From the IMG/VR virus record IMGVR_UViG_3300046513_000108, positions 26,391 through 90,390 of that record: a stretch of DNA of 64,000 nt. One strand, written 5' to 3'. A model generated the notes under the pieces. The model saw nothing but the letters and a program-made list of their open reading frames with translations. It did no database searches and was not told the origin of the DNA. Each line of letters starts with the position of its first letter. Positions within the stretch are counted from its first letter, which is position 1. Below, in pieces: positions 1 through 64,000 of this stretch. The stretch comes from a virus. Lineage: Duplodnaviria; Heunggongvirae; Uroviricota; Caudoviricetes. Both the position numbers and the translations under genes were made by a program.

Positions 1-596
1 GGATGTGTTACCTTTACTCTAACCGATTGAGCACTTAAATTAAGAAATGCAACAGTATCTACAATAGACGAAAAAGTAACTACAGCATCAATTGTATTAG
101 AGTTTGTTGTCTGACTTTGAACGCTTTGATCGAACATCTTCCAACGATTTGTACTTCCTGTATTAATCCAATTTGTCCCGTCATCTGTAGAAGGATTTTT
201 GTTATAATTCAAAGAAGCTTTAGCTGTATGCGTGCCAGATTGAGTGCCAGTTGTATTGATCGCTGCACCACCAGGAGTTGCAGAAAGGTTGAAAGTATTT
301 GCTGTAGGAGCAAGAATGTAGTATACTGTTCCTGCTACAATACCTGTAGGCAGAGCACCCGTAGTGGATGCTTGCCAAGGTGTGTTTGCCACTTGTCCAT
401 GTCCTGTCATTGTTACAACAGCCGGGGAGGCAATAGTTATGGTTACTGTACTTGTCACTCCAAGTTTAGATTGGAATGTACGATGGCTATTTGTTGCGTC
501 ATACTGTACAATATCCCCAAGAACATATACTGTGCTAGCACTCCACGCTGTTGCACTGGTAGCACTCACGTTACTTGAGACTAATGCACTGTCCAC
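1..596 (-). CDS. tail protein immediately downstream of the tape measure; 5' portion only, continues beyond window position 1
   Basis: open minus-strand frame from about 623 to the window edge (…VDSALVSSNVSATSATAWSAS…NRWKMFDQSVQSQT…), AAGGAG RBS at 630-635; no ATG follows the RBS, so the start (GUG 596 or AUU 623) is uncertain; absent from the ORF track because it runs off the window. Confidence 0.5.
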   Translation of the reverse strand, partial: MDSALVSSNVSATSATAWSASTVYVLGDIVQYDATNSHRTFQSKLGVTSTVTITIASPAVVTMTGHGQVANTPWQASTTGALPTGIVAGTVYYILAPTANTFNLSATPGGAAINTTGTQSGTHTAKASLNYNKNPSTDDGTNWINTGSTNRWKMFDQSVQSQTTNSNTIDAVVTFSSIVDTVAFLNLSAQSVRVKVTH

Positions 597-643
597 AACA
601 GTTTGAGGACTTACTATTTTAATTTTATATCTCCTTGAAAGAA

Positions 644-659
644 GGGGGCAAAAGCCCCC
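644..659 (-). terminator. GC hairpin GGGGGC-AAAA-GCCCCC between tape measure and next tail gene; possible intra-operon attenuator or RNA stability element
   Basis: perfect 6-bp GC stem with 4-nt loop; on the minus strand it is followed by TTCTTTC, which is only weakly U-rich. Confidence 0.25.
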
Positions 660-665
660 ATTCCA

Positions 666-3600
666 TTACACTTCTCGTGTGGCAGGTAATCCGTCTTGAT
701 CCCAACGACGATCAATCTGTAACATCTCTCTCAGATATCCAACTACTGCAATATCTCCAGAAACAATTGCTTGCTTCAAGTCTTCAATGGAAGCTTTCAG
801 AGAGTTAATATCTTGAGAAGAACTACTACTTGCACTATCTGCTTGGCGAGAGAGGTTTGCATTGTCGGCAGCGGTCATAACTCGCTCGCCTTTGTGAAGC
901 TCTGCAATATAACCGTCGAACGGAACATAACCTAAACCGGATGCATGGCTACCATCTACGTATGCTCCATTGCGCATGAAGTCCCAGACAGTGTTTTCCC
1001 AGAAGAACGGATTAGACTCAGAACCACCTGTACCAGAGCCAATAGGGTTGACGTACATACTACCAAGACCACCACCGCCATTGCTAGGAATACTACCACT
1101 ACTACCTGTTCCACTATAAGTAGGGCTAGGATTACCACCTACACTACCTCCCGCACCTACCGCAGCATTAACAGCAGCATTGAAATTAGCAATAGCAGAT
1201 GTCACAGAAAGAACAGCAGTTTGAATTCCATTCAATGCATCAATTTGTAATTGAGCCGCATCAATAACCTTATCCAACTTGGCTATTTCGTCATTGTGAT
1301 GACTTTCAGCAGCAGATAATTGAGCATCTGTAGAATTTTGAATTGCTGTAATTGTATCATTCAAACGTTCAACTGTCAATTCTGCAAAACTCTTGCTAAT
1401 AGTGGTTTCATTAACTAAGCCAGAAATTAAATTGGCTGTCTTAGCTTGATCCAAAGCATATTCTTCAAATGTTGCGAAGAACTGCTTAGAGTCACCAGAA
1501 ACATTTCCAAGGGCATCATTTAATCCAGAGGCTTTAGATAAGTCTGTTCCACGAATAGATGCCAAATAAGTTTGAGCAGAAACACGGCGAGCTTTATCTA
1601 GCGCCACAGATTCAACTTTTGTGCTAACCAAAGCATTCTGCAAGCTACTTAAAATACCTGACAACGTACTGACAGTTTGTTTAGCAGTATCTAATTCAGT
1701 TTGAGCAGCATTTTTACGTGCCTCTCCAACCGCCTTAATAAATGCCACTTCTTGATTGTATCTGTCATTCTCCACAGACTTCTGTGCATCGACAGATTTT
1801 TTCAGTCTATTGAAAGAGGCATCTACAGCTTTCATGGCAGCTTCAAAAGCAGCTTTTTGTGCCTCTTCAGCAGCTTCAGCAGCGTCTTTAGCAGCCTGTG
1901 CAGCAGAATCAGCAGCATCAGCCACTTGTGCAAATGCAGGAGCTAAGTCTAGTAAATCATTGAACAGTTTTGCACCAGCTTCAGAAGTAAGGTCAAGTCC
2001 GTTGACAATATTTTTGAATTGCTCTTTAGTTGTTACACCAGCTAATCCGAGAGATGTCAATGCTTCATTAACTGCTTTCTTCACAGGAGCTATTTTCTCA
2101 GCATCCGTTAAGAAATCAGAAGCATAAGCTGTAACTTTAGAGCCAAGTTTATCAATACCACCAGCTAAATCAATCAGACGTTCACGAGCTTTATCCGATG
2201 CCAGCCCTACACTACCAAATGCTTGCTCTCCAGTTTTACCCAGAATCTCAACAATTTGATTTGTGATTTTGAAAGTTGCGGACAATCTTTCCAAAGTTTG
2301 AGAAGCAGTTTCACCCTGTCTTGCAAAGTCAGATATGTTAGGAATCAGCTTTGTAACAAACTCATCACCTAAATCTGTGAAGAATTTTGTTACAGCTTCT
2401 TGATTCTTTTGTGCATCAGTTCCAAATGCAATATCAAATTGTTTTGTGAAGCCATCTAATGCAGAAGTACCAACACCAACATCTTTAGCAAAATATCCTA
2501 CTGTAGATTTCAGTTGGTTAAAGCTACTGGTTAATGTATTTTGAATATCTGAAGTAATAGCAGATGTCTCTGTTCCCTTTTTATCGCTCCTGAACAAACC
2601 ACCCTTTTGAATCCAATTAGCATAGTTTTCACCAGTTGCTGCATCACCACTTAAAGTTCCGCGAATACCTTGCGACTGAATCTCTTTAGCTTTGTGTCCA
2701 AACAAACGATTAACAGAACCACCAATCAATCCACCAATTAAAGCCCCTAGTGGCCCACCAACAACAGCACCAACAATAGTACTAATGTTTACAGCAGTAT
2801 TCCCAGAGCTACCTAATGCAGAATAACCACCAGAGATTGCACGCCCACCATAAATTCCACCGGCAATCCCTGCTACAGCACTACCAGCAGTACCAATACC
2901 ATTAGCAAGAGAAGTATTTGCAATACCAGAAGTTGCCTCTCCTGTGTAGAAGCCAGAGTTAGGACCAAGAAGGTTTAGTCCACTCTGAGCTACATTAGAA
3001 ATTGAAGAGGCTAGCCCATCAAAACCACCGCTAATAGCTTTGTAAATATTGTTAGCAGCAGATGCCAAACTAATTGCACTTGAACCAGAAGAACTTCCAG
3101 CCATCTTACCAGCCGTTTCAGACAAGCTTGAGAAACCAAGCGTACCGGCTGTACTTGCAACAAGATTAAGAAGGATAGGTTTTGCAAACTCTTTTTTAAT
3201 ATAATCAAAGATTGTCTTTTTAAACATGTCTTTGATAGAGTTAGTTAAGGATTTCCAAATGCTTAATCCTTGATCGCGGGAACGTTCAAAACCTTCGATA
3301 GTTGCATCAACAATTTGATTAGCTGTTTTCTTCCAGTCTTCTAACTCGATGTTGTGAGTTTTGAGAATGGTTGTCCTGTCAATCTGTGCAATAGCATTGA
3401 CAGAAGATATCTTTGCTTTCTCATAAGCATCAATAGCCTTCTCGTCCCCTGTACCAGCAGCAGACTCAGCCTGTGCTAAATTGGAGGCAATAATCCTCTT
3501 AGCAGAATTTGCTTTAATTTCTACTTTCTTTTTCTCAGTATCAGCGAAAATCAGCAAGCTATCTGCCTGTGCTTTTTCTTCATCTTCCGCAGACTGTTGA

Positions 3601-6600
3601 CCAATCTTAGTGATATTGACCAAAGCCTTTGCAGCAGTTTCGTATGCAGCACTAGCAATATATGCAGCTTGAGCACCTTTAGTAATTGCATCTGTAAATT
3701 CTTCTTGTGCAACTTTTCCTTTGGCTAAATCAAGTGCTGTGAATTTTGCTTTACTACCATATTCAGACATTGCTTCAGCTTGAGCCATCAGAGCATCAGC
3801 ACGGCCACCCGCAGACTTAGTTTCAGACTCAAGCTTAATTCTGTATTCGATAGCTTTGTTTATGAGTTCAGCAGCCGCAGCTTGTTCTACGAAAGCATCA
3901 CGTTGCTCTACAGTTAGCTTGATAAAGTCCGCAGCTTTGTTTGCTTGACGCTCTAAGTTGCCCTTGCGGTCTGTATCACCTTTTGCAAAAGCTTCTTGTG
4001 CTGCTTTTTCTCCTGCAATGATACCTTGTGTTTTAAAACCAAGCTCTGTAAAGATTTTTGCACGTTCTTCATAATCCTTCTTCTCATCAGCATTCTTTGC
4101 AAGGATAAGTTCTTGTGCTGCAATTTTATCAGAAGCATACTTACCTTCTTCCTGATTAACTTTGATACGAGCTTGTTGTGTATCAGCAGCAATCTTCTCA
4201 CCAGCTAGATAAGACTTAATTAAAGCATCCCCACGAGCTTGATAACCAGCGGCTAACAGTTTTAGCTGTCGTTGTTCTTCTTCAAGGAAAGTTAATTGCT
4301 TCTGTGCTGCTTTATCAGCTTCAGGATTGAATGTTTGACTACCAGCACGCTCCCTTGCTTCCAACTCCGCGCCAAGAGTTTGAGCACGAATCATGGACTG
4401 CTGAAAGGCCGAACCTTTCCGAATTCTTTCCATGTCTTCTAGAGCTTTTCTATCTGCTTCTGCCGCATCTGTTTTAGCAGCGTTTAAAAGCTTCTGTGCT
4501 ATTGTGACTTGTTTAAGAGCTTTCTCAAGTGCTACCGCGTTCTTCAGGTCTTCTCCCTCCCTACCTGTACCGGAACTGGAGCTTAGTCTTGAGACATCTC
4601 TTTGTGCATCATTTAAGGCTTTCTGGGCCGCATCAACAGAAGAGTTGTTGATATCTTTTTGCTTTTCAAGTGCAAGTCTCTTGTTAGCCTCAGTTTGAGC
4701 ATCTGTTAAAGTAATACCTTTACTGATTTGCTCATTCACTAGTTCAATACGAGTAGCTTCCTCAGACAAAGATTTTAAAAAGTCTGTGTTGTAGTCAACA
4801 GCAGCTTGACGTTTCGATTCTGCTAATTTTGTAGTATTATCGGTAGCGTCTTTGGCGTGCAACGAGTATAATGCGAAAACAGCAGTTGCAGCAGCTAATG
4901 CTGCCCCAATTCCGGGGATAACTCTTGTCAGAGCCAACATACTTGTAGTAGTAGTGGCTGTTGCAACCCCCATAGCACTCATGCCAACAGCAGCAGTTTG
5001 AGTAGCGCCACCTAATGTAAGTACGGCCATACCAACCGCTTCAATTGCAGGAATCATGGTTGTGAATAACGCACCACCAGCGACAATGGCTTTGTAAGTT
5101 AAAAACAACTCAACTAACATTGTCAACGGGCCAATGTTTTCTGCAATTGCTTTTGCAACAGAGACAAATCCTCGTGCCACATTTTCAACAGCCGTTTTAA
5201 ATTCTTGAGATGCAAATCCATCCCTTAATATACGAGAAACACGTTGTACATCCGGCTCAATAACTTTGAAAGCATCACCTAAGGAAGTTTTTAGAGAGTT
5301 GGCAGTTGCTTTGAATAAGTTCTCTGTGGATAGTGCCTGTTGAGATGCCGCAATAACAGCAGCCCCGGCTGAATCTTGCACTTGTGCCTGAATTTCCTCA
5401 AGACGATTCTTGTACTTCAATGTACCATCAGCTAAACGTTCTTGGCTTTCTGCCGCCGTATTGTACAAAGAGATTAATGCTTGGATATCTCTAAGAGAAC
5501 GTTCACCAAACTGCGCCGTGATTAACTCCTTCTGGGAGTTTAAATCAAATTTATTCAACGCCTTGGCATAACCTTCAATCGCAGGAACAATTTCCTTAAC
5601 TTTACCGTTTGTATCTTGGAAGGAAAAACCTAAAGCATCTACTGCCTTCTTTGCTTTCTCTGTTTCTGCACGAGCATTAGCATAAAAGTTAGTAATAGCA
5701 GTACCAGCAGCCGTGTTTTTAATACCTAACTGTGCTAATGCAGCAGATTGTGTTAAGATGTCTTCAAATGAAGCGCCATATAATTTATTAACTACGGAAG
5801 CTCTTTTAACTGTCTCCGCAATACTATCAACAGATGCCAAAGAGATATTAGCTGTCTTCTGAATAGCATCGGCAAGATAGTCATATTCTGCTGATGTAGC
5901 ACCTACCGCAGTCCCGATAGTGACGAGAGCTTCCGCAGATTTCTCAATAGTAGTACCACCAGATGTTGCTAGATTCAAAGCTGCACCAATAGCTGTGACA
6001 GCTTGTTTAGCAGATAAACCGGCTAATGTCAATGTCTCTAGTGCTTTAGCAACTTCTTGAGGGCCATAAATACCTTGACCTAGATCAGAAATGGTCTTTC
6101 CTAACAGAGCTACTTCTTCAATAGTAGATTCAGTACGGACACGGATGTTCTCCAAAGTGCTTTGTACATCTACACCAACCGTCACTATAGCCTTCAGAGA
6201 AGCGCCAATAGCCGCACCAGCGGCAAGGGGGATTACATTACCATAAGTTAACCACAAAGCTCCTAGAGAGCCAGATAAGCCTCTGGCAGCAGCATGTGCG
6301 TCATTCATTGCAGCAGTGTTATGCACAATAGTTACGGTAGACTGGTTGACAGCACCCGAACCTTGTTGTAATCTACCATTCAGCGAAGTGATTTCACGTT
6401 GAAGGTTCGTAACAGAGGTTGTCAAGGATTTCAGTGCTGCGTCAGATGCTTGTGTAGAACGATTCACAACGGAGAGGGCATCTGTCATTGCTTTAGTGGA
6501 AGATGCTCCCGCAGCGAATTGTTTAACCATCTTGTCAACAGCATCGACAAGGTTTTGTACTTTTTTTTCTGTGTTCGCAGCAGCAGTGCCAAGAGAATTC

Positions 6601-6665
6601 AATTGATTTGTTGTCTGTTGAATTCCTTCTGACTTCACTTTTACGTTAAGAGATGCAATATCCAT
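666..6665 (-). CDS. tail tape measure protein (1999 aa)
   Basis: very long Ala/Gln/Lys-rich coiled-coil ORF; N-terminal TP901-like tape measure region; hydrophobic central segment; Gly-rich C-terminus; sits downstream of the chaperone pair and major tail protein. Confidence 0.9.
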   Translation of the reverse strand: MDIASLNVKVKSEGIQQTTNQLNSLGTAAANTEKKVQNLVDAVDKMVKQFAAGASSTKAMTDALSVVNRSTQASDAALKSLTTSVTNLQREITSLNGRLQQGSGAVNQSTVTIVHNTAAMNDAHAAARGLSGSLGALWLTYGNVIPLAAGAAIGASLKAIVTVGVDVQSTLENIRVRTESTIEEVALLGKTISDLGQGIYGPQEVAKALETLTLAGLSAKQAVTAIGAALNLATSGGTTIEKSAEALVTIGTAVGATSAEYDYLADAIQKTANISLASVDSIAETVKRASVVNKLYGASFEDILTQSAALAQLGIKNTAAGTAITNFYANARAETEKAKKAVDALGFSFQDTNGKVKEIVPAIEGYAKALNKFDLNSQKELITAQFGERSLRDIQALISLYNTAAESQERLADGTLKYKNRLEEIQAQVQDSAGAAVIAASQQALSTENLFKATANSLKTSLGDAFKVIEPDVQRVSRILRDGFASQEFKTAVENVARGFVSVAKAIAENIGPLTMLVELFLTYKAIVAGGALFTTMIPAIEAVGMAVLTLGGATQTAAVGMSAMGVATATTTTSMLALTRVIPGIGAALAAATAVFALYSLHAKDATDNTTKLAESKRQAAVDYNTDFLKSLSEEATRIELVNEQISKGITLTDAQTEANKRLALEKQKDINNSSVDAAQKALNDAQRDVSRLSSSSGTGREGEDLKNAVALEKALKQVTIAQKLLNAAKTDAAEADRKALEDMERIRKGSAFQQSMIRAQTLGAELEARERAGSQTFNPEADKAAQKQLTFLEEEQRQLKLLAAGYQARGDALIKSYLAGEKIAADTQQARIKVNQEEGKYASDKIAAQELILAKNADEKKDYEERAKIFTELGFKTQGIIAGEKAAQEAFAKGDTDRKGNLERQANKAADFIKLTVEQRDAFVEQAAAAELINKAIEYRIKLESETKSAGGRADALMAQAEAMSEYGSKAKFTALDLAKGKVAQEEFTDAITKGAQAAYIASAAYETAAKALVNITKIGQQSAEDEEKAQADSLLIFADTEKKKVEIKANSAKRIIASNLAQAESAAGTGDEKAIDAYEKAKISSVNAIAQIDRTTILKTHNIELEDWKKTANQIVDATIEGFERSRDQGLSIWKSLTNSIKDMFKKTIFDYIKKEFAKPILLNLVASTAGTLGFSSLSETAGKMAGSSSGSSAISLASAANNIYKAISGGFDGLASSISNVAQSGLNLLGPNSGFYTGEATSGIANTSLANGIGTAGSAVAGIAGGIYGGRAISGGYSALGSSGNTAVNISTIVGAVVGGPLGALIGGLIGGSVNRLFGHKAKEIQSQGIRGTLSGDAATGENYANWIQKGGLFRSDKKGTETSAITSDIQNTLTSSFNQLKSTVGYFAKDVGVGTSALDGFTKQFDIAFGTDAQKNQEAVTKFFTDLGDEFVTKLIPNISDFARQGETASQTLERLSATFKITNQIVEILGKTGEQAFGSVGLASDKARERLIDLAGGIDKLGSKVTAYASDFLTDAEKIAPVKKAVNEALTSLGLAGVTTKEQFKNIVNGLDLTSEAGAKLFNDLLDLAPAFAQVADAADSAAQAAKDAAEAAEEAQKAAFEAAMKAVDASFNRLKKSVDAQKSVENDRYNQEVAFIKAVGEARKNAAQTELDTAKQTVSTLSGILSSLQNALVSTKVESVALDKARRVSAQTYLASIRGTDLSKASGLNDALGNVSGDSKQFFATFEEYALDQAKTANLISGLVNETTISKSFAELTVERLNDTITAIQNSTDAQLSAAESHHNDEIAKLDKVIDAAQLQIDALNGIQTAVLSVTSAIANFNAAVNAAVGAGGSVGGNPSPTYSGTGSSGSIPSNGGGGLGSMYVNPIGSGTGGSESNPFFWENTVWDFMRNGAYVDGSHASGLGYVPFDGYIAELHKGERVMTAADNANLSRQADSASSSSSQDINSLKASIEDLKQAIVSGDIAVVGYLREMLQIDRRWDQDGLPATREV

Positions 6666-6668
6666 ACT

Positions 6669-7085
6669 TTATTTCTTTCTAAAGGATCGTAACATATTCA
6701 TTAAAGCTAGTGCTTTTCGTTTCTCAGCTTCTTCGTCAATTTCATCCTCGTTATACAGGGAGAATGGACGTTTCCGTGAGGGGTCTGTTGCTTTATGATA
6801 TTCAGAACAATAAGCTTCAGACATTTTTCTAAGTGTTTCAATTTCCCATAAAGTAAGAGACAATTTATTTTCTAAACGCCATGCACGTTGCTCTTGCCAA
6901 GAGATAGGGATTAGCCCCATACCTGTAGACATTGCTTGACCCATATCAAAGAAAAAGCCAAGCATCGGACTGAACGCAGAATCGAATTCTGGTAATTCAG
7001 CGTCAGCTTGGCCTTCTGAGTTAGCTTGTAACTCTTCTAATCTTGATTGGTTCTTTCCTTTTGGAACAGATGAATACCATCCCAA
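6669..7085 (-). CDS. putative tail assembly chaperone (lambda gpT-like position)
   Basis: 138-aa ORF directly upstream of the tape measure; call is by synteny only. Confidence 0.4.
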   Translation of the reverse strand: MGWYSSVPKGKNQSRLEELQANSEGQADAELPEFDSAFSPMLGFFFDMGQAMSTGMGLIPISWQEQRAWRLENKLSLTLWEIETLRKMSEAYCSEYHKATDPSRKRPFSLYNEDEIDEEAEKRKALALMNMLRSFRKK

Positions 7086-7114
7086 TTGGCGTGCGTAAAG
7101 AATTAAATTATCTC

Positions 7115-7504
7115 TTACTTCTTGAAGAAATTTGTTTGAATGCTCGCAAAGTCACTCACTTGCTCACGAATCCAAGATACGGTATCATCGCTATACATAG
7201 CTTTGAATTGTTCTTTAGATTCTACAGGGCCATCATATTCCAGATTTTCCGAGCTAGAAGAGATAGCTGCGAGGAATTCAATCGATTCATCTTTGCGCTC
7301 TTGTAAGGATGCTTCACGATTGCCACGCTTCTTTGCTTTAGCCATTAGTACGTCTACTGCCTTACGATGTTGAGCACTAGAAGCACCATAGATAGAGATA
7401 GTAACAGGCTTGCCGCTGTCCTCCAGTTCCGCCCCTGTCTCTGGGTCAACCAGATTTAGAGTTGCGATTTCAGCATACGATTTAGCTTTTGGGTTAAATG
7501 CCAT
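7115..7504 (-). CDS. putative tail assembly chaperone (lambda gpG-like position)
   Basis: 129-aa acidic ORF between major tail protein and tape measure; call is by synteny only. Confidence 0.4.
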   Translation of the reverse strand: MAFNPKAKSYAEIATLNLVDPETGAELEDSGKPVTISIYGASSAQHRKAVDVLMAKAKKRGNREASLQERKDESIEFLAAISSSSENLEYDGPVESKEQFKAMYSDDTVSWIREQVSDFASIQTNFFKK

Positions 7505-7650
7505 TGTGTGTTTCCTTTACTTTGTTTTGTTATTGTGCTATATTTGCACATGTAGATCAGTTTGCCCTCTGCCGAAAGCTCCCTGTTAAAAATACTCTGA
7601 GATTTGGAATACGTTTAAAAGGGAGTCCTATTTCTAGGACAGTTTCCCCT

Positions 7651-7680
7651 AAACAAAAAGAGAGGCAGTTTCCCCCTCTC
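7651..7680 (-). terminator. rho-independent terminator or attenuator after the major tail protein gene
   Basis: minus strand GAGAGG-GGGAAACTG-CCTCTC followed by TTTTTGTTT. Confidence 0.5.
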
Positions 7681-7727
7681 TTGATGTCCAGAGTATATCA
7701 CAAACAGACAATCAAGTCAAATTACAA

Positions 7728-8183
7728 TTATACAGACAGAATTTCGTTGTCAATTGCCACTTGAACGCTAAAACCTAAGATGGAGTCAGCATTTGCCACG
7801 TTAGTTTGATTCGATGCTACCACACCAGTGAAGTAATCCACCTGACCTAAAGCGGTTGGATAGACAACTTTAAATGCAGTGGAGGCGCGGGAAGTGAAGA
7901 ACGAACGCAGAGCAGTTAAGCCAGCATCAGTAGTACGAGCACCTTGCAAATCCATTGTGCCATAATCCACGGAGCCAGTACGTTTCACAACAGCCGAAGT
8001 ATCAACTGGAATGTGGGTAACGATGTTAGTCTGACCACCTAAAGTACCGAAGTTAGAAATTTCACCTACTTTCGTCCAAGTAACAGCAGCAAAACCAGCA
8101 CCATCATAAGTAGTTGGTTTGGTTGCGCCAATGTAGAAAGAAGTAGTGGCGCTAGTAATCGCCAAAGAGGTTGCTACGGGCAT
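7728..8183 (-). CDS. major tail (tube) protein
   Basis: 151-aa ORF with siphovirus major-tail-like sequence (…GFAAVTWTKVGEISNFGTLGGQTNIVT…); sits upstream of the chaperones and tape measure and is followed by a strong terminator. Confidence 0.65.
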   Translation of the reverse strand: MPVATSLAITSATTSFYIGATKPTTYDGAGFAAVTWTKVGEISNFGTLGGQTNIVTHIPVDTSAVVKRTGSVDYGTMDLQGARTTDAGLTALRSFFTSRASTAFKVVYPTALGQVDYFTGVVASNQTNVANADSILGFSVQVAIDNEILSV

Positions 8184-8201
8184 TATTATTCCTTTACAAA
8201 A

Positions 8202-8540
8202 TTAAACATACAGATGAGCAGTAACGCCCGTTCCACCTGTCACTGCAATAGTGCCAGATAGGAATGCAGAGATAGTTGCTAGATTCAGAATCACAGTGCC
8301 TGTAGCAGGGACAGTAATAGCTTTACCAGCCGAAATATCTACAGTGCCACCAAAACCCGCAGGGGCAATAGTAGTGGCTGTAGAGCCATCGATTGTTACA
8401 ACGACTGGAGAGCCTGTGGTGTTATACAGTTCCAGAATGCCAGAGGACACCGGCAGCACATCAGATGCCGATAGGACGTTACGAGTTGCTGTAACAGGGC
8501 CATTAGAACCTGTTAAAGTTGTCGCTACAAGGGTTGCCAT
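8202..8540 (-). CDS. Thr/Gly/Ala-rich beta-rich structural protein (Ig-like?)
   Basis: 112-aa ORF in the structural operon. Confidence 0.5.
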   Translation of the reverse strand: MATLVATTLTGSNGPVTATRNVLSASDVLPVSSGILELYNTTGSPVVVTIDGSTATTIAPAGFGGTVDISAGKAITVPATGTVILNLATISAFLSGTIAVTGGTGVTAHLYV

Positions 8541-8602
8541 TTATTATTTCCTTTTAAAATTACATTGCAATGTATTTTAGTGCTAAATTTAAGCACAAAT
8601 TT

Positions 8603-8995
8603 TCAGGATTCTTGACGATATTCAATCGTAATTGGAATCACTCTGAAACCACTATCAATCATTGCCTTACCAATTTGAGGATGACTTTCAATACTCACAG
8701 TAGGGAATGCTTGTTTATTATAAGAAGGGTACAGAGAAGCAATTGCTTCAGCTAACTCCTCAACGTGTTTACTCCCTTGACCGTCAGGAGCACATACGTC
8801 AATTTGCACCATCCCGATTGTTCTTTTTCTTACAAATTCCACATCCGGGTTAGAAATTACTTTGTTCAAGAAGAATATTCTTAAATAGTCTCCTGAAGTA
8901 GGTTTTGTGAATGCTTTCCCCTCCCACGCAACAGGGATATTATTAGCAGTAGCATATGTTGCTAAAGGAGATTCTAATTCTGTTCTAATTGTCAT
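8603..8995 (-). CDS. putative tail terminator or tail completion protein
   Basis: 130-aa ORF between the gp10-like neck protein and the tail tube gene; overlaps its neighbour by 4 nt. Confidence 0.4.
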   Translation of the reverse strand: MTIRTELESPLATYATANNIPVAWEGKAFTKPTSGDYLRIFFLNKVISNPDVEFVRKRTIGMVQIDVCAPDGQGSKHVEELAEAIASLYPSYNKQAFPTVSIESHPQIGKAMIDSGFRVIPITIEYRQES

Positions 8996-9444
8996 TGTTT
9001 GAATATCCCTTTAACTTTTACAACTGCATTTCTAAGAGGAGCATATGGGCCAATAAATCCGGAGTAACCATCTTCTTCAGGCCATCCAAGATATTCCACA
9101 CGGTCAGCATACGGAATATTGTTTGTTAAAGATATGAATTCATCTTTGCCGAAGAAAGCCTTGGAATGACGGAGTAATTCGATTCTACCCCTACTCATAG
9201 AGGCTTTCTCATCAGGAATTGTCCCCACTGTAGAATCAAACTCATTGACTGCTACATACCAGCTATTAGCAAACAAACCTGTGGCATAAGCTCCGGGGTA
9301 GAGCGCACTATCTTGGAGTGGGGAGTAGTCAACAGCAACACTAAAGAATATAATACATTTGTTGATTATGTCATCAGAGATTGCTTTTTTCGCTTTAGCA
9401 TCAAACTTAAAAATATCATCAGCTAGTCCCATATATCCTCGCAA
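8992..9444 (-). CDS. HK97 gp10-like head-tail joining (neck) protein
   Basis: 150-aa ORF; position and composition fit the gp10 family. Confidence 0.45.
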   Translation of the reverse strand: MRGYMGLADDIFKFDAKAKKAISDDIINKCIIFFSVAVDYSPLQDSALYPGAYATGLFANSWYVAVNEFDSTVGTIPDEKASMSRGRIELLRHSKAFFGKDEFISLTNNIPYADRVEYLGWPEEDGYSGFIGPYAPLRNAVVKVKGIFKQ

Positions 9445-9468
9445 TTATACAATCAAAGTTGTTTTTTG

Positions 9469-9795
9469 TCAATTTTTGGTAATATCTTGAATAAATTGAT
9501 AAGAGCCTTTATCCACTGTGAAAACAACACCGGCTTGATTTGTCAATTGGATATCATAATAGAAATATCCTACATTATCAGCCTGCATAGCTGATGGGGA
9601 AAATTCTACAATACCACTTGTGGGGTCATCCCAAGTGCCTGTTAATTGATAAACTTGCGTTGAACTGTCAATAGGATTATTTTGTGTACTTAGTGTCATT
9701 ACAACAGTAGAGCCAGTGAGGTCAGCAACTTCACCATTTACAGAAATCAATACTCGATCCGCCCCTGTGTCACCTCTGTATCTTTTTATAGTCAT
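9469..9795 (-). CDS. hypothetical structural protein
   Basis: 108-aa ORF within the structural operon. Confidence 0.5.
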   Translation of the reverse strand: MTIKRYRGDTGADRVLISVNGEVADLTGSTVVMTLSTQNNPIDSSTQVYQLTGTWDDPTSGIVEFSPSAMQADNVGYFYYDIQLTNQAGVVFTVDKGSYQFIQDITKN

Positions 9796-9801
9796 ATGAC
9801 C

Positions 9802-11418
9802 TCAATTTAATAATGTTGACGAGTAGAGATTATCTAAAACACTTACAGCATATTCGTCAGTAATAATTGTAATAGAAAGCTTATCTCCAATTTTAATATA
9901 TTGAATTCCGCCAGAAGATGTAGCACTAGTTGTGGATACACCAATAGCACTAGCAACAACACCCTTTATAGCTTGGGTTACAGATTCAACACTCGCGCTA
10001 CCGTTTGAGTTAGCAACAGTAATTTGAATAGCTACAGAGCTTGCATTTACATTACTAAAACCTACCCCGTTTCCTGTACTCTGATTTACAGAGTTAGTAT
10101 TAGATTGTGCAGCACCAACCCCTAAAGAAGTTCCGTTGGAAGGTATTACGGAATTCACTATTGCTTGTGCCGAACTGCTTCCCGAGACACTACCCAAAGA
10201 TTGAGTTATAGCATTTACGATAGCTTGTACACTACTCAACCCACTACTAGAGCCATCTGCACTTATTGTGGTTGTCCCTGAAACTGTTTCGCCATTTACT
10301 GTGGACGTGCCAGAAGCAGAGCCAACAACTACCCAAATAGATTGTGTACTAGCTGCTACAGAGGAGATTGACGAAGAACTTCCTGTTGTGCCATAAACAG
10401 AATTTGATGTTGATGTAACAACAGATGTACTAGAGGAATCCCCGGAAGAATTCCATATAGCCCTTACAACAGAGCTTATTGCACTACTGCCAGAGGAACT
10501 TCCATCTGATTTACTAATAGCATTTACAGCAGAGCTTAAAGTGGCAGTCCCTTGAGAACTTCCATTAATAGGCCATAAGGCTCTAGCAATAGCTGCTGCT
10601 ATTGCAGTGCTTGTGCAGCTTCCGCTTGCGGATATAATGGAGGAGGACGTTGCTCCTGCAATAGCTAGGAAACGCCTATCAGGATCAGCACTATACACTT
10701 GCCAAGGATTCTTTGTAAGTGAAATTGCAGCAGAATCCGATAAGGCTCTTTTGATTGCCATACCCTGTACATAGTCTGTACGAATACCCCAAACAATAGA
10801 TGTTGCACTAGCTGCTGTGGAAATTGTGAATCCTGAACCACTCTTTGTGCCTATGAATTTTCCATTGGCAAAGAAACGTGCGCCTGATTGATTAACAGAA
10901 GCACAGATTGTAACTACATCACCATCATTAAGACCGCTTAATGTCTGCTGTGATGTTCCGTTCCACGCTCCAGCCCAATCACACCCAAAAGTTATGCTAT
11001 TGGATGTTTGACTAAACACGTCTATTGAATGCTGATTATCTACCCTGAAATTTAACCATTGGGCAGAGATGGAACCTGAACGGAAAATAAAGGTGCTGAC
11101 CAGTGTAAATTCTGTAGCCCCGTGCAGTAAACCTACAGGGCCATTATAAGTCACGCCGTTGTCAGCCGAACCTATCACACGAGTGCTAATAACCCCCAAC
11201 GGATGATAACTTTTAGTGAAGTAATTGTTGGTATCATTAATTGTAGCTAGACGATTAGATACTACGTCCCGCAAATTCCCGTTAGGGCCAAAAGTTGTAC
11301 TGTTAGTTCCTGAAACCCACACCACTCCCTGTGTCACTGGATTGTCTAAGTCTAGGCGAGGTGTTCCATTTTGCGGTTGCTGCCTAGCTTGACGTGTTGG
11401 CAGAGCAATCGCCACCAT
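9802..11418 (-). CDS. LamG/concanavalin-like N-terminal domain protein with Ser/Gly-rich repetitive C-terminus (fibre- or decoration-like)
   Basis: 538-aa ORF; the N-terminal 240 aa look jelly-roll-like; the C-terminal 300 aa carry degenerate repeats of roughly the form GSS-SGSS-AI-AIVN. Confidence 0.6.
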   Translation of the reverse strand: MVAIALPTRQARQQPQNGTPRLDLDNPVTQGVVWVSGTNSTTFGPNGNLRDVVSNRLATINDTNNYFTKSYHPLGVISTRVIGSADNGVTYNGPVGLLHGATEFTLVSTFIFRSGSISAQWLNFRVDNQHSIDVFSQTSNSITFGCDWAGAWNGTSQQTLSGLNDGDVVTICASVNQSGARFFANGKFIGTKSGSGFTISTAASATSIVWGIRTDYVQGMAIKRALSDSAAISLTKNPWQVYSADPDRRFLAIAGATSSSIISASGSCTSTAIAAAIARALWPINGSSQGTATLSSAVNAISKSDGSSSGSSAISSVVRAIWNSSGDSSSTSVVTSTSNSVYGTTGSSSSISSVAASTQSIWVVVGSASGTSTVNGETVSGTTTISADGSSSGLSSVQAIVNAITQSLGSVSGSSSAQAIVNSVIPSNGTSLGVGAAQSNTNSVNQSTGNGVGFSNVNASSVAIQITVANSNGSASVESVTQAIKGVVASAIGVSTTSATSSGGIQYIKIGDKLSITIITDEYAVSVLDNLYSSTLLN

Positions 11419-11420
11419 GA

Positions 11421-11873
11421 TTACACCACCGTACCAGAGATTTCAGACGTGTAGACAGTGGCAGATGTTAGTGCCACTCCAAGGTCATTCTTAATTACTA
11501 CGTAGAATTTAGCTGGAATATATCCAAGGGCTGCAACCAAACTGAATGTTCCGATTTGCGTTACGGACGCCGTTCCAATAGGGAGAGTTCCTAGGAAGCG
11601 AAGATTAGGTTCATCTGTCGTAGATGTTCCACTGGAAGGGCCACTTCGGAAGTTAGTACCGTCTAAGGAATCTTGAATGAATACTACAAGTTGTTTATTA
11701 CCAGCGGGAGTGTTCGTTGTTGCTGCATCAACCTCGATAACTACATCAAGAGGTTGATTTGTAGTACAATCATACGCTGTTGTGTTTCTTACGTATGTAG
11801 CACTAGCTAAAGTTGACAAACCAGTGTACGATAATGATGTACGGGTTCCTACTACTTGTTTTACAGTTGACAT
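11421..11873 (-). CDS. hypothetical structural protein
   Basis: 150-aa ORF, overlaps neighbour start and stop. Confidence 0.5.
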   Translation of the reverse strand: MSTVKQVVGTRTSLSYTGLSTLASATYVRNTTAYDCTTNQPLDVVIEVDAATTNTPAGNKQLVVFIQDSLDGTNFRSGPSSGTSTTDEPNLRFLGTLPIGTASVTQIGTFSLVAALGYIPAKFYVVIKNDLGVALTSATVYTSEISGTVV

Positions 11874-12337
11874 TACACTACTCCTGCATCTCTTAGATTT
11901 TGTTCTGTGACGTAGCTAAGTCCGAGTATTTCCGCCCTTGAGGCGGGTTGAAGGGAGAGGTCTTTGATTTCAGCGGCTTCTCCGGATGTAATCACCCCGG
12001 AAGCGGCAAGGATGTCAATAAGACCTTGTGTTGCTGGCTCTCCAATATCGATTCCGTCAGGAAGTGCCAAGAACTTCAAGGCTCTAGCCACCACAGTAGA
12101 ATAAGTCCCAGATGTCTTGGAATAGTTCTCAAGCTTGGTTAGCACTGCATCTGCTGCGATAGCTCCAGATGGCATTCTTGCCATTAAACCTCTTTCCGAA
12201 ATCATTCTGGAACGGTGTAGAGTAAATCTTTTATCATTGATAATTTCTACCACTTGCCCCGGAGAGTCCGGCAGCAATGCAGCGTAACCTAGTCCAGCCG
12301 GATCATTTAACACTTCATCTCTAAGTACGCTGTCCAT
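11873..12337 (-). CDS. hypothetical structural protein
   Basis: 154-aa ORF in structural operon. Confidence 0.5.
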   Translation of the reverse strand: MDSVLRDEVLNDPAGLGYAALLPDSPGQVVEIINDKRFTLHRSRMISERGLMARMPSGAIAADAVLTKLENYSKTSGTYSTVVARALKFLALPDGIDIGEPATQGLIDILAASGVITSGEAAEIKDLSLQPASRAEILGLSYVTEQNLRDAGVV

Positions 12338-12340
12338 GTT

Positions 12341-12784
12341 TTAATCTTCAGTTACTAAGTTAGCAGCAGTAGTAATACGTGGGATAACACCAACAGCCAT
12401 TGTGATATTAGGAGTCAGAGTACCACTGTACAAAATCTTACCTGCACCACTAGAAACAGTGCCAATAGCAAAGTGGGTAAGAGCAGCGCCGGGAGATGCT
12501 GTACATGCTGGGAAGTCTAGGTTTGCTACTAATTGCACAGCGTTTGCTGTGACAGTAAAACCACCGCTAGAGCGAGCAACAGCTTGTCGGACGTATCCTG
12601 TATAAGCTGTTTCAGAAGTTGTTTGTGTACCCGTTTCTCCGGGATCAGCAGTGTGCAGGGAGAAATACAAACTACCTGCTGCTGCGGACGGTTGTAAACC
12701 AGAAGCATCTCCAATGTTAGCAATAGCTACATTGTTGAAGATAAGCTTCATATAATCATTTTCAAATACGTCTGCCTTCGACAT
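12341..12784 (-). CDS. hypothetical structural protein
   Basis: 147-aa ORF in structural operon. Confidence 0.5.
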   Translation of the reverse strand: MSKADVFENDYMKLIFNNVAIANIGDASGLQPSAAAGSLYFSLHTADPGETGTQTTSETAYTGYVRQAVARSSGGFTVTANAVQLVANLDFPACTASPGAALTHFAIGTVSSGAGKILYSGTLTPNITMAVGVIPRITTAANLVTED

Positions 12785-12796
12785 GTCTATTCCTTA

Positions 12797-13177
12797 TTAA
12801 ACACGAACAAATAGTTCGTAATATAGTGGTAAATTCAAAGTGGGATTGACCACTTTTACTGTAACGATTTTATATATAGTGTTACCAATTTGAATCTTGT
12901 CAGCACTAGGGTCAATATCCGTAATCTGTGGAATTGGTTTTACAAACACTTGCTTGTCGCCAGTTTTAATCAACGTACTATCTTGTGTAGTAACCCCCTG
13001 AAATTTATTAATATAATCAAAAGGCATTGCTTTCACTACGTAACGTTTTTCAGTTTGTGTATTCTCAGATGTCAATGGGTCATATACAGAAGTTGTTTTG
13101 ATCAATGTTGCTTGACAAGACCAACCTTGTTCATCAAAAAATTCTGAAACTACAGATTGAAAGTCTGAAGTGCTCAT
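12797..13177 (-). CDS. putative head-tail adaptor or head closure protein
   Basis: 126-aa ORF next to the gp6-like connector gene; overlaps it by 4 nt. Confidence 0.4.
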   Translation of the reverse strand: MSTSDFQSVVSEFFDEQGWSCQATLIKTTSVYDPLTSENTQTEKRYVVKAMPFDYINKFQGVTTQDSTLIKTGDKQVFVKPIPQITDIDPSADKIQIGNTIYKIVTVKVVNPTLNLPLYYELFVRV

Positions 13178-13617
13178 ACATTATCCCAAGGGTGTTTAGA
13201 AGGATTACCAGCTACGCGATGCACCATATCTGTAACAGTTTCTGGCCTACTCCAACAAGTATTCCAATCTTCTGTGAATTGTTTTAGAGGATCAATCGCT
13301 GTATTATCACCTGTGACAACAACAGGTAAAGCTGTAAATGACATAAGAGCAGGATTGCTTATAGTGTCTAACAGAAATTGTCGGTATTGTGCGAAGGCAT
13401 CCCCACCCCAAATTTCAAGTTGCACCATTTTCTTATGAGACTTGAAACTAAGCTGTGCTAAAATATATTGAGCACATGTTTGAGCAGAGGCTTGAAGATT
13501 TTGACTGTTCTCAGAAAGAACAGAGTCTATTACTTCATCTTGTAAAAATGGTAAGTCGGAAACATCGCCAATGCGCATTCTGACTTTACCAACGTTTGTA
13601 GAGTAGTCCACTGGCAT
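13174..13617 (-). CDS. gp6-like head-tail connector protein
   Basis: N-terminus MPVDYSTNVGKVRMRIGDVSDLPFLQDEVIDSVL resembles the Phage_connect_1 (gp6-like) signature; sits immediately after the capsid gene. Confidence 0.5.
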   Translation of the reverse strand: MPVDYSTNVGKVRMRIGDVSDLPFLQDEVIDSVLSENSQNLQASAQTCAQYILAQLSFKSHKKMVQLEIWGGDAFAQYRQFLLDTISNPALMSFTALPVVVTGDNTAIDPLKQFTEDWNTCWSRPETVTDMVHRVAGNPSKHPWDNV

Positions 13618-13640
13618 GTTTGCTCCTTATTAATTAATTC

Positions 13641-13667
13641 AACAAAAGACCCTCGTGAGAAGGTCTT
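13641..13667 (-). terminator. attenuator hairpin after the major capsid gene
   Basis: minus strand AAGACC-TTCTCACGAG-GGTCTT followed by TTGTTG, then the RBS of the next gene. Confidence 0.35.
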
Positions 13668-13684
13668 TCAGCAAACTAATTAGA

Positions 13685-14725
13685 TTAGTTGGAAGTGGTT
13701 ACTTTGAAAATAGAAGCAGGGCGAGTTGCGAAGTACAGAGGCGCAGCTTCCATTTCAAACTCAACCCATTCATCGCGTGGGTCGAGGTAAGTGCGAACGA
13801 AGATTTCTTGACCCGGCTCATTTGCACCAGACAGTTTTGCCGATGGGCCATTGTAGCCACGGAACAGGTCACGAACACCTTGAGCATATGCAATACCAGT
13901 ATCGGCAGCAAAAGCAACTTCAGTAGAACCGCTTGGAAGATTGAAAGTAGCATCATACGACACGAATTCAACACCACGGAAATTGAAGGAGTCCATAATA
14001 CCCCACTTCATATAATCCGACAGATCATCACGCAGCAGTTGTTTACCACTGTTGATGTAGAACTGATATGCATTCTTCATATTAGGATGCGAAATCAGCT
14101 TGTCGAAGAAAGAAGGGTCAACCATGACTTGCACACCAGTGATAGAGCCACCATTTTTGACGTTAGTTGCAATACCTGTTTTCAGTAGACGCAGTTTTTG
14201 GTCAATGTTCGTGGTAGAAGTGCCTAACAGGAAGTCAATGGTAGTTTGGGTAATACCAAATTCAGAGTACATATCCGCTACAGTGGTGCCATCAGGAGTT
14301 TTGAAAACACCTTTCAGAGCTTGCAATTTCATGTATTCTTGAGTTTGATCCCAAGCACGGCGCATATCAGTCATTTTTTCAGCAGTAGCACGGCCTAGAG
14401 TTTCCTCATCGGTGCTGCCCGGAACGCGCCAGCCTTGAATGTCTTCATTAGTCAGACGATCAGCGTGTTTGAAGTATGCTAATTTCAGTGCGAAAGTGTC
14501 AGCAGTGCGCTCACGTCCTTGTGTAGAAGCGTTTGTACCACGAGTAACTTGTGGCAGCAACGTTGTGGTTGCATAGTCTTTATCGAAGATAATTGCGGTC
14601 TGCGAAGTAGACTTCATGTTGAACAGATTTTGGCTGTTGACAAAACCGTATTGCAGAGGGGTTTCGGTAATGCCATCAACGAAATCAGTTTCTTTGAAGC
14701 TATTGAAATAATCACGAATAATCAT
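13685..14725 (-). CDS. major capsid protein
   Basis: 346-aa ORF downstream of protease, scaffold and decoration genes (lambda C-Nu3-D-E order), followed by an attenuator hairpin. Confidence 0.65.
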   Translation of the reverse strand: MIIRDYFNSFKETDFVDGITETPLQYGFVNSQNLFNMKSTSQTAIIFDKDYATTTLLPQVTRGTNASTQGRERTADTFALKLAYFKHADRLTNEDIQGWRVPGSTDEETLGRATAEKMTDMRRAWDQTQEYMKLQALKGVFKTPDGTTVADMYSEFGITQTTIDFLLGTSTTNIDQKLRLLKTGIATNVKNGGSITGVQVMVDPSFFDKLISHPNMKNAYQFYINSGKQLLRDDLSDYMKWGIMDSFNFRGVEFVSYDATFNLPSGSTEVAFAADTGIAYAQGVRDLFRGYNGPSAKLSGANEPGQEIFVRTYLDPRDEWVEFEMEAAPLYFATRPASIFKVTTSN

Positions 14726-14759
14726 TTATTTAATTCCTTTGTTATATGATCGCTACTAA

Positions 14760-15437
14760 TTAAACACGAGTGCGATTGACGATGAATTTTGCTTTCAGCT
14801 TACGCAGAACATCGGCTTTTTGTGGAGCAGACAGCGCATCTTTATACAGCAGCGAATCACCAACAACACCAGCCCAACCACTCGATAGAACAGTCATGGC
14901 ATAGTCAGTGGCATTGGTCAGCGAAGGAACATCCTTAACGCTTTCAATCAGGACAGCAACATCATTGGTCAGTGCGGCAACATCAGCAGCAGCAATCCAT
15001 TTGTACTTATTAGTACCAGCAACAGCAATAGTGCCAGAGTCACCAGCAACAGCAGCAGTACCACCAGCAGTTAAAGTGAACGACAGACCTTGACCAGCTT
15101 CCCCATTAACAGCAGTGCCAGTAGCACCGGAAGTCAGTAGGACACCTTCAGGCGTGTACAGATTAAAAGCAGTAGCAGCAGTGAAGACAATGCGGTAATT
15201 ACCCACTTTGGCAGGATCAGTGATAGTCACAGTTCCGCAAGTGAAGTTACCAGTGTTGCCAGAGTCAGCAGTATAGGTTCCAGTGCCAGAGGTAATAGTG
15301 CGGCGCAGAACAGCACCAACGTCCATACCAGTTTCCATTGTCACGGTGACATTTTCACGGCATACACCGTATTCAGCTTGTTCTTCAAAAGCCAGAACAC
15401 CAGACAGTTTATTCGAACGAGTCGCAATTTTAGTCAT
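14760..15437 (-). CDS. head decoration-like protein (Thr/Gly/Ala-rich)
   Basis: 225-aa ORF between scaffold and capsid genes (lambda gpD position). Confidence 0.4.
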   Translation of the reverse strand: MTKIATRSNKLSGVLAFEEQAEYGVCRENVTVTMETGMDVGAVLRRTITSGTGTYTADSGNTGNFTCGTVTITDPAKVGNYRIVFTAATAFNLYTPEGVLLTSGATGTAVNGEAGQGLSFTLTAGGTAAVAGDSGTIAVAGTNKYKWIAAADVAALTNDVAVLIESVKDVPSLTNATDYAMTVLSSGWAGVVGDSLLYKDALSAPQKADVLRKLKAKFIVNRTRV

Positions 15438-15440
15438 TTC

Positions 15441-15920
15441 TTATTTCCCTTGTTTCTTGATAAATTGTTTAAAGTGTGCAGGCTTTTTTTCCTCTTTCAC
15501 TTTTGCATCAACACCAGATTCAGCGAAAGATTCGTCTTGTTTCGCTGCTAGTTCTTTTTGTACACCGAAAACTTCTGCAAATTCGGTATCATTCATGGTT
15601 TCAGCAAACTTCTCAAACTTGGCTGCTTTCTCATCACCAAATTCTGCTGCCAGTTTACTCATACGAGCTTCAACTTTTTCTTTGTGAGCTTTTGCGACAG
15701 CCTCAGCAGCAGCTTGTTCAGCGGCAACTTTAGCTTCCTCAAACTTCTCCATTTGTTTAGTTAGTTCATCAATTTGATCAAGAGCTTCAATCAATTGGGT
15801 TTCTTTTTCATCAAAAGCAGCAAGCAGTTCTTGCAACTCTTCCGTATCTTTCAGATCAACTTGTGCGGACTCTTCCTTTGCCGACAAGCCAAATCGTTTC
15901 ATCAGATCAGCTAATTTCAT
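15441..15920 (-). CDS. scaffolding protein
   Basis: 159-aa acidic coiled-coil ORF between protease and capsid genes. Confidence 0.55.
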   Translation of the reverse strand: MKLADLMKRFGLSAKEESAQVDLKDTEELQELLAAFDEKETQLIEALDQIDELTKQMEKFEEAKVAAEQAAAEAVAKAHKEKVEARMSKLAAEFGDEKAAKFEKFAETMNDTEFAEVFGVQKELAAKQDESFAESGVDAKVKEEKKPAHFKQFIKKQGK

Positions 15921-16777
15921 TAATCACCTTTATGTTTAGAAATCACATAAGCCTGAAACTCTTCTTCAGTCTTAATTCCATCAATCAGTCCAAGCTCCAA
16001 GGAGTCCTTAGACATGAAGGTTTTTGCCTTAGTGGCCTTAATAGCCTCCGCTGACAAACCTATATATTTAGACACATGAGAAACAAAGTTCTCATACAAC
16101 GCATCCACCTTGTACTGCAAATCTTGCAAGAATTCTTTTTTAAAACTTCCATCTTCTGCATATGGAATTTTTTGCTCTCCTGCTGTTACAAACACTCGCT
16201 TGTACCCCTGTTGTTCCATTGCCTTAGAGGTATCTAGTAGACTAACCAAAACACCAATGGAGCCTGTATCTGCATCAGGGTGAGCAAACACTTCATCACA
16301 AATAGAGAGCCAAGCATAAGCAGCAGAAGCCGCCATACCGCCGTTATATCCGTAGATTTTTGCACCGGCTTTATCAGCCATTTCCCGTACAGTAGAGGCT
16401 GATTGGAAACAATTGAAAGCTTCTCCACCTCCACTATCTACACTCATGATGATAGTAGTAACACCTGCATCCAACATTTCACTTGCTTGTTCTACCAAAG
16501 TGGAGTATGCTGTACCTACTTCTCCACACAACGTAACAACAGGTTTATTGGTAAGAGTGCCGTCAATATTTAGAACACCAATTTTCTGCTTCTTGTTGTA
16601 GAAAAGTTCAGGTTTTGCAGGAGGGGTATCTTCTGCTTTTCCATCTCGATACAGGAGAACCCCAGAATTACGATCTTGTAAATATTGGTCAATCGGAGCA
16701 AAAGCTTCTGCTGTAATAAGCTGCGGAGTAGAATAAATACTCTGAGTAAGTCGCAGCAAAATATTTTGTTTTTTCAT
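15920..16777 (-). CDS. prohead protease, S49 (SppA/ClpP-fold) family
   Basis: …VDSGGGEAF…GGMAASAAYAW… serine-protease signature; lambda gpC position. Confidence 0.8.
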   Translation of the reverse strand: MKKQNILLRLTQSIYSTPQLITAEAFAPIDQYLQDRNSGVLLYRDGKAEDTPPAKPELFYNKKQKIGVLNIDGTLTNKPVVTLCGEVGTAYSTLVEQASEMLDAGVTTIIMSVDSGGGEAFNCFQSASTVREMADKAGAKIYGYNGGMAASAAYAWLSICDEVFAHPDADTGSIGVLVSLLDTSKAMEQQGYKRVFVTAGEQKIPYAEDGSFKKEFLQDLQYKVDALYENFVSHVSKYIGLSAEAIKATKAKTFMSKDSLELGLIDGIKTEEEFQAYVISKHKGD

Positions 16778-16786
16778 TTGTTTCCT

Positions 16787-18268
16787 TTATGCTGCATTTT
16801 CAGAATTATCAGATGATTTGTCTCTACCTGCTGGCTTGTTAGATGTACCATTACCAGAGCCTTTAGCCATTCCATCTCCCGATCTAGATTGCATGTCCTC
16901 TGGGAACAGTTTTTCATCTAACACAGTGTCTTCAGGAAGAGGTTGAAGCCCCAGAGACTCAAGAACTTTATTAACAACTTCCAGTGTGCGCGGCAGAATG
17001 CCAACAGACTTAGTACGCTGTACAAATTTAGAAATTTCTTCCAAATCTGCATCAAGGATATCCCCGTACTCAAAAGTACCCATTCTATCTGTATTCCAAC
17101 CATTTAACTCGTAAATAGAACGCATTAAGTCTTGATTGAGAACAGAACGAATTTCTTTCAAACGGTATTCTACAGTCATGGATAGTAAATTCTCTTTGCT
17201 GGATGCTAAGGAATAAGAACCTTGTTGATTTGCACCAAGCTTGATTACGTCAACCCCTAATGCAACCAATATGTCTGTCTGCAAAGCTGCAATTACTTCA
17301 GGTATGTTAAAAGACTTCCCATATTTAGCTTCTAACAGTTGAATTTCTACAGTTTTATTGGCATTCTCATCATACATTAAAGGGTAGACAATACCAGATT
17401 GTGTTCCTTTTACAAGGTTGGTTGCCATATCAATAAACTGTTGTGCAGCAGCTTTTTCTGAGCTTGTTGCATCAGGACTCAACAGCTTTGGCGGAATACC
17501 AATAGCAGGAATCCCCTGTAAATCTTTAGCAATTCCCAACATTAATTGATCTTGCAATAAACTTAATTGTTTATAAGGTAGGAATACAGCCTTCAATAAG
17601 CTCTGACCTTGTGGATTTCCGTTCGTACTGTCAGCAGAAAACAATAAGAATTTTTCCCTGTCAATTTGAAGAACTCCATCTTTATTCTTGATATTCTCAT
17701 ATCTCCACTGGTTTTCCAGATTTTGAAGCGACTGCCCAATACCTACAAGATTTCTTCCATCTTCAGAGTAGTACCATTTTGCAATAGTCTCTTGACTACG
17801 GGGACTTAATTTACGAAGACCAATCTTACCATCATTATATTTGCTTCCATTCTTCTTTAAGCGTCTGCGAAATACTTTTTCACTTACTTGAAAGCCATAT
17901 TTTAAATATGTAGTTACTTCAGTAATGAATTGCCCCCAAGAATGTTCCATATCAGTCATACACGACTGCACAAAAACACAACGTTCTTTTTCTACGTCTG
18001 TTGCATTCTCAGGAGGACAAACATACCAAGGCACAGAATTAACCATTAAGTTATAAACATTGAAGGCAGAGCACACCGTAGGGTGTGCAGACATTTCATT
18101 TACAACTTGTAACAAGTTAGGGTATTGGAATACTTTATTACGCTCTGCGTAAATTTGGTTATTAGCTATACGTAGGCCGGAAACACCTTGTTCGCCTAGA
18201 GCAATGCGGGGTAGTGCTGTATCAGGGTCAGCTTCAAGAGCCGAACTTTGAGGCTTCTTTGTCGCCAT
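16787..18268 (-). CDS. portal protein
   Basis: 493-aa ORF between terminase and protease genes; acidic C-terminal tail. Confidence 0.75.
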   Translation of the reverse strand: MATKKPQSSALEADPDTALPRIALGEQGVSGLRIANNQIYAERNKVFQYPNLLQVVNEMSAHPTVCSAFNVYNLMVNSVPWYVCPPENATDVEKERCVFVQSCMTDMEHSWGQFITEVTTYLKYGFQVSEKVFRRRLKKNGSKYNDGKIGLRKLSPRSQETIAKWYYSEDGRNLVGIGQSLQNLENQWRYENIKNKDGVLQIDREKFLLFSADSTNGNPQGQSLLKAVFLPYKQLSLLQDQLMLGIAKDLQGIPAIGIPPKLLSPDATSSEKAAAQQFIDMATNLVKGTQSGIVYPLMYDENANKTVEIQLLEAKYGKSFNIPEVIAALQTDILVALGVDVIKLGANQQGSYSLASSKENLLSMTVEYRLKEIRSVLNQDLMRSIYELNGWNTDRMGTFEYGDILDADLEEISKFVQRTKSVGILPRTLEVVNKVLESLGLQPLPEDTVLDEKLFPEDMQSRSGDGMAKGSGNGTSNKPAGRDKSSDNSENAA

Positions 18269-18354
18269 GTGTTACTCCTGTTCATTTATTGCAAGATTGT
18301 AACACGAAAACAACTTCGTGTCAAATTATTACACAATCTTGTAGATTTGTGGTA

Positions 18355-19869
18355 TTATAGGGAGGGAATAGGACTAGTTTGTGTAAGAGATGGCATACTA
18401 AAATCTGGCATATATATATTCTTAGCTAAAGATGTGAAAGCATCACTAGCACTATCAACCTGATCATCTTTCTGTGTTTTCTGAAGTTTCAAATCAGAAG
18501 AGAACGCTTCAAGCTCTTTGAAAAATTCCTCGTTCCACTCTCCACGGACAACTTTAATGTTGCCAGCCTCTGCCATAGAGCAAAAAGGAAGGAATCTTGT
18601 AAGTTTAGATTTGCCAGAGACAACCGGGGCAGTTTTAGTAGGAACACCATTTTCAGAAAGTACAGTTCTGTATAAAAACACAGCAGATTTACCTGCGGCT
18701 CCGGGGTCAACTGGAATAACAACTGTACATCCATCAACACCATCTTCTTTAGCCACTTCAGCCACTTTTTTCAGCACTTTATCTGTAGTGGCTTGAAACC
18801 TTACCACATCTTCTATATAATATGTACCAAACCTATCCCGGCTCATTTTAACACCGGCAGTCCAGTCAGGGTTATTCGTCTTTGTCTTTTCTTCAGATGC
18901 GAAATCCCAAGCTCTTACTCTTGTTGCTTGTGATGGCGGCAATTCAACCATTTCTACCCAAGACCTGTCAAAGAACATACTTCCTTGCTCTCGTGCTGTC
19001 CAAGAGCCATGCAAATATTTCAGTTGGTTTACATAAGGTTGAGATAAAAGGCTGGATAAATAGCTGGTATTTCTTGGTGGAAGCAGGAATGGATTAGAAA
19101 ACACGTTACACGGAACAAAACGAAAACTCTTTGGCATACATAAACGTTGTTTCTCTTCTGTTGTAAGTGCATCCAACTGAGCTTCAGTCATCCCATGTGC
19201 ATAAATATGACCTTTAGGCTCACCGTACAACTTGAAGCATTCTTCTGGGCTGTCTGCCCACTTAGCTACGTTATCTTCAACCACAAACCATTTAATCTTA
19301 TTCTCGGTGCCGGGTAGTGGTACGCCCGTATCAGGATCAAGAGAATAATCAACCCAACTTTTTAAGAAGGAATTTATATCAGGGTTGCATGTCAAGATTA
19401 GTTGAGGGTGTATTTTCGAGCCTACTGTACGTAGTCGAGATTGCAAGAATAAGATTTGTTTCTCTGTCCACTTATCACCAGCCTCATCCACCATGAAGCG
19501 GGTAAGCTGAGAACCTTGCCAAGAACCTAAGTCATCATCACAAGAAATTGCAGAGAAGGATATTGTTGCCCCGCTAGGAAATTCCCATAATTTTGCTTGA
19601 GTTTTATATGGAATCTTTGTAAAATCTCGGTAGATACTTTTAGACTCATCAATCAATCCTCCGGGACGCTTCAACTCGGGTTCATATCGCCTCAAAATTG
19701 CTGCCCTAAAACTCGGATCATGAATACCATCTAAGTTTTTTGTAAGACAAATGTGGGTCTTTCCGCCTCCTGCGCCGCCTCCGACCAAAATCACATCAGT
19801 GGTTTTGTCCTGTAACACTATCCTTTGCATTTCACTAGCAGGCCCATACACTTTCTTAGGTTTTTTCAT
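18355..19869 (-). CDS. terL: terminase large subunit
   Basis: N-terminal Walker A VILVGGGAGGGKT; 504 aa; sits upstream of the portal gene. Confidence 0.85.
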   Translation of the reverse strand: MKKPKKVYGPASEMQRIVLQDKTTDVILVGGGAGGGKTHICLTKNLDGIHDPSFRAAILRRYEPELKRPGGLIDESKSIYRDFTKIPYKTQAKLWEFPSGATISFSAISCDDDLGSWQGSQLTRFMVDEAGDKWTEKQILFLQSRLRTVGSKIHPQLILTCNPDINSFLKSWVDYSLDPDTGVPLPGTENKIKWFVVEDNVAKWADSPEECFKLYGEPKGHIYAHGMTEAQLDALTTEEKQRLCMPKSFRFVPCNVFSNPFLLPPRNTSYLSSLLSQPYVNQLKYLHGSWTAREQGSMFFDRSWVEMVELPPSQATRVRAWDFASEEKTKTNNPDWTAGVKMSRDRFGTYYIEDVVRFQATTDKVLKKVAEVAKEDGVDGCTVVIPVDPGAAGKSAVFLYRTVLSENGVPTKTAPVVSGKSKLTRFLPFCSMAEAGNIKVVRGEWNEEFFKELEAFSSDLKLQKTQKDDQVDSASDAFTSLAKNIYMPDFSMPSLTQTSPIPSL

Positions 19870-19928
19870 TAATATCCTCCATCAAAGATTCAACTCTTTC
19901 AAGGGGAGCTACCCTGTTCGCCACGCAA

Positions 19929-19956
19929 ACGACAAAAACCGCCTCTAGGACGGTTT
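19929..19956 (-). terminator. hairpin AAACCG-N9-CGGTTT with a 3' U-tract between the tRNA/small-ORF unit and the terminase gene
   Basis: minus strand stem followed by TTTTGTCGTTTG. Confidence 0.3.
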
Positions 19957-20059
19957 CTAAAAATGAAGTCAGAAGCCACGCTAACCTGCTATCTGACATG
20001 AGACTCCAAGAGTGAATCCCCTCACCACAACAATTACGTGTTAAAGTCCACGGTGACTA

Positions 20060-20218
20060 TTAATCCCCAACAGGGACATCTTCCGGTGTAGTGCTGCAAC
20101 CAGAATCTTTGTTTTCTTTCTTAGACCAATCAATTTTGTCCCAATTAGACTTGATTGCTTCACGGTCTTCTGTACGACGATGAGAGCCTTTCCCTGCTTC
20201 TTCGTGATATGTACTCAT
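20060..20218 (-). CDS. small basic protein (52 aa)
   Basis: internal ATG with AAGGAGAA RBS; lies between tRNA-Gly and the terminase gene. Confidence 0.45.
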   Translation of the reverse strand: MSTYHEEAGKGSHRRTEDREAIKSNWDKIDWSKKENKDSGCSTTPEDVPVGD

Positions 20219-20352
20219 AGTTCTCCTTTGTTTGATGCTCCGTGTCAAACTTGACAGATGTATCCGCGAAGATAACACCACAGAGGTTTGCCCTCCGAAG
20301 ACTTCAGGAAACGTCTTTCCATTTCTGTGCTACTGACCTCTAAGGGCGATTT

Positions 20353-20428
20353 TGGAGCGGGCAACAGGAATCGAACCTGCGACGAACAGCTTGGAAGGCT
20401 GACACTCTACCTACTGAGTTATACCCGC
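20353..20428 (-). tRNA. tRNA-Gly (anticodon UCC)
   Basis: hand-folded cloverleaf GCGGGTA…TTCGATT…TGCCCGC-T-CCA; anticodon loop CTTCCAA; CCA is encoded. Confidence 0.85.
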
Positions 20429-20434
20429 GTTGTT

Positions 20435-20509
20435 TGGCTGTCTAGACTGGCATCGAACCAATAACCTAGTGATTAACAGTCACTTGCTCTACCATTGAGC
20501 TACTAGACA
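20435..20509 (-). tRNA. tRNA-Asn (anticodon GUU)
   Basis: cloverleaf with acceptor TGTCTAG/CTAGACA, anticodon loop CTGTTAA, discriminator G, encoded CCA. Confidence 0.85.
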
Positions 20510-20514
20510 ATGTT

Positions 20515-20590
20515 TGGTGCTACTTAGAGGATTCCAACCCCTGACATCTTCATTACAAGTGAAGCGCTCTAGCAACTGAGCTAAAGTAGC
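20515..20590 (-). tRNA. tRNA-Thr (anticodon UGU)
   Basis: acceptor GCTACTT/AAGTAGC, anticodon loop CTTGTAA, T-loop TTGGAAT, encoded CCA. Confidence 0.8.
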
Positions 20591-20591
20591 T

Positions 20592-20676
20592 TGGTGGGCG
20601 AGGAGGGATTCCAACCCTCAATCCTTTCGGCGCGTGATTTTAAGTCACGAGTGTATCGCAGTTCCACCACTCGCCC
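20592..20676 (-). tRNA. tRNA-Leu (anticodon UAA), class II with long variable arm
   Basis: 85 nt; acceptor GGGCGAG/CTCGCCC; anticodon loop CTTAAAA; variable arm forms a stem-loop; encoded CCA. Confidence 0.8.
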
Positions 20677-21150
20677 CTAATTTAATAATCCTCTGGATAG
20701 CTGACTATGGCAATTTGGACAAAGAAATCTTAGATTTTCCTCCCTATCGTCTAACCAATCTTCATTAATATGATCTACATCTAAAGTTAATGGAAAATCG
20801 TGCCACACAGGGATTTGAGAACACTTTTCACATTCGTGTTTTCTACCAATCTCAATTAAACACCTAGTCAATACACTACCTTTCTGTCTTAACCCACAGT
20901 CTCTTTTAATTAAGATTTCACTAAATTTTTTCTTTGAAAATTTCTTACCTTTATTCCACAATTGACCTGTGAAATGTTGTGTATCTAGACCTAGTTTTTT
21001 AATCCTTCTGCTATAGTGACTGTGAGAGCCACCTGTCTCTCTAATTCCTAAGTATCTAAGTACTCCTGCTATTGACTCACTATTCTCTACTGCAATAGTT
21101 AATTCTTCATCAGTTATCTTATTGTATTTTCTTTTCATACATTGAATCAT
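20677..21150 (-). CDS. HNH endonuclease
   Basis: C-x-x-C … DHIN … N … C-x-x-C-H HNH-type motif; start moved to MIQCMKRKY because the first 14 codons of the 171-aa track ORF overlap a tRNA gene. Confidence 0.75.
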   Translation of the reverse strand: MIQCMKRKYNKITDEELTIAVENSESIAGVLRYLGIRETGGSHSHYSRRIKKLGLDTQHFTGQLWNKGKKFSKKKFSEILIKRDCGLRQKGSVLTRCLIEIGRKHECEKCSQIPVWHDFPLTLDVDHINEDWLDDREENLRFLCPNCHSQLSRGLLN

Positions 21151-21158
21151 TTTTATTT

Positions 21159-21243
21159 TGGTAGGCTTACCGAGACTCCAACTCGGACGCATTTCTGCAC
21201 CGGAACCTAAATCCGGCGTGTCTAGCTATTCCACCATAAGCCC
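21159..21243 (-). tRNA. tRNA-Leu (anticodon UAG), class II; paralog of the Leu-UAA tRNA
   Basis: 85 nt; acceptor GGGCTTA/TAAGCCT with a G1-U72 wobble; D-arm nearly identical to the Leu-UAA tRNA (TGGTGGAA…CAC); anticodon stem CCGGA/TCCGG with loop TTTAGGT; variable stem-loop GCA-GAAA-TGC; T-arm CCGAG-TTGGAGT-CTCGG; A73 then CCA. Confidence 0.6.
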
Positions 21244-21368
21244 ATTTATTCTTTCCTGAAGAATCCTCTACAACCTCTTCGTGCTTCCGTAGGAGGGGAC
21301 GTAGCCCGTTTTAGGAGAAGATTCAGGAAAGAAGCCTCTTTGGAAGCTTCAATATGTGTATTGTATAC

Positions 21369-21854
21369 TCAATCTTCTTCTTTGTCAACTATTTGTTCTG
21401 TCATCTGCACATCAATCACAGGTTGATCCCGAAAATCTTCATGCACATTGTCAAAATCTACAATAGGGGTGTCATCCTCTTCTTCCTCTTCTTCACCCTC
21501 TGGTGTAGTAGTTCCCGCACCTACAAGCTTCAGCAACACTACTTCCTTCTCTAGACGGATAATTTCATCCTTGTCTCTTTGATCAACCATTTTTGTGTGT
21601 AGGGTTAGAATAGCTTCAGCCGCCATCCTACGATCCTTGTCAGCAGCGTTTTTGTCTACAGAGATGTGTACAAGAGTCTCCAAAGCTGTTTGTAGATATC
21701 GTCCAGATTGTTTGATTGCCTTGTCTAAGTCATGCCCTTTAGGTTTTAGGAATGTGTTAGCTTTCCTAGTTTTCTTGTACGGGCCTCTTTTTACAACGTT
21801 TGTTGACTCCTCTACAACCACTATTTCTGTGCTTGTATCTTTCTCTTCTTCCAT
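21369..21854 (-). CDS. acidic protein at the head of the packaging operon; possibly the terminase small subunit or a DNA-binding protein
   Basis: ATG at 21854 has a GGAGG RBS and a TTGACA-17-TACTAT promoter; basic N-terminus (KRGPYKKTRKANTFLKPKG) and an acidic E/D-rich C-terminus. Confidence 0.5.
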   Translation of the reverse strand: MEEEKDTSTEIVVVEESTNVVKRGPYKKTRKANTFLKPKGHDLDKAIKQSGRYLQTALETLVHISVDKNAADKDRRMAAEAILTLHTKMVDQRDKDEIIRLEKEVVLLKLVGAGTTTPEGEEEEEEDDTPIVDFDNVHEDFRDQPVIDVQMTEQIVDKEED

Positions 21855-21879
21855 GCTAGAATGCCTCCAAATAAGCTTA

Positions 21880-21908
21880 ATAGTAGCACAAATGTTGTTT
21901 GTTGTCAA
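21880..21908 (-). promoter_or_regulatory. sigma70-like promoter for the minus-strand packaging and structural unit
   Basis: minus strand TTGACA, 17-nt spacer, TACTAT, then GGAGG RBS and ATG. Confidence 0.5.
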
Positions 21909-21978
21909 TTTTCCATATTGACAGAAACTTTTACATGGTGTAAGATAGGTTTTATGTTACAAACAAGGAGGGTAAAGT

Positions 21979-22101
21979 GTGACCGAAGAGTATTTTGATG
22001 TTGACAGTTTTGTAACTAAATATGAATATTTTGAACAGGGTATAGAAGAGTATTCTGTGGATGAGATTAACAACCTAACTGAAGGAGTTGACAATGAGTA
22101 A
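21979..22101 (+). CDS. small acidic protein (40 aa), GTG start
   Basis: AGGAGG RBS 7 nt upstream; stop overlaps the next gene's start (ATGAGTAA); below the ORF-track size cutoff. Confidence 0.3.
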   Translation: MTEEYFDVDSFVTKYEYFEQGIEEYSVDEINNLTEGVDNE

Positions 22102-22330
22102 AGAAATTAAAGAGATGGTAGAGCCGAGTATTGTTGTATTTGGTTTCATGCTGCAAGAGGCTATTCTAGATGGCTGGCGCATCAGTGAGCAACACCCTGT
22201 AAACTTTTTTGGAGGTTTGTATGTGGTGAATGTAGAACGTGGGGAAGATGAAGCTGTTGTAGAAGAAACACCTATTGAATCTGCTCCTACAGAGGCAAAG
22301 AAACAAGGGCGTCCAGCTAGGGCTAAATAA
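22094..22330 (+). CDS. hypothetical protein
   Basis: ATG with GAAGGAG RBS; 78 aa. Confidence 0.55.
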   Translation: MSKEIKEMVEPSIVVFGFMLQEAILDGWRISEQHPVNFFGGLYVVNVERGEDEAVVEETPIESAPTEAKKQGRPARAK

Positions 22331-22527
22331 TGAACGTTAAATTTGAAAATGGCTCTGTCCCTATTCATGAATTGAGAAAGGGTGTTGTTGTTTTGTATAA
22401 TAACCGTTTCTATCACATCAAGTCATTTTGGCAACATGGTACTCAGGGATTTCAAATTGTTCTAGAAGATGATGAAGAATTATTTGAAATACTTCCTCAA
22501 GAAGTAACATGGCTTGGGCCGATGTAA
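22330..22527 (+). CDS. hypothetical protein
   Basis: 65 aa; start overlaps the upstream stop (TAATG). Confidence 0.55.
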   Translation: MNVKFENGSVPIHELRKGVVVLYNNRFYHIKSFWQHGTQGFQIVLEDDEELFEILPQEVTWLGPM

Positions 22528-22535
22528 TTTGACTA

Positions 22536-22572
22536 AAAGGATATCTCAGTGTAATATTGGGATATCCTTTTT
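22536..22572 (+). terminator. rho-independent terminator
   Basis: AAAGGATATC-N15-GATATCCTTT followed by TT; perfect 10-bp stem. Confidence 0.6.
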
Positions 22573-22595
22573 AACATTCTGTGAGGTACTAATTA

Positions 22596-23378
22596 ATGTC
22601 CAGACAAGCAGCACGACATACCCGTAAAAAGAAAATCGAACAAGAACTTCCTCCTGTACACAAAGAGAAGTTTCAGGAAGTTGTTCCCTCACAAACAGTA
22701 GCACAGAAACTAACAGCACAAACAAAAAATCAAGCTATGCAGTTGAAATACCAGCAAGAAGGAAGAAAAGTCATCTTTGCTATTGGTGCAGCAGGTAGTG
22801 GGAAAAGTTTCTTGGCAGCTTACCATGCTGCTGAACAACTTAGAAAGAAACAAGTAGAACAAATCATTCTGCTTCGTCCAAATGTCTCCGCAGGAAAATC
22901 CCTTGGTATGCTACCCGGCACTCTAGAAGAAAAATTAGCAGTTTTCTTCACTCAAACACTCTCTCATCTCTCTTTCTTTATGGGTAAAGGTTTTATGAAA
23001 TATGCTCTGGATAAAGGTATTGTCCGTATGCAATCCATGGAACACCTTCGTGGTCTTAGTATCTCTAATGCCATTGTAATTTGTGAAGAAAGCCAAAATC
23101 TCACAGAAGATGAACTAGAAATGACCCTTTCCCGTATCGGAGATAATTGCCAAATCATCTTCACAGGGGATCAAAAACAAACAGATTTGAAGTTCAACAG
23201 TGGACTCATGAAAACTGTAGATTTGATTGTAAAAACCATCAACGATGAACCTGAATACATGACAGATGAAGATTTGGATGAATTAGAAAGCAATATTGGA
23301 GTGGTGAACTACACCATGCAAGACGTTGTTCGTTCTGGTTTGTGCAAGAGCTTCGTGAAGATGTATCATCACAACTAA
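22596..23378 (+). CDS. phoH: PhoH-like ATPase
   Basis: Walker A GAAGSGKS and the PhoH-family block …QIILLRPNVSAGKSLGMLPGTLEEKL…. Confidence 0.85.
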   Translation: MSRQAARHTRKKKIEQELPPVHKEKFQEVVPSQTVAQKLTAQTKNQAMQLKYQQEGRKVIFAIGAAGSGKSFLAAYHAAEQLRKKQVEQIILLRPNVSAGKSLGMLPGTLEEKLAVFFTQTLSHLSFFMGKGFMKYALDKGIVRMQSMEHLRGLSISNAIVICEESQNLTEDELEMTLSRIGDNCQIIFTGDQKQTDLKFNSGLMKTVDLIVKTINDEPEYMTDEDLDELESNIGVVNYTMQDVVRSGLCKSFVKMYHHN

Positions 23379-23387
23379 GGAGACAGA

Positions 23388-24077
23388 ATGAAACCACAAA
23401 GAAACAATAACCTATTGGAGCTTTTCAAGCAAGACCCTGAAGAATTCCTCCCCTCTTCTTCTCCTACTGCCTTCAGCCATGTATTCCGCTTGAATCGTCC
23501 CTTTGAAGATATTTCTCAATTCTCCTCACTGATTGACACTCTAGAGTCTGCTGGAGAAAACGATATTGTGCAAATTAGATTGGCTAGTCCCGGTGGTAGT
23601 TTAGATGCAATTATTCCTGTTTTGGCAGCAATGGATTCTACGGAAGCTTTTATTCACTGTCACGTAGATACGTCCATTGCTAGTGCAGCAACTTTTATTA
23701 TGCTTAAAGGTCATGCTATCACTTTCAACCCGCTTGCTGATGTAATGTTACACAACATCTCGTTTGGTGCTGGTGGTTCTGGTGGGAATGTTGAAGCACG
23801 AGTTAATCACATCATGAAAACCTCTAACAAGTTGATTAAAGACACATACGAAGGTTTTGTAACTAACAGTGAGATGGAAAAACTTCTCAACGGGCTTGAA
23901 TTATACTTTACTGCGGAAGAGTGTATAGAACGTCTGAAAGCACGCTCTGAGAAACAGCAGAAAGAAGAATCTGAGCCTGAAGCTCCTACTAAAGCTAAGA
24001 AGCCCCGTAAGCAGAAGGAGAAAGCTCCTACAACAGAAGATGTAGCTGCAATGTTACAACAACTAGCACAAGAATGA
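23388..24077 (+). CDS. ClpP-like serine protease with a Lys-rich C-terminal tail
   Basis: …IRLASPGGSLDA…SIASAATFIM…MLHNISFGAGG… is reminiscent of the ClpP Ser/His region; AAGGAG RBS. Confidence 0.6.
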   Translation: MKPQRNNNLLELFKQDPEEFLPSSSPTAFSHVFRLNRPFEDISQFSSLIDTLESAGENDIVQIRLASPGGSLDAIIPVLAAMDSTEAFIHCHVDTSIASAATFIMLKGHAITFNPLADVMLHNISFGAGGSGGNVEARVNHIMKTSNKLIKDTYEGFVTNSEMEKLLNGLELYFTAEECIERLKARSEKQQKEESEPEAPTKAKKPRKQKEKAPTTEDVAAMLQQLAQE

Positions 24078-24081
24078 CAAT

Positions 24082-24115
24082 AGCCCTGCACAGAGATGTG
24101 TGGGGCTTTTTATTT
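24082..24115 (+). terminator. rho-independent terminator
   Basis: AGCCCTGCACA-GAGA-TGTGTGGGGCT followed by TTTTTATTT. Confidence 0.6.
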
Positions 24116-24177
24116 GTGCTTGCACTTTGTAGGATGTTGTGCTAAAGTAGCTTCATCAAATCATTTTGGAGAAACAA

Positions 24178-25467
24178 ATGGCTAAGGCTATCGTAGCAAA
24201 GGTAACGGCTGTGCAGGAGATTCCGGGTGCAGACAAGATTCATGTGGCTGTTGTTCTTGGTGAAAACTGTATTGTTAGTAAAGATGTTGGTGTTGGGTAT
24301 GTTGGTATCCTGTTCCCTGCTGACACTCAACTGTCTGAAGAATACTGCCGTGAGAACAACCTGTTCCGTCAAGCACTGAACAACAAAGACAACACCAAAA
24401 CTGGCTTCTTTGAAGAGAATCGCCGTGTTCGTGTTCAGCCATTTCTGAAGGTGAAGTCTCAGGCTTATTTCACTTCTCTTGAAAGCCTGTCTTACGTAGG
24501 TAATTACAATGAAGTGAGTGACATTGGATATAGCTTTGACACTGTAAATGGCAAACAAATCTGCCAGAAATACATCTCTAAAGCCACTCGTGAAGCTCTG
24601 GAACGTCAACCGAAGAAAAAGAAACGTCTGATTGATTTGCCATACTTTGAGAAACACGTAGACAGTGCTCAATTTAAGCACAATGCAGCTATGATTCCTG
24701 TAGGTGCTATGCTGTCTTTCACAGCAAAGATTCATGGTACTTCTCATCGTTCTGGCCTGACTAAAGTGGTGCATACACTGCCAAAATGGAAGCAGATTGT
24801 AAATAAAGTTTATCCGTTCTTCAAACAAGAAGAATGGAAGCACATTGTAGGCACTCGTAATGTCATCCTGACAGAAGGTAAAGAAGGCTTCCACGGCTCT
24901 GAGCAATTCCGCTTCGATGTTATGGAAATGCTGAAGCCCTTTATGACTGAGGGTATGACCATTTACGGGGAGATTGCTGGCTATGCGAATGGTAAGCCTA
25001 TTATGGCAACCCACTCTGGCAAATCAACCAAAGACAAAGCTTTCCAGAAGAAATATGGAGAGAACATTGTTTATAAGTATAACTGTGCAGAGCATGAGAA
25101 TTATTTCTTTGTTTATCGCATCACTCAACTGACACAAGACGGGAAGAACATTGATATGTCTCCTGCACAGATTCAACAGTGGTGTGAAGAACGTGGATTG
25201 AATGCCCCTCTGCATGTTGCTGAATCTGAAATTTATGATGGGGATTTGGATAAGCTGCTGGCAAAGGTAGAAGCACTCACTGAACGTCCTGATGTACTTG
25301 GTGCAGACTATCTTGATCCATCTCATCCGGGGGAAGGTATTATTGTTCGTGTAGATACGGGGAAACAAAATCCGTATTTCCTGAAATCGAAGGCTTACTT
25401 CTTCAGGTGCATGGAAGGTCTTGCAGAGGCAGCAGATATGGAAGATTTGGAAGCAATTTCTGAATGA
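24178..25467 (+). CDS. RNA ligase: N-terminal tRNA-binding OB (Trbp111/EMAP-like) domain fused to an Rnl2/Rnl5-type nucleotidyltransferase
   Basis: N-terminus AIVAKVTAVQEIPGADKIHVAVVLGENCIVS resembles the tRNA_bind signature; ligase motif I is KIHGTS (T4 Rnl2 has KIHGTN), motif IV is EGIIVRV, motif V is LKSK. Confidence 0.7.
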   Translation: MAKAIVAKVTAVQEIPGADKIHVAVVLGENCIVSKDVGVGYVGILFPADTQLSEEYCRENNLFRQALNNKDNTKTGFFEENRRVRVQPFLKVKSQAYFTSLESLSYVGNYNEVSDIGYSFDTVNGKQICQKYISKATREALERQPKKKKRLIDLPYFEKHVDSAQFKHNAAMIPVGAMLSFTAKIHGTSHRSGLTKVVHTLPKWKQIVNKVYPFFKQEEWKHIVGTRNVILTEGKEGFHGSEQFRFDVMEMLKPFMTEGMTIYGEIAGYANGKPIMATHSGKSTKDKAFQKKYGENIVYKYNCAEHENYFFVYRITQLTQDGKNIDMSPAQIQQWCEERGLNAPLHVAESEIYDGDLDKLLAKVEALTERPDVLGADYLDPSHPGEGIIVRVDTGKQNPYFLKSKAYFFRCMEGLAEAADMEDLEAISE

Positions 25468-25478
25468 AAGGACTACAA

Positions 25479-25922
25479 ATGAAATGCGTAATTACTGTAG
25501 GTGTATCTGCTTCTGGTAAATCTACTTGGAGTGAGAAACAAGAGGATTTCTATGAAATCAATCGTGACAAACTTCGTTGGGAAGTGACAGGTAAGCTTGG
25601 CTGGAAGGGAGAAAATGCCTACAAGTTCTCTAGTAAAGTTGAGAAGGAAGTGAGTGATATTGCTGATCATCTGCTTGTAGAGTGTGCAAAGCGGGGAGAG
25701 GATGTTATTTTCTCTAACACCAACTTGAACCCAAAGCTTCGTAACAAACTGATTGCAGATTGTGTGTCTATGGGCTACAATGTAGAAATTGTAGAATTTC
25801 CTGTCAGTTTCCAAGAGGCTGTAAGGCGTGACAAAGAGCGTGGAATCTTCTCTGTTGGGGAAGAAGTTATTTACAAACAGTGGGAACAATGGGTAGCATA
25901 TTGGAATGAGAAGGAAGTTTGA
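25479..25922 (+). CDS. polynucleotide 5'-kinase (T4 Pnk kinase-domain homolog, no fused phosphatase)
   Basis: P-loop GVSASGKST; INRD and SNTNLNP blocks are co-linear with the T4 PseT kinase domain; ATGA overlap with the ligase gene. Confidence 0.75.
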   Translation: MKCVITVGVSASGKSTWSEKQEDFYEINRDKLRWEVTGKLGWKGENAYKFSSKVEKEVSDIADHLLVECAKRGEDVIFSNTNLNPKLRNKLIADCVSMGYNVEIVEFPVSFQEAVRRDKERGIFSVGEEVIYKQWEQWVAYWNEKEV

Positions 25923-26167
25923 TGAAGAAACACCCTCTACAAATAGCAAACGAAGAAAGAGCTAAGACAGACCCTTGTAGGCATTGTGGATTCCACAACA
26001 GGGCAGACGGAGGAAAGGGTTTCCACTTATACGAAGCAAAGTGTAAGAGTTGTGGTGGTAGTATGGATCACTCTTATCTGTGGGCACCTTGGGGAATGAC
26101 ATGGGAGCAATTGCAAGAAACCAAAGACAAATGGAACAAGATTATGGAGAAATATAAACGTGAGTAA
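25919..26167 (+). CDS. zinc-ribbon protein
   Basis: CRHC…CKSC cysteine pairs; translationally coupled to both neighbours. Confidence 0.55.
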   Translation: MMKKHPLQIANEERAKTDPCRHCGFHNRADGGKGFHLYEAKCKSCGGSMDHSYLWAPWGMTWEQLQETKDKWNKIMEKYKRE

Positions 26168-26708
26168 TATCTTTTTGACAAGTGATACACATTTTGGTCA
26201 TGTAGGAGTGACAAAGTTTCTTGCTCCTAATGGGGTTGATAAACTTCGCCCTTGGGACACTATCGAAGAAATGGATGAAGCCCTTATTGAGAATTGGAAT
26301 AAAGTTGTACGTCCACAGGACAAGGTGTATCATCTAGGAGATGTTGTAATCAATCGTCGTGCTCTGCCTACTCTGGCACGCCTGAATGGTACAAAGATTC
26401 TGATTAAAGGTAATCATGACGTATTCCGGCTGGAAGAGTACACTCCGTATTTCAAGGATGTACGGGGCAGTGGTGAACTGGCAGGATATGTACTAACACA
26501 CATTCCTATTCATCCACAAAGCTTAGAGCGTTGGAAGGGGAATTTCCATGGGCATTTGCACGCTCATAGTGTTTTGCACACATTCCAAGAGGGAGCTATT
26601 CTTAAAACAAGACATCACCCGCGTTATCTCTGTGTCTCTGTAGAACAAACAAGCTTTACACCTATTAGCTTGGAAGATGCTATCAAAAAATGGGAGAAAC
26701 AACAATGA
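26160..26708 (+). CDS. calcineurin-like metallophosphoesterase (candidate RNA 2',3'-cyclic/3'-phosphatase)
   Basis: MPP motifs SDTHFGH, GDV, GNHD and GHLH. Confidence 0.75.
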   Translation: MSNIFLTSDTHFGHVGVTKFLAPNGVDKLRPWDTIEEMDEALIENWNKVVRPQDKVYHLGDVVINRRALPTLARLNGTKILIKGNHDVFRLEEYTPYFKDVRGSGELAGYVLTHIPIHPQSLERWKGNFHGHLHAHSVLHTFQEGAILKTRHHPRYLCVSVEQTSFTPISLEDAIKKWEKQQ

Positions 26709-27001
26709 AATATTACAAGCGTGATTTTCTGAATAAAGCTGAAGGTATGGCTGCTTTTGAAGCCGATATTACTTGGGATAACGACGATGGGCATGATTAT
26801 GGTATGTCTGCTTCCTTCTGTATTACAGATTGCAGCCGTAAAGTATCACTAGACTTCTCTCCATATGGTGATGAGGAAAATAACAGCTTTTACAAACTAA
26901 CTAAGCTGATTGAAGAACTGTCTGCATTCAAAGAGAAATTTGAAGAAATTCACAAGGCGCGTGCAGAATACAAAGAGGCAAAGGAAAAAGATGAAACCTG
27001 A
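26705..27001 (+). CDS. hypothetical protein
   Basis: GGGAGAAA RBS; 98 aa. Confidence 0.5.
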   Translation: MKYYKRDFLNKAEGMAAFEADITWDNDDGHDYGMSASFCITDCSRKVSLDFSPYGDEENNSFYKLTKLIEELSAFKEKFEEIHKARAEYKEAKEKDET

Positions 27002-27512
27002 AATCTCTCTCTACAGCGGGGGCAACTTCTGCTTTACAGAACCAGATAGCAGCAACTACACTGTAAAGGATATTGCACTGAACCTCTCCAATCTCAGTAG
27101 ATTTACAGGTTCTCTTGAGAAGCCTTACAGCATTGCACAACATTGTGTATATGTCTCTCTGCTTGTTCCAGAGGAATATGCTATGGAAGCTCTTATGCAC
27201 GATGCTGGAGAAGCCTTCCTTGGAGATGTTTCCTCTCCTCTCAAGCAACTGCTTGCAGACTACAAGAAACTGGAACAGAGTGTAGAAGCTTCTATTTTCA
27301 AAAAATATGGCTTGCAGTTTCCCATGCATCCAGAAATCAAGAAAGCTGACATGCGTATGTTTGTGAGCGAGCGAATTGACTTACAGCCTAATTGTTCTGT
27401 GCGAGGATACAACTTTGAGAGAGCACCTTTTAAGGTGGTTCCTTGGGGACACAAGAAAGCTTATGAACAGTTTTTGAAGAGGTTTGATGAACTTGGAGGA
27501 GTGATTAAATGA
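26991..27512 (+). CDS. HD-domain phosphohydrolase (YfbR-like)
   Basis: H…HD…GD pattern (AQHCVYVS…ALMHDAGEAFLGDVSSPLK); AAGGAAAAAG RBS. Confidence 0.65.
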   Translation: MKPEISLYSGGNFCFTEPDSSNYTVKDIALNLSNLSRFTGSLEKPYSIAQHCVYVSLLVPEEYAMEALMHDAGEAFLGDVSSPLKQLLADYKKLEQSVEASIFKKYGLQFPMHPEIKKADMRMFVSERIDLQPNCSVRGYNFERAPFKVVPWGHKKAYEQFLKRFDELGGVIK

Positions 27513-27709
27513 AGAAAATTATTATTGTAAATAAATCTGATGTAGTTGATGAAGAATTGTTGCTTGCAGCTTTCATGAACGCAATCCCTCACCACAAAGC
27601 AAGCGAGAAAGGTGCTGTGCTACTCTACGAAGGAAAATTTGGCGTTGTTACAAGGAAGAACAAAAACAACGACTCTTTCTATTTCTATAATGTTGAAGAG
27701 AGGGTGTGA
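27509..27709 (+). CDS. hypothetical protein
   Basis: 66 aa; overlaps the upstream stop. Confidence 0.5.
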   Translation: MKKIIIVNKSDVVDEELLLAAFMNAIPHHKASEKGAVLLYEGKFGVVTRKNKNNDSFYFYNVEERV

Positions 27710-27918
27710 TGGCAATCATTGGATTTATCTTATTGTGTGTTGTGCTTCTGTATTTCCTAGCAGTGGCATGTTTTGGAATCTTCTCTGTAGGATTTAGTAT
27801 TGCAATGGGAGGTACAAAGACATATTGGTATTTGGTTCCTATTACCGGATTGCTGCTAGATTTGTGGTTGTTCTGGCTGCTGTTCCAACATGCCCCTTTT
27901 ACTATTTCTCTAATTTGA
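27706..27918 (+). CDS. small membrane protein (2 TM)
   Basis: 70 aa with two hydrophobic helices. Confidence 0.5.
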   Translation: MMAIIGFILLCVVLLYFLAVACFGIFSVGFSIAMGGTKTYWYLVPITGLLLDLWLFWLLFQHAPFTISLI

Positions 27919-27988
27919 TATGGCTGTATTAACAATCAAAGAGCACAAGAGTATAGTATAACGTTTAACAGCTACTAAATACTGTAAT

Positions 27989-28017
27989 TTGACAATACCT
28001 GTTTCACAGATTATAAT
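27989..28017 (+). promoter_or_regulatory. consensus sigma70 promoter
   Basis: TTGACA, 17-nt spacer, TATAAT; both hexamers perfect. Confidence 0.55.
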
Positions 28018-28033
28018 TCTCCTATTAAACAAC

Positions 28034-28063
28034 GAGGGAACCTTTGTGTTCCCTCTTTCTATT
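28034..28063 (+). terminator. hairpin GAGGGAAC-N6-GTTCCCTC with a U-tract; leader attenuator or terminator of the upstream unit
   Basis: perfect 8-bp stem followed by TTTCTATT; sits inside the ORF-track start of the HNH ORF. Confidence 0.4.
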
Positions 28064-28073
28064 GGAGAATACA

Positions 28074-29273
28074 TTGAATCAAGAGAATTATAGGCCACGT
28101 AAATACGTTTTTGAAGTAGGTCAAATATACCCCACAAATCATTGGGGTGAAGTAGAAGTGCTAGATGTTGTAAACTCAAACAATATCAGAATTAAATTTT
28201 TAAATACAGGTAACACCAAATCTTGTCGTAGCTCAGACCTTTCTGCTGGTAATGTCAGAGATGACAAGCTGTACAAGAAACAAGGCAATCCTTCCTCTAT
28301 CCCCTCTCCAGCTAAAGATAAATCATTCATACATGCTGGCACAGTGTTTCTAACAAACTTATATGGAGAGGTTGTAGTTGTAGAGTATGTCAATGGTAAA
28401 AATATTATTATCAAATTTACCAACACAGGTAACATTCAAACAGTTCAAAAAGATGCTTTAAAGAAGGGGCTTGTTCATGATATCAAAGAACGAAATAGGA
28501 TATCTAAGGAGAAAGAAAAACAAAGAAAGCTTTCCTTAAAATTACAAAAGGAAGAAAAGAAGAAAAACACATTAAGAAAGAGGCAGGAAAAGAAAGAGGC
28601 AAAGAAAGCTGAAGCTGTGCAAAAGAGGGCGGAAAAGAGAAAACTTAAAGATGAGGAACTGCTGTCTGTTGTTGGACTAGAGTTTTCTGATAAGTTAGAA
28701 ATGAAATTTTCTATTGTTTCAAGAGATTTGGAGACAGAACTATGCACCATCCGATATGAAGAATCTGGAAACGAGTATGAATTTACGTTCAAAAATATTG
28801 TTGGTGGGCAGTATGACGTATATGATAGGGGTAGTTCTGACTTTGAAAAGAAGTATAAACAATATTCTAAAACACGCTCTGTGAATTGGTACGAAGAGAA
28901 TAGAGAAAGACTTCTAGAAAAAGCTCTTAAGTACCAAAAGGACAATCCTGATAAAGCAAATCATTACAACCGAATCCGTCGAGGTAAGCGTAAAAATACC
29001 GAAGGAACTCACACACAAGAAGAAGTGATTGAATTGCTAGTACAACAAGATAACAAGTGTGCTTGTTGCAACACTTCATTTTTGACAGTGAAAAAACATC
29101 TTGACCACATTCATCCAATCAATCTTGGTGGCAGCAACTGGATTACTAATCTTCAATGGTTGTGTGACTTCTGCAATCTTGTTAAAAATGATTCCCACCC
29201 TGATGTGTGGTTAGAATATAGTCAGTCTGAGGAATTCAAAGAGAGGCGCATGAAAAGACTCTTGACAGTATAA
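28074..29273 (+). CDS. HNH homing-endonuclease-like protein with duplicated N-terminal module
   Basis: C-terminal CACCN…HLDHIHPINLGG…NLQWLCDFCN HNH motif; two N-terminal repeats (YGEVxV…I(R/I)IKF(L/T)NTGN); Lys/Glu-rich linker; TTG start with GGAG RBS chosen because the upstream hairpin overlaps the track start. Confidence 0.65.
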   Translation: MNQENYRPRKYVFEVGQIYPTNHWGEVEVLDVVNSNNIRIKFLNTGNTKSCRSSDLSAGNVRDDKLYKKQGNPSSIPSPAKDKSFIHAGTVFLTNLYGEVVVVEYVNGKNIIIKFTNTGNIQTVQKDALKKGLVHDIKERNRISKEKEKQRKLSLKLQKEEKKKNTLRKRQEKKEAKKAEAVQKRAEKRKLKDEELLSVVGLEFSDKLEMKFSIVSRDLETELCTIRYEESGNEYEFTFKNIVGGQYDVYDRGSSDFEKKYKQYSKTRSVNWYEENRERLLEKALKYQKDNPDKANHYNRIRRGKRKNTEGTHTQEEVIELLVQQDNKCACCNTSFLTVKKHLDHIHPINLGGSNWITNLQWLCDFCNLVKNDSHPDVWLEYSQSEEFKERRMKRLLTV

Positions 29274-29290
29274 AATCTAAACGGTATAAT
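29262..29290 (+). promoter_or_regulatory. consensus sigma70 promoter for the recombinase gene, with a TCTAAACG motif in its spacer
   Basis: TTGACA, 17-nt spacer, TATAAT; both hexamers perfect. Confidence 0.55.
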
Positions 29291-29320
29291 TCCTTCATAA
29301 ATTCACCATTAGGAGTTTGT

Positions 29321-29980
29321 ATGAACATCATTGGGTTGTGCCGTGTTTCCACAGAGGAACAAGGGGAGAGCAGGAACGGGTTAGAGGCCCAACGAAAAGA
29401 GATTGAAGTATGGGCCTCTCAGAACGGATATACAATTGTCTCCATGATTGAAGAAATCACTTCTGGCTCTCTCTCTGTGCAAGATAGACCTGTATTGCAG
29501 TCTGCCCTATCTCTTGCCCGTAAGATGAAATGCAAGATTGTAGTGTCTAAAGTGGACAGGATTAGTAGGGATGCCGCCGTTATTCACAACCTGATGCAGA
29601 AGAAAAAGGTTGTAATTTCTGTTGCGCTCGGAGAACAAGCTGACAGCTTCGTAGAGCATATTTATGCAGGGCTTGCTGAAAAAGAAAGGAAAATGATTGG
29701 AGAGAGGACTAAGGCAGGGTTAGCTGCTGCCAAAGCTCGTGGTGTAGTTTTAGGTAATCGCACCAATCTCCCAGAAGCTCGTAACATTGCTGTAAAAAAT
29801 ATCAAAGCAAAAGCTGATAGGTTTGCTGACAAGCTTCGCCCCACTATCGAACGTATGGTGAGGGACAAAATGAGCTTCAAAGCGATAGCTTCGGAGTTGA
29901 ATGCAGGAGGGACTACGACAGCTAGAGGCGGTTTGTGGTATTCTCAGACGGTTATTAATTTAGTATCCCGCTGGAAATAA
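29321..29980 (+). CDS. small serine recombinase (resolvase/invertase family)
   Basis: N-terminal catalytic motif GLCRVSTEEQ (Ser-10); about 140-aa catalytic domain plus a C-terminal HTH. Confidence 0.85.
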   Translation: MNIIGLCRVSTEEQGESRNGLEAQRKEIEVWASQNGYTIVSMIEEITSGSLSVQDRPVLQSALSLARKMKCKIVVSKVDRISRDAAVIHNLMQKKKVVISVALGEQADSFVEHIYAGLAEKERKMIGERTKAGLAAAKARGVVLGNRTNLPEARNIAVKNIKAKADRFADKLRPTIERMVRDKMSFKAIASELNAGGTTTARGGLWYSQTVINLVSRWK

Positions 29981-29997
29981 CTTAAATTTGTTGTGCA

Positions 29998-30033
29998 AAA
30001 GCCCTTTGGAGAAATCTGAGGGGCTTTTTATTT
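29998..30033 (+). terminator. rho-independent terminator
   Basis: GCCC…GGGGCTTTTTATTTGTGCT; the 3' half is identical to the terminator at 24082. Confidence 0.55.
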
Positions 30034-30371
30034 GTGCTAAATTTTTTATAAAATTTTTTAGAAATCAAGCTATTTCATATAGTGAAAATATCTGTTGTAG
30101 AAATATTTTGTGTTGTTGGTGTGCAACATTTTTTCAGAGTTTTGTGGAAAATGCTCACAGATACGGGAGGGATTTAACAGGATACTTCATTTATGTATTG
30201 TACATTTCTAGCTTTTATAAAATATCAATAGACGTTCAACGATACCCGCTCCAAAGTCCTTCAGAACGCGTCAGATCAACCTGTATTCAACGATCGTTTA
30301 CGCTTCCTTATCACCCTACATGGCCACAACAGAATGCCCCTTAAGCTCTTGATTTCAAATGAGTAAATAAT

Positions 30372-30387
30372 CTAAACGGGCGTTTAG
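30372..30387. promoter_or_regulatory. 16-bp perfect palindrome CTAAACG-GG-CGTTTAG; candidate recombinase or regulator binding site
   Basis: the same 8-mer TCTAAACG recurs at 29276 (forward) and 30563 (reverse). Confidence 0.3.
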
Positions 30388-30732
30388 TTCTTATTCGGTT
30401 AATGGATTCCCTGTGGATAACTGGCCTATCAACCTGATCCTAAAGACCTCTATAGATATAAGCACCTGTAGCTGCGAGGAATGTTGCTTTGGGGACACTA
30501 TGTGTTGATTATTTGCAATAGTGTTGCATAGAAGTAACATTTGGCTGTAACTGTTAAAGAGTCGTTTAGACTGTTACTTATATCCGGTGCCTCTAGCAAG
30601 AAGGAGGTGCAAGTGTTTAATATATAGGTCTTTCCCGATACACACTACATCTAGTTGTTATAGAGAAATGTTGCCTAAATGTAGTAGATACACTATATAA
30701 GCGTACTAGATAGGTTAGTGTGAACAGTATTG

Positions 30733-30773
30733 CACAAAAGAAAAGGGGCATTCCCCGTTAAGAGATATGCCCC
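30733..30773 (-). terminator. rho-independent terminator ending the long minus-strand early unit
   Basis: minus strand GGGGCAT-N15-ATGCCCC followed by TTTTCTTTTG. Confidence 0.5.
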
Positions 30774-30915
30774 TGATAGTGAATCATGCATCTTTTAGCC
30801 AGAACTCGGCATATGTTACAGGGATAAAGCCTATCCTCATGCACCATGCTTTATACGCCATATACACCATAAACTTTTTAGTATTCATAATAAATCCCCC
30901 TTTTAATAATAACAT

Positions 30916-31230
30916 TTAAAGAAATTCAGCAAATGCCCCTATTGCCATCCTAGCAGGCTTAGTCGTGTCGTCTTTAAAACTAATCCTGACATCTCCTTTC
31001 ACGTCCCTTTTAACTATCGCATAGAGCAATCCGCTCTCCTCGTCATACACTTCAGCCATGGATGCTGCCAAACGCTGTTCTACGCTGCCGTAGTCGCCAT
31101 GCTGCATATGTAGATAGGCATTAGCGACAGCCCTGTCTACATCGGATGCACGATTGATCTTTACAGGATTGCGATAATCCTTGAGGACATAATACTTAGT
31201 GGTTACGCTTCTAGCGTTTACAGTGCGCAT
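30916..31230 (-). CDS. hypothetical protein
   Basis: 104-aa ORF; last gene of the minus-strand array. Confidence 0.55.
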   Translation of the reverse strand: MRTVNARSVTTKYYVLKDYRNPVKINRASDVDRAVANAYLHMQHGDYGSVEQRLAASMAEVYDEESGLLYAIVKRDVKGDVRISFKDDTTKPARMAIGAFAEFL

Positions 31231-31234
31231 ATTG

Positions 31235-31435
31235 TTATTCCTCGATTTTATTCAAAAGCTTGTATTGTTTCCACTCTTCAGCAGTCATATAAACCGCATA
31301 CATGTACGGGATAGCCTGTTTCCTTTCCTCGTCTGTTCCATACATCAACATGTTGTAATGCTTTTGGCACAGACCTGTCTCATGAGTAAGGCCCGGAATA
31401 CTCTTGGCTTGTTTGCAACCACAAAGCTTAATCAT
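31235..31435 (-). CDS. hypothetical protein
   Basis: 66 aa, tightly packed. Confidence 0.5.
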   Translation of the reverse strand: MIKLCGCKQAKSIPGLTHETGLCQKHYNMLMYGTDEERKQAIPYMYAVYMTAEEWKQYKLLNKIEE

Positions 31436-31438
31436 GGC

Positions 31439-31759
31439 TTACTCCTCAGAAGAGTATTCTTCCATTCCGAAATTGCGCCTTTCTTCAGGCGTCATTAGTT
31501 CATAGCAATATGCCCATAAATCCCCGTCTTGATATAACGTCCATTTATTCCCGTCTTTGGTGTAGCTGGCGTTATTTAAAACATCTTCCCATTCTTCCCA
31601 ATATTCCTCGTGATCCGGGCCAGCGTTAAGGACTTCTTTAACGTCACTCTTGACGTTCCATTGTGCCATATCGTAATTAATGGCAAAGCGTTGCGGGACA
31701 TAGATACCTTGATTGCCGTCTACCAACAGGACGACAGCAGGGAGAGATTTATTATTCAT
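31439..31759 (-). CDS. hypothetical protein
   Basis: 106 aa. Confidence 0.55.
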   Translation of the reverse strand: MNNKSLPAVVLLVDGNQGIYVPQRFAINYDMAQWNVKSDVKEVLNAGPDHEEYWEEWEDVLNNASYTKDGNKWTLYQDGDLWAYCYELMTPEERRNFGMEEYSSEE

Positions 31760-31997
31760 GATTAAATCCTTTCTTCATAATAACGCTGTAATCGTTCTTT
31801 ACGTCATTCCATTTAGACAGCGTAACGCCATAGGACGGGTTAGGCTTATTCCATGCATCAATGCCCGTGTTAGCAGCCATGTACGCTTTTGTAGCCCGTG
31901 AAAGGCTGTCTCCTAAGTAGATGAGGGAATTCATGCCACAGGGGACCGTTTCTGTGCTGTCATTGCGGTCCACACGGTATTTATTAGTCATTTTCAT
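31752..31997 (-). CDS. hypothetical protein
   Basis: 81 aa, overlaps neighbours. Confidence 0.5.
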   Translation of the reverse strand: MKMTNKYRVDRNDSTETVPCGMNSLIYLGDSLSRATKAYMAANTGIDAWNKPNPSYGVTLSKWNDVKNDYSVIMKKGFNHE

Positions 31998-32176
31998 TTC
32001 CCCTCATTAATCCGTTTGATCAATTCGGACGTTTCAGCATTCCGCTTTGCAATCTGGCATTCGGAATGCGCTGTAAACAGTTTCGTATAATCCGAAGGCT
32101 TGCCGCCGTATTTATCCGCCCTTTCCTTTGCTGAAGGAATGAGAATGACAGGCTTGCCACAAATTGAGCATTTCAT
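31994..32176 (-). CDS. zinc-ribbon protein
   Basis: CSICGKP…HSEC. Confidence 0.5.
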   Translation of the reverse strand: MKCSICGKPVILIPSAKERADKYGGKPSDYTKLFTAHSECQIAKRNAETSELIKRINEGK

Positions 32177-32187
32177 TTTATTCTCCT

Positions 32188-32358
32188 TTAACGACTAGCA
32201 GGAATACCCGCATTGCGTGCTTTAGTGATGGCAATCTGTGCCGAACGATAAGACTTGAAAATCTTACCTATGAAATACCCTGTATCGTCTGTTACGTGGC
32301 ATTCTGGCTTATTGCAATAACCATTTATGTACATGCCGTTATATCTGTGAGTAAACAT
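32188..32358 (-). CDS. small protein (56 aa)
   Basis: GGAGGGAAC RBS; below the track cutoff. Confidence 0.35.
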   Translation of the reverse strand: MFTHRYNGMYINGYCNKPECHVTDDTGYFIGKIFKSYRSAQIAITKARNAGIPASR

Positions 32359-32419
32359 GTTCCCTCCTTAAAATTAAAACATTCGTTAATGCCCCTGAAT
32401 AGAGGCATAGGCTAATGTT

Positions 32420-32788
32420 TTATTCGCCTGTAAACTCTACATAACCGCTACTGCTACCGTACATTTTCAAATACTGTTCTGGCGTAGTGTATTTAACAGG
32501 AATTCCACTAGTTGCCCAATGAGGAGCACCGGTTTTAATAAACTGTTCGGCCTGTTCTTTAGTGATGACTCCCATATCTTTAGCAATCTGCCAGCCTGTA
32601 CCTGTTTGGCGCATTTCTTTGGATGAATAATTACCAGAAAAATCAACACTAAAACACCAACTACCGCCAAAGCTTACAACCTTTACACCTTCCGTATAAA
32701 AGCCATATTCCCCGTTCTTGGCAATATAAACCTTATAACCATAAGATTTTAATTGCTTTGCAATATTCTGAATCAATTCTTTTTTCAT
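32420..32788 (-). CDS. hypothetical protein
   Basis: 122 aa. Confidence 0.55.
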   Translation of the reverse strand: MKKELIQNIAKQLKSYGYKVYIAKNGEYGFYTEGVKVVSFGGSWCFSVDFSGNYSSKEMRQTGTGWQIAKDMGVITKEQAEQFIKTGAPHWATSGIPVKYTTPEQYLKMYGSSSGYVEFTGE

Positions 32789-32791
32789 GAT

Positions 32792-33004
32792 TTATCCCCT
32801 AATCTTAATTGCCACAGCCTGTAATTGAATATGATCCATTCCGCTATTATTCCCATTCCTATAGCGCCGTAACACGGCCTTATCGTCCACAGACAGCCAT
32901 TTAATGCTTTCGGCTTCAACGATGGCGGACATGAGGAAATACTGTCCCATGGCAATAGCGTCTAAGTGTTTGGCAAGAATTCGTTTTTCACTAGGTTTCA
33001 TCAT
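32792..33004 (-). CDS. hypothetical protein
   Basis: 70 aa. Confidence 0.5.
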   Translation of the reverse strand: MMKPSEKRILAKHLDAIAMGQYFLMSAIVEAESIKWLSVDDKAVLRRYRNGNNSGMDHIQLQAVAIKIRG

Positions 33005-33013
33005 AATAATTCC

Positions 33014-33316
33014 TTAGCTGAAGTATTGAGCGACAACTATTTGTTCGCCTTCGTTTACATACTTGACCAATACGCCAGAAAAATATGTATCGTTAAAATA
33101 ACCGTCCCATCCTTTAAGCTCAGTATTGCTGTCTAAGCGCATAAACTCGCCTAAGTGGTAAATCTGTCCTTTATAGCGAAAGAATGACGCGCTATCATTT
33201 CCCTGTTCGATTGCATCCCAATTAAGGTAGTCAAACTCTTTCCGTTCTTGTGGTGTCAATTGGTATGCGTCGATAATGTCACGAGGGACATTGTTAGTTC
33301 TTACAGTGATATTCAT
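33014..33316 (-). CDS. hypothetical protein
   Basis: 100 aa. Confidence 0.5.
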   Translation of the reverse strand: MNITVRTNNVPRDIIDAYQLTPQERKEFDYLNWDAIEQGNDSASFFRYKGQIYHLGEFMRLDSNTELKGWDGYFNDTYFSGVLVKYVNEGEQIVVAQYFS

Positions 33317-33702
33317 GATTTATTCCTTTCCTTAAATTTCCAGCATTCGACGCACTCTAGCTCAATCTCGTAATACCGCTTAAACGCGTCTACAGCCCCG
33401 TAAAGCGCTTTTCTGTCCCCGTCTGGTGTATCAGTGTCAAGGGCATCTATGCGCCTGTCTACAGCCTTGCGATAGCAATCCTCAAAATGGTTTGCATCGG
33501 CTCCTATGTCTGTTGTCTTACCTAACGCTAACGTTACGCGAAAGACATAGCTGTGTGGATTTTGCCCATGTTTCCTAAAGCTTATGCCTACAGGCAAGCC
33601 ATGCTTATTAATCAATTGCATATTGCCTCCTTTTAAAACATTCGTTAATAGGGGCGGTTTATTGCCCCTATTGGCTAATGCTTTATTTTCGCAATTTCTC
33701 AA
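33313..33702 (-). CDS. hypothetical protein
   Basis: 129 aa. Confidence 0.55.
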   Translation of the reverse strand: MRNCENKALANRGNKPPLLTNVLKGGNMQLINKHGLPVGISFRKHGQNPHSYVFRVTLALGKTTDIGADANHFEDCYRKAVDRRIDALDTDTPDGDRKALYGAVDAFKRYYEIELECVECWKFKERNKS

Positions 33703-33868
33703 GGCAGATAGGGCAATTAACCTCTTTAATATTGCGAGTAGTCATTGCATGATATGAACCATTACCACACAAAGGACGAGGAGCTTTCTTATCAAGGCAG
33801 GAAACATGCTTGCCCATCTTATACGCCGCTTCTTCCAATGTCATGCCGTAGTGAGTTAATGTAATCAC
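33683..33868 (-). CDS. Cys-rich small protein
   Basis: 61 aa with CPICLEKL. Confidence 0.4.
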   Translation of the reverse strand: MITLTHYGMTLEEAAYKMGKHVSCLDKKAPRPLCGNGSYHAMTTRNIKEVNCPICLEKLRK

Positions 33869-33879
33869 GATTGCCCCCC

Positions 33880-34860
33880 TTACACCAATTCCAGCGCTTT
33901 AAACATTGCCGCACTCTTAATCTCATCACCTTTACCAAAGAATGCACTATCAAGCTTTGCATCTGCTGTACGGGCCTTATTGTGATGATCTTCCCATTCC
34001 GTTACAGCATTCACCAAACCCCATGCCGTGCCGCGTACACCGGGCATATCGCTGCCCATGCCCCGGCCTTGATAAAGCGACAGGATATCCGCGATTTTGT
34101 TTTTCACTTGTGTTGATTGATCCTCAATTTCGATAATTTCAGGTTTGAACAGCAGCGATTGCAAGAATTCTTTAGCCTTATTATCTTGCATCGTTACATT
34201 GCTCAATGCCTTTGCTGCACCGATGAATTGAGCGAATTGCCCCGTAGCAATGCCAAGTTTATCTTTCATGCCTTGCCCGTCGAATTTCGTTTTATGGGAC
34301 AGGCGAACAATGTTGTTATCTTTGGCTTTCAGAGCCATTGACAGAGTGTTATTGCAAACCACTCGCACAGTGGTAAAGCGTGCTTCTGTTGCCAGCGTTC
34401 CATCAGCCGATGTAGACAGCAGCAGATATCCGCCCACTTCGTCACGGCCGACAATGTTAGCTGATTCCCCGATGCTTGCCAATGCCCACATGCGAGCGCC
34501 ACCGAACAGGGTTCCTGCTGTATGCAGCTTGAAGTCGTTCCCTGCTACAAGATCGCGGAAGAACTCCAATACATCGTGAGGCTGTACCACTTGATAGCGA
34601 TTCGACACAATGCCAAGGGCAGCTTTCGTGTCAGAACGATACAGCACGCGCTTATCATCCATCAGGCCAATGTGCATCATGTCGTCTGTGGTGAACTGAA
34701 CAGGGGATTGATTGATTTTCCAATCCATGCCCGCCGCCACTTGCCATTGCTCAATGGTTGCATTCTCTTCCAGACGTTGGCCCAAACCATGCCAAGCAAC
34801 ATCGCCGACATAAGCCATTTCAGCAAATTTGTTTTCACGAATCGTCAATTGATGTGCCAT
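33880..34860 (-). CDS. DUF945/DUF932-like phage-plasmid-associated protein
   Basis: 326 aa; the N-terminal block …AYVGDVAWHGLGQ… is typical of that family. Confidence 0.5.
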   Translation of the reverse strand: MAHQLTIRENKFAEMAYVGDVAWHGLGQRLEENATIEQWQVAAGMDWKINQSPVQFTTDDMMHIGLMDDKRVLYRSDTKAALGIVSNRYQVVQPHDVLEFFRDLVAGNDFKLHTAGTLFGGARMWALASIGESANIVGRDEVGGYLLLSTSADGTLATEARFTTVRVVCNNTLSMALKAKDNNIVRLSHKTKFDGQGMKDKLGIATGQFAQFIGAAKALSNVTMQDNKAKEFLQSLLFKPEIIEIEDQSTQVKNKIADILSLYQGRGMGSDMPGVRGTAWGLVNAVTEWEDHHNKARTADAKLDSAFFGKGDEIKSAAMFKALELV

Positions 34861-34891
34861 GTTATTTCCCCTTTAAATTGATTGAAATGAA

Positions 34892-35056
34892 TTAGTTAAA
34901 ACGTTCTACAGTGCCCAACAATACATACAGCGCTGCATCAAGCGACCAATTGCGAATTGCCAGATAACGGGCAGCGCATTTAATGCCAAGAGTGCGCTTG
35001 ATGATACGCGCTTGCTCAATTTGAGTTTTCTTTTGTGAATTCAGTTTGGTTTTCAT
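34892..35056 (-). CDS. small basic protein (54 aa)
   Basis: AAAGGAGAG RBS. Confidence 0.35.
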   Translation of the reverse strand: MKTKLNSQKKTQIEQARIIKRTLGIKCAARYLAIRNWSLDAALYVLLGTVERFN

Positions 35057-35123
35057 TTGTTACTCTCCTTTAAAAACATTGCATGTAATAGCGCACGTTG
35101 AAATGCGCTATGGCCTGAAATGT

Positions 35124-35348
35124 TTATTCTTCGGGGAAAGCATCAACCAAAGAATCTTTTGCTGATTCTAGGCTGTCTTTCGAGGATTCAAGGTTGCTAA
35201 TCTTTTCGTATAGCGCCGTCCCCTTGTCGGATTCTTGCCTTGTTTCACTCATGTTATCGTAACGCTCCTGAAGCTTCTCAATTTCAGCTTCCAGCTTTTC
35301 AATAACATCCTCGAAATGTCCAATTTGTTTCTTGAGAAATGCTGTCAT
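35124..35348 (-). CDS. coiled-coil protein
   Basis: 74 aa. Confidence 0.5.
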   Translation of the reverse strand: MTAFLKKQIGHFEDVIEKLEAEIEKLQERYDNMSETRQESDKGTALYEKISNLESSKDSLESAKDSLVDAFPEE

Positions 35349-35424
35349 TTTTGCTTCTCCTTCAGGTTAATAAATTCGGGAACACTCACGTTCAAATGTT
35401 CCCTAGGTTTATTCCCTGCTAGCG

Positions 35425-36082
35425 ATTCATCCCGAATGGCTAGTGTAGTGGGCGCTTATGTCATCCCGACATTAGACGTTTTCCCAAGTAGTGTTTTTTC
35501 CGTCTAGCATCTTAGACGTTTGGCGCTCCCCTTGTTTGTACTGTCATCCCGACAGGGCTACTAAAGGATCAAAGCGGTTTTTGCTCAGTTAGATAGAAGG
35601 AGGATTTAGGGCTGGTAACAAACAACATTAGCGCCATGTCTACTCTACTTCTACTCGTAACCTTGGGGTTTCTTCTGCCCCGCACTACAAAACATCTACT
35701 ACAGGACGAATATTAACCTGTACTACTGTTATGCGCAATACCCTACACAAGAAATTTTCAAATTATTTTTATTGTGTCTCTCTTTGTCCCTCGCGCCTTG
35801 CCTGTACAAGACAGCGCGCCCGCACGCGTAGCAATATCCGTGCCAGCCTGATTTATTGACACTGTATGAAAATACAGCAAAACGCGATAGAGGCGTTTTT
35901 TAGGTATGGTTGATACCGTGCCATACCCTGCTGTGGATAACCTCCTGTATCCCCCTTAAAACGCGTCCTATTGGATGCCATTGTGGATAACTTCAGAGGA
36001 AAAATGAGTGTTTTTGAACGTTTTATGTAAATGCCTCTGTATGTCTCATGTAAATTTACATGAAATTTTATGGTTATCCACA
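35425..36082. promoter_or_regulatory. regulatory hub or candidate origin: three DnaA boxes (35932-35940, 35982-35990, 36074-36082), three ATCCC-loop mini-hairpins (35425-35437, 35459-35471, 35542-35554), a GGTATGG/CCATACC inverted repeat and a CATGTAAATTTACATG palindrome (36046-36061)
   Basis: direct reading of an 860-bp non-coding gap. Confidence 0.4.
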
Positions 36083-36212
36083 GGCTGAAATGAGGAGGAA
36101 ATGGGGGAATGTGCTTAGGAATCAATGGGTTAAGTCTTATACATCTATACTGGTAAGACATGTATAAGATAGAGGAGTGGTCATATAGAGGACATGGACA
36201 AAATGATAATTT

Positions 36213-36773
36213 TTAGTCTGTACGCTTTACTTCATATTTCAACAAAGCTATTACCGCTCGTTCATCAATCTTTCCTTTGTACAATATTGCTAGATATTTA
36301 ATGTAACGTTCTTTCTCTTGTTTGTAAGCATTGAATGCATCTTCGATTGTTGCGAAACTTTCAGCATACCTTGAATGTTCATTATTACACTGTGCAAGGT
36401 AGGGTTTAGACTTGCTACAGACCCTAGTAACCCCAATAGGTAAATCTCCCCGACAAGATGAACGCTTATTGAGTACTTGATTAATCTTACGAGGCAGGAA
36501 CAGGCAAGTATCAGGCCCGTAACACTGGTTCCCATTTACTAACAAGTCTTTATCTAACTGGTAATCGTCTAGAGAAAAACCTATTTGTGAGTTACACCAA
36601 TCCACAAAGAAATCAAAATTTTTAAATTCTTCTGCCATATAACAACCCTTATATGTTGTTAATCTCTCCTGATGTTTCTCTGAACAACGATCCCTCATAT
36701 TAGTCCAAAGCCTAAATTCTTTGGATTGCGGGCCTGTGAAACTACGGGAATATTTACCTTTTCTTTTACTCAC
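36213..36773 (-). CDS. homing-endonuclease-like protein
   Basis: 186 aa with N-terminal GKYSRSFTGPQSKEFRLWTNMRDRC and YKGCYMAEEF; non-coding DNA on both sides. Confidence 0.35.
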   Translation of the reverse strand: MSKRKGKYSRSFTGPQSKEFRLWTNMRDRCSEKHQERLTTYKGCYMAEEFKNFDFFVDWCNSQIGFSLDDYQLDKDLLVNGNQCYGPDTCLFLPRKINQVLNKRSSCRGDLPIGVTRVCSKSKPYLAQCNNEHSRYAESFATIEDAFNAYKQEKERYIKYLAILYKGKIDERAVIALLKYEVKRTD

Positions 36774-37252
36774 TATTTAGTACTTTCTTTATCAATTGAA
36801 AGTACTACTTTAGCATGAGTGTTGCATTCTGTCAATATTTTGCTATCACACTGTTTCTTTGTTTGTCAAGAGATTTTAATAGGTATCCACCATACCTTAT
36901 CAGGGTATTAACAATACACCTAGGCAACACTTCGGAATAGGGGGAGAATAGGACAAGCTAGACAGGCTGTACAAATAGACAGCTAGAGAGACAGGATCGG
37001 AAAGCCCCAAATGGAAATGTTCAAAATGGAATAATACATTGTGGAACTGTCCACATATGAATCTCTGAAAGATGAATCTTTTAAAGATAAATCTTTCAGG
37101 AGTAAACCTTTTAGTTCATTCCTGAAATGCCACATTATTAGGCAGGAGAGGGGTGGAGGGATTCCCTTAGAAGCAAGGGAATTTTTCGGCAGGAATGGGG
37201 AAAATTCTTGAAATCAAAAATCCAATTCTCATTTGCAAACGTAGATAGTTTT

Positions 37253-37471
37253 TCATTTACAAATTACGTTTGCCTCTGTCTCAATCCAAACTCTTGCCCC
37301 ACAACTTAATGGTTTTTCAGAATTATAAATAATTTTACATGGGCCATCAATCTCCACTTCGTGAGCATACGTGTTACTCTTGTATGTCTTCACTGTCAAT
37401 GTAGGATTATTCTCCCCATTAATCCTGTTAGACTTGATGATATGTTGATTGACGTGGATTATTGTCTTCAT
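37253..37471 (-). CDS. hypothetical protein
   Basis: 72 aa. Confidence 0.5.
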   Translation of the reverse strand: MKTIIHVNQHIIKSNRINGENNPTLTVKTYKSNTYAHEVEIDGPCKIIYNSEKPLSCGARVWIETEANVICK

Positions 37472-37474
37472 TGT

Positions 37475-37723
37475 TTAGTTACCTGTCGGATCAAGAAATT
37501 CCCATACTTCCCTTAAAGCTTTAGCAGTACGCCTTGCGATTGGCTTCACATCTCTCATAGTCATTGCTCGCCTACCCCTTGAACCATGCTTTAATTGGTT
37601 GTCAAGAGTGTCCGCATAGGTTTGTGGTTTTCCGTCCGCAATGTCATCTAAGTCGCTGATAGCTTGTGACACAATACCAGACAAAACAAACATTTGATCT
37701 TTCAATTTTTGCAGTTCATCCAT
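37475..37723 (-). CDS. hypothetical protein
   Basis: 82 aa. Confidence 0.5.
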   Translation of the reverse strand: MDELQKLKDQMFVLSGIVSQAISDLDDIADGKPQTYADTLDNQLKHGSRGRRAMTMRDVKPIARRTAKALREVWEFLDPTGN

Positions 37724-37725
37724 AA

Positions 37726-37908
37726 TTACTCCTCTCTCACAACAAACACAACATGCCCCATCCTACGCTTGCTTGTCACTGTGTAAGGTACACCATCGCC
37801 ATTACAATCAATGAATCGTTGAATAGCGGCCTGTTTAGCACGTTCTATATGGCATTCTATAACGTCCTTTAAAGCCTTCTGTTCGGCAGTGTAATAGAGT
37901 GCCATCAT
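37726..37908 (-). CDS. hypothetical protein
   Basis: 60 aa. Confidence 0.45.
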   Translation of the reverse strand: MMALYYTAEQKALKDVIECHIERAKQAAIQRFIDCNGDGVPYTVTSKRRMGHVVFVVREE

Positions 37909-38087
37909 GTCACCTCATCAAGCCAATCAGCAAACAACCATGTAGCTGTACATACATTCAGAAAACCTATCCACAACCCAGAAGACAGCATTATCAATGC
38001 AAATAGTACATTCATGGTAAACCAGAAAGTTCTTGTATAGTTCATTATTCCCAATCCTTTCATTATGCCACTATATGTTTCAATCAA
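37905..38087 (-). CDS. small membrane protein
   Basis: 60 aa, hydrophobic. Confidence 0.45.
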   Translation of the reverse strand: MIETYSGIMKGLGIMNYTRTFWFTMNVLFALIMLSSGLWIGFLNVCTATWLFADWLDEVT

Positions 38088-38226
38088 TGTCCTTCAGCAC
38101 TTCTAGCAAATCTGTAACTAGCTCCTGTGCTTCTTCGACAGTGAGGCTGAGAACATCTACATAATCATATGTACGAGGAATATTAATGACAATGTTGTTA
38201 TTGTTATATGAAATAATTGTTTCCAT
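38077..38226 (-). CDS. small acidic protein (49 aa)
   Basis: TAATG coupling to the upstream gene. Confidence 0.3.
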
Positions 38227-38423
38227 TATACAGGCCCAAAGTGAATACGTGTAGCTTCTTCCAGAAATTCATCAATCTTAATTTCAGCATCTGCACAAGT
38301 GTTCTCGTAACTCTGCCATGTACGAGGGTTATAACGTCGAGCATACATCAAATCCCGTTTAAGGCTCTGCAACAGGATACATGCACGAATCTTGAATTCT
38401 TCATCGCTGATGGTAATTCTCAT
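38226..38423 (-). CDS. hypothetical protein
   Basis: 65 aa. Confidence 0.5.
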   Translation of the reverse strand: MRITISDEEFKIRACILLQSLKRDLMYARRYNPRTWQSYENTCADAEIKIDEFLEEATRIHFGPV

Positions 38424-38713
38424 ACATCTTCTCCAAGCTCTTTAAGCGCTGCACAAGCAATATTTCTGGCTTCTTCAATTTCATCCCAATCCCCGCCATA
38501 CATTTTATCTTCGATAGCAGCTACAGCCTTCAAAGCCTCTACAAGCTTCTTATTGGCTTCGACTAGGAACCTATCACGCTCAATAAGTGATTGTGTAATT
38601 TCTTCAATTTTCCTGTCAATCCTGTCTACACAAGGCTGATTACTCCGATAGTCGTAGTAGGAACGATCTTCCCGAAGTGCTGAAAGATTATCTAAGAATT
38701 CTTTTGGTTTCAC
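38420..38713 (-). CDS. hypothetical protein
   Basis: 97 aa. Confidence 0.5.
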   Translation of the reverse strand: MKPKEFLDNLSALREDRSYYDYRSNQPCVDRIDRKIEEITQSLIERDRFLVEANKKLVEALKAVAAIEDKMYGGDWDEIEEARNIACAALKELGEDV

Positions 38714-38964
38714 AAATCCTCTCCAATGTCTTTAAGTGCCTGTGTGGCAATATCTGCCATGTACTCGCTTGCATGACCTAGTTTTGACAAACGTTTCAAA
38801 GCCTCTACAAGCTTCTTATCACGCTCTAGCAGTTGCTTTTCAAGTTCCTCAGATTGATTGTAAGGAACCTCATATTCCACATTAGAGAATTCATCCCCGG
38901 ACAACATACCACAACGGAATGTTGCATCAGAGAATTGATGAATCAAATCTTCATGTTTGCTCAT
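38710..38964 (-). CDS. hypothetical protein
   Basis: 84 aa; the C-terminus (…ALKDIGEDL) is paralogous to the previous gene (…ALKELGEDV). Confidence 0.5.
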   Translation of the reverse strand: MSKHEDLIHQFSDATFRCGMLSGDEFSNVEYEVPYNQSEELEKQLLERDKKLVEALKRLSKLGHASEYMADIATQALKDIGEDL

Positions 38965-39347
38965 TTACCCTCATCCTCCAGAGCCGCCTCAATAGCCCTA
39001 TCATACATGGCAAGAACATCTTTATGTGTATGTTTGTCGTTGTATTGTGCAACGAAGCCATGTAAAAAATCTGTCTCGTCACGCACCCTGATATCCTCTA
39101 TGAATTCTTGTGGTATAGCCTCAACTAAATATTGAATAGGGCCACTAGGGCCGATGCTGTTAACATCCCAAGCAATGACACTTGGAGGGGCCACCACTTG
39201 AATAGCACCGAGAGAACAAAAGGAACAAGCTTCACGATAATTCCAAGCAGCATAGCCTTTAGCATCTCGCGTAAACTCACCCTGAGTCCAAGCAGCTTCA
39301 TCTGCAATTTTAGCTCGTGCAGCAATAAGAATTTCTGAAATTTTCAT
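38961..39347 (-). CDS. hypothetical protein
   Basis: 128 aa. Confidence 0.55.
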   Translation of the reverse strand: MKISEILIAARAKIADEAAWTQGEFTRDAKGYAAWNYREACSFCSLGAIQVVAPPSVIAWDVNSIGPSGPIQYLVEAIPQEFIEDIRVRDETDFLHGFVAQYNDKHTHKDVLAMYDRAIEAALEDEGK

Positions 39348-39524
39348 TTAATCCTCCAGCCTCTTAGCAATTTCATTAAACATCTTTTTCATCTCTTCCT
39401 CATCTGTGAAAGTGATTGACCAGAAAACATCAGGGACACGAGAATAGATGTACATTTTAAGTCCATCCATACAGACAGAGAGAATGTCTTTTGCAGCAAT
39501 ACATAGGGAATTTTGAATAATCAT
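39348..39524 (-). CDS. small protein (58 aa)
   Basis: coupled to both neighbours (TAATG and ATGA overlaps). Confidence 0.35.
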   Translation of the reverse strand: MIIQNSLCIAAKDILSVCMDGLKMYIYSRVPDVFWSITFTDEEEMKKMFNEIAKRLED

Positions 39525-39853
39525 TTATTGTTGCTCTCAGGCCAATATTTAGGATTGGCTTCAAGAAACTTTGTAACAGATTCTTTAGCCTCTTGCAGCG
39601 TGGCAAATCTTTGTTTCAATGTACGCCATTTGAAAGCATGTTCTACAGACCAATCAGCAATACACACTGTTAATTCTTTATGCTTGCCCGTCTTGACATC
39701 TGCTGGTCTATAATCATCCTCGCAATAGATAGCAACAGCAGCCTTGTCTTCCTCACCGCTACTACCAACGTAACGAGCACTAGGCCATCCCCGCTTCTGA
39801 AAGCTTTGATAGCGGCCTGTAGGGGCTTCTTCCACTTTCCATTTTAATTTCAT
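39521..39853 (-). CDS. hypothetical protein
   Basis: 110 aa. Confidence 0.55.
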   Translation of the reverse strand: MKLKWKVEEAPTGRYQSFQKRGWPSARYVGSSGEEDKAAVAIYCEDDYRPADVKTGKHKELTVCIADWSVEHAFKWRTLKQRFATLQEAKESVTKFLEANPKYWPESNNK

Positions 39854-40252
39854 TCACTCCACCTCAACAATTTTAACATCATAGCCATTGAAACCAGACA
39901 CACAGTAAGGCTTGCCATGTATCGACACACCAGCATAATTGCTAGCACCTTGTGTGCTGCCATAGATACCTGCCTGAGTCATGATGTAGTCAATTGCATC
40001 AGAAAGGTACCAGAATACTTTGTGGAAATTCATAGGCCCGCGTCCTTCTGTGAAGTCAGCATTCTTCGTTACAATCACAACATGGTTTTCTGCACTCGGA
40101 ATAACAATATCCCCTTCAAAAAAGAGATGTTGTCCATTGTGCTCAACGTGGGTGAATTGCAAGGATTTATGTTCTTTAGAAATGTTTACAATTTCTTTTT
40201 CTTTATGGCACAGGGTGAGCATTGCTGTGCCAGAGATGACTTCGATTTTCAT
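39854..40252 (-). CDS. hypothetical protein
   Basis: internal ATG with GGAGAG RBS; 132 aa. Confidence 0.5.
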   Translation of the reverse strand: MKIEVISGTAMLTLCHKEKEIVNISKEHKSLQFTHVEHNGQHLFFEGDIVIPSAENHVVIVTKNADFTEGRGPMNFHKVFWYLSDAIDYIMTQAGIYGSTQGASNYAGVSIHGKPYCVSGFNGYDVKIVEVE

Positions 40253-40311
40253 GTAACTCTCCAATATCTTGTTTGTCGTTAAGGCTATGTTAGGGGATTT
40301 TTGAGGATGTG

Positions 40312-40470
40312 TCAAGGGGTTCCACACCACCAGACATTACTCTGATATTTATAATCCTTGTAAGCTTCAAGTGGTGTTCTCCCACAGCCAAGCCTACTAT
40401 TGAATTCCAATGAGCAATACCACATGCCACCACGCTTACGGATATGTGGCTTTCGATTAGTCGGCATCAT
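40312..40470 (-). CDS. small Cys-containing protein (52 aa)
   Basis: weak call. Confidence 0.25.
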   Translation of the reverse strand: MMPTNRKPHIRKRGGMWYCSLEFNSRLGCGRTPLEAYKDYKYQSNVWWCGTP

Positions 40471-40712
40471 TTTACACCCCTCTTAGCTTCTTTATATTTA
40501 GCCATGAAAGATTCCTTCTCTTCTCTCCAGATGACATATCCTTCGGAATACTTTCCTCCAAACATCGTGTCATCCTGTGGGCAGGAATCATTCTGGTAGA
40601 ATTCGTCTAGCACACCACAGATAGCCCTAACAGCTTCTTTGTCACCTTCTACAATCATCCACACCATGCCACGCTCAAAGGAGCCTTCTTTCTTTTGTTC
40701 GTATGCTTTCAT
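40467..40712 (-). CDS. hypothetical protein
   Basis: AAGGAGAA RBS; 81 aa. Confidence 0.5.
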   Translation of the reverse strand: MKAYEQKKEGSFERGMVWMIVEGDKEAVRAICGVLDEFYQNDSCPQDDTMFGGKYSEGYVIWREEKESFMAKYKEAKRGVK

Positions 40713-41347
40713 ATTGTTCTCCTTGGTTGATGTATGTATTGTAGGAGGGATGGGGGAGGATGTCAAGCCCTAAAACGGGCATCCTGCTTCATCGTATTCT
40801 TTCTGGTTGTACACTCGTACTCCTTCAAACCACATAGGACTTCCATCAGGATTAGTTTGTCTTTCTTCCTTATAAATGCAAAAAGGCCGACTCTACGTTA
40901 GTAGTAATCAGCCTCGTATGCTCAGTGTATAACTTCTTAAATTGTCTGTATCCTTATAGAATACTTATAATATAATATGCAATCTGGTGAAAATACTCAC
41001 TCCCTACTCAATAGCCCCCCAAACCCCCCACAGAGCTTGGCTCGATATGGAAGAATTCGGAAGATGCTATTGAGTAAGAAGGAAGATATGCAATCTGGAG
41101 CCAAATGACCCACTCTCCTACTCTGTCGCCCCCATCCAATTTCTTAGATGTCGCCATTGTACACGAACAGTCCTACTCTGTCAAGTAGAGTTTTCAGCAA
41201 TTTATCCTACAAACAAGAGGAAAGACAGCAACATTCTGCTACAGAATAGAGAGACACTAATAAAATCTACTAAGAATCAATCATCTTGTAGCATAAAACT
41301 ACTTATTTTCCACAAAAGCGACATGGAATACCAGAATTGTGACATAC

Positions 41348-41521
41348 CTACCCCACGTAATCCACCAAATCACAAACATTCTGAAACCACACTGAGCGCA
41401 ACGAAATTTCAGGAAGAGGATTGTACATATATCCTCCCTGCATTTTTACAACAAAGCCGATAGTTTCCCCATCCTGCAACACTGTTGTCGCTCCCGGTTT
41501 GTCTGTACGGAATGTAATCAT
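41348..41521 (-). CDS. small protein
   Basis: 57 aa. Confidence 0.4.
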   Translation of the reverse strand: MITFRTDKPGATTVLQDGETIGFVVKMQGGYMYNPLPEISLRSVWFQNVCDLVDYVG

Positions 41522-41522
41522 A

Positions 41523-41699
41523 TCACCCCCACAACTCAACAGAAGTTACATAATATACAACATGCTCATGTCTGTTAGTCCTGTTGTACTCTGCACAATC
41601 AGTTTCTGCTTTGTCTTTGTCAAGATATGCAGCCTTGATGATGCTGTCATAGTCTGGATAATTGTTATACTCATACATCAACAGATAAACACTCTTCAT
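41523..41699 (-). CDS. small protein (58 aa)
   Basis: GGAGGGG RBS. Confidence 0.4.
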   Translation of the reverse strand: MKSVYLLMYEYNNYPDYDSIIKAAYLDKDKAETDCAEYNRTNRHEHVVYYVTSVELWG

Positions 41700-41786
41700 A
41701 AAACCCCTCCAAAACGCATCAGAACGCTCTCAGTTGAACGAACACATGCCTGTCAATACCAGCCTAGCCTAAACAAAGAAAACGCC

Positions 41787-42026
41787 TTATAGAGCCTCTA
41801 AACGCTTCTTCTCACTCTCCGTTCTTTCTTGCTCTTTAGAAAGAACCACCCACCTACCCAATCCCGGCAGATGATGATTTTTCACATATTCCATTTCTTC
41901 TTTCGTATGCTGTTGTGCATCATCAAGATTTTTAGAATATTCTGCAAATGTACCGCCAACATTGAGAAATTTCAAATAATAGAGTTCTCCGTCTTTCAGT
42001 TTGGTACGGACAATATACATTTTCAT
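41787..42026 (-). CDS. hypothetical protein
   Basis: start at MKMYIVRT; 79 aa. Confidence 0.45.
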   Translation of the reverse strand: MKMYIVRTKLKDGELYYLKFLNVGGTFAEYSKNLDDAQQHTKEEMEYVKNHHLPGLGRWVVLSKEQERTESEKKRLEAL

Positions 42027-42027
42027 T

Positions 42028-42264
42028 TCAGTCCACCTCAATATGAATCGTTCCCCGGAAAGGAATAAACAAATCTTTAAGATAATTGCCACCAGAGATG
42101 CGGGAGCCTGTCAAATCAATAGCCCAGAATGTCCCTTCCTGATCATCGTCGTAGTTACGAGCAATGCATGTCACCATATAAACATTGTTAGGATTGTCTT
42201 TAAGGACAACGAATGCACCTTCATGGAAAACATCTTCTTTGTATGTTGCTGTCACTTTAGTCAT
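42028..42264 (-). CDS. hypothetical protein
   Basis: 78 aa. Confidence 0.5.
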   Translation of the reverse strand: MTKVTATYKEDVFHEGAFVVLKDNPNNVYMVTCIARNYDDDQEGTFWAIDLTGSRISGGNYLKDLFIPFRGTIHIEVD

Positions 42265-42363
42265 TTCTTACCCCAGAATATCCAACAAAGAAAATCATCC
42301 AATAATTCTAACACTTTCCACAATCCAAAAGGAGAGAGTGCCACAACAATAAAATCAGTCATT

Positions 42364-42723
42364 TTAAGTACCTCTATTATCTACACCGCTTATATTAAGG
42401 AAAGTTTCTGTTTCCTTAGGCTTCCACAGCTTTGCAAATTTCAGCACATTAGGAACCTCTTCCCTAGGACACACTACAGCACAGGCTTTCCTGCCCTCTA
42501 GAGTGCTATTCTCGTGTGCTAGGTAGACATTCGGCAACGCCGATATTTTGTCCCATTCTTTTTGATTGACGCGGACAACACATTTCTTGAAGGAAGTTTT
42601 GTGCCAAGCATGATAGTACATATTAACACAGAATTCCTCGTGAGCACCCAACACAGCATGAGCCACAAGTGTTGGCACCATAAAATCAGGAAACTGATCT
42701 AGAACAGCAATATACATTTTCAT
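42364..42723 (-). CDS. PTH2-like peptidyl-tRNA hydrolase (putative)
   Basis: 119 aa; KMYIAVLD…TLVAHAVLGA… and …ACAVVCPREEVPNVLKFAKLW align by eye with PTH2 blocks KMvlVVR.DL…AAQcsHAAV and …TVLaIGPgP…vtghLKL. Confidence 0.4.
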   Translation of the reverse strand: MKMYIAVLDQFPDFMVPTLVAHAVLGAHEEFCVNMYYHAWHKTSFKKCVVRVNQKEWDKISALPNVYLAHENSTLEGRKACAVVCPREEVPNVLKFAKLWKPKETETFLNISGVDNRGT

Positions 42724-43046
42724 GGCTTCGCTCCATAAGCTGCGAGCATCCACTCAATCCAAGCTAGGCGAGTGCGACGAATCTTGTCTGTATTAGACAC
42801 TTTAGCCCATTTAAGATTTTCTTTATCAACCAACCAATTATCCAAGAAAGTATAACCCTTAAGAGCTTTGGAAATATAATTTGTAAGATAGTACACTGCT
42901 TTCTGAGACTTTTTTGAATTATCTACTTTGAAGTAGTAGTCATTAAGAGCATAACAAATATAGTAACTGCAATCATTTTTAATTTGTTTGTAAGCCCATT
43001 GCAAAGCTGCAATTTTGTGTTCTTTGATTGTCTTTTCTTTAGACAT
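42720..43046 (-). CDS. hypothetical protein
   Basis: 108 aa. Confidence 0.5.
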   Translation of the reverse strand: MSKEKTIKEHKIAALQWAYKQIKNDCSYYICYALNDYYFKVDNSKKSQKAVYYLTNYISKALKGYTFLDNWLVDKENLKWAKVSNTDKIRRTRLAWIEWMLAAYGAKP

Positions 43047-43230
43047 TTTTCAAAACCTCCAGCAGCTTATGTGCATCGACTACAGAAATAACTTTATATA
43101 CATTCTCATGGTTGCCAGAGAAATGTACATATTTAGAGTCATGGCAATATTCAATATCCACTGTAGCATCCTCAATAGCTTTAATCAAGGATTGTTTGTC
43201 AATGAATTGTGCTTCTTGTGTCATTTGCAA
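43039..43230 (-). CDS. hypothetical protein
   Basis: 63 aa. Confidence 0.45.
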   Translation of the reverse strand: MQMTQEAQFIDKQSLIKAIEDATVDIEYCHDSKYVHFSGNHENVYKVISVVDAHKLLEVLKNV

Positions 43231-43466
43231 GCCTTTCCCTTCCCGTATTCGTCCATCACTTGCTTGACATTGCCATCCTGCCCAAGAACGAACGTATAAC
43301 CACCTACGCAGCGTGTCTCAATCATACCATTGAAACCCACAGAGAGGTTGTTAGGATTGCCCTGAGACACGTCATAGATAGTGATGCCGATGATTGCAGC
43401 GAACACTACAGCGATGATAATCTGCACAATAGTGAAAACTACGCTGAATGCTTTATGTGTGTTCAT
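43221..43466 (-). CDS. small membrane protein
   Basis: 81 aa with an N-terminal TM helix. Confidence 0.5.
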   Translation of the reverse strand: MNTHKAFSVVFTIVQIIIAVVFAAIIGITIYDVSQGNPNNLSVGFNGMIETRCVGGYTFVLGQDGNVKQVMDEYGKGKACK

Positions 43467-43600
43467 TTCTTAGTTTCCTTTTGAGGCTCATCCTCATTAA
43501 TAATGCTATCAAGTTTTTGGTGGATAACTTGCAAAACCTTTCCACCAATTTCCTGTGCTTGGAGAATACTAATCAAATATACAATAAATGCGAGAGACAT
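43463..43600 (-). CDS. small membrane protein (45 aa)
   Basis: coupled to both neighbours. Confidence 0.3.
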   Translation of the reverse strand: MSLAFIVYLISILQAQEIGGKVLQVIHQKLDSIINEDEPQKETKK

Positions 43601-44232
43601 TATTTAGTTCCTTTCAGAGATTCTTTATAAGTTTTAACAACATCTTTTGCAATAGATTTTTCAGTGTAAACTCCGAAGGTAAATTCTTGAATACCTTTCA
43701 GAATCAATTCCGCTACAACCTCTGTCGGAATAACGTCTCCGTCTGCAATGGAGCGAGCAATAGCAATATTAGCGAACTCTCGCAAGCCACCTGTGCCATA
43801 TGCAGTAGTTTTCCAAGCACAATTGATATCTCCGTCTGTAAGCTGTGTTTCAACAACAGGCTTCTGCGAGGGCCACGAGCAAACCCCCCATTCATAGACA
43901 GCATTCAAATGTACATGCAAACTCACTTCAAATTCATTTCCAAAGGAGTTTAGAAGCTTGTCACCAACAAATACTGACTTACCTTCCACATAGCCGAGAG
44001 GGGCTAGGAACAGGTTTTCGTCCCCTCTACCACTATTCCACATTTTACCATTTTCATAGTAGAAATAGGGGCGCTCTCCGTTAGGCATTGCCACCACTTT
44101 TGCATCATCATCCTTAGAATCCGGTACATGTGCAATAAACTTCACCTCCCGGCCAGCGCGTGTTGTCAGAGGATGCCCGCTTTTAGCAGCATCTAAGGAG
44201 AATGCACGCATATTTTCTGGAATGTTACTCAT
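43600..44232 (-). CDS. hypothetical protein
   Basis: start at MSNIPEN with GGAG RBS; 210 aa. Confidence 0.55.
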   Translation of the reverse strand: MSNIPENMRAFSLDAAKSGHPLTTRAGREVKFIAHVPDSKDDDAKVVAMPNGERPYFYYENGKMWNSGRGDENLFLAPLGYVEGKSVFVGDKLLNSFGNEFEVSLHVHLNAVYEWGVCSWPSQKPVVETQLTDGDINCAWKTTAYGTGGLREFANIAIARSIADGDVIPTEVVAELILKGIQEFTFGVYTEKSIAKDVVKTYKESLKGTK

Positions 44233-44384
44233 AGCTCCACGCTCCAATAAAATCCCTTGTTCTGCTGCACAGCAAGCCAATGCGAGAATTCTTGAGGAAA
44301 ACTGTCCGCATCACCTACAACGAATTCGCTTGCGAAGGCACGTTTAGCAGCATCTATAATTGCTTGTTTGGACATGATGTGCAT
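44229..44384 (-). CDS. small protein (51 aa)
   Basis: GGAGGATTGATT RBS. Confidence 0.3.
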   Translation of the reverse strand: MHIMSKQAIIDAAKRAFASEFVVGDADSFPQEFSHWLAVQQNKGFYWSVEL

Positions 44385-44386
44385 AA

Positions 44387-44581
44387 TCAATCCTCCACAA
44401 CAATATTGATAAAATCGTTCTTCGCAAGCTCTTTGATCTTGTCGAAAGTGTCTTTGTTTCCCATTTCATGAGTCCAAACAGGACGGCCCATAATTTCTTC
44501 AACATATTTGTGTAATTCGGAGAAACTACCGAGCAAGAAGCCAGTGTAGGCACTAACAATAGCTGCTTCACGTTTGTTCAT
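44387..44581 (-). CDS. hypothetical protein
   Basis: 64 aa. Confidence 0.45.
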   Translation of the reverse strand: MNKREAAIVSAYTGFLLGSFSELHKYVEEIMGRPVWTHEMGNKDTFDKIKELAKNDFINIVVED

Positions 44582-44790
44582 TATGCAGCCTCCAGCATCG
44601 TTTCGTACAGATCAACTTGCCCACAGACGGTGGTAGCTTGTACGAAGTCTTTTGCATGAATTGCCTTAACAACAGGCTTCAGTTCACGAGCATAGCGACG
44701 GCCTTTAGGAGCCTCCGCACCAGCATCGACAAGCTTGTGGGCCTTCAGGGAGGAACGGGCAGCGTTACGTGTGACAAAATACAGTTTCAT
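44581..44790 (-). CDS. basic hypothetical protein
   Basis: 69 aa. Confidence 0.45.
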   Translation of the reverse strand: MKLYFVTRNAARSSLKAHKLVDAGAEAPKGRRYARELKPVVKAIHAKDFVQATTVCGQVDLYETMLEAA

Positions 44791-44791
44791 T

Positions 44792-45043
44792 TTATTTCCC
44801 CTTATTTTCTTTAATGAATTCAGTGATTTGTTTCTCAACACCTTGAATCAAAGTTTCTCTTGATTGATGCTGTTTGTTATTTATTTCAAAAATATGCATT
44901 TCAACCAGATTTTGAAGCATAAACTTAGGGCTGTTCCCAGCAAAAGATTTTAAAGCCCCCTCTACACTGACGCATGATGTAAGAAAGTCACCCCATCTTA
45001 CGCCATCACTGGCAGAATTGAAAGTATATCGAATGCGAATCAT
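44792..45043 (-). CDS. hypothetical protein
   Basis: 83 aa. Confidence 0.5.
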   Translation of the reverse strand: MIRIRYTFNSASDGVRWGDFLTSCVSVEGALKSFAGNSPKFMLQNLVEMHIFEINNKQHQSRETLIQGVEKQITEFIKENKGK

Positions 45044-45088
45044 GTAAAGCTCCGTTTGTTTGTCTATGTATCCATCTTAGGACGTTAC

Positions 45089-45271
45089 AAGATCACTGTC
45101 AAGCACTTTTATAAATTATTCTCCAACCCAACGATATCCCATCTTTTCCGCTGTAGTGTTACACTCTTGCCGCGTTGCTTTAGTGCAAATCACAGAATCG
45201 TCTTCGTGACCCTCATAATAGTAGTCATAAGCTATCCACACACCGTTAGAGAATTCTAGATCAAAATACAT
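45089..45271 (-). CDS. small protein (60 aa)
   Basis: GGAAGGAAA RBS. Confidence 0.35.
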
Positions 45272-45272
45272 A

Positions 45273-45527
45273 TTAGTTTTCCTTCCGCTTAGGCTTCAAA
45301 ATTTCCTGAATAATTTCCTCTTGCACGTTGCAGCTTTTTAGCTGTGCTGTCAATTCTGCCCGTAGAGGATGATTTGCCCACAGCCTCACTTTCGATAGCA
45401 GCTTGCATTCGTCGCTACGAACACGAGCTAGGATGGTGCCGTTAGAGTTTTTGACAGTGATGGAGCTAGGCTGTTTGGACGATGAGTTTGAGCTACTGAC
45501 AATGTAGCCTTGAATGAGTTCAGCCAT
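45273..45527 (-). CDS. hypothetical protein
   Basis: 84 aa. Confidence 0.5.
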   Translation of the reverse strand: MAELIQGYIVSSSNSSSKQPSSITVKNSNGTILARVRSDECKLLSKVRLWANHPLRAELTAQLKSCNVQEEIIQEILKPKRKEN

Positions 45528-45708
45528 GGCTAGTACCTTTTAATATTTGTTCTGCTGTCCAAGAATCACCGCATTGTGTCTGATTACCATCATCACAGCC
45601 TCTGCGCCATTCTACAGCAGCATGGGTCAGACGATTAGCAAAAGGGCAATCTTCCCAACCCCTGCCAAGTGTCCCGGCAATAAATCCTGCTAAATATGCT
45701 TTGGTCAT
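45520..45708 (-). CDS. hypothetical protein
   Basis: 62 aa. Confidence 0.45.
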   Translation of the reverse strand: MTKAYLAGFIAGTLGRGWEDCPFANRLTHAAVEWRRGCDDGNQTQCGDSWTAEQILKGTSHG

Positions 45709-45790
45709 GTTATTTCCCCTTAACGTTTCGTATTGAATGGAAATCCAAGCTCTCGTCGGGCTTGTTCGTGTTCTGATTGGCTCATGATGA

Positions 45791-45985
45791 CTACTCCCTG
45801 AAATGATTCGTCACATTGATAATTGTAGAACTGTTAAAATGCTCTGCAATATCTTCTAAAGAAATGTTTTCGCTGTGGTTCATGTACTTCCATTCCGCAC
45901 TAACAAGGCGGCGCACAGTGCTTTCCACAATACGATACTCCCATCCGTCTACAACTTCACGAATAAGCATGATATGTTTTTTCAT
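45791..45985 (-). CDS. hypothetical protein
   Basis: 64 aa. Confidence 0.45.
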   Translation of the reverse strand: MKKHIMLIREVVDGWEYRIVESTVRRLVSAEWKYMNHSENISLEDIAEHFNSSTIINVTNHFRE

Positions 45986-46204
45986 TTCGTTTTCCTGTAA
46001 GCCTGTCGGCTGTTCTTCAATGAACCCATGTTAGCACGCACAAAACAAAGAAACAAGCTTTTTGTTGTCAAAATAGTTCTAGACAAATGTTGGAAAGTGT
46101 TCTAGGCTGTTTGAGAGGGAGCTTGTGTTGCACAAATGTAAGCTTTCTTTAATACAACAAATCTTGTTAAAGCACACTTTCATACAAACAGGCAAGAGAA
46201 ATGC

Positions 46205-46225
46205 AAAAAGCCCTCACTAAGAGGG
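46205..46225 (-). terminator. rho-independent terminator
   Basis: minus strand GCCCTC-TTAGT-GAGGGC followed by TTTTTG. Confidence 0.4.
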
Positions 46226-46334
46226 CCATGATTTTCTGGGGCATGTGGGAAAATTTTGGAAATGTAGTTTTACAAATATTGAGCAGATTTTAAAATCAGA
46301 GAAATTTCATATGTTGTTACTGCTGATTTTAGTT

Positions 46335-46481
46335 TCATTCTTCCTCCATATCATCTTCTTCAATTGTCTCAAAACACATGTTGCATTGCCAATAATAAAA
46401 ATACTCCCAATCACCGGGAGGATTATAATCATGCTCTGAATTGAAGCGTGTCATTGGAAAATTACATTCAGGGCATTTCAT
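46335..46481 (-). CDS. zinc-ribbon mini-protein (48 aa)
   Basis: CPEC…CNMC; ATGA-coupled to the upstream gene. Confidence 0.4.
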   Translation of the reverse strand: MKCPECNFPMTRFNSEHDYNPPGDWEYFYYWQCNMCFETIEEDDMEEE

Positions 46482-46735
46482 TTCATCCTCACAATGGCTA
46501 CATGATGTAAATTAAATTTCCAATCAATCTCATATCCGAAATCTTCTGCTAGTTGTTCAAGAGACATACTATCATAATGGTTGCTTAACACTTCGTCTTG
46601 ATGATTTTCATCATTCAACCAAGGATCGTCTTCCTTATAACGCTTCCAGCGAAAAGAATCTAGATAAATAACAAATTGATCTTGTGCGCAGAATGTGCGA
46701 AGATGTTCTGCAATTGGTCTATATATGCCTTTCAT
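46478..46735 (-). CDS. hypothetical protein
   Basis: 85 aa. Confidence 0.5.
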   Translation of the reverse strand: MKGIYRPIAEHLRTFCAQDQFVIYLDSFRWKRYKEDDPWLNDENHQDEVLSNHYDSMSLEQLAEDFGYEIDWKFNLHHVAIVRMK

Positions 46736-46893
46736 TCCACTCCCTCATATCCATCGTCATACGAACAGATAAAATGCCCGCATTCAAGACAATCCCACCG
46801 CCCCCACCAATAACACTCTTCTGTTTCTCCATCCCAACATTCTTCCCATCCGTCCGAATGATACATTTCGGAATTACATTTAGAACAAATCAT
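46732..46893 (-). CDS. zinc-ribbon mini-protein (53 aa)
   Basis: CSKC…CLEC; GGAGGATTCG RBS. Confidence 0.35.
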   Translation of the reverse strand: MICSKCNSEMYHSDGWEECWDGETEECYWWGRWDCLECGHFICSYDDGYEGVE

Positions 46894-47015
46894 TAACGAA
46901 TCCTCCGTACAAAATTACCTGCAACAACATATGTAGATTTTCTTTTTCCAAAGCCAAGGTTGACGACAGTGGAGCCTGTGATGAGGCTTATAAAAATGAT
47001 TAAAAAGTATTTCAT
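46893..47015 (-). CDS. small hydrophobic peptide (40 aa)
   Basis: GGAGAATAA RBS; weak call. Confidence 0.25.
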   Translation of the reverse strand: MKYFLIIFISLITGSTVVNLGFGKRKSTYVVAGNFVRRIR

Positions 47016-47197
47016 TTATTCTCCGTAATACAATCCAAAAATTCATTCAGAAACATATATGAAGCATTCAATTCTGTCCATGAATCTTTCACAGATTGTT
47101 CTGTAAGGAATTGAAAAGCGTATTTGAAATTAGAATATTTGAATTTTACATCGTCAATCAACAGTTCAAGTTCTTCACGTTGGTTTTTTGTAATCAT
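47012..47197 (-). CDS. hypothetical protein
   Basis: 61 aa; ATGA-coupled. Confidence 0.45.
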   Translation of the reverse strand: MITKNQREELELLIDDVKFKYSNFKYAFQFLTEQSVKDSWTELNASYMFLNEFLDCITENK

Positions 47198-47484
47198 TCG
47201 TCTTCCTCTAAATAAGGCGCACACAGCCAATATTCACTCTTACGGGTATTTTCAATCTCTTTGTCGTCTTCTGATTCGTAAGTGGTATGAGCACCTACTA
47301 AAGCAACTTCAGCTTCACGCAATCCCCATACTGTGTAAATTGTGCTTATGCCATTCTCAACAATATTTGTGAAGGTTTCATATACACATAAGTCTTGTGG
47401 ATATTCTCCTTTGGTGTGCTCTCGCACAATGGCAAAACACACTTCTACTGTTGTGGGGATTCGCTTGTATTTTAGTTCAGACAT
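47194..47484 (-). CDS. hypothetical protein
   Basis: 96 aa. Confidence 0.5.
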   Translation of the reverse strand: MSELKYKRIPTTVEVCFAIVREHTKGEYPQDLCVYETFTNIVENGISTIYTVWGLREAEVALVGAHTTYESEDDKEIENTRKSEYWLCAPYLEEDE

Positions 47485-47492
47485 TTATTTTC

Positions 47493-47521
47493 CATATAAA
47501 AATGCCCCTCGTGAGAGGGGC
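47493..47521 (-). terminator. rho-independent terminator
   Basis: minus strand GCCCCTC-TCAC-GAGGGGC followed by ATTTTTATATGG. Confidence 0.5.
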
Positions 47522-47539
47522 TAAATGTTACACTAGAAA

Positions 47540-47938
47540 TTAATCAAGTTCTGCCAGTTTTGCACGAATCTCATCTGGGGTGAGATTGTTCAAGGCTTCG
47601 TCTTCCTTATTCGCCAGAGCTTGCACCAGCTTTTCACGTTTAGCGGCTTTGTCGGCCTTATCTCGTGCTGCTGCCTGTTCTTCTTGTTTCACAGCAATAA
47701 TATGCTTTACGATTTCCAACTTATTTTCCAGATCAGTCTTACCTCGATTTGGTTTCACACTGACAAAGCTCTCTTCAGTGATGGCTTTCAGGGATTTGTT
47801 CAGATCAATTGCAACATTGTTTAGATCAAATCCACCATTAGCAAGCAGATTCAGATTCCACAGTTGTTCAGTGGTCAGTTCACCCTTTACTGAAGGGAAG
47901 CGGAAAGCTTTACGGGAAGCGGTTTCAAAAATAGACAT
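47540..47938 (-). CDS. hypothetical protein with Lys/Ala-rich coiled-coil C-terminus
   Basis: 132 aa. Confidence 0.55.
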   Translation of the reverse strand: MSIFETASRKAFRFPSVKGELTTEQLWNLNLLANGGFDLNNVAIDLNKSLKAITEESFVSVKPNRGKTDLENKLEIVKHIIAVKQEEQAAARDKADKAAKREKLVQALANKEDEALNNLTPDEIRAKLAELD

Positions 47939-47951
47939 TTATTTCTCCTAA

Positions 47952-49955
47952 TTAAAATTTAACGTTATACAACTTTTGATTATTCACTTTCACTACAACA
48001 CTATCACCACGAGCAGACGTAAAACCCAATCCGCTAATCTGTTTCTCAGAAGGCTGGCACATAGTTTTCTGCCCTAACAATTCAAATACTTTACGATGCT
48101 TCTCCAAGTCGCCCTTCAGGAATTCATTGTAAATGCCCCGCGTTGGAACAGGATTTTTACAACCTTCCAGAGCAAAGAATACGTGTTTGCTGCCAATTTC
48201 CTTACCATTCCAGTGATTCGGAGACAGCATCATGGTGTTGACACGTACAAACTTTTCAGTTTCAATGTTCCATTTCTCTTGGCTGAATGCACCACCAACA
48301 ACACCTTGAGTTGGTTTGATGTCAACCACTTTACCACCCTTTACAGTGATAGTCAAAGCATGTTTGTTGTTTCCACTGCGCGGAGAGGTGGGAGTGCTAT
48401 ACTGATGCACAATACCATCCGACTCCACTTCAAGCGTAAAGCCGGGATTGACAGTAGTACGTTGATTGTAATTGTTTACAGTGACAATGTATTGCCCGTC
48501 CATCGGACGGCTCCACACAACGTTCTCCACAGGCTCTGTATCGCTATGCGGGCCATAAGCATTCATGTCCACATCCAGCATACCAGTGTTCTTGCTACGC
48601 ACGCCTTTGTTACCAAAGTAGATTTGATAGCCATCAGGTTCTTTGATATACAAATCCAAATCGTCTTTGTTGTACCATGCCAGAGACACACGGAATTTTG
48701 CATCCGTAATACCGCCCTGAGCCTTCACACGTTCTTTGATACTATCTGTCACATTGCCGTCATAGCTCCAAGCAAAATTATTATCCCATTTGAACAGAGG
48801 CTCCACTTCCTCATGCACAGGAGCCGTGATGCTGACAAAATTAGCTTGATGCTGATTTTTCACATGAACATCAATACTCTTAGCACCGGGAACAACGTTC
48901 TTCAGGAAGTCATCTACATTAATTTCTTGAGCTTTGCTTTCTTTCACTTCAACAGGTGCAACAGCATCAGCCAGAACGTTAGCCACGCCGCCCTTCAGCT
49001 TACCACGAACATTGTTGTCCACGAAGAGGATGTCATTGACAGAAACATCTTCCAGCGTGGCATGTCGCCGTTCCAGAGCAGGCTCCAGACCCAGAGAATC
49101 GATAGTTTTCATTGCATCATCAACCATTTTCTGAGTGATGAGAGCATTAGGGCGCTTGTAGTTGGTAGGAGCTACTTTCTGTTCAAACGATTTTACCGCC
49201 CCTTCGATGTCTACACCAGCAGACAGATCAACCAGAAGGGTGCCAATGGCGGTGTTGCGAAAGCGGGACAGGGCCATGTTGCCAGCATTCTGCCAAATAT
49301 AATTATTCTTTTCTTGTGCGCTCAGTTTGTTGTATTCTTGCTGTGCTTTAGAGAAAGAAGTCACAGAAGCAAGGAAATCATTTCCTTTGTAAAGATTGTT
49401 CTGATTGGTCAGGTCGATGACAGTAGCAAATGCTTCTGGAGTGAGTTCATCCAAGCCACGTTTAAAGACGCTCACAGACGTATTGTATTCTCCTACGACA
49501 GAGCCAACTTCTTTAGTGTAATGCTTGTTCGCAATCTGTCCGTGGAAATGGTTCCAGCGCTTCGTAACACCGTCTTTCAGTTCTACAGTGGATTCTGCAC
49601 CGTATTGCTTTTCAGACGCACGGAAGAGAGATTTAATAGGCGCAGCACTTACAATAATAGACAGTGCTTTCGCTACAATATCATACTCACTGCCAACGTT
49701 CACTGTGTCCCATACGGTTTGCATCTTACCATTCACAACAGCAACAACATTGCCAATATTACGAATGAAATTTTTGCAGCAAGAGCAATCGTGCTCAGTG
49801 CGCTCACGGTAGATTGGGTTGGTGCCTTCAGGGAATGCAGCCAGATAGGCAGCAAAGAGGTCGTCCCCGGATACGTCCACAACGAACAGTTCGTGTTTAG
49901 ACATTTCAGAGAATTGCTTGTGTACAGCTTGAGAAAACGGCTTAAAGTCAGACAT
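47952..49955 (-). CDS. large early hypothetical protein (667 aa)
   Basis: long ORF with no stops, packed against its neighbours; no NTP-binding motif recognised. Confidence 0.7.
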   Translation of the reverse strand: MSDFKPFSQAVHKQFSEMSKHELFVVDVSGDDLFAAYLAAFPEGTNPIYRERTEHDCSCCKNFIRNIGNVVAVVNGKMQTVWDTVNVGSEYDIVAKALSIIVSAAPIKSLFRASEKQYGAESTVELKDGVTKRWNHFHGQIANKHYTKEVGSVVGEYNTSVSVFKRGLDELTPEAFATVIDLTNQNNLYKGNDFLASVTSFSKAQQEYNKLSAQEKNNYIWQNAGNMALSRFRNTAIGTLLVDLSAGVDIEGAVKSFEQKVAPTNYKRPNALITQKMVDDAMKTIDSLGLEPALERRHATLEDVSVNDILFVDNNVRGKLKGGVANVLADAVAPVEVKESKAQEINVDDFLKNVVPGAKSIDVHVKNQHQANFVSITAPVHEEVEPLFKWDNNFAWSYDGNVTDSIKERVKAQGGITDAKFRVSLAWYNKDDLDLYIKEPDGYQIYFGNKGVRSKNTGMLDVDMNAYGPHSDTEPVENVVWSRPMDGQYIVTVNNYNQRTTVNPGFTLEVESDGIVHQYSTPTSPRSGNNKHALTITVKGGKVVDIKPTQGVVGGAFSQEKWNIETEKFVRVNTMMLSPNHWNGKEIGSKHVFFALEGCKNPVPTRGIYNEFLKGDLEKHRKVFELLGQKTMCQPSEKQISGLGFTSARGDSVVVKVNNQKLYNVKF

Positions 49956-50016
49956 TGTATAGCTCCTGTTTTAGAGGGATTGTTTTACTTCGTAAATTGT
50001 TACAGTGAGATGAATT

Positions 50017-50172
50017 CTACTCTGTTTTTGCTTTGTGTGCAAGGAATTCTTTTGCTGCCTCTAGCTGTTGTTGCCAAGCAGCAGTAGACTGCCAAGAAGA
50101 AATGAAAGCATTGTCGAGAGCTTTAACAAGTTCTTCAAGATGATATTTATACATCCATTCAGTTTTATTCAT
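50017..50172 (-). CDS. small protein (51 aa)
   Basis: coupled to the upstream stop. Confidence 0.3.
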   Translation of the reverse strand: MNKTEWMYKYHLEELVKALDNAFISSWQSTAAWQQQLEAAKEFLAHKAKTE

Positions 50173-50354
50173 CACACCAACTCCGACAAAGCATCACGAG
50201 CATCTTGTAAGGAATCATAAGCCTTTTTACAATCGTCACGAAGTTGGTTAAATTCACCAATCGTTTCATCAATCCTGTCGCGTTCTGCTGCTACAGCCTT
50301 CATGTGCTTGTCTAATTTCTTGACAAGTTTATTAATTTCGGTTTTATTCATCAT
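50172..50354 (-). CDS. hypothetical coiled-coil protein
   Basis: 60 aa. Confidence 0.4.
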   Translation of the reverse strand: MMNKTEINKLVKKLDKHMKAVAAERDRIDETIGEFNQLRDDCKKAYDSLQDARDALSELV

Positions 50355-50574
50355 CCATCCTGTAAGGGGTTTCCTCATCCTTCTCATTGTCCCACACAAA
50401 TACACCTATACGGCAGCATGTGCTAACATGAATGAGTTGATCTTTTGTTTCTCGCAGAGTGCCACAGGGAGAAATGGATTCAGAATATGTGTCCCAAATT
50501 CTCATAGCATCACACACTCCACAACCATTGTTGCAGCAGAATGATTCATTTGGTTTAAGTTTGTGAAGGCCCAT
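50344..50574 (-). CDS. Cys-rich protein
   Basis: CCNNGCGVCD…CC…C. Confidence 0.45.
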   Translation of the reverse strand: MGLHKLKPNESFCCNNGCGVCDAMRIWDTYSESISPCGTLRETKDQLIHVSTCCRIGVFVWDNEKDEETPYRMDDE

Positions 50575-50843
50575 TATTGCCCCATCCTTTCAGGATTAAG
50601 CCTCCAGCTTGCCTCAATAGCTTCTTCTCGCATGTGTGCAATGAGCTTGTTAGCTGCTTCCAGTTGTTGACGAAGGTTCAAAAACTCATCACGAAGCTTT
50701 TCCACTTCCTCTTGTGACTCTCCATAAATCTGAATACGTCCATTCCACACATGACCATGTTCGGAGATTGTATCGATGCGTGATGTCCAAACGTCACCAA
50801 AACGCTGTTCATTTACTACTAAATCACCTTTATAATATTTCAC
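50574..50843 (-). CDS. hypothetical protein
   Basis: 89 aa. Confidence 0.5.
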   Translation of the reverse strand: MKYYKGDLVVNEQRFGDVWTSRIDTISEHGHVWNGRIQIYGESQEEVEKLRDEFLNLRQQLEAANKLIAHMREEAIEASWRLNPERMGQ

Positions 50844-51034
50844 TTTTCCCCCTTATTCTGCTTCGCTTGCAGAAGCATTTTATCAATAATAGCTACCCTA
50901 TCCCCTTGCAATTCCATCAAAGTGCGCTTGTATTCAGCACTGTTAGGGAATTGATCGCACATGCGTTCAAAGTTTTTAATGAGGTCTTCCGTGTGACGGA
51001 GTTGCTTTTTCAAGCTTGTTGTAATTGCACTCAT
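50840..51034 (-). CDS. hypothetical protein
   Basis: 64 aa. Confidence 0.45.
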   Translation of the reverse strand: MSAITTSLKKQLRHTEDLIKNFERMCDQFPNSAEYKRTLMELQGDRVAIIDKMLLQAKQNKGEK

Positions 51035-51249
51035 GCTTTATTTCCCCTGTTTTGGAACCAGTTTAGTGCCTTACAGATTAGCTCATTTTCCCACCAATTG
51101 TCAATCACCCTACGTTCCCACTTGTCACGGAAGAACGTAGGGCCGCAGTAGTGGTGCCAATCCATGAACACACACGTACCATCCTCAAGCCGAAGGCGAT
51201 AAAATGGACTCACGCAAAGGATTCCTCCGTTAAATCTGATACAAGTCAT
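51031..51249 (-). CDS. hypothetical protein
   Basis: 72 aa. Confidence 0.45.
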   Translation of the reverse strand: MTCIRFNGGILCVSPFYRLRLEDGTCVFMDWHHYCGPTFFRDKWERRVIDNWWENELICKALNWFQNRGNKA

Positions 51250-51258
51250 TGAATACCC

Positions 51259-51630
51259 TTATCCTAAAGTCCTATATCCCCGCCCTTCAAGGCAACGAAA
51301 GAGAATCTGACGCTTATGTTGTGCTGCCAAGGCTGCACCCTCCCCGGCAGACAGAAGCATCGTGAACAAACCCAACTTGCCAGCATCGTGACGATTACCA
51401 AAGATTGCCCCTGTTGCTGCACCAGCAATACCACCAGCAATGCCAGAGTTGAGGGCGGATTGCCCCTCGTCACCTCCTTGTGCTGCATAAGCCTGACAAT
51501 CCTGATAATCTCTTGCATATACCTCTGGAGACACGCCTTGCATGTCCACTATGGGGCGAGGGGCTTGCACAGCACAAGCAGAAAGGGATATAACAGCAGC
51601 AATTGCAATAATGACTTTCATGGATTTCAT
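51259..51630 (-). CDS. glycine-zipper lipoprotein
   Basis: signal peptide with LSAC lipobox; GIAGGIAGAATGAIFG glycine zipper. Confidence 0.6.
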   Translation of the reverse strand: MKSMKVIIAIAAVISLSACAVQAPRPIVDMQGVSPEVYARDYQDCQAYAAQGGDEGQSALNSGIAGGIAGAATGAIFGNRHDAGKLGLFTMLLSAGEGAALAAQHKRQILFRCLEGRGYRTLG

Positions 51631-51794
51631 GTTATTAGCTCCCAAAAGATAGTTATTCCAATGTTCTTTTCTTGCACTTGTTGTAACCATTCTATTGTAT
51701 CAGGGTGGTTGATGTCTGAGCAAACGATTCGTAGGCCGTCGATGCTTAAAGGTGTTGCAAAACCATCCTCCATTTGTTGCACTAATCTATACAT
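51627..51794 (-). CDS. small protein (55 aa)
   Basis: AGAGGAGAATAG RBS. Confidence 0.35.
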   Translation of the reverse strand: MYRLVQQMEDGFATPLSIDGLRIVCSDINHPDTIEWLQQVQEKNIGITIFWELIT

Positions 51795-51851
51795 CTATTC
51801 TCCTCTTGTTTGTTCAATATCTTCATTCTACAATATGAACAAACAAGGTGT

Positions 51852-51881
51852 CAACAAAAGAAAGGCCCTCCGAAGAGGGCC
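51852..51881 (-). terminator. rho-independent terminator
   Basis: GGCCCTC-TTCG-GAGGGCC followed by TTTCTTTTGTTG on the minus strand. Confidence 0.5.
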
Positions 51882-51897
51882 TTTCCTAACTACGTCC

Positions 51898-52455
51898 TTA
51901 CAGCAACCCCGCAATAACCCGAGCCATGGCTTTACCCAAATCCTCCACAGCTTTTTCCTTGTCAGCTTGACTTGCATTCTCAGGCAATTCTTTGATATGC
52001 TTCATAACACTAACAGCGTTCTCTCGGGCGTAGCGTTCCCGAGCAGCCCGTTGACGAGGGGTAATCAAAGCCTCCTTTTCAGCCATGTGATTCAGCACTT
52101 CTTTCTGTTCCTTCGGAACCTCTTCAACAATCTTGTGCATGGCTTCAGGGGTTACGGAAAGGCGAGAGGCAAGTGATTTGAGCTTTGTGTAAGGCATACG
52201 CTGACGGATATTTACCATTTCCACTCCAGCAAACTTCTTGTATTCTTCGACAGCAATGTGAGTGTCCGATTCGTTCAGTGGCAGAGTGTCTTTGTAAAAC
52301 TCAATCGGCACTTCTTTCAGTACGCCGTCCGTGAACATACGGGCAGTGTTACCCGGAATCTCATCAGCCAAGAAAACGCTAGGCTTGCCAGTGGCAGGAA
52401 TGAAGCGAGCAATCACAGAAGGGATAGCTTTCATGATGGTGTTTTGAGCGTTCAT
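51898..52455 (-). CDS. hypothetical protein
   Basis: start at MNAQNTIMK with GGAGAATTAAA RBS; 185 aa. Confidence 0.55.
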   Translation of the reverse strand: MNAQNTIMKAIPSVIARFIPATGKPSVFLADEIPGNTARMFTDGVLKEVPIEFYKDTLPLNESDTHIAVEEYKKFAGVEMVNIRQRMPYTKLKSLASRLSVTPEAMHKIVEEVPKEQKEVLNHMAEKEALITPRQRAARERYARENAVSVMKHIKELPENASQADKEKAVEDLGKAMARVIAGLL

Positions 52456-52632
52456 TTTAATTCTCCTTAGCAGTTGTACAAAGTTGAGTTTTTTAACAGG
52501 CTTGCACATCAATACGTTGTGCATGTGTTCACTATAAGTACACACGATTGATGTGTCAAGAAAATTTTGCAAAGTGTATTGACTTTCAAGAAAGAATGTG
52601 TGCAAAACAATGACAGGAGGAAACAAAGTGAG

Positions 52633-52660
52633 GGCAAAAGAAAAAGGCTCCCGAAGGAGC
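52633..52660 (-). terminator. rho-independent terminator
   Basis: minus strand GGCTCC-TTCG-GGAGCC followed by TTTTTCTTTTG. Confidence 0.5.
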
Positions 52661-52674
52661 CTCTATATAGAGCG

Positions 52675-53034
52675 TTATGGACAGAAGGGAGCAGGAACCC
52701 CGAATTCATGATATAGCCACGGCTTGTGGCACTTTGGACAATTATCTTTGTCTGTCTCTTTTTTGGCAACAGCTAGGATGAATTCTCTAGTTTCTTCCTT
52801 AGACAATCCTTGTGGGACATTGACACTTTCACTGTTGAGTGTTTCGTAGCTTGGGAGAGGTAAACTTTTCACATATCTATCTAAGGGCATGTCTCCCTGA
52901 GAGGGGCCAGCGTTTGCTTCAAATTCATATTTCTTAAGTGCTTCAATAAATTCCTGAATCTTCTCCTCTGTCCACTCAACAGACTCTCCGGGGCAAGCGT
53001 GAAGCCCTGAGCTTCCGCATTTTTCACATGTCAT
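52675..53034 (-). CDS. Cys-containing hypothetical protein
   Basis: 119 aa with CEKCGSSGLHACPGE…CPKCH. Confidence 0.5.
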   Translation of the reverse strand: MTCEKCGSSGLHACPGESVEWTEEKIQEFIEALKKYEFEANAGPSQGDMPLDRYVKSLPLPSYETLNSESVNVPQGLSKEETREFILAVAKKETDKDNCPKCHKPWLYHEFGVPAPFCP

Positions 53035-53351
53035 TTCTTCTCACTTTCATTAGATACAGCGTAACTTCAGTTATGCAATCCTCAATATTTAATTTGCGTA
53101 TAGCACAAGGTTGTGTCACAATATACGTGTCTGCAACATCACCCCGCGCAAGCGTCTACAAAAAGTTTCCATAAATCAATGTTATTTCCGCGACAGTTCA
53201 CAAGAACAACATTCCCCAAAACAACAAACAAAAAGCAAGTGCATAAGATATATTTCCAAACAACAATAACAATAGTTATTTGAAGAAACAAACTGTGTAT
53301 AACATACTCTAGCGCAAGCTTTGTCTGTTTTATTTCCTACAGACAAGGGGG

Positions 53352-53621
53352 TTATTCCGTCTGTTCAGTAGGGATTCCGAAAGATTGGCACTCTACAAGA
53401 ATCTTATAAATTTCTGCACAAGTTTTGTACATTTTGTTATTTTGAAATTCAGAATCTACAAGCCATTTCAAATATGCCTTTTTAAATTCTCTTGCATCAT
53501 TTTCGTCCAAATCTGCACAACCATTTACAAAGTAAATTCTAACACCTTTTCCAATCCCTCCTACCCTAAGAATCTGATGGAAGGGTAGAATATCACCATA
53601 TTCATTTAGAAAATAACTCAT
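53352..53621 (-). CDS. hypothetical protein
   Basis: 89 aa. Confidence 0.5.
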   Translation of the reverse strand: MSYFLNEYGDILPFHQILRVGGIGKGVRIYFVNGCADLDENDAREFKKAYLKWLVDSEFQNNKMYKTCAEIYKILVECQSFGIPTEQTE

Positions 53622-54010
53622 TGCTCACTCCACTCTTTGTGCATCTCAATAGCGCGTTGCACACTGTCAACAATATCTTGCAAATCCTCTAGACGATCTT
53701 TGTGTCCCCGTTCTCCTGCTGCCAGTAGCTTCTTAATTGCATGCTGCAAGCATGGATCGTTTACAGAAAATGCACGGATTACATCGTAAACATCACACCA
53801 GACGTTCGGACGAATTTCACGATTGTATTTGTTTTGTGGTTTTGTTTCTTCCTCTTTTACTGTTTCAAAGCGCCATTGAAAAGCTTCGCAATCTTTTGTG
53901 CCATTATCTCCAACAAATGAATAAAAGCCGTCTCGTGGCGTTACATCATACACTTTGTCTACTGTGAGGTATTTCTCATAATCGCCATTGTTAATACACT
54001 TTACTTTCAT
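53618..54010 (-). CDS. hypothetical protein
   Basis: start at MKVKCINNG with AGGAGGATATT RBS; 130 aa; first gene of the minus-strand early array. Confidence 0.5.
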   Translation of the reverse strand: MKVKCINNGDYEKYLTVDKVYDVTPRDGFYSFVGDNGTKDCEAFQWRFETVKEEETKPQNKYNREIRPNVWCDVYDVIRAFSVNDPCLQHAIKKLLAAGERGHKDRLEDLQDIVDSVQRAIEMHKEWSEQ

Positions 54011-54032
54011 AATATCCTCCTGTTTGTAAATT

Positions 54033-54061
54033 TTGACTGATTGTATTGCGAATGCTATGAT
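54033..54061 (+). promoter_or_regulatory. sigma70-like promoter for the beta-helix gene
   Basis: TTGACT, 17-nt spacer, TATGAT. Confidence 0.45.
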
Positions 54062-54122
54062 TCTACAGATAAGCTGATCACTTGTCAAGCACTTTCTATA
54101 AACGTTTATGAGGATTTTTACA

Positions 54123-55655
54123 ATGGCTACGTGGTATGTAAGACCTGATACAAGTCATTCAGGCACAAGGAACGGAACTTCTTACGCTAATGCATGGGGT
54201 GGATGGAGTGAGATTGTATGGGGAGCCTCTGGCGTTAAAGGTGGGGATGACCTCTATGTTTGCGGAGTACACACCTATGCAGCAGGTATCTCTGTAGGAG
54301 CACACGGAGGAAGTGTAACAACACCTTGCACAATTCGTGGTGACTACGCCCCGTCTGTTGGTAGTATCGTATTTTCACCTACACTTACTAACACTCTAAC
54401 AAATGGAAGAACTGGTACAAATATTATGTTTTTCCAATCCCTTGCCGCTGTTACACACAACGGTGCTGCTTGGGGTTCTCGTTACATTGGCAACATCTTT
54501 GATACTCCCGGTGGTACATCTGCTATCCGCTTCTCTGCTTCTGGTGATACACATTCTGACATTGAGATTCGTGGAAACACTTTCAACACGACAGCAGGAG
54601 GTTCTACAAATCATGCAGCTTTGAGGTGGTGGGTTCAAAGTGCCGCTAACTCTAGCATGCTTCGGTGTACCATTGAGGGGAATACATTCACGAATGCTGC
54701 TAATCGTTCTGTTATTGAGTTCCGCACACAAACTGATAGTAATTCCGCCGCGTATATGGCAGATATTAAGATTAATTATAATACCTTCAATAACTATAGG
54801 GGATGTGCTATCGAACTTACCTGCCCCGGTACAACAGGCCAAGCATACCAAGCACAAGGGTGTCAAATCAAGGGGAATAAGTTCCTTAATGGACTTGAAT
54901 CACCAACAGACATCTTTGGCGGTTGTATCGGTGTTTGGGGTTTTGCTCTGTCATACAGCTATACAACATTCGGTGACAACATCATTTCCGATAACTATGC
55001 CTCCAATATACAAGGGCCAACAGGTTTCGTGGATAGCTTCTACGGTAGGTATATCATTCAAGACAATGTAGGAGATACATTCTACACAAGTACAATTGAT
55101 GCTAACGGAATTCTATTAGACATTGGAACAAAGAACACAATTGTACGTAGAAACAAAATTAGCAATATTGTAGGTAAGGCTGGTGTATTCAATAGTGGTT
55201 GTGGTGTCATGATTCTTGGCAAATGCACAAACAATTACATATACGGCAATCAGTTTGTCACAATGAAAACAGGATTCTTCTTAGGAGATACAGCAGGCGC
55301 TTGTGACAACAAGGTTTTCAACAATGTATTCATCGGTATAACAGATGCAGCTATCCAAACTACCTCTACAGCATCACTTTTGAACAACGTTATCTGTATG
55401 AACAATATGTTCTCTGGTACAGGGTACAAAGTCAAAAATGCAACCACTGGCCCTGTAGCATGGACTAAGGAGCAGTTTAACGTTTACTCTGGCTTGTCTC
55501 TGAACAGCCAAAATCATACACTAGGTTCTAGGAGTAAGCAATACACTTCTACAGTGCATGATGCTGTATACAAGAGCGCTGCCCTCTCAGGGTTAGACGC
55601 AGAACTTGTCAGTTTGATTGTAGGTTTGCCAACAACACTTCTACAAATAACATAA
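54123..55655 (+). CDS. right-handed parallel beta-helix (pectate-lyase-fold) protein; candidate depolymerase or tailspike-like enzyme
   Basis: N-terminus MATWYVRPDTS…GTSYANAW; many NxxG/IxGN beta-helix rungs; GAGGA RBS. Confidence 0.65.
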   Translation: MATWYVRPDTSHSGTRNGTSYANAWGGWSEIVWGASGVKGGDDLYVCGVHTYAAGISVGAHGGSVTTPCTIRGDYAPSVGSIVFSPTLTNTLTNGRTGTNIMFFQSLAAVTHNGAAWGSRYIGNIFDTPGGTSAIRFSASGDTHSDIEIRGNTFNTTAGGSTNHAALRWWVQSAANSSMLRCTIEGNTFTNAANRSVIEFRTQTDSNSAAYMADIKINYNTFNNYRGCAIELTCPGTTGQAYQAQGCQIKGNKFLNGLESPTDIFGGCIGVWGFALSYSYTTFGDNIISDNYASNIQGPTGFVDSFYGRYIIQDNVGDTFYTSTIDANGILLDIGTKNTIVRRNKISNIVGKAGVFNSGCGVMILGKCTNNYIYGNQFVTMKTGFFLGDTAGACDNKVFNNVFIGITDAAIQTTSTASLLNNVICMNNMFSGTGYKVKNATTGPVAWTKEQFNVYSGLSLNSQNHTLGSRSKQYTSTVHDAVYKSAALSGLDAELVSLIVGLPTTLLQIT

Positions 55656-55667
55656 AAAGCATGTTTT

Positions 55668-55696
55668 AGGCTCCTTCGGGAGCCTTTTTCTTTTTG
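55668..55696 (+). terminator. rho-independent terminator
   Basis: AGGCTCC-TTCG-GGAGCCT followed by TTTTTCTTTTT. Confidence 0.65.
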
Positions 55697-55760
55697 TGCT
55701 TGTGCTTTGTAGAAATGTGTTGTACAATGTTCTTTGTATGAAGTCTAAAGAGGAGGGAAG

Positions 55761-56099
55761 ATGGCGCGATATGGAGAGAATGGGTTTGTGCAAGGGACGG
55801 TTTGCAGGGTGATTAATGATGTTAAAATTATCGATGAACTGCGTGATTGTGAAGTGGTAATTGTCAAAAGTTTACATTGGAGTGGATCGTTTGGGCATGA
55901 AGGCTATTTTGTAGTAAAATTAGGGAAGAATGATCAATGGTGGTTTGCACAACCATGGATGCTTAAGATGAGCCACCTCCCTGTAACACTAAGAAATTGG
56001 GCGACAAACAAAGTTCTAATGTTGTTTGAGAAGAATGATGACATTATTAAAACGTTAGCAGAAGAACAGATGAACGGAGATTTTCCCTATGGACAATGA
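55761..56099 (+). CDS. hypothetical protein
   Basis: GGAGGG RBS; 112 aa. Confidence 0.5.
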   Translation: MARYGENGFVQGTVCRVINDVKIIDELRDCEVVIVKSLHWSGSFGHEGYFVVKLGKNDQWWFAQPWMLKMSHLPVTLRNWATNKVLMLFEKNDDIIKTLAEEQMNGDFPYGQ

Positions 56100-56286
56100 A
56101 CAATGTGTTGCTATATTCGGCTCAGGGATGACAGAGGAAGAAACTGTTTTGTATTCCTTGCGCGCAGCTAAGAAGGAAATTCTTTGGCTTACAAAACTTC
56201 TTCATGCTGAAATCCCAAGTGCTGTTTTTACGATTGGACTTATTGAGGATGCTTTGAAATTGATGGAGAGTGCAAATGGAAAATGA
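56089..56286 (+). CDS. hypothetical protein
   Basis: 65 aa. Confidence 0.45.
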   Translation: MDNEQCVAIFGSGMTEEETVLYSLRAAKKEILWLTKLLHAEIPSAVFTIGLIEDALKLMESANGK

Positions 56287-56500
56287 ATGCACACAACCCG
56301 GAAGTTGGCAAGGCTCTTGCTGTTGTAACTGTACATGGCAGAAACCTCTGAATCAACATCCTTGGAACAGAATCGAGTTGTTCAAAGGTTCTATCATGAA
56401 TATTATTGGTTGGGGTTGTTTTATCCCTGATATGGATAGCATCACGGTAAGTGATCGTGAGCACGGCATGTGCGAAATGTGGGAGAACAAAAATGTTTGA
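56276..56500 (+). CDS. Cys-rich protein
   Basis: CCCNC cluster; GGAG RBS. Confidence 0.45.
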   Translation: MENECTQPGSWQGSCCCNCTWQKPLNQHPWNRIELFKGSIMNIIGWGCFIPDMDSITVSDREHGMCEMWENKNV

Positions 56501-56678
56501 AGAAGAATCTATTGACGCACGTAACAGCATGAAAGAACATCGCCATTACACTAAAGAAGAAGCTGAAGAGGATATTTCATACGCCATTGAACAATGGAGG
56601 AAAGAAAGAGAGAAGCTTCAGAAAAAACATGAGAGAGAACAAGTGAATATTTGGAAGGATGTAGCTGATGAAATTTAA
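56493..56678 (+). CDS. hypothetical protein
   Basis: GGGAGAACAAAA RBS; 61 aa. Confidence 0.45.
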   Translation: MFEEESIDARNSMKEHRHYTKEEAEEDISYAIEQWRKEREKLQKKHEREQVNIWKDVADEI

Positions 56679-56922
56679 TATAAATAATTATGTCTCTGTT
56701 GTCCTTACACAAACAGGTGCTGACATCTTCAACGCTAATGAAGAATATTGGGAAAACATTCTTCCTCAAGGGTCTTCAAGAGGAATTCGTTACAAAGTTG
56801 GAGACACTATGAGAGCACAAATGTGGCACATGTTTCAATTGTTCGGCCCGCACATTCACCTTGGTGGAGAGATTCCCTTCTATATGTGCGAGATTGACAT
56901 TTCTGTTGAGGATTTGCGTTGA
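56668..56922 (+). CDS. hypothetical protein
   Basis: 84 aa. Confidence 0.5.
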   Translation: MKFNINNYVSVVLTQTGADIFNANEEYWENILPQGSSRGIRYKVGDTMRAQMWHMFQLFGPHIHLGGEIPFYMCEIDISVEDLR

Positions 56923-57332
56923 AATGGCTGTGGAGCCTTCTTCTGTTCTTTGTTTGTATTAACGTAGACAATCCCTCTAGGAGCTTCGCTGTCTCTGACA
57001 TTGTTTGTTTGAAAGCTGTCGTAGAGCATGAGGCTTCAGGAGAGACTTTAGCAGGGAAGCGTGCTGTCTTAGACGTTGTTCTAGAGCGTATGAAACGTAC
57101 AAACAAGAGTTGTCCTGTTGTGGCTCTACAGCCTAAGCAATTCTCTGACTTCACATGGCAGAATATTCTTGAAACAAAGAGCTTGACAGGATGGGAAGAG
57201 TTGTTTAGAATGTCTCCTGTCTGTAGAGGATGTACTCATTTTCATAGGTTGGACAAACATCCTGAGTGGAATAAGAAGTTTAAACATCGTCGTACAATTG
57301 GTTTACATAAATTTTACATGGAGGAAACATGA
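56919..57332 (+). CDS. secreted SleB-like cell-wall hydrolase (Hydrolase_2 family), TTG start
   Basis: N-terminal signal peptide MKWLWSLLLFFVCI; block AVLDVVLERMKR…VVALQPKQFSDF resembles the SleB/CwlJ signature; GAGGA RBS before the TTG. Confidence 0.5.
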   Translation: MKWLWSLLLFFVCINVDNPSRSFAVSDIVCLKAVVEHEASGETLAGKRAVLDVVLERMKRTNKSCPVVALQPKQFSDFTWQNILETKSLTGWEELFRMSPVCRGCTHFHRLDKHPEWNKKFKHRRTIGLHKFYMEET

Positions 57333-57694
57333 AACGTTCTATTGCTCGTAAATGGGCAAAAGCTTTAGAGAGTGTTGAATATCAACAAACAAGGGGTGAA
57401 CTTCGTAATACTGTTGGCTTCTGCTGCCTTGGTGTCCTGTGCAACATTCATGCACAAGAGCATCCTGAAATCGCTGCTGAACAAACGAGTATGTATGAAT
57501 ATCTGGGAGAAGAAACTGAACTTCCATTTGAAGTGAGAGATTGGGCAGGTATGGATTCTATCTCAGGTAAATTCCCTCGTGGTTTGATTAAAGAAGTTCC
57601 TACTGCTGATAGTCTGATTGATTTGAACGATGATGCAGAATGGAACTTCAAACAAATTGCAAAAGTGATTCGTAAATATTATAAGGAACTGTAA
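57329..57694 (+). CDS. hypothetical protein
   Basis: 121 aa. Confidence 0.5.
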   Translation: MKRSIARKWAKALESVEYQQTRGELRNTVGFCCLGVLCNIHAQEHPEIAAEQTSMYEYLGEETELPFEVRDWAGMDSISGKFPRGLIKEVPTADSLIDLNDDAEWNFKQIAKVIRKYYKEL

Positions 57695-57695
57695 A

Positions 57696-57881
57696 ATGAG
57701 CAATAAAGAACTAAACGCACAACTGGCAGCATTGGTAAGTGAATTTGAGGCAGCACTGAGCAAAGCAGAATCTTTTGCAATGGAACACAATCTGAGTTTC
57801 CACATTACACCTACGTATGGTATGGGCGGAACTTATGATGGTACAGAGGGCGAATGGTTTGCGTCGAGCCAAAGCTGTTAA
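57696..57881 (+). CDS. paralog 1 of a four-member tandem family (C-terminus W-x-x-SS-x-C)
   Basis: ends …GEWFASSQSC. Confidence 0.5.
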   Translation: MSNKELNAQLAALVSEFEAALSKAESFAMEHNLSFHITPTYGMGGTYDGTEGEWFASSQSC

Positions 57882-57895
57882 TTAAAGGAGATAAC

Positions 57896-58330
57896 ATGGA
57901 AAATATTATCATTGCGGGTCGCACCCTAGAAGAACTGAAGCAGATTCAAAAAGAAGTTCGTAAAGATGCAAATAAATACATTGCACAATTTATTGAAGCT
58001 GGTGAGAGTGCTGTTAAAGAAATTCTTGAATTGGTTGAAGTAGATGATGAACGTGATGAAGAGGCAGAGGGTGTAGAAGATGTTTCTGAAAAAGTTACAG
58101 CACTGGCTGCTGTAGCAGAGAAGAATCTGGCACAAGCAAAACTGATTAGTGATATTTCTGGTGTCTCTTATTATCTACCATTCTCTGAAGAGTGGAGTAA
58201 TGATGGTTATTATTGCCAACTGGAACAGCGTTACGAAGGTCTGCCTGACAATAAAGCTGTAGATGCACTATTTAGTATCATTGATAGTATGGAATCTGAA
58301 TCGCGTAACTGGCACTCTAGCCGTTGCTGA
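57896..58330 (+). CDS. paralog 2 of the tandem family
   Basis: ends …NWHSSRC; AAGGAG RBS. Confidence 0.5.
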   Translation: MENIIIAGRTLEELKQIQKEVRKDANKYIAQFIEAGESAVKEILELVEVDDERDEEAEGVEDVSEKVTALAAVAEKNLAQAKLISDISGVSYYLPFSEEWSNDGYYCQLEQRYEGLPDNKAVDALFSIIDSMESESRNWHSSRC

Positions 58331-58357
58331 TATAAAACTATTTTAAAGGAAACTAAA

Positions 58358-58540
58358 ATGACTCAACAAGAAATTCTGGCTCTGGTTGCACAACAAATTG
58401 AAGATGCAAAGAACCTGCTGAATTCTGCTAAAGAACTGGCCGATAGCAACAACGTCTACTTTGATTTTGACAGTGCGATGCAGAACCTATATGAAGATGT
58501 GACGGGTGACTGGATTGACTGGAACTATTCTTCTTGCTAA
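58358..58540 (+). CDS. paralog 3 of the tandem family
   Basis: ends …DWNYSSC. Confidence 0.5.
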   Translation: MTQQEILALVAQQIEDAKNLLNSAKELADSNNVYFDFDSAMQNLYEDVTGDWIDWNYSSC

Positions 58541-58557
58541 AATAAAGGAATAAACAA

Positions 58558-58809
58558 ATGACTACTGTAACTATTTCTCGTGAAAAATACGAAGAACTGA
58601 TGGCAATTGCTGGTAAGGAAATTATTACTAAGCAGGAGGCTCAACGAATTATCTCTAATAACGTTGAATCTCTGAAAAAGCTTGTGAAAGAAACTCAAGA
58701 AGTAGCTGATGAGAATGGTTTGAATTTCTATATTGACCTGACTGACGGATATGCTCAGGGTGCTACTTATGAAAATGGAAATTGGTCTACTAGTTCGGAT
58801 AACTGCTAA
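58558..58809 (+). CDS. paralog 4 of the tandem family
   Basis: ends …NWSTSSDNC. Confidence 0.5.
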   Translation: MTTVTISREKYEELMAIAGKEIITKQEAQRIISNNVESLKKLVKETQEVADENGLNFYIDLTDGYAQGATYENGNWSTSSDNC

Positions 58810-58817
58810 GGAAAATA

Positions 58818-59732
58818 ATGCTACTCATTGGCTCTCGTGCTATTCAATATTGGCTCCCTGATTGGCGAGAGCCACTTGATGTAGACCTTGTAGGCACTTA
58901 CGATGAAATTGAAGCCTATCGTAAGAGGAATAATATCAAAGTGTTCTATCCAATCAATGAAGGTAAGACAATCTTCATGCGTGACAGTGAGGGTGTTATC
59001 CATGAAGCCGAAATAGCGTGGGAAGGCTCTCGTGCAGAAAAGCTGATTAAGTTTGTTGAGGGTCAATCTGACAATGGCAGGGTGGGACAGGGGATGATTG
59101 TTCCTTCTTTGGATGTCCTGTTGCTGCTGAAGATGTCTCATAGATATCTAAAAGATTCGCCACACCATTTTAAAACAATGGATGATATCTTTGCTTTGCG
59201 TAAAGCTGGTGCAAAGATTCGTGAGGAGCACAAAGAGTTTCTTGCTGATCGTGAGAAAGATACCTACATACATAAAACGCCAAAACTGAATGTGAAGAAG
59301 GGTGAATTCTTTGCTGGTGATGGTATCAATTATGAATGGGAACATGACGATATTCACCAAGCACTGAAGTTTATGGATCAACCTGCTTACCTCTATTACG
59401 CTGGAGGAGAAGTTTGGTCCGACATGTCAAAGTTCAAACAATGTTCTCGTGAGATTCAACTGTACGGTGTATTAGAGGAATGCCTAACTTTGGCCGCTGA
59501 ACGCTCGCAGCTATGTTTCAATCCTCGTCCTGATCCTGATTGGAGCTTTAAGTTTGCTCTGGGAAAAGTGAGTTCATCAATCTGCGGTGGATATTTCCGG
59601 GAGTTTGCATGGGAGAACGCTTATGCTGTGATGGAACTGTATGAGAAAGAAGGTAAAGGTTATATGGACAAAGTAGATGAAGCAATCAAAAATGGTATTA
59701 TTCAACGAACTAAACAAAAGGAAGCTGCATAA
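58818..59732 (+). CDS. nucleotidyltransferase-fold (pol-beta superfamily) protein
   Basis: N-terminus LIGSRAIQYWLPDWREPLDVDLVG fits the hG[GS]-x(9-13)-Dh[DE] NTase motif. Confidence 0.4.
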   Translation: MLLIGSRAIQYWLPDWREPLDVDLVGTYDEIEAYRKRNNIKVFYPINEGKTIFMRDSEGVIHEAEIAWEGSRAEKLIKFVEGQSDNGRVGQGMIVPSLDVLLLLKMSHRYLKDSPHHFKTMDDIFALRKAGAKIREEHKEFLADREKDTYIHKTPKLNVKKGEFFAGDGINYEWEHDDIHQALKFMDQPAYLYYAGGEVWSDMSKFKQCSREIQLYGVLEECLTLAAERSQLCFNPRPDPDWSFKFALGKVSSSICGGYFREFAWENAYAVMELYEKEGKGYMDKVDEAIKNGIIQRTKQKEAA

Positions 59733-60034
59733 TGGCACTAATCAAAACTTACGTATGTGATGTGAGCGGTAGGTCTGGTACAGATGAAAATGACTATTTT
59801 GAAATCTCTATCACTTCCCGCCCAAGTGGCAAGGGTAGTTACTATCAGACAAATGTTCTGAACAAACTTCTGCACAAAGACGTTGCTGAAAAGCTCCATC
59901 TGGTGAAAGTGAAAGAGCCTGAGAATAACCCTGCACCTACTCTGGAAAGTCAATTACTGGCTCTACTCCAAGAGTGGAAAGACAGTATTGTTGAAGAGGC
60001 TTCCGAGAGTGCTATTCAGAGTGTGAGGAACTAA
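59732..60034 (+). CDS. hypothetical protein
   Basis: 100 aa. Confidence 0.5.
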   Translation: MALIKTYVCDVSGRSGTDENDYFEISITSRPSGKGSYYQTNVLNKLLHKDVAEKLHLVKVKEPENNPAPTLESQLLALLQEWKDSIVEEASESAIQSVRN

Positions 60035-60035
60035 T

Positions 60036-60314
60036 ATGGGTGTTGATTATCAAGCTGTGTTAGTTGTTGGTTTAGACCGAGATGAATTTGCTGAACAAGA
60101 CACAGAAGATTTGTATGACAAAGGCTTGTCTTTCTACAGCACTTACTATGACGGCTCTTACGGTATTGTAGGTATTCCTGTTGCTAAATCTGGTGTATAT
60201 GATTACAGAGAAGTGGAAGATGATTTAACATTGAAGATTATTGATGCAAAGAATAAGTTCTTTGAAATTACTAAGAAATATGGTAAACTTTATATTTCAA
60301 CCTATGGATGGTAA
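60036..60314 (+). CDS. hypothetical protein
   Basis: 92 aa. Confidence 0.5.
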   Translation: MGVDYQAVLVVGLDRDEFAEQDTEDLYDKGLSFYSTYYDGSYGIVGIPVAKSGVYDYREVEDDLTLKIIDAKNKFFEITKKYGKLYISTYGW

Positions 60315-60315
60315 A

Positions 60316-60483
60316 ATGCAATATTCAATTGATGTACGATGGATTGTAGAAGCAGAATCCCTTGCTGATGCAGAGTTGTTAAAAGAAAACATCTGCGATC
60401 TTGTAGCAATTCAGACAGACAACAAAGAACTGTTTGATGCCCTTGTTGATGAAATACCAGCAGTGGTGCAGGAATATAACTAG
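60316..60483 (+). CDS. small acidic protein
   Basis: 55 aa. Confidence 0.4.
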   Translation: MQYSIDVRWIVEAESLADAELLKENICDLVAIQTDNKELFDALVDEIPAVVQEYN

Positions 60484-60491
60484 GAGGAACA

Positions 60492-60860
60492 ATGAATTTC
60501 AAAGAACGTGTAGACATTCTTCGTTCTCAAATCGAAGAAATTAAGAAAGAATTTGCAGCATACATTGCTGACACATCTGTTCCTCTGGATGAGCGTTGGG
60601 AAGTGTTTATGAGTGCTCCTAGCGATTTGCGTAATCATTCCCGTTGGATTGAACGGTTTGAAGGGCTTCCAGATGATGACTTTATTGGTTATGGTGGGCC
60701 TGTGTGGGTTGAACGTCATCAAACAGTGGATATTTCTGATATCCTCTCTGTACTAGAAGAACAAGATGAGTACGACTTTGATTTCTCCAAATTAGATGTT
60801 GCGGCATTCAAAGAGGATGTGCTGAAACGTAATCTTTATTCCTTTGAATACGATTGGTGA
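60492..60860 (+). CDS. hypothetical protein
   Basis: 122 aa. Confidence 0.5.
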   Translation: MNFKERVDILRSQIEEIKKEFAAYIADTSVPLDERWEVFMSAPSDLRNHSRWIERFEGLPDDDFIGYGGPVWVERHQTVDISDILSVLEEQDEYDFDFSKLDVAAFKEDVLKRNLYSFEYDW

Positions 60861-60864
60861 TACA

Positions 60865-61020
60865 ATGCCTAAATACGCTATTAGTATCTCTACTATCGTA
60901 GAGGTAGATAACTTTGACGAAGCCTATATTGCAGCAGATGTTATTGTAGATTTTCTTAAACATCACTATTTGGCAGAAGACCCTCATCACTGGAATGTAG
61001 AGGAGCTTGAGGATGAGTGA
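60865..61020 (+). CDS. small acidic protein (51 aa)
   Basis: below the track cutoff; coupled to its neighbours. Confidence 0.35.
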   Translation: MPKYAISISTIVEVDNFDEAYIAADVIVDFLKHHYLAEDPHHWNVEELEDE

Positions 61021-61165
61021 GAAAATGTATGACGTAGATGTCACTGTATGTGTCTATGCAGAGTCTCCTGAAGAAGCTAAACAGAACATTTTCCCATTCC
61101 TTGTTGCTGCTTATGAACAGGAAGTGGCAGAGGGATTTGATTTTTATGGTGAGGAGGAAGAATGA
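61013..61165 (+). CDS. small acidic protein (50 aa)
   Basis: overlaps both neighbours. Confidence 0.35.
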   Translation: MSEKMYDVDVTVCVYAESPEEAKQNIFPFLVAAYEQEVAEGFDFYGEEEE

Positions 61166-61482
61166 AACGATCTGTAGAAGTAGTAAAAACTGTAGAATAT
61201 GACATTGAAATTGATGACAGCATTCTCAACCAAGAATTCGTAGACAGCTTTGAATCCGGCTTCTGGGAGCTTGATGGTGACACTCTGGAAGAGAAGATTG
61301 ATGGGTTGTTCAAGGTGGCAGCTTATCAACTAATGAATGGTGAAACACAATTCATTGAGGGTATTGGTGCTTGTTGTGACAAGGGTATGCAATCATACTA
61401 TAAAGAATTTTATCCTGACAAAGAATTTCGAGTGCTGTACAAAGAAACTTACGAAGAAATCGAAACGGAGATAGTGCCCTAG
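61162..61482 (+). CDS. hypothetical protein
   Basis: 106 aa. Confidence 0.5.
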   Translation: MKRSVEVVKTVEYDIEIDDSILNQEFVDSFESGFWELDGDTLEEKIDGLFKVAAYQLMNGETQFIEGIGACCDKGMQSYYKEFYPDKEFRVLYKETYEEIETEIVP

Positions 61483-61521
61483 CGGTCACTCCTTTCTCCA
61501 TAAATTACGAAAGGTATATTA

Positions 61522-61821
61522 ATGAATCTAACAGAGACACAAGCATTGCGACAGAAGCTGTCTGAGATGACAGAGAGAGATTTTGAAGAGTGGTTAGAAG
61601 GCAAGAACAATCCTGCTTGGAATATCGGCTATGAGGCAGGTTATGATGATGGGCAGAGTGATATTGCAGCAGACATCAGTAGTGCTCGTGAAGAGGGTTA
61701 TGACAATGGCTTTGATGACGGTCATTACAACGGATTCCGTGAAGGCCGGGAAGAGGGTTATGAAGCTGGATATGGAGAAGGTTGTGAAGCCACACAAAGT
61801 AAATTTGGAGAGGATTATTAA
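61522..61821 (+). CDS. highly acidic protein with EGY-x-x-GY/F-DDG repeats
   Basis: four degenerate repeats; 99 aa. Confidence 0.5.
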   Translation: MNLTETQALRQKLSEMTERDFEEWLEGKNNPAWNIGYEAGYDDGQSDIAADISSAREEGYDNGFDDGHYNGFREGREEGYEAGYGEGCEATQSKFGEDY

Positions 61822-62474
61822 TGACGTTTAGTGCAAAACTAATTGCTGTGACGAAGCCTGTTGTAGAGGGCCTAGAGGATATGCACGACCTGATTGCATA
61901 TTGTGCGCGTGTGAGTAATCCCTCTAATCAGATGAATATGGATACAGCAGAAAAGCTTACTGCCTATCTGATGAAGCACAAACATTGGAGTCCGTTTGAG
62001 ATGGCTAATGTTGTTGTGGAAGTGGAATCCCCACGAGATATTGCTCGCCAACTTCTGCGACACACTAGCTTCAGATTCCAAGAGTTCTCTCAGCGTTATG
62101 CTGATGTGACACAACTTGAACAAGCTTTCTGTCTTCGTGAGCTTCGTATGCAGGACAACAAGAACCGCCAGAACAGCCTAGAAGCTGATGATGAATTGCT
62201 TGCTGATTGGTGGAAGAGTGAACAAGCAATGCTTCTGCATATTGTCAAAGACACGTACACTCGTGCTCTGAATCGAGGTGTTGCTAAAGAGGTTGCTCGT
62301 GTAATTCTTCCTGAAGGACTTACTATGAGTCGTCTATACGTGAATGGTACAATTCGCTCTTGGATTCATTATCTGGAAGTACGCATGGAAGAAGGTGTGA
62401 CTCAGAAGGAACACGTTATCCTCGCTACGCTGATTGCTGAACAAATCAACAGTGTGTTTAAGGTTACGTCCTAA
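61821..62474 (+). CDS. thyX: flavin-dependent thymidylate synthase ThyX
   Basis: ThyX signature …RHTSFRFQEFSQRY… (RH-x7-S-x-RY). Confidence 0.85.
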   Translation: MTFSAKLIAVTKPVVEGLEDMHDLIAYCARVSNPSNQMNMDTAEKLTAYLMKHKHWSPFEMANVVVEVESPRDIARQLLRHTSFRFQEFSQRYADVTQLEQAFCLRELRMQDNKNRQNSLEADDELLADWWKSEQAMLLHIVKDTYTRALNRGVAKEVARVILPEGLTMSRLYVNGTIRSWIHYLEVRMEEGVTQKEHVILATLIAEQINSVFKVTS

Positions 62475-62483
62475 AGGCCGTTT

Positions 62484-62657
62484 ATGATCATCAAAATCAT
62501 CTTGACATTCTTACTCTTGTTGCTTATCATCATGGGCATCCCTTCCGGTGTTCGTTTGTACAAAGAAGCAGGAGGTACAATTTCTCTGTTGCTTAAGATT
62601 GTTTGTTGTGGTATCATATCTATTATGGTCATCACAGCCCTTGTGATTGTTTTCTAG
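62484..62657 (+). CDS. small membrane protein (57 aa)
   Basis: two hydrophobic helices. Confidence 0.4.
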   Translation: MIIKIILTFLLLLLIIMGIPSGVRLYKEAGGTISLLLKIVCCGIISIMVITALVIVF

Positions 62658-62668
62658 GAGAAGTAAAA

Positions 62669-62821
62669 ATGTTACTGTGCCTGTTAGGTGTTTTGATGGT
62701 TGGAATTGGCGTATATTTTGGCCCTTTGGTAAAGCAGCCTAATAATATTTTCACTAGTGCTGTCACAGGTCTTATCACTGGTTTTGGTATTACGGCCATT
62801 GCTATTAGTATTTTTGGTTAA
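62669..62821 (+). CDS. small membrane protein (50 aa)
   Basis: AGGAGAAG RBS. Confidence 0.4.
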   Translation: MLLCLLGVLMVGIGVYFGPLVKQPNNIFTSAVTGLITGFGITAIAISIFG

Positions 62822-62845
62822 TTAATTTATTCTAGAGGAATATTT

Positions 62846-63649
62846 ATGAAAAAGTTTATGTCTGTTGTAGCTGCTATTATTATGGCAAGCTCTCTGTCGG
62901 GTTGTTTCAAAGTTGTTGATCAAGGTAAGGTTGGTCTGCGTAAGAATTTTAACAACACCATTGACAGTACAGAATTGGTGGCTGGTTCGTTCAATCAAAC
63001 TCTCGTAGGTTCTGTGCTGGAAGTTCCTATCAAGGAAATCTCTGTAGATGTGTCTGACCTTACGCCTCTGGCAAAGGATAATTCTACAATGGGCGACTTC
63101 GATGTATCTGTTGTCTACAGCATTAACCCAAGCTCTGTAAGTGATTTGTACATTAACAAGAATCGCAGCTTCCACGCTCTTGATGATCAAGGTGAAATCC
63201 ATCTTATGCACACTTACCTGCAAAACACTGTTAAGAATGCTGTTTACAAAGTGGCACGTCAGTATGACGCTCTGACAATGAATGACCATCGTGCAGACAT
63301 TGAACATGAGATTCTTGCACAAGTGAAACAAACTCTGGCAGAGGAAAAGTTGGATAACGCTGTTCTCGTAACTCAAGTGCAAGCTCGTAGTATTAAGGCA
63401 AATCCTGCTATCATTGATGCAGCTAACAATCTGATTAAGGCTAAGAGCGAACTGGCAGCAAAGGAAGTGGAAGTGCAAACTGCCAAGAAAGAGTCTGAAC
63501 GTATGGCTTCTCTGGCAAACAATGCAGGTCAATCTATTTCGTATATGCAGGCTCAGGCACAACTGATGATTGCTGAAGGTGTTCGTAATGGTAAGGTGAA
63601 TACGATTGTGATTCCATCCGACTTCCGAGGCATTGTCAACACGAAATAA
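62846..63649 (+). CDS. SPFH/Band-7 (prohibitin-like) lipoprotein
   Basis: lipobox LSGC; SPFH core …SVLEVPIKEISVDVSDLTPLAKDNSTMGDFDVSVVYSI…; coiled-coil C-terminus. Confidence 0.65.
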   Translation: MKKFMSVVAAIIMASSLSGCFKVVDQGKVGLRKNFNNTIDSTELVAGSFNQTLVGSVLEVPIKEISVDVSDLTPLAKDNSTMGDFDVSVVYSINPSSVSDLYINKNRSFHALDDQGEIHLMHTYLQNTVKNAVYKVARQYDALTMNDHRADIEHEILAQVKQTLAEEKLDNAVLVTQVQARSIKANPAIIDAANNLIKAKSELAAKEVEVQTAKKESERMASLANNAGQSISYMQAQAQLMIAEGVRNGKVNTIVIPSDFRGIVNTK

Positions 63650-63677
63650 CAACAGGGGCCGAAGCCCCTTATGACAT

Positions 63678-64000
63678 ATGAAAATTGAATACTTTCCAGA
63701 ACGTTCTTTGATTCAAGTAGGAAAGGCCGAAATTACTCTCTATTGTCCGTACAAGAACGCCCGCGAATGGGCAAAAGAGATGCTTCGCCAGAATGATGTT
63801 ATTGTGCCTCACGGGGATAACATCAAAACTTATAACAAGCGTCTAGGTGACGAATTCGGATGCTCTATTGCTGTTTTGTATAAGCACTTTAACAAGCTTC
63901 AAAAGAAAGCTTTCATCGTTCCTGTGTATCATTTGTATAAATATGTCAATCTGTACAATGGATTCAAAAAAGGTGCAAATATATCCACTATTGCGCAGTT
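63678..64000 (+). CDS. hypothetical protein, 3' end beyond the window
   Basis: open frame from ATG 63678 to the window end. Confidence 0.45.
   Translation, partial: MKIEYFPERSLIQVGKAEITLYCPYKNAREWAKEMLRQNDVIVPHGDNIKTYNKRLGDEFGCSIAVLYKHFNKLQKKAFIVPVYHLYKYVNLYNGFKKGANISTIAQ

Follow-up and report, generated by a model that had tools for sequence, protein, structure and literature searches.

A precedent for homing endonucleases in phage tRNA clusters is SegB of phage T4 (PMC2330249), which promotes the inheritance of adjacent tRNA genes and whose homologues are statistically associated with tRNA genes, without preference for an isotype (PMC2330249; PMC13096335). In phage T6, SegB causes a segmental amplification of a tRNA gene that leads to escape from Septu (PMC13096335). 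The SegB target includes the T-arm motif GGTTCRANTCC, and a low expression through processing of the tRNA-operon transcript has been proposed for this enzyme. HNH genes are present in the tRNA arrays of mycobacteriophages and other viruses (PMC5966550, PMC6409571), and the endonuclease ORFs inside the tRNA clusters of T5 and mycobacteriophages have been suggested to diversify the tRNA repertoire (PMC2330249, PMC5966550, PMC6409571).

The stretch of DNA analysed here (the window, 64 kb), from an uncultured phage, very probably contains a tRNA operon that was invaded by a free-standing HNH homing-type endonuclease gene, which is not a partner of the terminase. As with SegB in T4 and T6, a free-standing nuclease gene lies in a phage tRNA operon and is missing from close relatives, and its expression may be likened to that proposed for SegB. 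SegB, however, has a GIY-YIG fold, whereas the protein of the window matched only HNH families and no GIY-YIG domain was found in it (Pfam, PHROG), so that the likeness is one of genomic lifestyle and not of homology. A search with tblastn in 50,697 phage genomes (E <= 1e-10) returned no T5 or mycobacteriophage records, so that their nucleases do not count as close relatives of the present HNH subfamily. A nuclease inside a tRNA array is thus a known type of arrangement; the unusual part of the locus is a compensated swap in the elbow of three of its tRNAs.

The complete ARAGORN yield for the window consists of five tRNA genes, all on the minus strand. Canonical elbows were found in tRNA-Gly(UCC) (20353..20428, 76 nt, 65.3 bits) and tRNA-Asn(GUU) (20435..20509, 75 nt, 67.0 bits), and a C19:G56 elbow in tRNA-Thr(UGU) (20515..20590, 76 nt, 66.3 bits) and in the two class II genes tRNA-Leu(UAA) (20592..20676, 85 nt, A73, 48.7 bits) and tRNA-Leu(UAG) (21159..21243, 85 nt, G1-U72, A73, 46.6 bits). 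All scores exceed the gathering score of the Rfam tRNA model RF00005 (29 bits), CCA is encoded in 5/5 genes, and the gaps measure 6 nt (Gly/Asn), 5 nt (Asn/Thr) and 1 nt (Thr/Leu-UAA). Positions 21159-21243 match RF00005 model positions 1-71 and form a full cloverleaf with anticodon, a perfect acceptor stem and a variable stem-loop. All five tRNAs are genuine. A previous sequence-only reading had listed the same five genes at the coordinates that ARAGORN returned, with the first four 1-6 nt apart, CCA in each and the Leu(UAG) features named above, and had taken the fifth, 85-nt tRNA to be real; all of this agrees with our results. Its description of the two Leu D-arms as almost identical is overstated because, next to a common stem, 5 of the 11 loop positions differ; the two genes are 62% identical or less. 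The Asn gene is 100% identical to that of a relative (L007). No close DNA relatives of the window were detected among the 50,697 phage genomes except for the Leu-UAA/Thr pair, and no further Rfam family gave a credible match in 19800-22200.

The HNH endonuclease gene (20677..21138, minus strand) exactly fills the spacer between the two Leu genes. It had been placed beside the tRNA cluster; in fact it lies within the array, with an 8-nt A-rich stretch towards Leu(UAG) and with its stop codon TAG (20679-20677) abutting base 1 of tRNA-Leu(UAA). The annotated ORF (20677-21192, 171 aa) additionally covers the 3' 34 nt of tRNA-Leu(UAG), as the sequence-only reading had recognised. The ATG 21192 start is an artefact, an over-extension through Leu(UAG). 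A comparable N-terminal extension was found in 0/62 aligned homologues, the alignment to PHROG 10822 begins at about Met19 of the 171-aa ORF, and the N-termini of longer homologues turned out to be translated 3' halves of tRNAs. One could argue instead that ATG 21192, which opens the longest frame, starts the real gene, and that what folds as Leu(UAG) is a pseudogene or a cloverleaf that arose by chance. We consider this extremely improbable, given a score of 46.6 bits against 29, the perfect acceptor stem, A73 and CCA, the lack of an extension in homologues and of a Shine-Dalgarno sequence ahead of 21192, and a relative (L011) that has Leu(UAG) at the same position with no ORF across it.

As to the true start, ATG 21150 (157 aa), 8 nt past the CCA of Leu(UAG), had been favoured previously. 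It is possible, since a Shine-Dalgarno sequence is found before none of the three ATGs (21138, 21150, 21192); the most likely start, as judged from homologue lengths, is nevertheless ATG 21138 (153 aa). The 284 homologues are mostly 150-156 aa long, and the JGI gene calls contain the identical protein with 153 aa, the length obtained from ATG 21138. The family usually has 8-9 residues before a conserved Asp, compared to 10 from ATG 21138, 14 from ATG 21150 and 28 from ATG 21192, with the homologue N-termini being gene predictions themselves. An ORF caller used without prior masking of tRNAs thus ran into a tRNA that looks functional and gave a nuclease 18 residues too many, and the same over-extension occurs in several database homologues.

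The encoded protein matches Pfam HNH (PF01844) with 24.2 bits (cut-off 21.4) and PHROG 10822 at 2.7e-52. The catalytic motif and the zinc-binding cysteines of the HNH superfamily are present and conserved, with D122, H123, N135, H144, C103, C106, C140 and C143 invariant in 62 sequences. An AlphaFold model (pLDDT 88) displays an HNH-like C-terminal half, which shares the HNH motif and four zinc cysteines with the beta-beta-alpha-metal enzymes I-HmuI, McrA and Gme-HNH (PF01844). These three are the best structural or sequence matches, all of them weak; a Foldseek search gave no significant full-length structural relative (best E-value 0.03), and a search of NCBIfam gave no match. The N-terminal three-helix module shows a weak likeness to helix-turn-helix folds and has no solved counterpart in Foldseek. 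Based on the invariant catalytic and zinc residues and on the model, the predicted nuclease appears to be intact. The gene is compositionally foreign, with a G+C content of 33% compared to 41% for the genome.

Downstream of the array and on the same strand lie a 52-aa ORF (20060..20218) with a strong Shine-Dalgarno sequence (AAGGAG) and the large terminase gene TerL (18355..19869, 504 aa; PHROG 979 at 1e-141, Pfam Terminase_6C); upstream lies a 161-aa ORF (21369..21854, minus strand). Both small ORFs are conserved in relatives, the 161-aa ORF at the same position, and gave no family match in Pfam or PHROG. A sigma-70-like promoter candidate on the minus strand (21360..21388, TTGACA-17 nt-TACAAT) overlaps the end of the 161-aa ORF and precedes tRNA-Leu(UAG) by about 110 nt. 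It matches the consensus at 11/12 positions, the joint best within the scanned region 19800-22600, and its putative function rests on this match. Genes resembling RNA ligase and polynucleotide kinase were observed 3-5 kb from the HNH gene. TerL homologues, consulted for clues to the host, all came from uncultured contigs, one of which is mislabelled as an archaeal MAG.

HNH proteins encoded beside terminases can be packaging factors, and those of the HK97 gp74 type aid cos cleavage. The HNH gene of the window stands at the head of the structural module, shares the orientation of TerL and precedes it by about 800 nt. It could likewise encode a packaging accessory with the tRNAs as incidental neighbours, and the sequence-only reading had implied a link to the terminase. 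Using TerL as a locus marker outside the HNH element, we compared related phages. The HNH gene is carried by the window, by L002 and by L253 (TerL 81% identical), the latter with the gene order of the window: a gene resembling Leu-UAG, an HNH gene of 71% identity, Leu-UAA and Thr. It is missing from five relatives that have the same layout and share 74-84% TerL identity with the window: L251 (84%), L008, L009, L255 and L011 (74%), where Leu(UAG) and Leu(UAA) are 7 nt apart. Because these relatives lack the HNH gene, a terminase-linked HNH was rejected. The same HNH family occurs in only about 10/260 records of cultured FelixO1-like phages, which otherwise share the site, and in unrelated phages of many sizes it follows tRNA arrays. 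HK97 gp74-type proteins are likewise small HNH proteins whose genes lie close to those of the terminase, but they are terminase-associated, whereas the HNH gene here goes with tRNA arrays. We therefore regard a role as packaging accessory as very unlikely.

The HNH gene is accordingly optional at this locus among related phages. A comparison of the FelixO1-like phages Michonne and Sf18 revealed a clean insertion of about 467 bp 5' of tRNA-Leu in Michonne. Sporadic presence at one site among relatives together with clean insertion boundaries is what characterises a free-standing homing gene. L002, the nearest relative, and the window share a 4.2-kb block of 100% identity (window 19000-23250) between flanks of 55-83%, which ordinary mosaicism explains equally well; the block is much wider than the HNH element and therefore not usable as a co-conversion tract.

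A survey of the family at 80 sampled IMG/VR loci showed how closely it is tied to tRNA genes. The nearest tRNA lies within 100 nt in 69/80 loci and within 1 kb in all 80, and 747/760 tRNAs are co-oriented with the HNH gene. Leu accounts for 52% of the HNH-flanking tRNAs compared to 17% of other tRNAs (p = 1.6e-17), and for 32 of the 47 downstream tRNAs at most 30 nt from the HNH gene; the HNH stop codon lies inside or within 2 nt of the next tRNA in 37/71 loci. SegB homologues, by comparison, show no isotype preference (PMC13096335), whereas in this family the association with tRNA-Leu, and with the 5' end of the following tRNA, is strong. Cultured carriers are PPSC2, Michonne and Vibrio phage D69. 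A 37% identical homologue in Staphylococcus phage phiSA12 and other distant homologues lie outside tRNA arrays, so that the tRNA habit is a trait of the subfamily only, which itself resides almost only in phage tRNA arrays and in their orientation. Our literature search found no report on a tRNA-Leu-linked HNH family. A well-delimited HNH subfamily thus joins the short list of homing endonucleases in phage tRNA clusters, with an unusually strict rule: the gene is co-oriented with the tRNAs, and its stop codon sits at the 5' border of the tRNA that follows, preferably a tRNA-Leu.

The minus-strand layout (promoter candidate, Leu(UAG), A-rich spacer, HNH, Leu(UAA), Thr, Asn, Gly, small ORF, TerL) suggests how such an element might operate. 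The HNH gene would be co-transcribed with the tRNAs, and its mRNA would be freed when RNase P and 3'-end maturation process the tRNAs on either side. Translation, probably from ATG 21138, would be weak because a Shine-Dalgarno sequence is lacking. During co-infection the nuclease may cut, close to a tRNA-Leu gene, the arrays of relatives that have no HNH gene, and recombinational repair would then copy the HNH gene along with neighbouring tRNAs; cutting and copying of this kind would explain the mosaic tRNA arrays of this phage group. Phage tRNAs act as counter-measures against tRNA-cleaving defences, and together with the remodelling by SegB this makes HNH elements of this type likely drivers of rapid array turnover in the group.

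The nuclease may, compatibly with homing, have been largely domesticated and benefit the phage by amplifying or reshuffling the tRNA locus when host defences that cleave tRNAs exert pressure. SegB, which amplifies a tRNA gene and thereby escapes Septu, provides a model (PMC13096335); the RNA-ligase-like and polynucleotide-kinase-like genes nearby would fit a phage facing tRNA damage, and the insertion is old, being common to the lineage with 81% identical TerL, in which the HNH gene is 71% identical and still intact. ARAGORN, however, detected no tandem tRNA duplication in the window, and the sporadic distribution of the HNH gene is that expected of a purely selfish element; we thus regard domestication as unlikely. 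A targeting of Thr and Asn tRNAs by PARIS was considered and dropped, as the terms are absent from PMC11464382.

The tertiary pair G19:C56, which joins the D-loop to the T-loop, is near-universal in tRNAs. Asn and Gly of the window conform to it, whereas Thr, Leu(UAA) and Leu(UAG) carry C19 and G56, a Watson-Crick swap. The unusual TTGGA(A/G)T T-loop of these three tRNAs had been noticed before and reads UUGGAAU in Thr and Leu(UAA) and UUGGAGU in Leu(UAG); the C19 partner of each G56 T-loop had been overlooked. An unbiased scan found G56 in 14/14 tRNAs with C19. In our reading the C19:G56 exchange compensates itself structurally and leaves the tRNA fold intact, and it arose later than the HNH insertion. 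No literature on C19:G56 was found.

Several observations fit a swap that is neutral or of host type, functionally unconnected to the HNH gene and acquired by descent or by exchange with cells or phages that had it earlier. Metagenomes contain at least 92 unique swapped tRNA-Leu sequences, and lone swapped tRNA-Leu genes also occur beside genes for ParA, FolD and topoisomerase I, pointing to cellular chromosomes. A Fibrobacter-like MAG carries a swapped Thr-UGU, in what we take to be the thrU-tyrU-glyT-thrT chromosomal tRNA arrangement. The tRNA-Leu genes are identical in Michonne, which has the HNH gene, and in Sf18, which lacks it. L253 carries the HNH gene but has canonical elbows, and 79/80 HNH loci have only canonical flanking tRNAs. 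On the other hand, three non-paralogous tRNAs are swapped in one small array, and the background in the other 79 HNH-linked arrays is a single G56, without C19, in 744 seven-nt T-loops. The swapped Leu genes form no clade (17/22 are closest to a canonical gene), with tRNA trees holding little phylogenetic signal. Among the matches listed, a gene of the HNH family is about 7-15 times more frequent next to them than next to canonical Leu genes that have the same D-arm, the canonical controls (at least 120) coming from another collection than the metagenome sample. We consider the evidence for and against a neutral or host-type swap to be evenly balanced.

Alternatively, the swap could have been left behind by a conflict of tRNA genes with the nucleases that attack them, a reading which we propose only tentatively and hold to be rather improbable. 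A C56 to G change in the T-loop DNA would affect how a homing endonuclease directed at the DNA of tRNA genes recognises its site, by analogy with SegB, which reads GGTTCRANTCC, and the matching G19 to C change would then rescue the tRNA at the RNA level; in a variant, the swap would evade a factor that recognises the elbow in the tRNA molecule itself. Such a conflict would explain three swapped unrelated tRNAs beside an HNH gene, the apparently repeated origin of swapped tRNA-Leu and, among the matches listed, its roughly 7-15-fold excess over canonical genes beside the HNH family. Three related proposals were set aside. A general self-immunity to the resident HNH nuclease is weakened by Michonne and Sf18, by L253 and by the 79/80 canonical loci; no all-swapped donor phage was found from which the three tRNAs could have been imported jointly, the swap in other phages usually affecting one Leu gene only; and a single cassette of HNH and swapped Leu is unsupported, because for 17/22 swapped Leu genes the nearest sequence is a canonical gene.

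A highly conserved tertiary pair of tRNA can thus be exchanged in nature and has been exchanged repeatedly, and tRNAs with C19:G56 are a set supplied by nature on which factors that read the elbow can be tested. Other phages provide canonical counterparts: in the related Leu-UAA and Thr genes of phage Mineola, the two positions that are C19 and G56 in the window are G19 and C56, and the Leu-UAA/Thr pair of Klebsiella Jiaodavirus is 82-85% identical to that of the window, with the same 1-nt gap and with G19:C56 elbows.

An ARAGORN search of the entire 64-kb window called five tRNA genes, all on the minus strand: tRNA-Gly-UCC (20353-20428), tRNA-Asn-GUU (20435-20509), tRNA-Thr-UGU (20515-20590), tRNA-Leu-UAA (20592-20676) and tRNA-Leu-UAG (21159-21243). 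The sequence-only reading had placed the same five genes at these coordinates, and their Rfam RF00005 scores (65.3, 67.0, 66.3, 48.7 and 46.6 bits, respectively) all exceed the gathering score of 29. As described there, short spacers (6, 5 and 1 nt) separate the first four genes, CCA is encoded by all five, and Leu-UAG has a G1-U72 pair, A73 and a variable stem-loop. The 171-aa HNH ORF (20677-21192) runs into Leu-UAG and overlaps its last 34 nt. This confirms that the five-tRNA cluster with its overlapping HNH ORF is real and correctly placed.

Candidate in-frame ATGs of the HNH ORF are found at 21192, 21150 and 21138. No Shine-Dalgarno sequence precedes any of them; such sequences are present in about 60% of the confident genes of this phage. 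Homologues of the protein (n=284) are mostly 150-156 aa long, and a JGI-called protein with 100% identity has 153 aa, corresponding to ATG 21138. In an alignment of 62 homologues a conserved Asp is most commonly preceded by 8-9 residues; the window protein has 10 from ATG 21138, 14 from 21150 and 28 from 21192, and no N-terminus in this alignment is as long as 28. Profile position 3 of PHROG 10822, the family matching the protein, aligned to residue 21 of the long ORF. These comparisons indicate that the start at 21192 is wrong and make ATG 21138 the best-supported start; ATG 21150, which had been proposed earlier, is still compatible but fits homologue lengths and alignment less well. Several longer database homologues have an N-terminus that is plainly the translated 3' half of a tRNA, and the over-extension is an annotation error that recurs in other entries. 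That an ORF has been called from too early a start, across the tRNA next to a mobile nuclease, is the ordinary core of the finding.

The HNH motif was matched by Pfam, and the catalytic and zinc-binding residues are invariant in the homologue alignment. In a confident AlphaFold model (pLDDT 88), helices form the N-terminal module and the C-terminal part folds as the HNH domain; resemblances to solved structures (McrA, I-HmuI, Gme-HNH) were all weak. The gene (33% G+C, surroundings 41%) exactly fills the gap between Leu-UAG and Leu-UAA, in the order CCA of Leu-UAG, AAATAAAA, ATG...TAG of HNH and then base 1 of Leu-UAA.

Related uncultured phages, picked via similarity of the terminase large subunit (TerL), keep the locus order of 161-aa ORF, tRNA array, small ORF and TerL. 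HNH is absent from L251 (TerL 84%), L008, L009, L255 and L011 (TerL 74%), the last having 7 nt between the two Leu genes (CCA-AAAATAA-Leu-UAA). L253 (TerL 81%) carries a 71% identical HNH at the equivalent place, between a Leu-UAG-like tRNA (L253 3421-3501; 35.6 bits in Rfam) and Leu-UAA-Thr. ARAGORN overlooked this tRNA, so ARAGORN-only counts in such arrays are lower bounds. A role as packaging HNH was rejected, since presence of the gene in these relatives is independent of the terminase; taken with the family habit and the insertion described next, the pattern is instead the one expected of a free-standing gene for a homing endonuclease.

Of 80 IMG/VR loci (L018-L097) with homologues 38-100% identical to HNH, 69 had a tRNA no more than 100 nt away and all 80 had one within 1 kb, and 747 of 760 tRNAs were co-oriented with HNH. 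Leu accounted for 52% of the tRNAs directly next to HNH versus 17% of the others (Fisher p = 1.6e-17), and a following tRNA within 30 nt was Leu in 32/47 cases. The HNH stop codon fell inside or at most 2 nt from the following tRNA at 37 of 71 loci. At many loci it lies exactly 10 nt into the downstream tRNA call, so that the ORF would end at a stop formed by tRNA positions 8-10. The identical junction type occurs in the cultured Pseudomonas phage PPSC2, Citrobacter phage Michonne and Vibrio phage D69. In a Staphylococcus phage a distant homologue lies away from tRNAs, and the tRNA habit is therefore that of a subfamily. Comparison of Michonne with Shigella phage Sf18 revealed a clean insertion of ~467 bp immediately 5' of tRNA-Leu(UAG), with a 7-nt repeat at its bounds and near-identical flanks, and just 10 of 260 FelixO1-like genomes having the Michonne tRNA segment contain the gene. 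At the level of genome comparison, this difference and distribution are direct evidence of HNH mobility.

The minus strand has a candidate sigma-70-like promoter, near-consensus TTGACA-17-TACAAT, from 21388 to 21360. HNH would be transcribed as a portion of the tRNA precursor, and processing of the flanking tRNAs would release its mRNA with an A-rich leader of 8-20 nt; as this leader lacks a Shine-Dalgarno sequence, expression would be low. SegB and the T5 F-Tfl enzymes have been suggested to be controlled in a comparable way (PMC2330249). In a mixed infection, HNH-free arrays would be the targets of the enzyme; cut near tRNA-Leu, they would receive a copy of the HNH gene together with neighbouring genes. 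Phage tRNA clusters are already known to harbour homing endonucleases (T4/T6 SegB, T5 F-Tfl and mycobacteriophage-array HNH genes; PMC2330249, PMC13096335, PMC5966550, PMC6409571). The window element probably resembles these in its mode of working; its enzyme is an HNH and SegB a GIY-YIG nuclease, and no close similarity to the T5 or mycobacteriophage genes was detected at E <= 1e-10.

The tRNA arrays of this phage group are mosaic. Leu-UAA and Thr of the window are 80% and 82% identical to a Klebsiella Jiaodavirus pair, with a 1-nt spacer in both, and only 54-74% identical to counterparts in their own relatives; the Asn gene, by contrast, has a 100% identical counterpart in relative L007. A 4.2-kb block (window 19000-23250), spanning the TerL 5' half, the tRNA/HNH array and PhoH, is 100% identical in L002 (IMGVR_UViG_3300048090_000069), its flanks dropping to 55-83%, and a second near-identical block lies at window 24500-27100. 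This amounts to sharp mosaicism between two co-occurring phages. Several relatives have long TerL proteins (770-840 aa; homologues P0210, P0213, P0217, P0226, P0229 and P0235) that contain intein or LAGLIDADG homing-endonuclease domains, and in one relative an AP2-domain ORF separates the small ORF from TerL (L250 537-1250). Selfish nuclease elements are abundant around the packaging genes of this group.

The part of the finding most deserving further study is the tRNA elbow. The TTGGA(A/G)T T-loop of Thr and both Leu tRNAs, singled out by the sequence-only reading, is indeed unusual, with G56 in all three. Position 19 of their D-loops is C, not G, and related genes of phage Mineola have G19 and C56, making this a compensated swap in which the tertiary elbow pair changes from the near-universal G19:C56 to C19:G56. 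Among 749 tRNAs with a 7-nt T-loop from HNH-linked arrays, position 56 is C in 733, U in 11 and G in 4, three of the latter being the window phage's own. Nearly all U56 tRNAs (80 HNH loci) have a D-loop with 'GA' for 'GG'. With these read as A19:U56, the 19:56 pair covaries via transitions too in phage tRNAs. An unbiased covariation test, scanning IMG/VR by the C19 D-arm alone, returned 15 real tRNAs, of which 14 had G56; the exception is actually G18-G19. Neither a C19:G56 tRNA class nor the strict tRNA-Leu 5'-junction habit of HNH was found described in the incompletely covered literature.

Swapped tRNA-Leu genes were detected on ~20 further viral contigs, and a metagenome collection contained at least 92 unique sequences. 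Some of these, lone and apparently native cellular Leu-CAA genes on metagenome contigs L431, L440 and L482, have ParA, FolD and topoisomerase I genes as neighbours, which places them in cellular chromosomes; on L431 a LAGLIDADG-looking ORF without Pfam match lies directly beside the tRNA. A Fibrobacter-like MAG (contigs L233, L243, L249) has an apparently native swapped Thr-UGU in a Thr-Tyr-Gly-Thr cluster, which we take to be the chromosomal thrU-tyrU-glyT-thrT arrangement. Swapped genes are a minority, since the canonical counterparts of the searched patterns gave at least 120 matches each. When a common class-I D-arm was used, just 7 stretches in IMG/VR fitted the swapped pattern; 23 did so in 185,579 species genomes, 8 of these 23 being real tRNAs. 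Swapped Leu genes form no clade; 17 of 22 were nearest to a canonical gene with the two elbow columns masked.

Two related large phages, L103 (IMGVR_UViG_3300037993_001242) and L106 (IMGVR_UViG_3300017938_000007), have arrays of >20 tRNAs with many altered elbows: Arg-CCU, Arg-UCU, Ser-UGA and Met show C19:G56, Arg-GCG and Arg-CCG a U19:A56-like pattern, and most others an A54-type T-loop (ATCGAAG). Non-canonical elbows group by genome. Relatives of the window also encode tRNA-Thr(UGU) of 86-92 nt with a long variable arm, unusual for a Thr tRNA (L008 5221-5306, L253 4141-4226, L013 5029-5120); that of L008 has the T-loop UUAAAAU and D-loop ...GUGUCCGA, possibly U19:A56.

Taken singly, the likeliest explanation of the swap is a neutral or host-type variant; a connection with a nuclease is possible but less probable. 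An HNH-family ORF lay within 600 nt of swapped Leu genes on viral contigs in 6/22 cases, versus 2/118 among the matches listed for canonical Leu with the same D-arm (p = 2e-4), and in 4/20 without the window lineage (p = 0.004); an independent metagenome sample gave 10/92 against the same 2/118 from the viral set (p = 0.006), all of these being small counts from non-independent lineages with a control partly from another collection. SegB recognises GGTTCRANTCC in T-arm DNA (PMC2330249), and a C56G change would disrupt this target, a suggestive precedent and the one such. A simple immunity model is countered by tRNA-Leu genes being identical in filled and empty FelixO1-type alleles, by canonical elbows at 79/80 HNH loci and by L253, where elbows are canonical despite HNH; the swap is thus younger than the HNH insertion.

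Some further features of the window were recorded. An RNA-ligase-like protein (24166-25467, plus strand; Pfam RNA_ligase) is directly followed by an AAA_33/polynucleotide-kinase-like protein (25464-25922, plus strand) that weakly matches bacterial Pnkp. Reminiscent of the T4 Pnk and Rnl1 tRNA-repair pair, the two are encoded 3-5 kb away from the tRNA array and adjoin PhoH and a ClpP-like protease. The window also encodes a second, larger HNH protein of 409 aa (28044-29273, plus strand), which has an HNH_5 domain and, in its HNH region, a weak IscB-like match; after it comes a serine recombinase/resolvase (29321-29980, plus strand). Two ORFs of ~665 aa at 47952-49955 (minus strand) and 48096-50087 (plus strand) overlap almost completely, and at most one of them is likely to be a real gene.

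What the first reader, a model, noticed from the sequence alone, without database searches (positions are those of the whole stretch)
29262..30570. Serine recombinase framed by TCTAAACG motifs: candidate recombination or invertible-switch sites
The 8-mer TCTAAACG occurs three times around the 219-aa resolvase/invertase-family gene. One copy is forward at 29276-29283, inside the spacer of the gene's own perfect TTGACA-17-TATAAT promoter. A second lies inside the 16-bp perfect palindrome CTAAACG-GG-CGTTTAG at 30372-30387. A third is inverted at 30563-30570. Chance expectation for three or four hits of a 7-8-mer in 1.3 kb is far below 1. The outer copies are in inverted orientation and bracket the recombinase gene plus 600 bp of non-coding DNA. 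That recalls Hin-type invertible segments that carry their own recombinase, or a res-like multi-subsite. A small serine recombinase is unusual in a lytic-looking phage.
Basis: partly seen in the sequence, partly recalled or inferred. Interest (0 to 1): 0.6.

Follow-up and report, generated by a model that had tools for sequence, protein, structure and literature searches.

The report
Autoregulated phage recombinase, single crossover site
A Felix-O1-like virulent phage encodes a small DNA-rearranging enzyme whose recognition motif occurs as a half-site in its own promoter (probably self-repression) and as one perfect two-armed site nearby, which fits a device that joins or resolves genome copies and not the flip-switch first proposed.

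Summary
The sequence facts are correct. TCTAAACG lies at 29276(+), 30371(+) and 30563(-). The promoter is a perfect TTGACA-17-TATAAT, and CTAAACG-GG-CGTTTAG at 30372-30387 is a perfect palindrome.

Two of the three copies are real protein sites. A matrix built only from the dyad arms of other phage lineages ranks the promoter copy first of 128,000 positions in the window. About 13 related lineages keep a half-site on the recombinase core promoter. Nine of them keep one head-to-head dyad with a 2-bp non-palindromic centre about 300-400 bp past the gene, and the arms co-vary with the promoter copy in diverged lineages. The third copy is weak and specific to this lineage.

The invertible-switch and res-like readings fail. 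There is one full dyad in about 82 of 90 kb. No accessory sites lie within 420 bp. Eleven assemblies and all relatives are collinear.

Best reading: an autorepressed, catalytically intact small serine recombinase with one stand-alone crossover site, acting between two genome copies. The site lies in the clade's one large convergent non-coding gap. In a Felixounavirus, the corresponding gap holds the 613-bp terminal repeat. The biological role is inferred, not shown.

The parts
28044..29273 (+). Upstream gene. A 409-aa protein with a C-terminal HNH endonuclease domain. Its last codons carry the -35 box of the recombinase promoter.
   Evidence: Pfam HNH_5 5e-10 and HNH 1e-5 at residues 339-386. 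Called as a gene in 10 assemblies.
29262..29290 (+). Sigma-70-type promoter of the recombinase gene, TTGACA-17-TATAAT.
   Evidence: 12 of 12 consensus matches. Equivalent promoters sit upstream of the gene in relatives.
29273..29283 (+). Half-site AAATCTAAACG inside the promoter spacer. Probable operator for autorepression. It has no second arm.
   Evidence: Rank 1 of about 128,000 positions with a matrix built from the dyad arms of other lineages only. A half-site overlaps the core promoter in about 13 lineages, although its position and orientation differ.
29321..29980 (+). Small serine recombinase gene, 219 aa, with RBS AGGAG at 29311-29315.
   Evidence: Pfam Resolvase 2e-26 plus weak PF07508. 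R8, S10, D79, R80, R83 and E122 are invariant or nearly so in 80 homologues. AlphaFold model pLDDT 91.5. Foldseek matches serine recombinase catalytic domains.
29997..30028 (+). Intrinsic terminator ending the plus-strand gene block.
   Evidence: 14-pair stem followed by a T run.
29981..30783 (.). An approximately 800-bp non-coding gap between convergent gene blocks. It is conserved as a feature in the clade, including a relative that lacks the recombinase.
   Evidence: No gene called here in 10 assemblies. No Rfam match. The same gap exists in L002-L006, L009, L188 and L192, and in Pseudomonas phage vB_PsaM_M1 at 16474-17339 without a recombinase. It is the top TGTT[AG]-rich stretch of the window.
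30368..30391 (.). Head-to-head dyad TAATCTAAACG-GG-CGTTTAGTTCT. The perfect palindrome is 30372-30387 and the central dinucleotide GG is at 30379-30380. This is the candidate crossover site.
   Evidence: The only matrix-defined dyad in the 64 kb and in a further 18 kb of the genome. The exact palindrome occurs once in the 89.6-kb contig of this lineage. A positionally equivalent dyad with a 2-bp non-palindromic centre is present in L002-L006, L009, L188 and L192. It is invariant in 11 assemblies.
30412..30420 (-). Perfect DnaA box TTATCCACA, 21 bp to the right of the dyad.
   Evidence: L002 has two at the same place, and L188 has three in its gap.
30547..30577 (.). Third motif copy (8-mer at 30563-30570, minus strand) inside an imperfect palindrome GTAACTGTTAAAGAGTCGTTTAGACTGTTAC. 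It is a degenerate, lineage-specific element of unknown role.
   Evidence: Matrix score 9.2-9.3, rank 17. No counterpart in L002-L009. A SNP lies directly beside it, at 30572, among the 11 assemblies.
30735..30756 (-). Probable terminator of the minus-strand block: GGGG-AATG-CCCC followed by TTTTCTTTTG on the minus strand.
   Evidence: Read from the sequence. Longer hairpins followed by the same TTTTCTTTTGTGCAAT tail occupy the same place in L003 and L004. It fell below the scan's 5-pair limit.

Best explanation
The gene encodes a catalytically intact small serine recombinase. Its C-terminal domain recognises the motif A(A/G)A(T/C)CTA(A/T)ACG. One copy of the motif, a half-site, overlaps the gene's own strong sigma-70 promoter, so the accumulating protein most likely shuts off its own transcription. 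Two copies arranged head to head around a 2-bp asymmetric centre (GG) form the single crossover site, 390 bp past the stop codon in the large non-coding gap where two gene blocks converge. A dimer should bind this dyad, two dyads should synapse, and cutting at the central dinucleotide followed by subunit rotation should exchange the arms. The genome carries only one such site and no accessory sites. The partner must therefore be the same site on a second genome copy: a sister molecule, the next unit of a concatemer, or the other terminal repeat. The outcome would be fusion or resolution of genome units, or circularisation, and not inversion. This works like a simple one-site system such as P1 Cre-loxP or a plasmid multimer-resolution site. 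Shown here: the motif, its two conserved placements, the single copy of the dyad, the intact catalytic residues and the absence of inversion. Inferred: binding, autorepression, cleavage at GG and the biological role.
For: Conserved catalytic residues and a confident serine-recombinase fold. A matrix from the dyad arms of other lineages ranks the promoter copy first and the two dyad arms third and eighth in the window. A half-site overlaps the core promoter in about 13 lineages with 48-100% identical recombinases, even though it moves between the spacer, the start site and the -35 side. One dyad lies 300-400 bp past the gene in nine lineages. Its arms co-vary with the promoter copy in L192 (CCTGTAGACG/CTTACAGG) and L188 (ATCAAATG/ATCAAACG). 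The arms vary without keeping base-pairing (L006), so the element is a protein site and not an RNA hairpin. All central dinucleotides are non-palindromic: GG, CC, AC, GT, GA, AG. There is one dyad in about 82 of 90 kb and no accessory sites. Distant relatives (33-45% identical) on small plasmids, a genomic island and metagenome contigs carry AAACG-NN-CGT(T/A)T dyads or split arms on their own promoters. In Felixounavirus MH571750 the exact 613-bp terminal repeat lies in the analogous convergent non-coding gap (PMC4837284; PMC6454146). This window's gap shares that gap's strand-biased TGTT[AG] richness and is the only large convergent gap seen.
Against: No binding, cleavage or recombination has been observed. 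The physical ends of this clade are unknown, so placing the dyad in a terminal repeat is by analogy only. A close relative (vB_PsaM_M1) has the gap but no recombinase, so the enzyme is dispensable for the clade. Six lineages with the gene in another position ('type B') show promoter half-sites but no dyad within 3.5 kb. About 8.5 kb of the genome was not scanned. A half-site may bind only weakly. Virulent phages with terminal repeats have no known need for site-specific resolution.
Confidence: 0.5

Rival explanations
1. Hin/Gin-type invertible switch. Recombination between the inverted outer copies (29276 and 30563), or between the dyad and the third copy, flips a segment carrying the gene or a promoter.
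For: The outer 8-mers are inverted. The third copy lies in an imperfect palindrome 185 bp from the dyad. The recombinase is distantly related to Gin.
Against: The promoter copy has no second arm in any lineage. The third copy is weak and not conserved. Eleven assemblies and all relatives have one orientation. No gene lies downstream of the 190-bp segment that a flipped promoter could drive, because the flanking blocks converge.
Confidence: 0.04
2. The dyad is an attP site and the small recombinase is an integrase, like the resolvase-like integrase of Ralstonia phage RSM. The phage would integrate into a matching host site.
For: One simple site next to a recombinase is the attP layout. Small serine recombinases can integrate phages (PMC3816273). 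PHROGs also matches an integrase family.
Against: No relative above 40% identity was found in 185,579 bacterial species genomes. The clade belongs to the virulent Ounavirinae. No repressor or other lysogeny gene was noticed among the genes annotated. No tRNA-like sequence is present in the gap.
Confidence: 0.12
3. The protein acts mainly as a DNA-binding regulator. The promoter half-site is its operator. The dyad is a second operator or roadblock that controls converging transcription, replication or packaging in the gap.
For: The promoter placement is the best conserved feature. Type B phages show promoter sites without a nearby dyad. DnaA boxes adjoin the dyad in W and L002.
Against: All catalytic residues are conserved across 80 homologues, which a pure repressor would not need. 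The dyad has the 2-bp non-palindromic centre typical of crossover sites.
Confidence: 0.12
4. The recombinase and the neighbouring HNH endonuclease form a selfish, mobile cassette. The sites are its targets or footprints and do not serve the phage.
For: The gene is absent from vB_PsaM_M1 and sits at two different genome positions. An HNH gene always or often adjoins it. In five lineages that HNH protein carries a copy of the recombinase's DNA-binding domain.
Against: The dyad, the promoter site and the intact enzyme are maintained over 48-100% protein divergence. No cassette boundaries or target duplications were seen.
Confidence: 0.1

Closest known systems
Tn3 / gamma-delta resolvase with res
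   Same: A small serine recombinase with an N-terminal catalytic domain. Its binding sites overlap its own promoter, which gives autorepression in Tn3 and gamma-delta (established knowledge). The crossover site is a dyad with a 2-bp centre.
   Different: There is no three-subsite res. The single dyad has no accessory sites within 420 bp. The promoter copy is a lone half-site 1.1 kb away. There is no transposase. Sequence similarity is weak (E about 1e-4). The C-terminal domain is a three-helix module matching the start of Pfam 'Recombinase' PF07508, not the short resolvase helix-turn-helix.
Hin / Gin / Cin DNA invertases with hix / gix / cix sites
   Same: Best sequence match among solved structures is Gin (2e-7). 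The site format is alike: arms of about 11-12 bp around a 2-bp non-palindromic centre. From memory, the hix half-site TTATCAAAAACC resembles AAATCTAAACG.
   Different: Invertases need two full sites in inverted orientation plus a Fis enhancer. Here there is one full site, no observed inversion and no adjacent tail-fibre or other switchable gene.
P1 Cre-loxP and plasmid multimer-resolution sites (functional analogy only)
   Same: One simple site per genome lies next to the recombinase gene. The proposed action is between two genome copies or terminal redundancies, to circularise or resolve units.
   Different: Cre is a tyrosine recombinase and is unrelated in sequence and chemistry. P1 is temperate and packaged by headful. 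This clade is virulent and, by analogy with its relatives, has short exact terminal repeats.
Large serine integrases (TP901-1, Bxb1, phiC31)
   Same: Closest folds for the catalytic domain. The alignment runs on into the start of their recombinase domain. They also use simple sites with non-palindromic central dinucleotides and no accessory sites.
   Different: This protein has 219 aa, against more than 400. It lacks most of the recombinase domain, the zinc ribbon and the coiled coil that govern attP/attB choice.
Uncharacterised 'recombinase family proteins' of small alphaproteobacterial plasmids (for example pSM103mini and pMaD11) and of defence-linked islands
   Same: They are 40-47% identical over the full length and have the same length. 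Where the DNA was read, the promoter carries the same kind of motif: AATCCAAACG arms on the promoter of pSM103mini, and TTATACG-GA-CGTATAA in a Herbaspirillum island next to a Pycsar-type gene. The link between small serine recombinases and defence systems is described in PMC13552941.
   Different: In those elements the full or split dyad lies on the promoter itself. In this phage lineage the promoter keeps one arm, and the full dyad lies 1.1 kb away in the convergent gap.

Membership tests
Small serine recombinases (resolvase/invertase superfamily) | N-terminal catalytic domain with the nucleophilic serine and the conserved Arg/Asp residues, followed by a long helix E | tested here: met
   Pfam PF00239 2e-26. 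R8, S10, D79, R80, R83 and E122 conserved in 80 homologues. Model with strands and helices of the resolvase fold and helix 109-139. Foldseek probability 1.0 to Sin, TP901-1 and IS607 catalytic domains.
Small serine recombinases (resolvase/invertase superfamily) | C-terminal DNA-binding domain that recognises inverted half-sites around a 2-bp centre | tested here: inconclusive
   A three-helix C-terminal domain is predicted, and a conserved dyad with a 2-bp centre matches the promoter half-site. Binding itself was not measured.
Hin/Gin-type invertible-segment system | Two full crossover sites in inverted orientation flanking the segment | tested here: not met
   One dyad in the 64-kb window and in about 82 of 90 kb. 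The promoter copy is a half-site, and the third copy is degenerate and not conserved.
Hin/Gin-type invertible-segment system | Both orientations of the segment occur in populations | tested here: not met
   Eleven assemblies with an identical recombinase, and all related lineages, are collinear. Assemblies are consensus sequences, so rare inversions are not excluded.
Hin/Gin-type invertible-segment system | Fis-bound recombinational enhancer in cis | not tested
   No reliable sequence test was available.
Tn3/gamma-delta-type resolvase-res system | A res of one crossover subsite plus accessory subsites clustered within about 120 bp next to the gene | tested here: not met
   No further half-sites conserved within 420 bp of the dyad in seven lineages. 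The motif copies are 1.1 kb and 190 bp apart.
Tn3/gamma-delta-type resolvase-res system | Binding sites overlap the recombinase promoter (autoregulation) | tested here: met
   A half-site lies within or abuts the -35/-10/+1 region in about 13 lineages. Repression is inferred.
Large serine integrases | More than 400 aa, with a full recombinase domain, zinc ribbon and coiled coil | tested here: not met
   219 aa. Only a weak partial PF07508 match at residues 178-215. The model ends after three short helices.
Phage integrase with attP (temperate lifestyle) | Integrated copies in host genomes with the phage split at the site | tested here: not met
   No relative above 40% identity in one genome for each of 185,579 bacterial species. 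The true host may be unsampled.
Ounavirinae-type genome with short direct terminal repeats in the convergent non-coding gap | Exact terminal repeat of about 600 bp located in that gap | not testable with these tools
   Shown for MH571750 and reported for UAB_Phi87 (PMC4837284). For this clade only circular-looking assemblies were available, and no reads.

The most novel reading that the evidence does not exclude
The dyad lies inside the short direct terminal repeat of this virulent Felix-O1-like clade. Each virion DNA would then carry two directly repeated crossover sites at its ends. The early-expressed, self-limiting recombinase would circularise the incoming genome, or cut unit circles out of concatemers. 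This would be a serine-recombinase counterpart of Cre-loxP in a lytic terminal-repeat phage. The neighbouring HNH proteins that carry the same DNA-binding domain would act on the same site.
Probability: 0.2. Interest if true: 0.75.

Novelty: new variant of a known kind. Interest (0 to 1): 0.45.

Why it matters
Small serine recombinases are annotated in hundreds of virulent phages, but their substrates and roles there have not been worked out. This locus gives a concrete, testable pair: a 219-aa enzyme and a 24-bp site, with a built-in operator and natural specificity variants in relatives. If the site lies in the terminal repeat, it would show a new way for a lytic phage to process its genome ends. 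A compact recombinase that needs no accessory sites and has a short site would also be a useful genetic tool. The HNH proteins that borrowed the recombinase's DNA-binding domain show how such modules are exchanged between enzyme classes.

Tried and rejected
- Nucleotide searches of the phage collection with the locus found nothing, either near or distant.
- Rfam on the gap found nothing at E up to 1.
- The exact palindrome with a free centre, scanned in viral contigs, gave 82 hits. Most look like chance. One unrelated contig group has a recombinase homologue 2-3 kb away.
- A second degenerate dyad pattern gave 6 hits, none near a recombinase.
- A generic screen for dyads sharing a 7-mer with the promoter in 96 distant loci had too high a background (14 hits against 6.9 in controls) and was dropped.
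- The phi92-like homologue (VEcB, 31% identical) shows no such motif.
- RNA hairpin or terminator reading of the palindrome: rejected, because the arms diverge without compensatory changes in L006 and L009.
- Replication origin reading of the gap: only one perfect DnaA box here, against a cluster of three at 35.9-36.1 kb. Left open.
- The SNP boundary just right of the dyad was considered as evidence for crossover. The same pattern is not seen among L003-L005, so it is treated as inconclusive.
- The window ORF 117-578 could not be looked up and is probably spurious.
- About 8.5 kb of the genome could not be fetched.
Full report
**Observation.**
The 8-mer TCTAAACG is at 29276-29283 (+), 30371-30378 (+) and 30563-30570 (-). 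The whole 64-kb window has 5 copies against 1.48 expected, and no shuffle reached 5. The promoter at 29262-29290 matches TTGACA-17-TATAAT at 12 of 12 positions, and the first copy fills its spacer. The second copy is the left arm of the perfect palindrome CTAAACG-GG-CGTTTAG at 30372-30387. The ORF 29321-29980 encodes 219 aa with the Pfam Resolvase domain (2e-26) and weak matches to HTH_38 and to the start of PF07508 'Recombinase'.

**Context.**
- The major capsid protein is 66% identical to that of Pseudomonas phage vB_PsaM_M1, which is classified in Ounavirinae, the Felix O1 group. Five tRNA genes, PhoH, a Clp-like protease, RNA ligase and polynucleotide kinase fit such a virulent myovirus.
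- The window matches a roughly 90-kb metagenomic genome.
- The recombinase is the last gene of a plus-strand block. After a terminator at 29997-30028, gene callers leave 29981-30783 empty, and then a minus-strand block ends.
- Rfam finds nothing in this gap.
- The upstream gene (28044-29273) is an HNH endonuclease.

**The protein.**
R8, S10, D79, R80, R83 and E122 are invariant or nearly so in 8 close and 80 wider homologues. The AlphaFold model (pLDDT 91.5) shows the resolvase catalytic fold, a long helix E (109-139) and a three-helix C-terminal domain. Foldseek places the catalytic domain nearest to TP901-1 integrase, IS607 transposases and Sin. Large serine integrases align over more of the chain. 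By sequence, the nearest solved relatives are Gin, Sin and gamma-delta resolvase, but only weakly. It looks like an active enzyme of a little-studied branch.

**Two of the three motif copies are real sites.**
- Eight related viral loci with 48-73% identical recombinases, six more from other assemblies and ten assemblies with the identical protein were compared.
- In W, L002-L006, L009, L188 and L192 ('type A') the gene is followed by the same kind of gap. About 300-400 bp past the stop codon there is one head-to-head dyad with a 2-bp centre. Examples are ATCGAAACG-GG-CGTTTAAT (L002), ATCTATACG-CC-CGTTTAGGT (L004), ACCTAAATG-GG-CGTATAGAT (L009), ATCATATG-AC-CATTTGAT (L188) and CCTGTAGACG-AC-CGCTTACAGG (L192).
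- A position matrix built only from the dyad arms of lineages other than W ranks the W promoter copy first among about 128,000 positions of the window. It ranks the two W dyad arms third and eighth, and the third copy seventeenth.
- Every lineage has a half-site on the recombinase core promoter, although the placement shifts:
  - in the spacer next to -10 (W, L002);
  - at the transcription start (L003-L006, L009, with two direct copies in L006);
  - inverted next to -35 (L188 and the 'type B' loci L007, L189-L191, L193).
- Where the dyad arms have drifted (L188, L192), the promoter copy has drifted in the same way.
- The arms change without preserving base-pairing (L006, L009), so the element is a protein site and not an RNA hairpin.
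- All centres are non-palindromic (GG, CC, AC, and GT, GA, AG in distant relatives). This is what a crossover overlap that sets polarity looks like.

**The motif is a family trait.**
- Relatives only 33-47% identical carry the same kind of site on their own promoters:
  - CTAAACG-AC-CGTTTAG 81 bp upstream in L169;
  - TATCCTAAACG-GT-CGTATATGATA in the promoter spacer of L117;
  - ACTACGAAACG-GT-CGTATGGTAGT in L170;
  - TTATACG-GA-CGTATAA over the -10 box in a Herbaspirillum island;
  - GTAAACG-AG-CGTATAAT in Allochromatium;
  - AATCCAAACG arms flanking the -10 box on the 4.3-kb plasmid pSM103mini, where the gene precedes repA.
- More than 2,100 homologues exist.
- In the phage collection, 383 records have one, many of them virulent Escherichia myoviruses. 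The gene is therefore not unusual in lytic phages.

**Why not an invertible switch or a res site.**
- The promoter copy never has a second arm.
- The third copy (30563-30570) lies in an imperfect palindrome (30547-30577). It scores low, has no counterpart in L002-L009 and is flanked by a SNP.
- The window contains exactly one matrix-defined dyad.
- A further 18 kb of the same genome adds none.
- The exact palindrome occurs once in the 89.6-kb contig of this lineage.
- No accessory half-sites are conserved within 420 bp of the dyad in seven lineages.
- Eleven assemblies with the identical recombinase are collinear, and the stretch from 100 bp upstream of the gene to 30447 is invariant among them.
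- All related lineages share the same order and orientation.
- Because the flanking blocks converge, a flipped 190-bp segment would have nothing to drive.

**Most likely mechanism.**
The recombinase is made from a consensus promoter and, as it accumulates, occupies the half-site on that promoter and represses itself. This is inferred, by analogy with Tn3 and gamma-delta resolvase. A dimer binds the dyad, two dyads synapse, and the DNA is cut at the central GG and exchanged (inferred). With one stand-alone site per genome, the partner must be on another genome copy, so the products are fused or resolved genome units, or circles. Simple systems that recombine any two cognate sites, as opposed to topologically filtered res systems, are described in PMC9943657.

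**The terminal-repeat lead.**
- Felix O1-type phages have short exact terminal repeats: 608 bp in UAB_Phi87 (PMC4837284) and 613 bp predicted for vB_EcoM-Ro111lw (PMC6454146).
- In the latter's record (MH571750), the first and last 613 bp are identical. They lie in a 1.7-kb non-coding gap between convergent gene blocks. That gap is rich in strand-biased TGTTA/TGTTG repeats, 28 against 5.
- The gap studied here is the top TGTT[AG] stretch of the window, with 11 per 750 bp against a mean of 2.9.
- It is the only large convergent gap seen, because the other convergent junction is about 160 bp.
- It exists also in vB_PsaM_M1, which lacks the recombinase.
- If the terminal repeat of this clade lies here and includes the dyad, virion DNA would carry two direct copies at its ends, and the enzyme could circularise it. 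This rests on analogy, and the termini were not determinable from assemblies.

**Rivals.**
- Integration (attP) is possible. It is disfavoured by the virulent clade and by the absence of relatives above 40% identity in 185,579 bacterial species genomes.
- A purely regulatory protein is disfavoured by the fully conserved catalytic residues.
- A selfish cassette is suggested by three things: the gene's absence from M1, its two genome positions, and the adjacent HNH genes. In L003, L004, L005, L009 and L192 the upstream gene is an HNH motif fused to a copy (37-43% identical) of the recombinase's helix-E end and DNA-binding domain. In L006 it is a diverged recombinase paralogue lacking the R83 equivalent. 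Against this, the long-term maintenance of enzyme and sites argues for a function.

**Open points.**
- Type B phages have promoter half-sites but no dyad within 3.5 kb.
- The 20-bp core of L003-L005 seems flipped in place relative to the other lineages.
- Among the 11 assemblies, SNPs begin 58 bp to the right of the dyad, while the 4.1 kb to the left is almost invariant. This may or may not reflect crossover at the site.
- About 8.5 kb of the genome was not scanned.

**Verdict.**
The invertible-switch and res-like interpretations are not supported. This is a new variant of a known kind: a compact, self-regulated serine recombinase with a single simple site in a virulent phage. Its role is unproven, and a resolving or circularising function is the best guess.

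Noticed in passing
window 35932-35940 (-), 35982-35990 (-), 36074-36082 (+); also 30412-30420 (-): Three perfect DnaA boxes (TTATCCACA) lie within 150 bp, inside or next to a small minus-strand ORF, and a fourth lies 21 bp right of the dyad. That is four perfect boxes in 64 kb against about 0.5 expected. This may be a replication origin or a DnaA-titrating element. Relatives L188 and L002 carry such boxes in the convergent gap.
   Followed up: partly
L003:5472-5936, L004:5466-5936, L005:5484-5936, L009:5475-5930, L192:3000-3455: The gene just upstream of the recombinase encodes a protein of about 150 aa. It has an N-terminal HNH nuclease motif fused to a C-terminal segment that is 37-43% identical to recombinase residues 121-217 (the end of helix E plus the DNA-binding domain). 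It may be an endonuclease that reads the same motif.
   Followed up: partly
L006:5293-5913: A tandem, strongly diverged paralogue of the recombinase: 206 aa, about 25-28% identical, Pfam Resolvase 4.5e-11. The R83-equivalent arginine is replaced and the linker is missing, so it is possibly inactive or regulatory.
   Followed up: partly
window about 30766: A 19-bp tandem duplication polymorphism (ATGCCCCTGATAGTGAATC) is present in 4 of 11 assemblies that share the identical recombinase.
   Followed up: no
window 30448-31800 compared with 26321-30447: Among six near-identical genomes, the 4.1 kb left of the dyad has 2 SNPs. SNPs start 58 bp right of the dyad and reach tens per 200 bp, with large indels beyond 31.8 kb. 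The haplotypes are mosaic, which suggests frequent recombination in the early-gene arm.
   Followed up: partly
L047:4227, L067:6870, L068:6771, L048:4775, L078:56, L054:6201, L015:2862: An unrelated group of viral contigs carries the identical 16-bp palindrome CTAAACGGGCGTTTAG at the 3' end of a 210/211-aa ORF, 2.1-3.1 kb from a 32-35% identical recombinase. Upstream of that gene, CTTTAGGCTTAGCG resembles the extended dyad arm.
   Followed up: partly
L003-L005 about 6929-6952 compared with L006 and L009: The 20-bp core dyad appears inverted in place. The flipped L003 core matches L009 at 17 of 20 positions, against 13 of 20 unflipped. The centre is CC instead of GG, yet both flanks stay collinear.
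   Followed up: no
window 28044-29273: The 409-aa HNH protein has two N-terminal repeats of about 55 aa (pattern G-E-V-x-V...N-x-x-I-x-F-x-N-T-G-N). These are probably DNA-binding modules of a homing endonuclease.
   Followed up: no
window 117-578 (+): This ORF is probably spurious. It lies inside a 377-aa minus-strand ORF that continues the structural block, and no such product is on record.
   Followed up: partly
L198:5573-9833 (Herbaspirillum sp. SJZ107): A 47% identical bacterial relative sits in an island bounded by a tyrosine integrase, next to a gene with a Pycsar-type transmembrane effector domain. This agrees with the reported link between small serine recombinases and anti-phage defence genes (PMC13552941).
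   Followed up: no

Follow-up and report, generated by a model that had tools for sequence, protein, structure and literature searches.

The window, by which we mean the whole 64-kb stretch of DNA analysed here, contains a long gene-free stretch that we call the hub. The hub runs from about 37252 to 35349, which makes it larger than the region singled out in a first-pass annotation of the sequence, and an inserted HNH gene splits it. Its minus-strand order is three DnaA boxes and a weak site, two hairpins, a sigma-54-type element, a sigma-70 promoter and a leader. The features ahead of the leader are listed here in that order.

36213-36835, minus strand: HNH homing-endonuclease gene (gene 36773-36213; phrog_953, E = 8e-54), with a promoter, TTGACA-17-TAAAGT, at 36835-36807.
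36135-36169, no strand assigned: remnant of operator-like palindromes, TCTTATACAT / ATGTATAAGA.
36074-36082, plus strand: DnaA box 3, TTATCCACA, extended match GGTTATCCACAG, inverted relative to boxes 1 and 2; perfect in L001, L207, L155, L184 and L208.
36021-36063, no strand assigned: AT-rich spacer between boxes 3 and 2, with ATGTAAAT / ATTTACAT repeats and an 18-nt palindrome; GC 0.32 over 36000-36099.
35982-35990, minus strand: DnaA box 2, AGTTATCCACAA, invariant in six of six aligned sequences.
35951-35965, minus strand: conserved block between boxes 2 and 1, CGCGTTTTAAGGGGG, a candidate binding site.
35932-35940, minus strand: DnaA box 1, GGTTATCCACAG, ending 87 nt upstream of the sigma-54-type element.
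35908-35916, minus strand: possible low-affinity DnaA site, GTATCAACC, in an alignment block conserved as ATATC(A/C)ACC.
35862-35900, minus strand: a conserved pair of small hairpins, AAAACG..CGTTTT and CTGT..ACAG, in the interval from the DnaA boxes to the sigma-54-type element.
35821-35845, minus strand: sigma-54-type -24/-12 element (P2), TGGCACGGATATTGC (35845-35831) with the conserved extension TACGCGTGCG.
35788-35823, minus strand: GC-rich hairpin directly after P2, followed in relatives, and not in the window, by a U-run that makes it terminator-like.
35710-35774, minus strand: sigma-70 promoter (P3), with an UP-like A/T tract (35774-35752), -35 TTGCGC (35738-35733), a 17-nt spacer and -10 TAATAT (35715-35710).

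The elements listed in the first-pass annotation are all present, at most 1-2 nt from where it had put them, and are more than chance gives. Besides three perfect DnaA boxes, they include three 13-nt ATCCC units (35426-35438, 35459-35471 and 35542-35554), two copies of TTAGACGTTT interleaved with them (35472 and 35512), a GGTATGG/CCATACC inverted repeat that can be read directly at 35904-35927, and a U-tract hairpin, readable as AAAACGC...GCGTTTTTT at 35879-35901, which corresponds to our two small hairpins. The palindrome exists too, as TCATGTAAATTTACATGA, with a one-base offset: it covers 18 nt at 36046-36063 instead of 16 bp at 36046-36061. A 102-aa open reading frame on the minus strand (35853-36161) had been described as lacking a ribosome-binding site, and we find no Shine-Dalgarno sequence. 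We rejected it as a gene on that ground and on its changes relative to the 97%-identical related locus L001, which are mostly non-synonymous; its N-terminus is diverged in L001. We judge this frame to be non-coding.

Conservation, which had been put forward as a check on the region, is found. The hub is kept at 97% identity in L001 and at 71-76% in more distant relatives. The genes that flank it have been swapped between the window and L001 even though the hubs are nearly identical, and in the distant relatives the flanks are almost without detectable protein similarity. The terminase, Mu-type portal and capsid-E proteins reach at most 39% identity to those of Pakpunavirus-like phages, and we judge that the phage is not T5-like. 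No cultured phage gives a DNA similarity match to the 864-nt region of the first annotation. Rfam has no family match in the window at gathering score and none in the hub at E <= 10, and on 18 related loci it finds nothing except a tRNA. Other routes to relatives gave little: the IMG/VR pattern CGGGATG...CGGGATG...CGGGATG is too unspecific, with none related among the at least 119 stretches listed; a metagenome scan anchored on the DUF932 neighbour came back empty, and DUF932 homologues at 60-71% identity (L123-L127) come without the hub. A widely distributed 667-aa protein is uninformative on the host.

The HNH gene is absent from L001 and the other relatives. In relatives, a second -24/-12 copy (P1) lies about 410-420 nt upstream of P2, with a third in tandem in L208, and is followed by three to six 14-nt operator-like palindromes, (G/C)TCTTATAYAAGA(G/C). 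Compared with this arrangement, the HNH insertion took out the upstream third of the ancestral hub, replacing P1 and most of the palindromes. That the window lineage does without P1 and these operator-like palindromes means that the hub has dispensable parts, which counts against the regulatory reading.

The DnaA boxes were scored with the E. coli-type consensus, which may not be that of the host; on that consensus TTATCCACA occurs four times in the 64 kb against 0.70 expected, and three of the four copies are in the hub. These three fall inside 151 bp, at spacings of 50 and 92 nt, and the repeated unit is actually 10-12 nt long, cTGTGGATAACc, including a perfect 12-nt inverted pair. Box 1 varies to TTATACACA in L184 and to TTATTCACA in L208, and the change is confined to the degenerate N of TTATNCACA. 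These two loci came from searches with box-free patterns; they agree with the window at 26 of 27 box positions, and over 257 other upstream positions the agreement is 57-58%. L175, likewise retrieved without boxes, keeps three boxes in a rearranged order. The CGCGTTTTAAGGGGG block served as a box-free search anchor. The three perfect boxes are under strong purifying selection, and are so as DnaA boxes.

The placement of the boxes is conserved as well. In the window, L001, L207 and L155, the distance downstream to the sigma-54-type element is 95-96 nt from the start of box 1 and 87-88 nt from its end, and L184 and L208 have an equivalent one-mismatch box at the aligned position. The relatives carry 5-8 or more boxes, some in tandem at 11-nt spacing. 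GTATCAACC might be a further, weak site at which DnaA binds; the variant boxes of T5, TTATCAACA, are comparable. Within the spacer, ATGTAAAT...GATTTACA is conserved among relatives while the 18-nt palindrome is not. We infer that DnaA binds the hub boxes. DnaA acts as a transcription factor, and among phage promoters lambda pR is stimulated by it. The dnaA, nrd and lambda pR promoters likewise have DnaA boxes at a defined distance; in comparison, the hub boxes are more numerous and farther upstream, at 90-240 nt from the sigma-54-type element and 200-350 nt from the sigma-70 promoter.

P2 contains TGGCAC-N5-TTGC at 35845-35831, a perfect match and the sole perfect match in the window, with GG and GC 10 nt apart. 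The element is invariant across seven sequences, in the sense that TGGCACG-N4-TTGC does not change while N4 is variable. This is how sigma-54 promoters behave, including those reported for Pseudomonas phage YuA, which provide a phage precedent: a perfect core, conserved despite a variable spacer, and oriented with the genes. Two differences set the hub element apart. It has 8-12 further conserved bases (TACGCGTGCG) after the -12, which is atypical of sigma-54 promoters and weighs against the regulatory reading. Also, the extended motif is common in viral contigs, with 31 IMG/VR stretches, and stands at chance level in bacteria, with 6 copies in 596 Gb of bacterial genomes. We rejected mimicry of a conserved host sigma-54 promoter on that count. 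P2 may be used by sigma-54 RNA polymerase. No enhancer-binding-protein gene and no Sigma54_activat domain was found among the window proteins scanned, which represent part of the genome, and although there are conserved blocks 90-240 nt upstream of P2, none fits a known activator site. DnaA is not known to activate sigma-54 promoters, a point against the regulatory reading. The literature on RpoN and phage resistance describes indirect effects only. In relatives, a transcript with a canonical sigma-54 start would include only part of the GC-rich hairpin after P2 and its U-run, an observation that fits poorly with the regulatory reading.

P3 lies about 110 nt beyond the sigma-54-type element and heads the minus-strand operon of small genes. 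Its pattern, TTGCRN-17-TA(G/T/A)(A/T)AT, is kept in seven of seven sequences while the sequence of the spacer has diverged. Transcription is predicted to start at about 35703, and the features downstream, all on the minus strand, are as follows.

35349-35703, minus strand: structured 5' leader RNA of about 350 nt, recognised by fold z-score and covariation.
35541-35555, minus strand: hairpin A, CUGUC-GGGAU-GACAG.
35472-35521, minus strand: repeat pair, two copies of AAACGUCUAA (= TTAGACGTTT) flanking UAGACG (35506-35501); window/L001 lineage only.
35458-35472, minus strand: hairpin B, AUGUC-GGGAU-GACAU; UAGUC/GACUA at the aligned place in L155.
35419-35443, minus strand: hairpin C, CUAGC-C-AUUC-GGGAU-GAAU-C-GCUAG.
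35369-35413, minus strand: long hairpin in two parts of 7 and 10 bp (helices 2 and 3, in which one U.G pair is invariant); 5 nt separate its end from the ribosome-binding site.
35124-35363, minus strand: first operon gene, with its ribosome-binding site at 35363-35354, for a 74-aa coiled-coil protein; different genes in L001.

The leader has a fold z-score of -3.4 on the minus strand and -2.4 on the plus strand. Its proposed structure has 26 pairs, 92% of them paired across the alignment, and 11 with double changes. Shuffles give 4.3 +/- 1.5 double-change pairs and none of 500 reaches 11, and sliding the structure by 1-3 columns leaves at most 7. The G.U pairs, including the invariant U.G, fix the strand as minus. 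We take this covariation to show a conserved RNA structure of the minus strand. In hairpin C, a conserved C.C mismatch separates an outer stem of 5 bp from an inner stem of 4 bp, and the inner stem co-varies (AUUC/GAAU, AAUC/GAUU, ACGC/GCGU and ACAU/AUGU). TCATCCCGA is present in three copies against 0.24 expected, and none of 100 shuffles reaches three. Each of six lineages has two to three hairpins with GGGA(N) loops on stems that differ, against a background of 0.1-0.16 per kb; the stems co-vary and the loops stay GNRA-type. The ATCCC mini-hairpins of the first annotation are these elements. They are present, enriched and recurrent in relatives with co-varying stems, as it had proposed to check, but it had the strand wrong: by the covariation they are GGGAU (GNRA-type) hairpins of a minus-strand RNA, not origin hairpins.

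We considered the hairpin at 35403-35378 as a terminator and rejected it, because the apparent U-tract is paired in the conserved outer helix. A covariance model of the 3' domain of the leader (R1) matches only members of the phage group. UAGACG could pair with either copy of AAACGUCUAA.

The leader resembles antitermination leaders in part. We compared it with the boxA and boxB consensus sequences of lambda nut sites and rrn leaders. Like these it has 4-5-bp stems with GNRA-type tetra- or pentaloops downstream of an early promoter, and like rrn leaders the relatives L155, L184, L175, L208 and L207, and the Vibrio phage Thalassa, carry, ahead of the hairpins, an rrn-type boxA that is nearly perfect (CGCTCTTTAACAA). 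The window and L001 have no boxA (GCTCTTTAACAA or CGCTCTTA), the closest candidate in the hub differing at 4 positions, and this argues against an antitermination role. Unlike lambda nut, the hub has two to three hairpins instead of one, with GGGA(U) loops in place of GAAAA or GACAA. We recognised no N-like arginine-rich protein.

Taken as a whole, the gene-free stretch is a conserved control region that resembles a switch at the start of an operon more than it does an established origin. Our leading explanation, held at a little short of even confidence, is that the hub controls the minus-strand operon of small early-type genes and recruits host DnaA to do so. Host DnaA would occupy the boxes on the incoming phage DNA; DnaA and the RNA polymerase at the sigma-54-type site would then set whether and how strongly the operon fires, and early expression would thereby be tied to host DnaA and to the growth state. 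The leader hairpins may serve as loop-specific recognition sites, in the manner of lambda boxB or of an RNA-processing site, that condition expression of the genes downstream. Here we infer both the direction of the regulatory effect and the existence of a factor that binds the loops. The number of boxes is a difficulty, as the 5-8 or more in relatives exceed what simple promoter regulation needs. The first-pass annotation had proposed an origin or a DnaA-controlled early promoter region; the second half of that proposal fits the evidence, and the first half is the less likely one.

We rather doubt that the hub is an origin, and find nothing that supports this specifically. With host DnaA assembled on the box cluster, strand opening would take place in the box 3-box 2 spacer or in a tract close by, and initiation would be activated or primed by transcripts of the flanking promoters, as in lambda ori or the T4 and T7 origins. 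In favour of an origin, the high-affinity boxes form a conserved cluster and have R1/R4-like flanks, and the hub is a long non-coding stretch with transcription through it. In relatives there is a second box cluster 700-880 nt upstream, where the tandem boxes are accompanied by CGATAG iteron-like repeats, and in the window and L001 three 15-nt tandem repeats lie upstream (37095-37054). A high-affinity box cluster beside an AT-richer spacer, with iteron-like repeats in relatives, is also what oriC, P1 oriR and iteron plasmids have. Those origins differ in having a recognisable unwinding element, an initiator gene and a skew switch, and the hub boxes are embedded between promoters. The spacer is only moderately AT-rich (at most 68% AT; the lowest GC of any 100 nt is 0.32, the genome mean being 0.41), and the hub contains no 13-mer array and, judged by eye, no DnaA-trio array. 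We recognised neither an initiator nor a replication gene in the vicinity, and the neighbouring proteins have no replication-family matches. GC skew, another check proposed for the region, is negative throughout 30 to 54 kb and follows transcription, with no inflection at the hub. The iteron-like repeats differ by lineage, and the HNH insertion deleted part of the palindromes and the phage was not lost. Nor is the hub the most origin-like sequence in the window, as had been claimed: the non-coding stretch at 30030-30850, with GC 0.26 and a perfect and a near-perfect box adjacent, is at least as origin-like. Finally, T5-like phages have the homologous combination of elements in the terminal repeat, but the T5 origins map to the centre of the genome, and the T5 DnaA-box arrays have been argued not to be an origin.

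These T5-like phages (Demerecviridae) are the closest parallel to the hub. The untranslated repeat regions of their first-step-transfer DNA are conserved; they hold about 8 DnaA boxes along with palindromes, and an HNH insertion also occurs. Like the hub, they are long, conserved and non-coding, lie in the earliest-expressed part of the genome, are more conserved than neighbouring ORFs, combine repeats and palindromes with consensus and variant boxes, and are sometimes split by an HNH endonuclease gene. In Thalassa, a T5-like phage that grows on V. campbellii, the boxes and the motif lie in the untranslated region between divergent pre-early operons, where the boxes have identical cCTGTGGATAACc flanks and are joined by TTGGCATGGTTATTGCTACGCGTGCGC, by a sigma-70 promoter of consensus type and, ahead of the first gene, by a long hairpin. 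The extended sigma-54-like motif is thus a further feature that Thalassa-type vibriophages share with the hub; T5 itself has none. The hub departs from T5 in that its boxes are not paired 3 bp apart, there are no IRC/IRD inverted repeats with a 52-bp spacer, and the 64-kb window has no A1/A2 homologues. The role of the T5 boxes with which we compare is itself unproven.

A broader idea, which we think rather unlikely, is that the DnaA-box array and TGGCAYG-N4-TTGCTACGCGTGCG together form a portable, virus-specific pad that would load host DnaA and sigma-54 RNA polymerase on entering phage DNA, be common to unrelated virulent phages, and govern the first step of infection, be it pre-early transcription, DNA entry or initiation. 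The phages concerned would be the T5-like vibriophages and the new group of roughly 90-kb phages. If true, lytic phages would have a so far undescribed dependency on host factors. The presence of DnaA-box arrays in the earliest-entering DNA of virulent phages such as T5 has been a question since the 1980s. The hub brings the theme to an unrelated, uncultured phage group with quantitative evidence of box selection, and links the boxes to a sigma-54-type motif that is viral-common and at chance level in bacteria, and to a co-varying leader RNA. It also offers small, concrete targets (three boxes, one -24/-12 element and three hairpin loops) for asking whether lytic phages read the initiator and sigma-54 status of the host, and the cultured Thalassa-type vibriophages, with key elements in common, are a tractable system for this.

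It is quite improbable that the hub is a DnaA landing pad that tethers or pauses the entering genome at membrane-bound DnaA, or that titrates DnaA as datA does and so arrests host initiation. The T5-like repeat regions and the elements shared with Thalassa-type vibriophages favour it, as does the excess of boxes in relatives over what one promoter needs. The injection-stop model for T5, in which DnaA acts as a tether or pause, is a hypothesis that one preprint puts forward and that awaits a test; the paired boxes and IRC/IRD repeats typical of T5 are missing, the window has no A1/A2 homologues, and three boxes per genome copy would make a weak DnaA sink.

Very improbably, the transcript of 35349-35703 is a stand-alone RNA that sequesters a GGA-binding protein of the CsrA/RsmA type, as CsrB and RsmZ do. 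Each leader has several GGA-containing hairpin loops, L155 has about seven GGA(U/A)G motifs, and UUC-GGGAU-GAA in the leader resembles the RsmE target UUC-ACGGAU-GAA. There are only two to three sites per RNA, even permissive Rfam searches return no match, the transcript continues without a terminator of its own into the ribosome-binding site and gene, and we rejected a CsrA sponge on the loops themselves: that of hairpin C in L207 is GUGAU, in which GNRA is kept and GGA is lost, and those of L184 are closed GGGA tetraloops.

The core of the hub lies between two minus-strand genes (36213-36773 and 35124-35348) of an uncultured tailed phage. The window, with a GC content of 41%, encodes an E-type capsid protein, a Mu-type portal and a large terminase whose identity to the terminases of Pakpunavirus-like phages does not exceed 39%. 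From ~54 kb down to 30.9 kb, the genes are all small, on the minus strand and without family assignment, a block like a typical early region. We propose that the hub, placed at the head of an early operon, is a control region that would recruit host DnaA; this reading best fits the facts that it is non-coding, that its boxes are selected as DnaA boxes and keep a fixed geometry to conserved sigma-54-type and sigma-70 promoter elements, and that the leader RNA co-varies. We hold this reading tentatively, a little short of even confidence; DnaA binding, the use of sigma-54 and an effect on expression are what we infer. The elements discussed are the following.

36774-37252: upstream continuation of the non-coding hub, upstream of the HNH gene
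37095-37054: three 15-nt tandem repeats, AAAGATTyATCTTTn
36773-36213, minus strand: HNH homing endonuclease gene, inserted in the hub (phrog_953, E = 8e-54)
36074, plus strand: DnaA box 3
35982, minus strand: DnaA box 2
35932, minus strand: DnaA box 1
35845-35831, minus strand: P2, perfect sigma-54 -24/-12 consensus, TGGCACGGATATTGC
35738-35710, minus strand: sigma-70 promoter, ~110 nt downstream of P2
abutting the ribosome-binding site, minus strand: leader 3' domain, hairpin C plus a 7 + 10-bp two-part hairpin

All sequence elements listed in the first-pass annotation are present in the window. The three perfect DnaA boxes (TTATCCACA) fall within 151 bp, and the 64 kb contain 4 copies where 0.70 are expected. 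A repeat search gives the repeated unit as really 10-12 nt, cTGTGGATAACc, with flanks that we take to equal those of the strongest E. coli DnaA boxes. It also recovers the TTAGACGTTT pair and the palindrome, which is 18 nt long; the sequence itself shows the GGTATGG/CCATACC repeat and the A/T-flanked hairpin. The 102-aa ORF lacks a ribosome-binding site, as had been stated; since its substitutions relative to a 97%-identical relative mostly change the amino acid and its N-terminus is unrelated, we reject it as a gene. The upstream continuation of the hub includes CTGTCT repeats, a near-DnaA box (TGTGGACAG) and a 50-aa ORF (36983-37135) that is probably not a gene.

One relative, L001 (IMGVR_UViG_3300048090_000069), was reached via the DUF932 neighbour. 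From 36084 to the start codon at 35348 it shares 97% identity with the window, and the genes flanking the conserved stretch differ on both sides. Two contigs of ~90 kb, L133 and L155, were retrieved by the three-box pattern and are 71-76% identical to the window in the hub region. Because these two had been chosen through the boxes, we also searched with box-free patterns: the extended promoter motif finds contigs L184 and L175, and CGCGTTTTNAGGGG...TGGCACG-N4-TTGC finds L208 and a longer version of contig L133 (L207). Some flanking proteins are common to these contigs, which make up one phage group of four to five distinct lineages.

The first-pass annotation overlooked both promoter elements. 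P2 is the sole perfect sigma-54 consensus in the window. All relatives keep the element unchanged apart from a variable 4-nt spacer, and it starts 95-96 nt after the start of box 1. The relatives have a second copy, P1, ~410-420 nt upstream of P2; three to six 14-nt palindromes, (G/C)TCTTATAYAAGA(G/C), come after P1, and in L208 there is a third, tandem copy of the element. In the window, an inserted HNH cassette (36213-36869) with its own sigma-70 promoters, including TTGACA-17-TAAAGT, replaces P1 and most of these operator-like palindromes; the HNH gene is absent from L001. The sigma-70 promoter is kept in 7 of 7 sequences, with a -35 of TTGCRN, a spacer of exactly 17 nt but diverged sequence, a -10 of TAGAAT, TATAAT, CATAAT or TAATAT, and an upstream A/T-rich tract. 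Its position predicts a transcription start near 35703. L124, a more distant phage that also carries DUF932, has two perfect promoter matches, one to the sigma-54 consensus (TGGCACTACGTTTGC) and one to TTGACA-17-TATAAT, within a called 70-aa 'gene' upstream of DUF932 (5695-5972, minus strand), a stretch that is probably non-coding or RNA-encoding.

Alignment shows that selection maintains the boxes as DnaA boxes. L184 and L208 each match the window at 26 of 27 box positions, compared with 57-58% of the 257 other aligned upstream positions. The two differences, TTATACACA and TTATTCACA, are both at the sole free position of the DnaA consensus TT(A/T)TNCACA, as quoted in Davison's T5-like phage preprint. 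L175 keeps three boxes in rearranged order, and in every locus examined perfect boxes occur in non-coding hubs only. L184 also has a lone box ~6.2 kb downstream of its hub.

The extended motif, TGGCACG-N4-TTGCTACGCGTG, is virus-specific: it occurs in 31 IMG/VR stretches with GC from 40 to 64%, and only 6 times, about the chance number, in 596 Gb of bacterial genomes. The 8-12 bases that follow the -12 element are conserved as well. A fuller form, TGGCAYG-N4-TTGCTACGCGTG(CGCG), is common to IMG/VR loci (L172-L199) and phage records such as NC_042095 (L206, 3501-3527). In L198 the motif precedes a gpA-type terminase gene by 350 nt; in L186, L176 and L193 it comes directly after a GapR-like gene, ~15-25 nt before a ribosome-binding site. 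These placements are compatible with a promoter. Extra copies, in tandem or inverted, are present in several contigs (L183, L187, L188, L195, L208). Pseudomonas phage YuA is reported to have sigma-54-type promoters.

The motif also matches ~30 cultured Thalassa-type vibriophages (Demerecviridae). In Thalassa it falls in the 975-nt untranslated region that separates the divergent pre-early operons, with the A2-like, A1-like and dmp genes downstream; the 64-kb window has no A1/A2 homologues. The Thalassa region has three perfect DnaA boxes with the flanks seen at the hub (cCTGTGGATAACc), a consensus sigma-70 promoter, a second, imperfect sigma-54-like site, an rrn-type boxA (CGCTCTTTAACAATTT) and a long hairpin before the first gene. 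T5 has DnaA boxes but lacks the sigma-54-like motif, and, like the window hub, has an untranslated repeat region split by an HNH gene. For 25 T5-like phages, Davison's preprint reports conserved untranslated repeat regions, one with an HNH insertion, that contain ~8 DnaA boxes of consensus or variant type; it argues that they are not origins, and proposes a DnaA-mediated injection stop.

Of the two roles first suggested for the hub, a DnaA-controlled early promoter region fits best and a replication origin is weakened to a doubtful one. The relatives speak for an origin by the number of their boxes and by iteron-like repeats: L155, L207, L208 and L184 have, 700-880 nt upstream of P2, a second cluster of 2-4 perfect boxes, several in tandem with 11-nt spacing, next to CGATAG repeats, an iteron-plus-DnaA-box layout. 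An example of boxes in tandem is TGTGGATAAAA-TGTGGATAACC-TGTGGACAACC; the cluster lies at ~2140-2300 in L155, and five to seven CGATAG/CTATCG repeats follow it in the four contigs. This cluster is absent from the window and L001, which each carry the three 15-nt tandem repeats in its place. Against an origin, the repeats are partly deleted in the window lineage, the AT content of the hub is modest, the GC-skew check proposed earlier finds no change there, no replication gene is recognised nearby, and the T5 analogy points the other way. A second long non-coding region, 30030-30850, where minus- and plus-strand gene blocks converge, is at least as origin-like, with these features.

30000-30150: highest AT content seen in the window (GC 0.26)
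30143-30151: consensus-type box, TTTTCCACA
30412-30420: fourth perfect DnaA box, same flanks (cCTGTGGATAACt)
30551-30562 and 30655-30666, minus strand: two boxA-like sequences
~30775-30735, minus strand: terminator
29997-30028: bidirectional terminator

That the hub is a T5-style DnaA anchoring or titration site is improbable.

The control-region reading also draws on the leader. The mini-hairpins are as first described in number (TCATCCCGA, three against 0.24 expected) but not in strand: the ATCCC loops are GGGAU loops in RNA of the minus (gene) strand. Such hairpins are conserved, as had been proposed for checking: each leader of six lineages has two or three, with 4-5-bp stems of unrelated sequence and loops of GGGA, GGGAU, GGGAC or GUGAU, and GGGA-type hairpins have a background rate of 0.1-0.16 per kb. 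The leader 3' domain has 26 pairs (92% paired), of which 11 show double changes; shuffles give 4.3 +/- 1.5 (0/500 reach 11), and structures shifted by 1-3 columns give at most 7. The many G.U pairs, among them an invariant U.G, identify the minus-strand RNA as the one that folds; the leader also has the better fold on the minus strand (z = -3.4, against -2.4 on the plus strand). A covariance model of the domain matches only members of this phage group. We rejected the hairpin at 35403-35378 as a simple terminator because its U-tract is paired. The loops keep the GNRA type even where they lose GGA, as in the GUGAU loop of L207, which argues against a CsrA sponge RNA, a highly improbable reading, and for boxB-like, loop-specific recognition sites.

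L155, L184, L175, L207 and L208 have a near-perfect rrn-type boxA (CGCTCTTTAACAA) between the sigma-70 promoter and the hairpins; the window and L001 have either lost it or keep it in degenerate form. The same boxA occurs in Vibrio phage Thalassa (L206, ~3755). Its presence in the relatives and Thalassa suggests that early or pre-early operons undergo rRNA-style antitermination, a role of the leader that is thus plausible for the group and no more than possible for the window phage. Inside the leader, the window/L001 lineage alone has a threefold tandem AGTAGA (GAGTAGAAGTAGAGTAGA, 35637-35655, minus strand).

The window has five tRNA genes at 20.3-21.2 kb (Gly, Asn, Thr, Leu, Leu; 20353-21243). 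Within a few kb are an RNA-ligase-family gene (24166-25467) and an HNH endonuclease gene (28044-29273), which together with the cluster look like a possible tRNA-repair counter-defence module.
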